Source: Tubiluchus corallicola (taxonomy: Eukaryota; Animalia; Priapulida). Taken from it: a stretch of 30,537 bases of DNA. The notes beneath the pieces were generated by a model. That model was not told the DNA's origin and made no database searches. It worked only from the letters and a program-made list of their open reading frames with translations. The position numbers and the translations under genes are program-made. Of this stretch, positions 1 to 30,537 are shown one piece after another. The stretch is taken from assembly GCA_030141605.1 (NCBI GenBank), contig JAQGDQ010001667.1:1-30537 (forward strand), given 5' to 3'. Each line of letters begins with the position of its first letter. Positions within the stretch are counted from its first letter, which is position 1.

Positions 1-345
1 TACCCGCTTTTTCTAATTTCATAACCAAACTGGAAAATGTTACCCTTGTGTCTAAAACTTGAACACCCCGGTATGGACGCGCCCTGAACGAAATACAGAG
101 AACAGTTTACAATTGCTTTTTACGGGTTTTCACGTGTTTTGAGGATTGCAATTTTCATAAACTATACAAACAGGGAAGCTTATATAGTTGATAACACATG
201 TACGTGTCTGGTATAGCTACAAGCATTTCTACCCGGTTGTGTTTGTCTAACGAAATCAAGTCCAAACCTGCGTGTTTTGAAGTGGTGGATCTTTGTAGGT
301 GAGGTGAAGCCTTCTAGGTGGTTGGGCTTCTTTCAGCGTTCCCCT

Positions 346-858
346 GTTATGTAATGCTGTGTTATGTAATGTTGTGTTATGTAATGTAATGTAATGTTAT
401 TCTATTCTATTGTATTGTATTGTATTGTATTGTATTGTATTGTATTGTATTGTATTGTATTGTATTGTATTGTATTGTATTGTATTGTATTGTATTGTAC
501 TGTATTGTCCTATATTATATTATATTATATTATATTATATTATATTATATTATATTATATTATATTATATTATATTATATTATATTATATTATATTATAT
601 TATATTATATTATATTATATTATATTATATTATATTATATTATATTATATTATATTATATTATATTATATTATATTATATTATATTATATTATATTATAT
701 TATATTATATTATATTATATTATATTATATTATATTATATTATATTATATTATATTATATTATATTATATTATATTATATTATATTATATTATATTATAT
801 TATATTATATTATATTATATTATATTATATTATATTATATTATATTATATTATATTAC
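346..858. repeat. Compound pentanucleotide microsatellite (GTTAT/GTAAT, then ATTGT, then ATTAT)
   Basis: Directly visible. It explains the three overlapping ILYY/IVLYC ORFs. Confidence 0.98.
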
Positions 859-1023
859 TAGAAGGATTTAGTAATACGACTGTAAAAAATCATCCTGCCT
901 TCTTTTAAAAAACCTGGTTCACACGACCTACATTACCTGAAAATTTTCTACAAACAAAACTGAAATGAAACTATCCATCCACCCTGCATTATATGAAGCC
1001 TGGTTATACAGCAATCAAATTAG

Positions 1024-1571
1024 TTAAAGGAAAAGTCAAGCTTTCTAGAAAGTTAAGCTTATTTCAATGTTCGCGAAAAATGTTAGAAGGATTTAGTAAT
1101 AAAACTGCAATAAGCGCCTCGTGTAATTAGTAAAATCACTTTTCGTTTTCATTTGGACGCTCCCATTTTCAATGCCCATTCTTCTTCCAATGACGTCATG
1201 CGTCTTGAAGAAAAGTAGCGCACTGTCAATCTTCATCAAAAGTATAGTAAGTCTTTACACAAAATAGATAGCTAATTTTGTAATATTTTTACGTGAACAT
1301 TAAGTAAGCTGCAGAAGTTTGATTACTGCAGCGCGCGCTTACGGAAAGCCACGATGCGCTTACGAAAAGTCGCGAAGTCTTTCAGTTACGTCACGATTTT
1401 CAGGTGAATGGCAGCAACCACAGCGCAAGAAAATTTCTATTCAGAGGTAGGTTATTTTAAATTTATGCTTTATAGGCAGTTTTTTGCAAATTTCTTTGTT
1501 ATATTTTTCTAAGTTTAAGTGATAACAGTAAAATAAACCCAGCATACTGAGTGACTTGTTCTTTCCTTTAA
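1024..1571 (+). mobile_element. TTAA-flanked non-autonomous DNA transposon, family C (Kolobok/T2-MITE-like)
   Basis: Begins TTAA|AGGAAAAGTCAAG and ends CTTGTTCTTTCCT|TTAA, with imperfect TIRs of about 45 bp. Its left ~280 bp has a second copy in reverse at 17845-18123. A TTAA target site with RR...YY termini is characteristic of Kolobok. Confidence 0.7.
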
Positions 1572-2363
1572 CACACCACAAACAGTTTAAGTGATAACAG
1601 TAAAACAAACCCAACATACTGAGTGACTTGTCCTTTGCTTTAACACACCACAAACAGTTTAAGTGATAACAGTAAAATAAACCCAACATACTGAGTGACT
1701 TGTTCTTTCCTTTAGCACACCACAAACAGTTTAAGTGATAACAGTAAAATAAACCCAGCATACTGAGTGACTTGTTCTTTCCTTTAACACACCACAAACA
1801 GTTTAAGTGATAACAGTAAAATAAACCCAGCATACTGAGTGACTTGTTCTTTCCTTTAGCACACCACAAACAGTTTAAGTGATAACAGTAAAATAAACGC
1901 AACATACTGAGTGATTTGTTCTTTCCTTTAGCACACCACAAACAGTTTAAGTGATAACAGTAAAATAAACCCAACATACTGAGTGACTTGTCCTTTGCTT
2001 TAACACACCACAAACAGTTTAAGTGATAACAGTAAAATAAACCCAACATACTGAGTGACTTGTTCTTTCCTTTAGCACACCACAAACAGTTTAAGTGATA
2101 ACAGTAAAATAAACCCAACATACTGAGTGACTTGTTCTTTCCTTTAGCACACCACAAACAGTTTAAGTGATAACAGTAAAATAAACCCAACATACTGAGT
2201 GACTTGTTCTTTCCTTTAACACACCACAAACAGTTTAAGTGATAACAGTAAAACAAACCCAACATACTGAGTGACTTGTCCTTTGCTTTAACACACCACA
2301 AACAGTTTAACTGATAACAGTAAAATAAACGCAACATACTGAGTGACTTGTTTTTTCCTTTAA
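1512..2363. repeat. 72-bp minisatellite, about 12 copies
   Basis: Unit CAGTTTAAGTGATAACAGTAAAATAAACCCAACATACTGAGTGACTTGTTCTTTCCTTTAACACACCACAAA. It produces the 24-aa periodic ORF 1441-2373. Confidence 0.97.
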
Positions 2364-2399
2364 CTTCTAGCAAATGTAGACGCTTATTGACCTAGTGCT

Positions 2400-2495
2400 G
2401 GCACTACCCCTTTACTACTACATACATGAAGCCCACAAAGTCTTGGAAGCCAGGTGAGATTCGAACCAGGGTCTTTTGGACTCGTGCTCAATGAC
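2400..2495 (-). mobile_element. Possible tRNA-derived SINE fragment
   Basis: Pol III B-box-like GGTTCGAATCTCACC on the minus strand (about 2454-2468). No clear A box and no complete cloverleaf. Confidence 0.3.
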
Positions 2496-2757
2496 TTTTC
2501 ACATTTGTTTTCTGTCGGTGAAACATTATCAATTTAATGCCACGTATTTGTTACGACAATAATGTAATGTCTGTGTTTGACACTCGCTTTGAGAGATTTC
2601 AATCGCCTTGCTGATTCTGGCTCTTTACCGCATAGATCAGGAACACTTCTCTCAGTCTAATGATTCGTGCTAAATTCACGGCTTTTGTGATTTTTTGCTC
2701 AGACTGAGGGTACGTTGATAGTGGAGTTTGTGTCTGTAGGATGAAACAGCAAACAGC

Positions 2758-3089
2758 TTAAAGCAAATCCGGACCCAATCTTAAACTGTAGGTCAAAACA
2801 ATCTACTCTTTAAAATATTGAAAGGTGACGCTATTTTTGAAAAATGACTAATGTGAAAGAATGCATTTCAGAAACTCACTGTACAAAAACAGGTGCTGTA
2901 CCTCTCAGCTCACACCTGTTCATTTGTGACGTAATACACACATTTAAGAGCCCATGCGTGAGCACAGTGGTAAATCTGAAAATTAACTTTTTATCTTAAA
3001 GCTTGCCTAGTTTTAATACAATATATTGAATGTCTTACAGTAGCACTGTACTTTCGCTTTTGCTAACATGTGCAACACACTCATGGAAT
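2758..3089 (+). mobile_element. Family B TTAA MITE, left part with an internal deletion
   Basis: Starts TTAAAGCAAATCCGGACCC and is colinear with 26284-26720. It is truncated just before the GA tract. Confidence 0.8.
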
Positions 3090-3099
3090 GTAGGTTGAG

Positions 3100-3690
<591 letters not shown>

Positions 3691-4164
3691 ATAAAGGTGG
3701 ATATAGGGACATAAACAACATGTACCTGCGAGTGGAGATTTGATAAACAAATTGCTGGATTGGGAGACACACAGAATGACAAACAGACAGATAGATAAAT
3801 CTCTTGAAAGAATCTAGCTCGGGTCAAATCAATAAACTAAACTTTAGGCTTTCCACAAAACCCTCAAAAAAGGTAAATTGACAACAGGCGGCAAATTTCG
3901 CGCGCGTCACATGCACAAACGTTTAGTCGCATGCATGATCGCACGCGTAGCCGTATTGTTTCAAAAGCAATTACTTGTTTCACGGCTTAAACTTTGATCT
4001 CTTCGACAAAGATTATTCCAGTCAGAGCACAAATTAGACGCCTGAATGAATTTTAATATGAAATTTTCGGTTATAATAACGTAAATTATGCATGTAAATG
4101 TGAGACGAACGCAAGGAAGACTCCAGATATTTTCAACTAGAGGTGATAATCCTACAAAATGACT

Positions 4165-4520
4165 TTAAAGGACATTTTTCATATACTACCCCATCTCCGA
4201 TAAAAAGTATACATTTTGATACAATTAATGCTGCAAAAGCGTTTCCGATAATGAAATAATAGATTAAAAACCTAAGGAACGGCAGGCGGGCCCAACTGTT
4301 GTTAACATCACAAACTAACATAATTTTCAACTGCATAAATATTCCATGAGTGTGTTGCACGTGTTTGTGAAAGCGAAAATTGAAGTACAGTGCTACTGTA
4401 AGATATTCAGTGTGTTGTACTAAAATTAGGCAAGAGTAAAATTCAAATTTCAAATTTACCTCTGTGCCCAGGGATGAACTGTCGAACGTGTGTAGTTCGT
4501 CACAAACGAACACATCTGAA
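4165..4520 (-). mobile_element. Family B TTAA MITE, right part, reverse orientation
   Basis: Reverse-complement match to about 26535-26900 (e.g. GCACTGTACTTCAATTTTCGCTTTC, TGTTAGTTTGTGATG). Begins TTAAAGG on the + strand. Confidence 0.8.
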
Positions 4521-5271
4521 TTTACGATAAAAATTCACGCATCTTCTAAAGCTCGCACTACGTCTGCACTTGCAAGATTTGGCAATGCATTCAATGCAGC
4601 TAACTAACGCCGGTAGTATTCAGGTAAATTTTCCAGTTTCTGGACAAGTGATTACACGTAAACTGCAACATGTATTGATTTGACCAAGGCGTACAAAAAT
4701 TAAGTTTAACGATAAGCACAACATCACTGAGATGTAATCTCATCAATGTAACCGCATCGGGTGATCTTCTTGTAACTAAAGAATTATCGCGCAACTGCAT
4801 TGAAATGATCTAGACTCGCGTGAATTTATATGCACATGTGAACAAAACCTAAACGTTGACGTAAAAGTGTGAATAAGGTCTAACTTTTTATGAAATATAT
4901 AGGCGCAACGAAGACCTGACATTGTTAGAAATAGTGTAACTATGAACAGAATATAGTGTGAAATATGTAAGTGTGGACAAACCCTAAACGCTTGTAATAA
5001 TTGTAAATGTGAACTGAACTTAACTTTGGCGTAAAATCCGTAAACGGTGAATAAAACGAAGAAAATAAAGTTATCTTTACAGCGCCTGGCAACTTGTAAA
5101 ACGTTTAAATGTGAATTATACTTCGCAGTCTTGTAGAATGTGCAAATGTGAACAGAGCATAAGGTACAGTTATACATCGTAGAAATTATGAAAAATGTGA
5201 ACACGGTCTAACCTTTTTGTCAAACACTGAAATGACAAGCAACTGTTTTTGCAAATTATTCTTTATTAAAC

Positions 5272-5448
5272 GTCGTCGTCGTCGTCGTCATCATCATCAT
5301 CATCATCATCATACGCCCGTCACGTCTATTGTAGACATTGGGCAGGCAGAATTCTAAAATAAAACAAATCTGCCTTCAGACAGGTAAGCAGTAATCTAGC
5401 CCAAAAACTAGACACTCCTACGCCAGTGGCTTGTCAGCACCACTTCCG
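5272..5448 (-). mobile_element. Retroposon (SINE/LINE) 3' end with (GAT)n tail
   Basis: Its reverse complement aligns with 13394-13560 (CGGAAGwGGTGCTGACAAGCCACT...CAATAGAC...ATGATGATG). Both copies end in a GAT-repeat tail. Confidence 0.6.
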
Positions 5449-5969
5449 TTTATTAAACGCTAATGCGACTAAGATCTATTACACGCAGTCTAGTGATTCT
5501 TTCTCAGCCCATTATGTCTAAATAAAACAATAAAGATACTTGCAATAGGAAGTTAATTACACTGTACTTGTAAAGCGTTCGACTAGACCGTTTGTAAGCA
5601 AACAAAGAGCTGGTATGCATGGTATGCAAAAAATTCAATTACCTGGTAACCATCTTACTATACTGTATTATACAGTACATTAATCTTGCGCTTTTAATAT
5701 CTTTTCTCGGTGGAATTTAATATTCGCCGGGCGCGTGCTGCATTTTTAGCAATTTCACTGTGACAGAAACGCATTCTTAGCTTTTGCACAATGACAAACG
5801 AGTGTTTTAATTTATTGCTGTGTCCGTGTGATGAAAATGTAGAAAGATTATTTGATTTTTTGTGCATTCACACAAAGACACATTGCTTACAATGGCTTGG
5901 ACAACAGACAAGTTTAGCCGTAGCGTGATTCTGGTACGTATAAATATAATATATATATAAATAAGCGTT

Positions 5970-6345
5970 GTATATATATATATAATAATCTTTATTTGCC
6001 ATTAAAATACATTGATAATCACTGATAAAAACTTTACAGAGATGATCAATCAGTGTTAGTTAATAAAAACTTACACTGCTAAAGGCAAATGCGTCAGTGC
6101 AATCTAAACTACTGTGCAGTAATGGAAAGTAACGACGAATAAAATCAAACGTATTTACAACTATGCACAAAAAATGAAAAAACTATGATTTAATTAATAT
6201 GGCTGTGGATATATGAATTCTGAATTAGTGTGTATGTTGTCGTACTGGTGTGATGATATTTCATATCTGGTTAATATTAGTGATTTTAATTTTGTTTTAA
6301 ATGCTAATAGGGACTTGATTTGTTTAACCTGTAATGGTAGAGAAA
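5970..6345 (-). pseudogene. 5'-truncated LINE (L2/Crack/CR1-like): ORF2 C-terminus, 3'UTR and (TA)n tail
   Basis: SLPLQVKQIKSLLAFKTKLKSLILTRY matches the LPxxIKxxxSLxxFKxKLK ORF2 terminal motif. The 3'UTR ends ...TTTTAATGGCAAATAAAGATT(AT)n, related to the ends at about 8610 and 15915. Confidence 0.7.
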
Positions 6346-6357
6346 TAAAAGCGATTT

Positions 6358-6468
6358 TTAAAAAATAGCTGGACAATTGTGTAAACATTAGTTCAAAGAA
6401 TGCTCTAAAATATTGAAACTACAGCAGCTTATTTTAAATCAAAGTTTAGATTAAATAATAATTACCTG
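6358..6468 (-). mobile_element. Family A MITE right-end fragment, reversed
   Basis: Reverse-complement match to 15335-15440 and 28626-28730. Confidence 0.75.
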
Positions 6469-6477
6469 GGATAGTCA

Positions 6478-6924
6478 AAGTCAGACGGGCACTAGCGCTT
6501 GCATTTCGGAAGGCATTGCACAAAAAACAGGTGCTGTACCTCTCAGTTCAGATGTGTTAGTTTGTGACGAACTACACACGTTTGACAGCTCATACGTGAG
6601 CACAGCAGTAAATTTGAAATTCGAAATTTTATCTTAAAACTTGCCGAGTTTCACTGCAATACCCTGAATACCTTATAGCAGCACTGTACTTCAAATTTCG
6701 CTTTCATAAACACGTGCAACACGCTCGTGGAATATTTTTGATGTTGAAAATTATGTTAGTTTGTGATGTCAGTAATAGTTGAGCTCGCCCGCCGTTAATT
6801 AAATTTTTAATCTATTATTTAATTATCAGAAACACTTTTGCGGTATTAATTGTGTTAAAATGTATGCTTTTTATCGGACTTGAAAATTGGCTAGTATATG
6901 AAAAATCATGCTGTCTTCCTTTAA
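6478..6924 (+). mobile_element. Family B TTAA MITE, right two-thirds
   Basis: Colinear with 26463-26910 and ends CTGTCTTCCT|TTAA. Confidence 0.85.
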
Positions 6925-7057
6925 TCCACAATCTTTCATTCTAAAACTTTTGTAATTTAGTTTGGGTTGTTGTAGTTGGTCCTGGTGCTGATGGTAGTGA
7001 CTTGGTCACAGTTGGTGACCATGTGTGACATCATAGTGGTAATGTTTTCAACATTCA

Positions 7058-7365
7058 TGTAATCATCATCATTATTATTATCGTCACCGCCATCATCCTC
7101 ATCATCATTATCATCATCGTCATCGCCATCATCATCATTATCATCATCATCATTATAATTATTGTCACCGCCATCATAATCATCATCATTATCATTATTG
7201 TCACCGCCATCATCATCATCACCATCATCGCCATCATCATCATCATCATCATTATCGTCATCGCCATCATCATCATTATCATCATCATCATCACCATCAC
7301 CATCATCATCATCATCATCATCGTTATCATCATTGTCACCGCCATCATCATCATCAATATCGTCA
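7058..7365. repeat. Degenerate (ATC)n microsatellite
   Basis: Directly visible. It is the source of the poly-D, poly-M and poly-S ORFs. Confidence 0.95.
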
Positions 7366-7776
7366 CCGTCTTCCTTTAAACTTAATTCTCTAGCTTTCAA
7401 TGGTCAACATCAGTAAGCGTTGTTTATATACTACTACCAATATTATGGTGGATGATTATAGCTATTAATAATGTATACAATAAACTAGTGGTGATTTAGT
7501 TTCACACCTTGTGTAGCTATCAAGTTTCACGTGCAAATATTTGTGGCGGTCACACCGTATACCGAATCTCCAAGCCGATAGTTTATTTTTCCGTATCCGC
7601 TTTGCCAATGTCTATAGAAATTGTTATGATTTTCGTCGTTTGTCCAGTATTATTATAACAGGTATATTGTTTATGCATTCAGTGGCTAAACATGTTGGCA
7701 TTTGAGCAGTTCGTCTTTGTTTACATCCCGGTAGAAACTAGAAACTATCACGTGACACGGTGGCAGCAAATAGGTT

Positions 7777-7990
7777 TTAAAGGAAAAGCGGACGATTTGC
7801 TAGACTCAATCTCATTTTGGTTTACTGTTTACTGTCCAATATATATATTTTGTTGCCTATAAAAGTTAACAATTGTTCCTTATATTTGAATAATTAGCTT
7901 AGAAAGTTAATTAACTGTAACCGAACACCACAGTTTGTGCAATAGCAGACATCTTCTCTTGCGCGTCAAGTATGTTTCCGTAAGTGTTAC
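7777..7990 (+). mobile_element. Family A TTAA MITE, left part
   Basis: Starts TTAAAGGAAAAGCGGACGATT and is colinear with the starts of the copies at 14949 and 28190. Confidence 0.8.
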
Positions 7991-8084
7991 TGTTGTTTCA
8001 AAAAATAATAAGCATCAAATAAATTATGTTGCTCCATACTAAGCATGAACAATTGGTTCAAGAAATAATAAGCATCAAATAAAC

Positions 8085-8626
8085 GAGTAGATATCTTGCT
8101 CCTTCATTCCCTAACAATGTTATCTAATTTACATTTAAAGTGAGACAATTTCTGTGTGGGTATTATTGTTCTTATGCATCCCCCCCGCCCCTGACTGCAT
8201 AAACATGTACCCCCCTGACTCCATAAACCGATTAAGAATGTTAATTATGTAATGTAATACGTGTTGTGTTAGTTTTTAATGTCAAATGTACAAATAGTGT
8301 AAATGTAATGAGTGAAATTTATGTAATGTAAAGCATGTTTCTGTTAATTGTGTCATGTTAAATGTATATATAGTGTAAAATATGTCAAGTAAAATTTAAT
8401 GTACTTTTGTAATATTGTTATGTAAAAATATTTTAATATGGTGTTTGTAAATATGTCCATTTATTGTATATAATTAGGCCTTAGATTTGCACTTTAGTTT
8501 TTTTTAGTCTGCACTGGACGCATTTGTCTTGAACAGTGTTGTTATTTTAACATTACGCTGAGGCTTACTCAATTTTATTATAATGAGTGAACCATTTTAA
8601 TGACAAATAAAGAATTAATAAAAAAA
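8085..8626 (+). mobile_element. LINE 3' fragment (possible ORF2 end and AT-rich 3'UTR)
   Basis: 8210-8616 closely matches 15510-15919 and ends GACAAATAAAGAATT followed by an A/TA tail. A weak ORF2-end-like FTFKVRQFLCGYY lies upstream. Confidence 0.6.
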
Positions 8627-8636
8627 CGTACTTATC

Positions 8637-8816
8637 TTATCCTAACTTTTGTAATGCCTTTGAGTTAGGAACTAAAATTGTTAAATCGTCAGCGTAGATG
8701 ATTGAACCAGTGTTGCCACTGTAGCAGTCATAGACGTACTCCCGAAATCTTACCAGGAGACCATCTAAATTTACCCAGGAAAGGTTGGGTGAAAGAACAG
8801 CACCTTGCGGCACACG
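8637..8816 (-). pseudogene. Non-LTR retrotransposon reverse transcriptase remnant (RTE-X-like)
   Basis: One frame reads VPQGAVLSPNLSWVNLDGLLVRFREYVYDCYSGNTGSIIYADDLTILVPNSKALQKLG*, containing the RT motif PQGxxLSP and the catalytic YADD. Confidence 0.9.
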
Positions 8817-9408
8817 AAATATAATAATATTATCTGTATTGGGTACATAGGCGTTTTTTATTTTAATTTATTTTTCAATTACTGGCACAGTGTTGCCACC
8901 TGTTTGTTTATTTAGGTGGTATTTAGCCTAATACAGTAGTCATTCTTTTAATATTGAAGCACCTCAATATCCCTCAATATATTAGCCCTTTCGCCACTTG
9001 CTAATTTGGCCTTTGGCCATTTTGAGCTGTAGCTGTAGTTGTATGACATTTTTTCCTGTCTTTGGATCACGCCACGATAGCTCTGTTTCGTTAGAAATTA
9101 TGATTGTCAATTTCTTATGAATTTATTGCTGTGACATTGCCGTTCATAAAGGCTACTTGAAGTCCCCAATTCTGTCTTGTAACAGTTAAAGGCTCTGACA
9201 ACGTAAGTTATTATTAATTAATGCAATATAATCTATATAATTTTTTATATCAGTTCTTGGTTATAGTCATACCTTTAATCGTGCAATGAACTCTCTTCTA
9301 CTCAATGCAAATTAAACTAAATGTTAATAGTTGTATTTCAGAATAAAGAAACTTTTGGTCAGCACGTTAAACTGTATAGTAGTATCTGTATTAGAATTGT
9401 TACTGAAA

Positions 9409-9640
9409 CTGCAACTGAATTGGTAACCATCTCATATACGCAGATGAATAAGTTTTAATGGTTAGCTACATTCTAGTATAAAACACAGTTCTCTGATTCG
9501 AAGTAACGGATGCTGTATTATCACAGCTGCAACTGAAATGGTTACCATCTCATATACGCAGATGAATAAGTTTTAATGGTTAGCTACATTCTAGTAGAAA
9601 ACACAGTTCTCTGATTCGAAGTAAGGGATGCAGTATTATT
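9409..9640. repeat. About 118-bp tandem duplication, with diverged copies at about 10050-10250
   Basis: The unit ...CCATCTCATATACGCAGATGAATAAGTTTTAATGGTTAGCTACATTCTAGTA... occurs twice, and related blocks occur near 10065 and 10208. Confidence 0.85.
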
Positions 9641-10914
9641 GTTGCAGGTACAAATGTTTTGGTCCACTACCCCTTCCCAAGGTAGTATATGCATTAGAAG
9701 CCACAATATATTAGACTGTAGCTCAACAAGCTAGACTACTTTTTCTACCCTGACATTGTATAGGTGGAACTTGTTATGTACACACGTCTTTGTTACATTT
9801 AAAATTTGACTTATAATTATACTGCTGCCTTTTACTGACAATCTGGCTTTTTCTCGACTCAATATTGGACCAACAATGTATGTATGCATTTTAACTTTTT
9901 AGTGTAACGTAGTAATCTGTAGCACCTATTTCAGTAGTTTTGTAGAGGTAATAATTGTAGACTACAGAAAATTTGTATTTTTGCAGAATAAACTAACATA
10001 GATATGGTAACGCAACTTTGGTTTGAGCGTATACATTACAATTATCATAGCTGCAGTTAAAATGGTAACTATCTCACGTATGCAGATGAATATGTTCTAA
10101 TATTAAATAATATAATAGTATTAGCACTGTTCCTGTCTGAGAGCTACATTCTAGTAGAATTCACAGTACTCTGGAAAGTGGCAGATGCAGTGTTATTATA
10201 GCTGAAACGGTAACCATCTCATGTATGCAGATGAATAAGTTCTAATGGTTATTTGTGACGCAGCGTATAAAGGCAAGTGTGCACAGCATGAAGCAACATC
10301 TGAACCTTGTTAACTTGAAGCCGCTAGTGATCTTGCTTTACAAACAAAACACAAAACATGGAACAATTAACATGGAAACCAAGCGACATACTAACAGGCT
10401 CGTTATATTGGCATAACTTTTCAATTTACTATGGTTTGTATAACACGGCTAGAGGTGCACGCTCACAAGGCGTACGGGAGTTTTTCCCGTGTAAACCGTG
10501 TAAATACGGTGTAAAATTACCACCAGGAGATACCCGGGGAAGAATTACAGTTTCCTGTGAGCCAAGAAGCCGCCCGGCGCGGCGTCTTTGCGAGTGAAAC
10601 TTGAAGTGAAACATCAACAAAGTTTCTTAGTGTGTCGGGTTACATTAACGATTATCGATTTTTTACCATTTCCCGTCTTAAATGGTTTAATTTTGTAATT
10701 TCACTTCTGTTACGTTTAAGTTTGTATTAAAAATTATTAATCAGTAAAATTTGTTGTAAAACATTATACAAAATGAATGAAATAAATAATTAAAGCTGAA
10801 CTTGGCATATCTGCTGGTAATAAAATTATTGAAATAAATAGTTAAATCTATGGTAATAAAATAATAAAATCTAAATTATAAACAGTGACACGTTGAATTT
10901 GTCACTTTTATAAG

Positions 10915-11450
10915 TGACAATGAAGTCAAGTTTGTCACCAGTTGAAAATGAACTCAAGTTTGTCACATTTGACAGTATAAAGTCAAGTTTGTAACACTTG
11001 GCAATGAAGTAAAGTCTGTCACCAGTTGAAAATGAACTCAATTTGTCACATTTGACTGTATAAAGTCAAGTTTGTTACACTTGGCAATGAAGTAAAGTCT
11101 CTCACCAGTTGAAAATGAACTCAAGTTTGTCACATTTGACTGTGTAAAGTCAAGTTTATTACACTTGGCAATGAAGTAAAGTCTGTCACCAGTTGGAAAT
11201 GAACTCAAGTTTGTCACATTTGACAGCGTAAAGTCAAGTTTGTTACACTTGGCAATGAAGTCAAGTCTGTCACCAGTTGAAAATAAACTCAAGTTTGTCA
11301 CATTTCACGGTATAAAGTCAAGTTTGTTACACTTGGCAATGAAGTAAAGTCTGTCACCAGTTGAAAATGAACTCAAGTTTGTGACATTTCACAGTATAAA
11401 GTCAAGTTTGTTACACTTGGCAATGAAGTAAAGTCTGTCACCAGTTGAAG
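10915..11450. repeat. 84-bp minisatellite, about 6.3 copies (trimer of ~28-bp subunits)
   Basis: AACTC anchors at 10951, 11035, 11118 and 11202. Each unit holds three AAGTCAAGTTTGTCAC-like cores. Confidence 0.95.
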
Positions 11451-11674
11451 TTGTCAATTGAAAAAAAATGAAAAATTGTCACCACTTAACACTGAAGCCA
11501 AACTTGTCTGCGACTGACAACAAAATCAACTTCGACACCAGCTGACAATGGTGTCAAATTTGCAAACTGCTTAAAAACGATAAAAAATCTTTTATCAGTT
11601 AGCAAAAATGACAAACTTATCACTAAGTGATAACTGGTGATTATAATGGCAAATTTCTCAATCTTTAACACTGG

Positions 11675-12755
11675 TGATAATTTTGTCAACCATTAACAAT
11701 GAGACAAGTTTTTGATTGACGCTGATGACAATTTTGTCAACCATTAACAATGAGACAAGTTTATGGTTGGCAATAATGATAATTTTGTCAACCATTAACA
11801 ATGAGACAAGTTTATGGTTGGCAATAATGATAATTTTGTCAACCATTAACAATGAGACAAGTTTATCGTTGGCAATAATGATAATTTTGTCAACCATTAA
11901 CAATGAGACAAGTTTATCGTTGGCAATAATGATAATTTTGTCAAACATTAACAATGAGACAAGTTTATCGTTGGCAATAATGATAATTTTGTCAACCATT
12001 AACAATGAGACAAGTTTATGGTTGGCAATAATGATAATTTTGTCAAACATTAACAATGAGACAAGTTTATGGTTGGCATTAATGATAATTTTGTCAACAA
12101 TTAACAATGAGACAAGTTTATCGTTGGCAATAATGATAATTTTGTCAAACATTAACAATGAGACAAGTTTATGGTTGGCAATAATGACAATTTTGTCAAC
12201 CATTAACAATGAGACAAGTTTATGGTTGGCAATAATGATAATTTTGTCAACCATTAACAATGAGACAAGTTTATCGTTGGCAATAATGATAATTTTGTCA
12301 ACCATTAACAATGAGACAAGTTTATGGTTGGCAATAATGATAATTTTGTCAACCATTAACAATGAGACAAGTTTATCGTTGGCAATAATGATAATTTTGT
12401 CAACCATTAACAATGAGACAAGTTTATCGTTGGCAATAATGATAATTTTGTCAAACATTAACAATGAGACAAGTTTATCGTTGGCAATAATGATAATTTT
12501 GTCAACCATTAACAATGAGACAAGTTTATGGTTGGCAATAATGATAATTTTGTCAAACATTAACAATGAGACAAGTTTATGGTTGGCATTAATGATAATT
12601 TTGTCAACCAATAACAATGAGACAAGTTTATCGTTGACACTGATGCCAATTTTCTCAACTACTAACAATGAGACAAGTTTATCGTTGACACTGATGACAA
12701 TATTGTCAACCATTAACAACAAGACATCTTTGTGGTTGGCAATAATGACAAGTTT
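11675..12755. repeat. 51-bp minisatellite, about 21 copies
   Basis: Unit GATAATTTTGTCAACCATTAACAATGAGACAAGTTTATGGTTGGCAATAAT. It produces 17-aa periodic ORFs on both strands. Confidence 0.97.
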
Positions 12756-12900
12756 GTCACCAGCAGCAAAAACAAAGACTTATCCTTGTGCACCTGCCAT
12801 GAAAACTTTTTATTAATAACTAAAATTAATTTTTTAACGCTTCATTATTAAAACAAACAAATAATCTCTTAATATTATTAAGTCTTAATATAACAATAAC

Positions 12901-13042
<142 letters not shown>

Positions 13043-13393
13043 GTAGAAGAAAAATAACTACCTATGTTAAAGTAGTAGACATGTCAGGTCATTTGATCAC
13101 TCCGTGTTCCGTCGAACAGGCTGGTCATGCCGTGACCCCGTGACCTCAGCAAATAGACACAAGGTGAGACGAGTTTCAGTGACACTTGGACACTTGTAAA
13201 AACATGTACAGTAACAACAACAGTGTCCTACCATCAATACAGCTGTAGAAGTTAACAAGAAACAGACCCAGTTCTTATAGCAATACCTGATGAATTAGGC
13301 GAGTTTCCAGTCAACCAAGTTGTCGGTAATGATAGTTTTAATTCGTTACGTGGTTAAAAGCAACAACAGTCTTACTTGGATTGAAGTCTCGCT

Positions 13394-13541
13394 CGGAAGA
13401 GGTGCTGACAAGCCACTAGCATAGTAATGTCCAGCGTTTTTGCTGGATTACTGCCTGTGCTTTCCTTTCTTGAGGGCAGATTTATTTTAGAGTTCTGCTG
13501 CCCAGTGCCTGCAATAGACATAATTAGCATATGATGATGGC

Positions 13542-13575
<34 letters not shown>

Positions 13576-13650
13576 GCGGTGACGATAATGATAATGATGA
13601 TGATGATGATGGCGATGATGATGATGATGATGGTGGTGATGATGATGATT
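13394..13650 (+). mobile_element. Retroposon 3' end with expanded (GAT)n tail
   Basis: Homologous to 5272-5448 (minus strand). GAT tract at 13531-13650. Confidence 0.6.
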
Positions 13651-13786
13651 ACATGAATGATGAAAACATTACCACTGTGATGTCACACATGGTCACCAAC
13701 CTTGACCAAGTCACTACCATCAGCACCAGGACCAACTACAACAACCCAAACTAAATAACAAAAGTTTTAGAATGAAAGATCATGGA

Positions 13787-14345
13787 TTAAAGGAAGACAG
13801 GATGATTTTTCAATGCTATCCCATTTTCAATTTCGATAAAAAGCATACATATGAAGACAATTAATACTGCAAACGTGTTTCTGATAATTAAATAATAGAT
13901 TAAAAACTTAATTAACGGCAGGCGAGCTCAACTATTACTGACATCACAAACTAACACAATTTTCAACAGCAAAAATATTCCGTGAGTGTGTTGCACGTGT
14001 TTGCGAAAGCGAAAATTGAAGTTCAGTGCTACTGTAAGATATTCAGTGTGTTGCACTAAAACCAGGCAAGTTTAAAGATGAAAATTAAAATTTACGGCTG
14101 TGCTCGCGCGCGAGCTGTCGAGCGTGTGCAGTATGTCACAAACGAACACACCTAAACTTTACAGTACCTGTTTTTTGTGCAATGCGTTTCCGAAAAGCAG
14201 GCGCTAGTGCCCGTCTAACTAGCGAATGGAGAAATGCATGTAACAGTGAAGAACTAGTGGCGCGAACGTGAAATTGTGTTTGTGTGGCAATAATTCTTTC
14301 ACGTAAGTCATTTTTGTAAAGTGTAAGTATACAATGACTTTAAAA
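13787..14345 (-). mobile_element. Family B TTAA MITE, near full length, reversed
   Basis: Begins TTAA|AGGAAGACAGGATGATTT on the + strand and matches about 26360-26910 in reverse complement. Confidence 0.85.
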
Positions 14346-14421
14346 TAAAGAATTACAGCTTCTTCATGAATTTTGTACTCACAATTAAAATGTAGTTTAT
14401 CTGTAGTTTTCATGATTTTCA

Positions 14422-14572
14422 TGGCAGGCGTCTTTCCTTACGCATCAAGCACATTTGCATAAGTGTTACAGTACTGTTTAAACGCATGACGTCACGAAAA
14501 ATGGGCTCTACATCATATGACGTCAGATACTAACACTGCAGTTCGTGATCATGGCTATCACGGTACCGCCTT
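14422..14572 (+). mobile_element. Family A MITE internal fragment
   Basis: GGGCTCTACATCATATGACGTCAGA...CACGGTACCGCCTT is also present at 15172-15241, with a related block at 28460-28530. Confidence 0.75.
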
Positions 14573-14948
14573 ACAGCTGACAAAGTCCGCGAAGGACAGA
14601 AGCTTCTGGAAAAATGAAATTTTTTTGAGATTAAACGGCACTTTGTCTACTTCATGGTTATGACCACGGCAAGAACTATCAGAAGAGTACTACCTGATTT
14701 TCAAGCTATAAATACGTTTTTATTGCTGTCTATTATTGCAGGTTTATTTTCTAGTAAATCTATAAATTCATTTAAAATTTCTTCAACTTGGGCTACATTA
14801 TTTTATCTTAAACGCCAATTATGGTTTATAAGACAATTCAGATGTATAAACTGTTTCGAAAAATCGATAACTTAGATCACACTAATTTTGCGCATCGAGA
14901 TTAATTTTTGTTTTTGTAGCTGAATAGCTGTTATTTACTGCAACTGTT

Positions 14949-15441
14949 TTAAAGGAAGACCGGACGATTGTTTAGACTCATTCTCATTTTAATTTACTGT
15001 CCAAAATATACATTTTCTTGTCTATAAAAGTTAACAATTGTTCCTTATATTTGAATAATTAGCTTAGAAAGTTGATTAACTGCAACCGAACACAGCTATT
15101 GCTTACATCACAAACTAACCACAGTTTGTGCAATGGCAGACATCTTCATAATAAGATGTGTCACGAAAAACGGGCTCTACATCATATGACGTCAGAAACT
15201 AACACTGCAGTTCATGATCATGCTTATCACGGTACCGCCTTCTATTTGTCGGCCACGCGAATGTGACAAATGTGACACGCTGCCATTCACTGAACCGCGC
15301 TTATCTTTGAATGTTATCGAAATTTGAGTATCTGAGGTAATTATTATTTAATCTAAGCCTTGATTTAAATAAGCTATTGTAGCTTTCAATATTTTAGAGC
15401 ATTCTTTATTCTGAACTAATGTTTATACAATCATCCGGTTT
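14949..15441 (+). mobile_element. Family A TTAA MITE, near complete
   Basis: Left TIR TTAA|AGGAAGACCGGACGATTGTTTAGAC. The right end ACAATCATCCGGTTT is degraded. Colinear with 28190-28734. Confidence 0.85.
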
Positions 15442-15509
15442 ACACCGTAACAGGTTTCAACTTCCACATTATGCATCTGATACTAAATACACAGACTCAA
15501 CTTTCATCT

Positions 15510-15922
15510 ACCCCCGCCTCTGACTCCATACGACGATTAAAAATGAATTTTTTTTAAATTATGTAATGTAATACGTGTTATGTTAGTTTTGTAATGTCAA
15601 ATGTATAAATAGTGTAAATGTAATGAGTGAAATTTATGTAATGTAAAGCATGTTTCTGTTAATTGTGTCATGTCAAATGTATATATAGTGTAAAATATGT
15701 CATGTAAAATTTAATGTACTTTTTTGTAAAAATATTTTAATATGGTGTTTGTAAACATGTTCATTTATTGTATACAATTAGGCCTTAGTTTTGCACTTTA
15801 GTTTTTTTAGTCTGCACTGGACGCATTTGTCTTAAACAGTGTTGTTATTTTAACATTACGCTGAGGCTTACTGAATTTTATTATAATGAGTGAACCATTT
15901 TAATGACAAATAAAGAATTTAT

Positions 15923-16008
<86 letters not shown>
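15510..16008 (+). mobile_element. LINE 3'UTR copy with (TA)n tail
   Basis: Direct-orientation match to 8210-8616, then AATAAA and a (TA)n tract at 15920-16008. Confidence 0.65.
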
Positions 16009-16010
<2 letters not shown>

Positions 16011-16846
16011 TCTTCTAACTCTCTTCTTTCTAAACTATGGCGTTTATTCAACTTTGTAAAAGATAAAGGGGCGTTCAAACTGTTCGTTCATTTTACAACG
16101 TGTAAACACGATTTTCTTCCACATTTTCTACCTAATTGCATTTAACTTAATCCATAAAAACTGACAAAAACTTTCAACAAACTGACTTCCTGTCTGCTGA
16201 TATTTTTCAATATCATCCTAACCGCTTGCAGCTTTTCATAAAATCACAATATTTTCACTGTGGCAGCCTTCTGGTGTTAATGATACCTGCTTGATTAGAA
16301 GAAGCTGAGGAAAGCATCCCATCTCCCAGCGTGCAGGGGTTTAGTTAGAACATGGCTTCAACGTTCATAACAGTAGCAGTAGATAATCCCACGTCCGGAA
16401 TAAAAACGTGTAACAGTTCGGGCTACAAGTTCGAATACGAATCGAGTCTTCTGCTGTCAGATTAGCATCAATGATTAGTAGAGATTCTTGCACAAATCTG
16501 ACAAATCTCTATAATTGCTTACACTTGTCACTAGAGGGGGTTGGAGATATTTTAGCTTAGCACTAACCACCCTTTGCAAACGTATCATTTTCTTACGCAG
16601 GCGATAATTTTCAATTTTTTACCATTTTGAAAAACTGAATTTCAATTTTGAAAAGTTAAACTCAGTTTCGACATTTCAGTTTCATTGTCTGTTCGTAGGG
16701 GGCGCTCTGCACTGCACCCCCTTCAACGAACGCCCTCGCCTGGCATGTGAACATATTTTACAGTTTATTTTTCTAGCCCATGTGCGAAACATAGCAGTTC
16801 GTCTTGCTCAGACTTAAATTGGGATACAGAAAATGCTAAAGACACC

Positions 16847-17302
16847 AACTTGTAGCAGACTAAGGCTTGGCCCCCAGAATAAAACAGCAATGAACAGACC
16901 GGGTGAAACAAAACAAACCCTGGTATGTAGAGAATAGAGTTTGCAACTTGCCTGCTCGCTTCTGTTTGGTGCAGCAAATATCGCACATCCTACATGCTGT
17001 AACTTGTAGCAGACTAAGGCTTGGCCCCCGGAATAAAACAGCAATGAACAGACCGGGTGAAACAAAACATGCCCTGTTATGTAGAGAATAGAGTTTGCAA
17101 CTTGCCTGCTCGCTTCTGTTTGGTGCAGCAAATATCGCACATCCTACATGCTGTAACTTGTAGCAGACTAAGGCTTGGCCCCCGGAATAAAACAGCAATG
17201 AACAGACCGGGTGAAACAAAACATGCCCTGGTATGTAGAGAATAGAGTTTGCAACTTGCCTGCTCGCTTCTGTTTGTTGCAGCAAATATCGCACATCTTA
17301 CA
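16847..17302. repeat. 154-bp tandem repeat, about 3 copies
   Basis: AACTTGTAGCAGACTAAGG recurs at about 16847, 17001 and 17155. Confidence 0.97.
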
Positions 17303-17447
17303 CATTTTCTTGTGTGCTAAAAGTGCTTTTATATACTTTTCATTGTAACTGTATTATGAAGTAAGTATTGCACCGTTTCTTCTTGTTTTTTTTAGTGTTT
17401 TCACTATTTTAATAAGCGTAACTTTACTTGTTAGTTATCACAAACTG

Positions 17448-17454
17448 CAACAGC

Positions 17455-17508
<54 letters not shown>

Positions 17509-17555
17509 AACAGCAACAACAACAACAGCAGCAACAACAGCAACAACAACAACAA

Positions 17556-17587
<32 letters not shown>

Positions 17588-17721
17588 ACAACAACAGCAG
17601 CAACAGCAACAACAGCAGCAACAGCAACAGCAACAACAACAACAACAACAACAACAGCAGCAACAACAGCAACAACAGTAGCAGCAACAACAACAACAAC
17701 AGCAACAACAACAACAACAGC

Positions 17722-17776
<55 letters not shown>

Positions 17777-17799
17777 GCAGCAACAACAGCAACAACAGT

Positions 17800-17833
<34 letters not shown>
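17448..17833. repeat. (CAA)/(CAG) compound microsatellite
   Basis: Directly visible. Confidence 0.98.
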
Positions 17834-17844
17834 GTTTACCTACC

Positions 17845-18123
17845 TGTTCACGCAAAAATATGACAAAACTACCTGCCTATTTTCTTTTGTAAAAAGTTGT
17901 TACACATTTAATGAAGATCGACGGTGCGCTAGTTTTCTTTAAGACGAATGACGTCATTGGAGGAAGAATGAGCTTTAATGTCCAAACGGGAAATGATCGC
18001 GACTTTAATGTAATTTAACTACAGGCGGCGCTCCTATCGCAATTTTAGCACTAAATCTTTCTATCATTGTTCGTGAACATTGGAATAAACCTGACCTCCT
18101 AGAAGGCTTGATCTTTCCTTTAA
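17845..18123 (-). mobile_element. Family C MITE, left half, reversed
   Basis: Its reverse complement starts TTAAAGGAAAGATCAAGCCTTCTAG and aligns with 1024-1300 (e.g. CCAATGACGTCAT, TAGCGCAC, TCTTCAT). Confidence 0.8.
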
Positions 18124-18454
18124 ACTGATTCGTAATTCCAATTTTATTTTCTGAAGGTTTCTGTTCTTCTCAAACTGTCTACTTACGGAGGTAACCTAGG
18201 GTCACCCCATTTCAGCTCTTTTGCTATTGACGCAATATTATTTGACGGTAAAATTTGCATTAACTGTGTGAATTTAAAATTAAAAATTGAACGGTTAAAA
18301 TTTGTTTAACTGTTTGACAAAATAGTTTATAATGAAATACTCGCTACTAATTAAATTTCTTTCTATTAAATTTAATTGGTTTTTGATGCTCAGAGTTCGT
18401 CTTTTGCCATGCAGAACGAATCATTCGTTGTTGTTGTGTTAAGCCTGTTTATAA

Positions 18455-18830
18455 ATTCAAACGTTCATATATCAAATAATTTTACACCAATGATTGACTC
18501 AGGAGTTGTATCGCAGTGCCATCTGCAGTACGAAAACGTAAGGATAAGATACGTAATGCCGTTTACCGTACTGTATCGATATTCAAACGCTTATATATCA
18601 AATAATTTTACACCAATGATTTACTCAGGAGTTGTATCGCAGTGCCATCTGCAGTACGAAAACGTAAGGATAAAATACGTAATGTCGTTTACCGTACTGT
18701 ATCGATATTCAAACGCTCATATATCAAATAATTTTACACCAATGATTTACTCGGGAGTTGTATCGCAGTGCCATCTGCAGTACGAAAACGTAAGGATAAA
18801 ATACGTAATGCCGTTTACCGTACTGTATCG
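18455..18830. repeat. 126-bp tandem repeat, 3 copies
   Basis: TTCAAACG anchors at 18456, 18582 and 18708. Confidence 0.97.
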
Positions 18831-19015
18831 CTGCGTCATCTTGCGGATAGATTTGCGAAAGTAATATTAAGCATGGTGTAAAAACAGTTGTTGTATATAC
18901 TCGACCCCTTAATGAGTAAGAATAGGTAGAAGGCCATGGGATATAGATAAACACCATCGCCATCAGTTTTATTATTTTAGAATTTTTTTTCGCCATTAGT
19001 AATGTTGACTGTCGT

Positions 19016-19944
19016 CAATGCTGTACCAATATTGGACGACCATATTGGTTCAATGCTGTACCAATATTGGACGACCACATTGATCCTATGCTGTACCAAT
19101 ATCGGACGACCATGTTGATCCAATGTTGTACCAATATTGGACGACCATATTGACCCAAAGCTGTACCAATATTGGACGACCATATTGATCCAATGCTGTA
19201 CCAATATCGGACGACCATATTGGACCAATGCTATACCAATATTGGACGACCATATTGGTCCAATGCTATACCAATATCGGACGACCATATTGGTTCAATG
19301 CTGTACCAATATCGGACGACCATATTGGTTCAATGCTGTACCAATATCGGACGACCATATTGGTTCAATGCAGTACCAATATCGGACGACCACATTAGAC
19401 CAATGCTATACCAATATTGGACGACCATATTGGTCTAATGCTGTACCAATATCGAACGACCATATTGGTTCAATGCTGTACCAATATCGGACGACCACAT
19501 TAGACCAATGCTATACCAATATTGGACGACCACATTGGTCCAATGCTGTACCAATATTGGACGACCATATTGGTCTAATGCTGTACCAATATCGAACGAC
19601 CATATTGGTTCAATGCTATACCAATATTGGACGACCATATTGGTTCAATGCTGTACCAATATTGGACGACCACATTGGTCCAATGCTGTACCAATATTGG
19701 ACGACCACATTGGTCCAATGCTGTACCAATATTGGACGACCACATTGGTCCAATGCTGTACCAATATTGGACGACCACATTGGTCCAATGCTGTACCAAT
19801 ATTGGACGACCATATTGATCCAATGCTGTACCAATATTGGACGACCACATTGGTCCAATGCTGTACCAATATCGGAGGACCATATTGACCCAATGCTGTA
19901 CCAATATTGGACGACCATATTGGTCCAATGCTGTACCAATATCG
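19016..19944. repeat. 35-bp minisatellite, about 26 copies
   Basis: Unit CAATGCTGTACCAATATTGGACGACCATATTGGTY, with no unique spacers. Confidence 0.98.
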
Positions 19945-20820
19945 CACGAAAATATGTAATATTGTACCAACTGTTTGAGAACTAAACTAAGTATGGCGCT
20001 TCTCGAGTAAAAATGGTTACGTAGAATTAGCTGTAGATCTTAGATCTTCGCAACGTAGCATTAGCTGTTGTCTAAAACTCAAATGTTAAACCATTGTATA
20101 ACTATGCGCATATTTTACATCTATCTTTCTTGTTTTCTGTTGGATGTAAACAGTATAATCAACCTAGAATATCGCTAATTCGCATACATTTTCTACCTAG
20201 CGAAATGCTCAAATAAACGTAAACTAGGGCTTCAGTCACTCATTAATCGGTTTCATACATATCACTAAAATTACAGATTTTTACATATTTTGTGCTGTAG
20301 AGATGATAATAGTGACAATATTTTCTGCATAGTTTTTATCAACATGCTGTCAAAATCGTGACCATATTGGACAATATGGAGCTGAACAGGTGAAAGTGAA
20401 TTATACAGTTCTATTCATAGGCACCAGGCCAGCCAACCTACAGGTAATGTTATGACCTCCACTTTAAACTAGGAAGCCCATAACATCACCTGCGATTGGT
20501 TGAGCAGTGGTTTCCTGTGGAAAGAACGAACACGTGACATCGTCAGTTGTCTTCTGGTTGTCATGGAATGCACTTCTCCTGTCTGCCTGCCGAGTGTCGT
20601 GGATTCCGTAAGGTTTGAAGCATTGTCATCAGTTTTTTTCCCATTGTGTTGTTCTTCTCAGCCGTCCCTTTTGAATTCTAAGTTTTGGTTTTGTTGTTTC
20701 TTTTATTTTAAATTTCTGGAGTGTCCGTTATGCAGTGCTTACCCGCATCACCGATGTCGGGCCGTAAGGCTATCTACCGGATCGAACCCTGGAACAATAT
20801 CGTGAGCTGCCTAGTTCATC

Positions 20821-20993
20821 TTATCCTACCACTGTAGCTCTACTACACCTAGTTTTGCTCATATCTGGACGACATACACAAGTATTGGAGTATTCATTGC
20901 AATATCTACCCAGCCATATTCGTTGAGTTCCGTCAGGCTCCGTGAGGAATATGCACTCATCGCTTGTAAGACAGAAACCGCCAAGCGGAACAC
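20821..20993 (-). CDS. Probable last coding exon, six-cysteine EB/EGF-like module ending at TAA
   Basis: Acceptor tttatttctctttcaAG|GT, phase 1: (G)VPLGGFCLTSDECIFLTEPDGTQRIWLGRYCNEYSNTCVCRPDMSKTRCSRATVVG*. AATAAA on the minus strand at 20702-20707. It is uncertain whether the TAA is the native stop. Confidence 0.75.
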
Positions 20994-21780
20994 CTTGAAA
21001 GAGAAATAAACTTGAGTTGAATACGAGTTTTGTCGCAGCAATTATGTTGAGAATTACGTCGGACCAGTTCTAGCATAAAGGAAAGACCAGGTCTTCAGGG
21101 AAGTTAGTGTCGGAATCATCTTTAATGATGTTAAATACTAATAATATGCTTTTCGTGAACTTGGTTTAGATACAAAAAATCTTCAGTCTAATAGTTTTAA
21201 AACTCCAACACTTCAAGAAAAGAACAAAAAACTAGAATCTAAACATTTTTGTCACTTCACTTTTTTACAACAAAATTTCAGTTACTTGCAGCCAAAATTT
21301 AGGCAAGTAAATTGGCTCCGGATCACAGACAACTGAGCTTTTGACTCTGACTACGTGTGCTGCCCTCTTTTGGCAGGTTATATAAGTTTTTGAGGCTTTT
21401 TACGGCTTATAAACCATGCAGTCAAGGCTCACAAAATACCCATCGAAATCTGGCCCACCACACATGTTTCGCTAAGACTTTGGGTAATTTTTTTTCTATT
21501 TTTCGTGTTGCATTATTATTTTGACCTTCAAGGTCAAAGTCAAGGTGAAGAACTGTACAACCAAAATTTGTCCAGTATCTGGTACTGGCACTGTGGGTTG
21601 GCCTAACTACTTATGCATTGTAGTCGTTTGTACTTCGTGTATTATTTGTATTATTCATTGACTAATTGGGCTGATAATTGCTTGACTGACCGATTGGTTG
21701 ACTGACTAAGCAACATTTTTCACCATCTCATTAATTGAATTAGTAAATATCCTTAATCTTTCCACATACTCATTACTCAC

Positions 21781-21888
21781 CCTCGATGACGCATATTCCC
21801 CCACCACTGACACGGACACACCTAGATACTTCTGCGCCCTGGCGGCGACAATCCTCGTCAAGGTTGCAAGGATCCCAGTTTCTAGGAA
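21781..21888 (-). CDS. Cys-rich module exon of the same gene
   Basis: Acceptor ttacactttaaAG|TT and donor G|GTGAGT. 108 bp symmetric phase-1 exon, GC-rich relative to its flanks: (I)PRNWDPCNLDEDCRRQGAEVSRCVRVSGGGICVIE(G), pattern C-x5-C-x9-C-x8-C. Confidence 0.8.
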
Positions 21889-22250
21889 CTTTAAAGTGTA
21901 ATAATAAATTATGACAGTCCTAAACTAATCAAATGGTAAACAGTGTGAAATGCCTGAACTTGGGTCACTGTTTTCAGTTTTACCTATATATATATATATA
22001 TATGTATAATATTACCTATATATTACTGAAACCAGCTTGAACTATAAAAATGGAAATGCACGAAGGTTGTAACTTAACCACAGTCAATGAGCCTTTGCAC
22101 AATTCCAACAATTGACGATGATCGTGAAAATGTCAAAGATCAAGCGCACCAAGCAATCTTATATGTTGACCCAACTCCGTATGAAAAGAGTTGAAACTCT
22201 GTTTGTCATTACGAAAAAGAAACTTTTACTGTAGTCCCGTAATTTTGACG

Positions 22251-24083
22251 TTAAAGTCAAACTAAACTCTCACTATAATATAAGCTTTTACTGTCACTAC
22301 GAACATTCAGTTTATTTTATCATAAACTTACTGTAAAACTTGTTTCTTTTGATTTTTTATCACTTCGTTGTTAACGGTGTTAAATTTGAAGAACCGCCAT
22401 TTTTCGTTGAGCGAGACGAATGACGTAATGAGTGCAGTCACGAGGTAACCAAAGGTTAGTAAGTGAGACAAATGGCATAATGAGTACAGTCACGAGGTCA
22501 CCAAAGATTAGTAAGCGAGTCGAATGAAGTAATGAGTGCAGTCACAAGGTCACCAAAGATTAGTAAGTGAGACAAATGGCGTAATGAGTACAGTCACGAG
22601 GTCACCAAAGATTAGTAAGTGAGACGAATGACGTAATGAGTGCAGTCACGAGGTAACCAAAGATTAGTAAGTGAGACGAATGGCGTAATGAGTACAGTCA
22701 CGAAGTCACCAAAGATTAGTAAGTGAGACAAATGGCATAATGAGTGCAGTCACGAAGTCACCAAAGATTAGTAAGTGAGACGAATGACGTAATGAGTGCA
22801 GTCACGAGGTCACCAAAGATTAGTAAGTGAGACAAATGGCGTAATGAGTACAGTCACGAGGTCACCAAAGATTGGTAAGTGAGACAAATGACGTCATGAG
22901 TACAGTCACGAAGTCACCAAAGATTAGTAAGTGAGACGAATGACGTAATGAGTGCAGTCACGAGGTCACCAAAGATTAGTAAGTGAGACGAATGGCGTAA
23001 TGAGTACAGTCACGAGGTCACCAAAGATTAGTAAGTGAGACGAATGGCGTAATGAGTACAGTCACGAAGTCACCAAAGATTAGTAAGTGAGACGAATGGC
23101 GTAATGAGTGCAGTCACGAGGTCACCAAAGATTAGTAAGTGAGACGAATGACGTAATGAGTGCAGTCACGAGGTCACCAAAGATTAGTAAGTGAGACAAA
23201 TGACGTAATGAGTGCAGTCACGAAGTCACCAAAGATTAGTAAGTGAGACAAATGACGTAATGAGTGCAGTCACGAAGTCACCAAAGATTAGTAAGTGAGA
23301 CGAATGACGTAATGAGTGCAGTCACGAAGTCACCAAAGATTAGTAAGTGAGACGAATGGCGTAATGAGTACAGTCACGAAGTCACCAAAGATTAGTAAGT
23401 GAGACGAATGACGTAATGAGTGCAGTCACGAAGTCACCAAAGATTAGTAAGTGAGACGAATGACGTAATGAGTGCAATCACGAGGTCACCAAAGATTAGT
23501 AAGTGAGACGAATGGCGTAATGAGTACAGTCACGAAGTCACCAAAGATTAGTAAGTGAGACAAATGACGTAATGAGTGCAGTCACGAAGTCACCAAAGAT
23601 TAGTAAGTGAGACAAATGACGTAATGAGTGCAGTCACGAAGTCACCAAAGATTAGTAAGTGAGACGAATGACGTAATGAGTGCAGTCACGAAGTCACCAA
23701 AGATTAGTAAGTGAGACGAATGGCGTAATGAGTACAGTCACGAAGTCACCAAAGATTAGTAAGTGAGACGAATGACGTAATGAGTGCAGTCACGAGGTCA
23801 CCAAAGATTAGTAAGTGAGACGAATGGCGTAATGAGTGCAATCACGAGGTCAACAAACATTGGTAACCAAAGACCCTTTCTGTACCTAGTATTCTCGCTC
23901 ACTCTCGCCAAAGACGCGAAACATGGCGATCTTTACGGCAACACACGCGTTCGAAATTCGCCAGAAAACAGGAAGTTACTCAATTCAGTCTCTTTTGTTT
24001 AACAATAACTTTAAATTATTCGTGTAATAATAACAATGCGTTAAGAAAACCTCAATGTCTGTTGGGGTTGTACAAGCCTTTAA
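22251..24083. mobile_element. Possible TTAA-flanked MITE expanded by an internal minisatellite
   Basis: TTAA|AGTCAAACTAAAC lies ~160 bp left of the 52-bp array and GTTGTACAAGCCT|TTAA lies ~225 bp right of it. TIR similarity is weak and there is no second copy in the window. Confidence 0.35.
22411..23857. repeat. 52-bp minisatellite, about 28 copies (intronic)
   Basis: Unit GAGACGAATGACGTAATGAGTGCAGTCACGAGGTCACCAAAGATTAGTAAGT. Confidence 0.98.
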
Positions 24084-24262
24084 ATTTCTTTATGAAGACA
24101 ATGCAGATACTTTACCTTTCATACAATGACCCGCGATGTTGCCAAAATTTCTCCCTGTATCACATACGCATATCTTTCTGCCGTAAGTTAGTTTACATAT
24201 AGCATTTTCTGGACATTGGTGATCTAATACACACTGCTCTCCAATTGACGATCCTAAATAAA

Positions 24263-24263
24263 G

Positions 24264-24296
<33 letters not shown>

Positions 24297-24522
24297 ACAA
24301 CAAGAGCAGCAGCAGCAACAACAACAACAACAACAGCAGCAGCAGCAGCAACAGCCGCAACAACAACAATAACAACAGCGGCAACAAACAAACAACAACA
24401 GCATCAACAAAGAAACAATAACAAACAAACAACAATATCAACAACAACAAATAAACAAACAGTAACAGCAACAACAACAACAACAGCAGCAGCAGCAACA
24501 ACAACAACAACTAAACAAACAA
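24263..24522. repeat. Degenerate (CAA)/(CAG) microsatellite
   Basis: Directly visible. Confidence 0.95.
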
Positions 24523-24927
24523 TATTCTGCAAAAAACGCTTTTCGAACGCCTATATTTAGGTGCAAATCAAAGAGAACACTTTTTATAAAGCTGCAACCT
24601 TTTAGGAAAAAGACATGCAGTTTACATGCAGTTTCATTAATATTTGATTAATCTTTTAATTAGTTATTTAGAGGAACTGATTCAAAGTAATTTAACTGTC
24701 GCCAAAATAACTTTTGACTGTTTCATCTTTTAAAGTAAAATCTTCTTTAAAGTATAGTACTATAAACAAAAATACAGTAGTTTTATAACAATTATCATTT
24801 ATTTTTTGTAATATTGGTTGTAGATGGCGCTGTTGTCAATATTCAGTCGTCACACATACATTGCTTATGATTGACTGGTATGCAGTGTACATTTTTTGTA
24901 CTAAAAACTGTGTATTTTTATTTTATA

Positions 24928-25214
24928 CAGTAAGTCCTCGCTTAACGACGTTAATCCGTTTCAGCAAAACGCGCTGTTAAGCGAAACGTCGTTAAACGAA
25001 ACCAAAAGTTCCATAGAAAGTAATGTAAAAGAATTGAGATACGTTCCAGAGGCAAGAATCAATACTGTGTAAATCATATGAGTTAAACGTTTTATGAGTT
25101 TGTTTATGGGTTTTACTGATTAATTTCTTTCTGCTTGCTTAAATGCTGTCAAATGTTAAGTGTCGTTAAAATGAAACGGCGGTAAACGAGGAGTCGTTAA
25201 GTGAGGACTTACTG
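24928..25214. mobile_element. Complete Tc1/mariner (pogo/Tigger-like) MITE, 287 bp
   Basis: TA|CAGTAAGTCCTCGCTTAACGAC ... GTCGTTAAGTGAGGACTTACTG|TA: 22-bp TIRs with one mismatch and a TA target-site duplication. Confidence 0.92.
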
Positions 25215-25354
25215 TATATGTAAGTTTTAATTGGAAAATAAAGATTTTATATAACCGTGTGTCTATCTAAGATGATGAGGATAACCAGACCGGGATTTGA
25301 ACTCATGAACCCTAGCTTAATGAACTACAATATAACCTAATTAGACGAACTTAC

Positions 25355-25419
25355 TAGGCAGGTAATTAGTAAGTTTGTTCAAGCTCCGGCAGGCGACTTT
25401 ATCTGCGACACCTGGTGTC
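25355..25419 (-). CDS. Short linker exon of the minus-strand ZP-N/Cys-rich gene
   Basis: Acceptor tttaatttctttcAG|G and donor A|GTAAGT. 65 bp. The only open frame is phase 2 to phase 1 (TPGVADKVACRSLNKLTNYLP), exactly the phases needed to join the flanking exons. Confidence 0.7.
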
Positions 25420-25655
25420 CTGAAAGAAATTAAAAAATTCTTGTTGAAGAAGACTGTTCATTTCAGACTTGCGGTGCACGTTTTTACAAGGCCTCACACA
25501 AGCTAACCACTTTCACACTCACATTAATCTATAGATGTCTTAACACGTTTTCTTCTGCTCCACACAAGTTCATACATCAGCACAGACCCCTGTATTTCTT
25601 ATTTCTCTTGCGGTTGAAAATCTTGAAACATTTCTTCATTGTCTGCTTGAACTTA

Positions 25656-25752
25656 AGTGAGTGAGTGAGTGAGTGAGTGAGTGAGTGACTGAGTGAGTGA
25701 CTGAGTGAGTGAGTGGGTGAGTGAGTGAGTGAGTGAGTGAGTAAGTAGGTAG

Positions 25753-25813
<61 letters not shown>

Positions 25814-25852
25814 CAAGTAAGCAAGTAAGCAAGTAAACAAGTAAGTAAGTAA
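25656..25852. repeat. (GAGT)n/(AAGT)n tetranucleotide microsatellite, probably a retroposon tail
   Basis: On the minus strand it directly follows GGAAATAAAGATG, as the tails of the other LINE 3' ends here do. Confidence 0.9.
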
Positions 25853-26283
25853 CATCTTTATTTCCCATAATAATATTGAGAATCATAACAAAATATTAAG
25901 ATAACTCATTAACCAAAGTTAAATGAATTCAGTATTAGTGTGCAAGTTGTCATATTGGTAAGATGGATATTCAAATCTTGACATCATTAATACATTTGAT
26001 TTTAAAAGCCGTTAGTGATTTAATACGTTTCTTATTTATTTATTAATTAACTTAGGTTTAGTTGACACATCTTTAAGTGCCTTCAGAATTTTTCTACATT
26101 TTTAGATGCTTTTTGTTTTATTTAATGATTGCTATAAGTCAAGCCTGTGCCTTTTAAGATAATTTCATACGTCTAAATATGTTCTTATGTTTGTTGTTAC
26201 GTAAAAATACGTGTAAAAATGTGATTAAAATATAAGAAATAGGCAAATCAAGTTAGTAGCTGTTGATTAAAGACGAATAATTG

Positions 26284-26910
26284 TTAAAGCAAAACCGGAC
26301 CCAGTCTTAAGCTATAGGTATAACAATCTACTCTTTATAAATTCTTAAAGGAAACAAACTATTTTTTCAAGAATGACATACATGAAAGAATTATTACCAC
26401 ACAAACACAATTTTACGTTCGCACCACTAGTTCTTCGCTGTTGCATGCATTTCGCCATTCGTTAGTTAGACGGGCACTATAGCGTAATGCATTTAGGAAA
26501 CACTTTGCACAAAAACAGTTGCTGTACCTCTCATTTCAGATGTGTTGGTTTGTGACGAACTTCACACGTTCAACAGCTCATGCATGAGCACAGTGGTAAA
26601 TTTGAAATTTGAATTTTTATCTTAAAACTTGCCTAGTTTTAGTACAACACACTGAATATCTTACAGTAGCACTGTACTTCAATTTTCGCTTTCGCAAACT
26701 CGTTCAACACGCTCGTGGAATTTTTGCTGTTAAAAATTATGTTAGTTTGTGATGTCAGTAATAGTTAGGCTTGCCTGCCGTTAATTAAGTTTTTAATCTA
26801 TTATTTAATTATCAGAAACGCTTTAACAGTATAAATTGTGTTAAAATGTTTACTTTTCATTGGAGTTCAAGACGGGGTAGCATAAGAGAAATCATCCTGT
26901 CTTCTTTGAA
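26284..26910 (+). mobile_element. Family B TTAA MITE, full-length reference copy (intronic)
   Basis: TTAA|AGCAAAACCGGAC ... ATCCTGTCTTCTTTGAA (right end degraded). Four further partial copies occur in the window. Confidence 0.85.
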
Positions 26911-26984
26911 GTAAATGAGAAAGTAATGGTAAATTGCTGAGTTTCTTATTATTTATTTATTTATTTATTTATTTATTAACTTAC

Positions 26985-27145
26985 ATTTTCATGTGATTAT
27001 ATTCTTCAGCTGTCACTGCACAAGTAACTATGTAATGTCTGTTAATGATGCTGCCATCTATCGTCGTCGCTGTCAAGTAAATATAATTTTGATAGACGTT
27101 GTAGTAATTCCACGTTAAAGCAAAAGTGTGCGGTTCAACAACAGT
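26985..27145 (-). CDS. Internal coding exon, C-terminal half of a ZP-N-like domain
   Basis: Minus-strand acceptor ttatcgtattttcAG|ACT and donor AT|GTAAGT. 161 bp, phase 0 to phase 2: TVVEPHTFALTWNYYNVYQNYIYLTATTIDGSIINRHYIVTCAVTAEEYNHMK(M). YxNxI followed by IIxR...C matches the second half of ZP-N. Confidence 0.75.
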
Positions 27146-27269
27146 CTGAAAATACGATAAAATAACGATATAATAAGATGAAGGCATTTATATCAGATAA
27201 AATAAATTTTTGTCAAATAAAAGTTACCCAAAGTTCATGTCTATGTTCATAAATAGACTGTCACTAGCA

Positions 27270-27757
27270 GCATAATTTACTGTATCAATTTCTTTTCTAC
27301 AGGTCTGCTTATTCATTACCTATTTGGCTTTTTGTAAAGACATAATTAGTGCATAATTTACTGTATCAATTTCTTTTCTACTGATCTGTTTATTCATTAC
27401 CTATTTGGCTTTTGTAAATACATAATTAGTGCATAATTTACTGTATCAATTTCTTTTCTACTGGTCTGTTTATTCATTATCTATTTGGCTTCTGTTAAAT
27501 ACATAATTAGTGCATAATTTACTGTATCAATTTCTTTTCTACTGGTCTGTTTATTCATTACCTATTTGGCTTCTGTTAAATACATAATTAGTGCGTAATT
27601 TACTGTATCAATTTCTTTTCTACTGGTCTGCTTATTCATTACCTATTTGGTTTTTTGTAAATATATAATTAGCGCTTAAGTTGCTGTATCAACTTCCTGA
27701 CTCTTCTGTTTATTCATTAGCTATTTGGCTTCTGTCAATTACTTAATTAGTGCATAA
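27270..27757. repeat. 80-81-bp minisatellite, about 6 copies
   Basis: GC(A/G)TAATTTACTGTATCAATTTC at 27270, 27351, 27431, 27512 and 27593. The last copy is diverged. Confidence 0.95.
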
Positions 27758-27987
27758 AGTAAAGTTTTTAATAAAGTTGTGTTGTTTATAAACTATGAAA
27801 AATGATCTTAAGTCTCTATAACTTAAATTTCAAAACTGAGTAGATTAATTTTAAATTTTGCTGGGTTTTAGTTTACAATTCTAATATAATCTGCTACTGT
27901 GAAACTCATAAGATGAAATAATATTCAGTGAGGAAGCAGAACTATCACGTTTGCAGATATATTTCATGTATTTCACTTTGTTTAAAG

Positions 27988-28169
27988 GTATCAAGTCCAG
28001 TTGTAATATTATGTGCAAGACGCTAGATGTCGCCATCACGTTGAATTATGGGATTAAATCTGCATCCCTCCAAGCGCAACGACCCGAATGTTCAGCCTGG
28101 ATAGATGGTCAAAAAGCACTAGGATTCGTGGCTATTCCTTTCCATACCTGTGGGACGGTAGAAAGAACG
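27988..28169 (+). CDS. Internal coding exon, N-terminal half of a ZP-N (zona pellucida N-terminal)-like domain
   Basis: Acceptor tttcactttgtttaaAG|GT and donor ACG|GTAAGC. 182 bp, phase 1 to phase 0, no stops: xIKSSCNIMCKTLDVAITLNYGIKSASLQAQRPECSAWIDGQKALGFVAIPFHTCGTVERT. The C...C...(hydrophobic)-I-P-F-x-x-C-G-T pattern is the classic ZP-N first-half motif. Confidence 0.75.
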
Positions 28170-28189
28170 GTAAGCCTGCAAACGGCAAC

Positions 28190-28734
28190 TTAAAGAAAAG
28201 CCTGACGATTGTTTAGACTCAATCTCATTTTCATTTACGGTCCAAAATATACATTTTCTTGCCTATAAAAGTTAGCAATTGTTTCTTGCCTTGGAAAAAT
28301 TGCCTTGGAAGGTTAATTAAGGGCAACCGAACACAGCTATCGTTACTTCACTGTCGTCACAAACTAATCACAGTTTGTGCAATGGCAGGCATCTTCCCTG
28401 CTCGTCAAACACGTTTACGTAAGCGAAGATTGCTATAAGACACTGATGCGATGTTACGAAAATGACCTCTACCTCACACTTACGTCACATAGACACTGCA
28501 GTTCATGATCATGCTATCACGGTACAGCGCCTATTTGTCGGCCATGCGAATGTCACAAAAAGCGCCATTGCCAGTGTTAGTGGATACGCATAGCTTTGAA
28601 AGTATAACAAAATTTACTATTCGACGTAATTATTTTTTAATCTAAGTTTTGATTTAAAAAAGTTGTAGTTTCAATATTTTAGAACATACTTTATTTTGAA
28701 CTAATGTCTACACAATCGTCCTGTTTTCCTTTAA
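28190..28734 (+). mobile_element. Family A TTAA MITE, complete (Kolobok/T2-MITE-like)
   Basis: TTAA|AGAAAAGCCTGACGATTGTTTAGAC ... GTCTACACAATCGTCCTGTTTTCCT|TTAA: imperfect TIRs of about 25 bp with TTAA on both sides. Confidence 0.9.
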
Positions 28735-28862
28735 ATTATTATGATCTGACAAAACGAAAGGCAGAAAATGAGAACATTGTTGTTATTTTTCAGCGGTTTC
28801 CTATAGCTTAATTAACATAGTTTAATTAACATAAAGAAGGTTAGTTAACACAAGAGTGAAAT

Positions 28863-29085
28863 CAATGACGTCTGTACAGAAAGGTGTTGGGCATGAAATG
28901 ACCTAAGAAAATCTCAAATCGAGATCAAGATCTGTATGATTTCACAAAGAAAAAGGAATGGAGTGATGGTATACAGAAACGACGGCTTAGATGGACTGAA
29001 CATGTCATCAGATTACTACAGGATTCTCCACTTACTACAGCATCACATCAAGCACTAATACCTGGGAGGAAACCAAGAGGAGGAC
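28863..29085 (+). pseudogene. RTE-clade LINE ORF2 C-terminal remnant
   Basis: One frame reads Q*RLYRKVLGMK*PKKISNRDQDLYDFTKKKEWSDGIQKRRLRWTEHVIRLLQDSPLTTASHQALIPGRKPRGG. This matches the RTE motifs LRxILGxxWxxxISN, RRLRWxGHVxR and GxRxRGRP. It has two in-frame TGA codons. Confidence 0.85.
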
Positions 29086-30537
29086 TTCTGGATTGGACCT
29101 GTCATCAGATTACCACAAGATTCTCCACTTACTACAGCATCACATCAAGCACTAATACCTGGGAGGAAACCAAGAGGAGGACATCCGGATTGGACATGTC
29201 ATCAGATTACCACAGGATTCTCCACTTACTACAGCATCACATCAAGCACTAACACCTGGGAGGAAACCAAGAGGAGGACATCCGGATTGGACATGTCATC
29301 AGATTACTACAGGATTCTCCACTTACTACAGCATCACATCAAGCACTAATACCTGGGAGGAAACCAAGAGGAGGACATCCGGATTGGACATGTCATCAGA
29401 TTACCACAGGATTCTCCACTTACTACAGCATTACATCAAGCACTAATATCTGAGAGGAAACCAAGAGGAGGACATCCGGATTGGACATGTCATCAGATTA
29501 CCACAGGATTCTCCACTTACTACAGCGTTACATCAAGCACTAATACCTGGGAGGAAACCAAGAGGAGGACTTCCGGATTGGACATGTCATCAGATTACCA
29601 CAGGATTCTCCACTTACTACAGCATTACATCAAGCACTAATACCTGGGAGGAAACCAAGAGGAGGACATCCGGATTGGACATGTCATCAGATTACCACAG
29701 GATTCTCCACTTACTACAGCATTACATCAAGCACTAATACCTGGGAGGAAACCAAGAGGAGGACATCCGGATTGGACATGTCATCAGATTACCACAAGAT
29801 TCTCCACTTACTACAGCATCACATCAAGCACTAATACCTGGGAGGAAACCAAGAGGAGGACATCCGGATTGGACATGTCATCAGATTACCACAGGATTCT
29901 CCACTTACTACAGCATTACATCAAGCACTAATACCTGGGAGGAAACCAAGAGGAGGACTTCCGGATTGGACATGTCATCAGATTACCACAGGATTCTCCA
30001 CTTACTACAGCATTACATCAAGCACTAATACCTGAGAGGAAACCAAGAGGAGGACTTCCGGATTGGACATGTCATCAGATTACCACAGGATTCTCCACTT
30101 ACTACAGCATTACATCAAGCACTAATACCTGAGAGGAAACCAAGAGGAGGACTTCCGGATTGGACATGTCATCAGATTACCACAGGATTCTCCACTTACT
30201 ACAGCATCACATCAAATACTAATACCTGGGAGGAAACCAAGAGGAGGACTTCCGGATTGGACATGTCATCAGATTACCACAGGATTCTCCACTTACTACA
30301 GCATCACATCAAATACTAATACCTGGGAGGAAACCAAGAGGAGGACTTCCGGATTGGACATGTCATCAGATTACCACAGGATTCTCCACTTACTACAGCA
30401 TCACATCAAATACTAATCTAAGAGGAAAACAAGAGGAGGACTTCCGGATTTGACATGTCATCAGATTACCACAGGATTCTCCACTTACTACAGCATTACA
30501 TCAAGCACTAATACCTGAGAGGAAACCAAGAGGAGGA
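28993..30537. repeat. 97-bp minisatellite, about 16 copies, running off the window end
   Basis: GGACATGTCATCAG anchors 97 bp apart (29192, 29289 and onward). Confidence 0.98.

What the first reader, a model, noticed from the sequence alone, without database searches (positions are those of the whole stretch)
26985..28169. One protein domain split across opposite strands: two halves of a ZP-N domain in divergent, phase-matched exons
Seen in sequence: the + strand exon 27988-28169 ends in phase 0 after ...IPFHTCGTVERT, and the - strand exon 27145-26985 starts in phase 0 with TVVEPH...YQNYIY...IINRHYIVTC. The two exons point away from each other about 840 bp apart. Both have canonical splice sites and no stops. 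Known: ZP-N domains run C1...C2...PxxxCGT...YxN...C4, and joining these two exons produces that order. I found no minus-strand copy of the first half and no plus-strand copy of the second half in the window. Inference, four options: (a) an inversion flipped one exon, which could be a null allele, a polymorphism or a switchable exon; (b) head-to-head partial inverted duplicates whose other parts lie beyond the window; (c) opposite-strand trans-splicing, as known for Drosophila mod(mdg4); (d) mis-assembly near the flanking tandem arrays.
Basis: partly seen in the sequence, partly recalled or inferred. Interest (0 to 1): 0.85.

Follow-up and report, generated by a model that had tools for sequence, protein, structure and literature searches.

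The report
Flipped exon in a matrix-protein gene
Two intact exons that likely encode the two halves of one matrix-protein domain do point away from each other, but sequence data from an animal carrying this allele leave the assembled sequence exactly between them, so this is likely an ordinary flipped, broken copy (or an assembly error) rather than splicing between opposite strands.

Summary
The layout is real. Exon A (+, 27988-28169) and exon B (-, 27145-26985) are intact, phase-matched and 842 bp apart. B heads a five-exon minus-strand gene with EB/EGF-like modules; joined in order, the exons give one open 274-residue frame with ZP-N cysteine spacing (ZP-N match weak, Pfam E 0.071, exon A only). 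Both exons look selected. New evidence: contigs from a sample carrying the window's allele follow B's flank to 27273, then run on into sequence unlike the window. The window there joins, over a 4-base overlap, to a truncated high-copy repeat. The arrangement between the exons is therefore not fixed, or not real. Best reading: a heterozygous inversion that flips exon A and would make a null allele in a small gene family (0.42); next, a chimeric assembly join (0.25). Interleaved paralogs (0.13) and a plain deletion at the junction remain open. Trans-splicing (0.08) lacks the eri-6/7 hallmarks: no shared repeat, no pairing above chance, no first exon on A's strand. No RNA run was listed and no read spans the junction. 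The scan has noted similar opposite-strand exons in other genomes (unchecked notes).

The parts
27988..28169 (+). Exon A: internal exon, phase 1 in, phase 0 out; first half of a ZP-N-like domain (4 Cys)
   Evidence: Pfam ZP-N E 0.071; two alleles at about half depth each in run X1, 4 differences in 182 nt against 16 in 197 nt of flank
26985..27145 (-). Exon B: phase 0 in, phase 2 out; likely second half of the ZP-N-like domain (YxN motif, last Cys)
   Evidence: look-alike contigs with mostly silent changes; no Pfam match
25355..25419 (-). Exon C: 65-nt linker exon, phase 2 in, phase 1 out
24116..24253 (-). EB/EGF-like module 1, phase 1-1
   Evidence: Pfam EB E 4.1e-05, 24.0 bits against cut-off 24.3
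21781..21888 (-). Cys-rich module 2, phase 1-1
   Evidence: no Pfam match
20821..20993 (-). Last coding exon: EB-like module 3 and stop codon; AATAAA follows at 20707-20702
   Evidence: Pfam EB E 0.0023
27270..27273 (.). Junction: 4 bases (GCAT) shared by B's unique flank and the start of the 81-bp unit; contigs of X1 and X3 leave the window after 27273
   Evidence: table 8 records 1 and 17, table 2
27270..27790 (+). High-copy repeat element: six 81-bp units and a short tail; lacks the sequence that most often precedes the unit in other copies
   Evidence: (table 7)
28189..28735 (.). MITE-like element with terminal inverted repeats and TTAA ends, 20 bp after exon A's donor
26284..26910 (.). 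Second MITE-like element with related ends, in the B-C intron
28993..30537 (.). 97-bp tandem array (16 copies) that runs to the end of the window

Best explanation
Two intact exons that likely encode the halves of one ZP-N-type domain lie on opposite strands, and contigs from an animal carrying this allele leave the window's sequence exactly between them, so exon A was likely flipped by a local inversion on one chromosome copy, which would make that copy non-functional while the other copy likely keeps the normal order. Shown: the exons, their phases, the departure after 27273 and the 4-base overlap. Inferred: the working gene lies on the minus strand (an unseen signal-peptide exon right of the window, then A, B, C and three EB/EGF-like exons) and is spliced in the ordinary way to a small, probably secreted ZP-N + EB matrix protein. 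The inversion has one break 128 bp before B's acceptor and the other inside a repeat element upstream of A, joined by microhomology; the second junction would lie right of the window. On the flipped copy A is antisense and would be skipped. A phase-1 first exon joined to B (phase 0) or C (phase 2) shifts the frame; only a skip to the EB exons (phase 1) stays in frame. Paralogs and the other allele would cover the loss.
For: X1 record 1 (412 nt, depth 146) matches 26980-27273 and runs on for 88 letters that do not fit the window; X3 record 17 does the same for 37 letters. A break between the exons is required by an inversion. The junction has a 4-base overlap, and the repeat lacks its usual leader (table 7; 0 matches in the window), as expected of a rearrangement break. 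The window's allele of A is present letter for letter in X1 (records 1 and 4, 0 differences) and X2 (record 9), beside a second allele at equal depth. Depth 146 fits a heterozygous tail (137-145 for diploid depth 170-180) slightly better than a homozygous one (156-165). Exon A differs between alleles at 2.2% against 8.1% in its flank (Fisher P 0.011), with I/L, L/I and a silent change, so it has been under selection until recently. B look-alikes differ at 5 codons, 4 silently. All five splice junctions are in phase.
Against: The 88 letters were not printed, so it is not shown that they lead to a colinear exon A; a deletion on the window's copy would look the same. No contig of the 4 runs laid covers the window's own junction (depth at 27240-27265 is that of the one departing contig), which is also what an assembly error predicts. 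The depth test is not decisive: a diploid depth of 160 with a homozygous tail gives 147. X3's departing contig carries the window's base at 27180. The second breakpoint, the first exon and any RNA were not seen. The window's own exon A shows no decay, so the inversion would have to be recent.
Confidence: 0.42

Rival explanations
1. Assembly artefact: a chimeric, strand-switching read joined B's flank to sequence upstream of A at 27273/27274, and the last 3.3 kb of the window is the inverted tail. The gene is colinear on both chromosomes.
For: No laid contig covers the window's junction in 4 of 4 runs, and the contigs that reach it (X1, X3) both leave it. The window ends 3.3 kb later inside a tandem array, so only one junction is needed. 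Amplification chimeras are mostly inversions primed at 2-21 matching bases (PMC1855051, abstract). HiFi assemblies of C. elegans showed 117-144 inversions against the reference (PMC11660948, passages).
Against: Logan contigs are simplified and lossy (10.1101/2024.07.30.605881, passages), and a short half-depth link into a very deep repeat is the kind of edge such assemblers drop (recalled). X1 holds only 0.78 of the stretch's sampled words, so window words are lost elsewhere too. The window is base-accurate and in phase across the heterozygous flank of A. A 4-base overlap is too short for an overlap misjoin; it needs a chimeric read. Whether the DNA was amplified is unknown.
Confidence: 0.25
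2. Interleaved paralogs: A belongs to a plus-strand family member whose B lies right of the window, B belongs to a minus-strand member whose A lies right of the window, and the break at 27273 is only an intron indel.
For: B has look-alikes at about 83% identity with mostly silent changes (X2 record 9, 14 differences in 84 letters; three extra X1 contigs). Both alleles of A are intact. Intron indels are likely common at this heterozygosity (inference).
Against: A needs a phase-1 first exon on the plus strand to its left; signal-peptide-like candidates number 2 loci against 4.1 in shuffles (40 shuffles), one in a tandem array and one with a poor donor. The minus-strand gene would have to sit inside that gene's first intron while its own A-B intron holds the other gene's exon. 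No second A at 92% identity or more was laid; more distant copies were not tested.
Confidence: 0.13
3. Opposite-strand trans-splicing: a plus-strand transcript ending in exon A is joined to a minus-strand transcript starting at exon B, as in C. elegans eri-6/7.
For: Divergent geometry and matched phase are as in eri-6/7 (10.1101/2024.01.15.575659, passages), where the inversion is also polymorphic. Exon A is intact and conserved on the window's own copy. mod(mdg4) needs no complementary introns (PMC13490949, passages).
Against: No repeat longer than 14 bp is shared by 27146-27987 and 28170-30537. The best duplex between the two introns is -31.9 kcal/mol, weaker than 40 of 40 shuffles (mean -38.5). 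A is an internal exon with no start exon beside it, so two trans steps would be needed if the first exon is on the minus strand. The layout is not fixed.
Confidence: 0.08
4. Fixed inversion: both chromosomes carry the flipped exon and the gene is a young pseudogene or makes only a short EB-module protein.
For: Both alleles of A share the same acceptor-side flank up to the repeat tail (27771). Paralogs could cover the loss.
Against: Three haplotypes of A (window, X1's other allele, X4) differ far less in the exon than in the flank, which a long-dead exon would not show.
Confidence: 0.06

Closest known systems
C. elegans eri-6/7 (10.1101/2024.01.15.575659, passages read)
   Same: Two halves of one gene in divergent orientation after a transposon-associated inversion; polymorphic, with colinear haplotypes in about 20% of wild strains.
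   Different: There the inverted block holds the first seven exons and is flanked by ~930-bp direct repeats that drive trans-splicing, and the fused mRNA is shown. Here one internal exon is flipped, no such repeat lies in the window and no RNA is known.
Drosophila mod(mdg4) (PMC13490949 and PMC4667647, passages read)
   Same: Exons of one protein on opposite strands; several related 3' blocks may exist here too (B look-alikes).
   Different: mod(mdg4) has a complete constant 5' unit with its promoter, a fixed conserved layout and only one trans step. None of these is seen here.
Intragenic exon inversions as null alleles (PRKN exon inversion PMC8421701 and a polymorphic gene-breaking human inversion PMC4591017, search listing only; Invas PMC13484493, passages)
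   Same: An exon turned round inside its gene with breaks in the flanking introns.
   Different: Here in an invertebrate gene family, with only one junction seen and no phenotype.
ZP-N domain, Pfam PF23344 (PMC7456536, PMC8391237, passages read)
   Same: Cys spacing of the joined exons (25 or 29, 20, 48; 93 or 97 in all) matches mouse ZP3 (C46, C78, C98, C139: 32, 20, 41; 93 in all).
   Different: No ZP-C follows; three EB/EGF-like modules and a stop come instead, with no membrane anchor. The profile match is below the cut-off.

Membership tests
ZP-N domain (PF23344) | Four Cys with C1-C4, C2-C3 spacing over about 95-100 residues | tested here: met
   Cys at 5, 9, 34, 54 (A) and 102 (B) in the joined frame; reference spacing from PMC8391237 and PMC7456536 passages. 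Disulfide pairing itself not tested.
ZP-N domain (PF23344) | Profile score above the curated cut-off | tested here: inconclusive
   A alone 13.9 bits against 24.7, E 0.071; B alone no match. The joined peptide was not scanned.
ZP-N domain (PF23344) | Ig-like eight-stranded sandwich fold | tested here: inconclusive
   Single-sequence models of the halves had mean pLDDT 54 and 60; no match at E <= 0.001 or Z >= 5 for B.
ZP-N domain (PF23344) | Conserved Tyr in the second half | tested here: inconclusive
   YQN in exon B fits the recalled YxN motif; PMC8391237 names a conserved ZP-N tyrosine; no alignment could place it.
Full ZP module | ZP-C domain directly after ZP-N | tested here: not met
   A 21-residue linker, three Cys-rich modules and a stop follow.
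eri-6/7-type trans-spliced gene | 5' and 3' halves in divergent orientation | tested here: met
eri-6/7-type trans-spliced gene | Direct repeats flanking the inverted block that pair the two pre-mRNAs | tested here: not met
   Longest shared match 14 bp; duplex weaker than 40 of 40 shuffles. Sequence right of the window not tested.
eri-6/7-type trans-spliced gene | Inverted block carries the gene's first exon | tested here: not met
   No ATG + hydrophobic + phase-1 donor exon in 27146-27987; candidates further left at chance level.
eri-6/7-type trans-spliced gene | Fused mRNA from the inverted allele | not testable with these tools
   No RNA holder listed.
mod(mdg4)-type trans-spliced gene | One constant 5' unit joined to many 3' units with their own promoters | tested here: inconclusive
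   B has look-alikes; A had no second copy at >= 92%, but more distant copies were not looked for.
Polymorphic intragenic inversion | A breakpoint between the discordant exons where another haplotype differs | tested here: met
   X1 record 1 and X3 record 17 leave the window after 27273.
Polymorphic intragenic inversion | Second breakpoint, and reads for both orientations | not testable with these tools
   No genome held; only short contigs available.

The most novel reading that the evidence does not exclude
The flipped exon A is still used: it is transcribed from the plus strand and spliced in trans onto exon B, and perhaps onto several paralogous B-EB blocks, giving a second natural case of an inversion rescued by trans-splicing, this time of an internal exon inside one folding domain and without the direct repeats of eri-6/7.
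Probability: 0.07. Interest if true: 0.75.

Novelty: new member of a known kind. Interest (0 to 1): 0.24.

Why it matters
On the likely readings it matters little: one more structural-variant allele, or an assembly error, in a polymorphic invertebrate gene family. It is a useful warning that opposite-strand exon pairs in single-haplotype assemblies need a read check at the intervening junction. The gene itself, an isolated ZP-N-like domain followed by EB modules with no relative found in the databases searched, is a minor addition to matrix proteins. If the flipped exon were rescued by trans-splicing, it would show that an internal exon can be joined across strands without pairing repeats, and a segregating pair of alleles would allow the origin of trans-splicing to be studied directly.

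Tried and rejected
No whole genome is held, so the DNA right of the window was not seen. No RNA holder listed; this is no evidence on expression. Run X4, of unknown kind, behaves as DNA: one contig runs through intron into exon A (record 25); it has no cover over most of exon B or the junction. Homolog searches among longer proteins: A 14 candidates, 0 at E <= 10; EB1 0 candidates; B 3 candidates, 0 at E <= 10. Full HMMER search with A gave 1 hit (P0002, E 8.3e-04), a tandem-repeat translation, rejected. ESM Atlas: only scores <= 0.77 for A, none for B. PDB sequence search: 0 hits for A and for B at E <= 10. Single-sequence folds were low-confidence and A came out helical; fold searches with B gave nothing; A's model was not searched. 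Co-folding A with B gave no answer (score 0.03), which is no evidence either way. No ZP-N sequences could be obtained to build a profile, so the joined peptide was never scored against ZP-N. Extending A upstream in frame lost the Pfam match and gives no signal peptide. The plus-strand candidate first exon at 14654-14741 has a poor donor (GTTTAT) and is at chance frequency. Rfam: 0 matches. The B/last-exon alignment was not used. Literature: 0 papers held 'trans-splicing' + 'zona pellucida domain' + 'opposite strands'; 0 of 12 listed papers held 'EB module'; one search gave 0 papers. Reads were laid on two separate stretches, never across the whole array, so no table could show an A-B joint directly.

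Full report
Observation. Exon A (+, 27988-28169, 182 nt) has an AG acceptor and a GTAAGC donor, is open from 27990, enters in phase 1 and leaves in phase 0. Exon B (-, 27145-26985, 161 nt) has an AG acceptor and a GTAAGT donor, enters in phase 0 and leaves in phase 2. They are 842 bases apart and point away from each other. Neither has a second copy in the window.

The gene. B is followed on the minus strand by exons 25419-25355 (phase 2 to 1), 24253-24116, 21888-21781 (both phase 1 to 1) and 20993 to a stop at 20823-20821, with AATAAA at 20707. Two of the three Cys-rich exons match Pfam EB below its cut-off (E 4.1e-05; E 0.0023). With A placed first, the six exons give one open frame of 274 residues with Cys at 5, 9, 34, 54 and 102 in the A+B part. 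That spacing matches ZP-N: mouse ZP3 has C46, C78, C98, C139 (PMC8391237, passages), and nematode ZP-N has aligned positions 1, 29, 48, 80 (PMC7456536, passages). Pfam ZP-N matches A at profile positions 16-57 of 101, but only at E 0.071; B matches nothing. Database, Atlas, PDB and fold searches found no relative. So 'ZP-N' is a likely label, not a tested one. No ZP-C or membrane anchor follows. A enters in phase 1, so a first exon, probably the signal peptide, is missing from the window. Earlier unchecked notes call this animal a likely priapulid; I did not test that.

Both exons look selected. Four public runs hold the stretch, three from one sample; none is on record as RNA. In the deep run X1, exon A and its acceptor-side flank occur as two alleles at depths 79-92, one identical to the window. 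They differ at 16 of 197 flank positions but 4 of 182 exon positions (Fisher P 0.011), giving I/L, L/I and one silent change; X4 adds a third haplotype with one silent change and the same L/I. Isolated differences can be hidden in such contigs, so both counts are minimal. No second copy of A at 92% or more was laid. At an 80% threshold, B's 3' part drew extra contigs at about 83% identity, whose six listed differences fall in five codons, four silent and one I/V. B therefore has paralogs; whether A has was not tested.

The junction. X1 record 1 (412 nt, depth 146) matches 26980-27273 with one difference and then runs on for 88 letters that do not fit the window; X3 record 17 leaves at the same base, for 37 letters. 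Depth at 27240-27265 equals that one contig in each run, so no laid contig carries the window's own join; X2 and X4 have no cover there. In the window, 27270 begins a six-unit 81-bp array, and the four bases GCAT (27270-27273) belong both to the unique flank and to the unit. The unit is a very deep genomic repeat (summed depth about 2 million against about 170 for single-copy DNA; rough). Its commonest non-array leader (57 X1 contigs) is absent from the window, so the element is cut at this point. Both alleles of A keep the element's tail on A's side. The window thus differs from at least one chromosome of an animal with the same A allele, exactly between the two exons, at a microhomology join.

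What this does not show. The 88 letters were not printed. They could lead to a colinear exon A (inversion or chimeric join), or simply be sequence deleted from the window's copy, with A inverted on both. The missing junction contig is what an artefact predicts, but Logan contigs are simplified and lossy (10.1101/2024.07.30.605881, passages), X1 holds only 0.78 of the sampled words, and a short half-depth link into a deep repeat is easily removed (recalled). Depth 146 fits a heterozygous tail at diploid depth 170-180 (137-145) but also a homozygous one at 160 (147). X3's departing contig carries the window's base at 27180, a slight point for the artefact. The window ends 3.3 kb after the join inside a 97-bp array, so a single chimeric join would suffice; amplification chimeras are mostly inversions primed at 2-21 bases (PMC1855051, abstract), but whether this DNA was amplified is unknown.

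Trans-splicing. The closest case is C. elegans eri-6/7: divergent halves, a polymorphic transposon-linked inversion, rescue by ~930-bp direct repeats, and the first seven exons inside the inverted block (10.1101/2024.01.15.575659, passages). Here the longest match shared by 27146-27987 and 28170-30537 is 14 bp, and the two introns pair more weakly than 40 of 40 shuffles. No first exon lies between B and A; plus-strand candidates to the left number 2 loci against a mean of 4.1 in 40 shuffles. mod(mdg4) shows that pairing is not required (PMC13490949, passages), so trans-splicing is not excluded, but an internal exon would need two trans steps or an unseen plus-strand start. One search found no paper joining trans-splicing, ZP domains and opposite strands.

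Verdict. An inversion demands a break between the exons, and one is there; a fixed layout explains it only by a coincidental indel. I put a heterozygous inversion that flips exon A and makes a null allele at 0.42, a chimeric join at 0.25, interleaved paralogs at 0.13, trans-splicing at 0.08 and a fixed dead copy at 0.06. The first two share the conclusion that the working gene is colinear and ordinary. These odds are judgement, not computation. The scan has noted opposite-strand exon pairs in a shark and a euglenid, read there as rearranged copies or local inversions (unchecked). Interest 0.24.

Noticed in passing
window 27907-27960: Nine differences between the two X1 alleles cluster in 54 bp just upstream of exon A's acceptor, eight of them shared with the second animal (X4); possibly a conversion tract or an old haplotype split.
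   Followed up: no
window 27270-27790: The 81-bp unit is part of a very high-copy dispersed element with a recurrent leader and an AATAAAG(TTG)-like tail; its class is not determined.
   Followed up: partly
window 28189-28735, 26284-26910, 13787-14320, 14949-15441, 6479-6924, 7777-7984: Two related MITE-like families with TTAA ends and similar terminal inverted repeats; they resemble Kolobok-type elements (name recalled, not tested).
   Followed up: partly
window 26980-27063: Paralogs of exon B at about 83% identity point to a small family of ZP-N-like + EB genes for which no database relative was found.
   Followed up: partly
window 14654-14741: Plus-strand ATG-to-donor stretch with a short hydrophobic run ending in phase 1; poor donor and chance-level frequency, but the only non-array candidate for a plus-strand first exon.
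   Followed up: partly
window 6617-7180 and 13531-14093: A 560-bp inverted pair (87%) made of a MITE end plus an (ATC)n tract, 6.3 kb apart.
   Followed up: no
window 1512-2364, 10918-12759, 16847-17302, 18455-19949, 22413-23866, 28993-30537: Many minisatellite arrays (periods 72, 84, 51, 154, 126, 35, 52, 97) with 0% indels, which suggests a base-accurate long-read assembly (inference).
   Followed up: no
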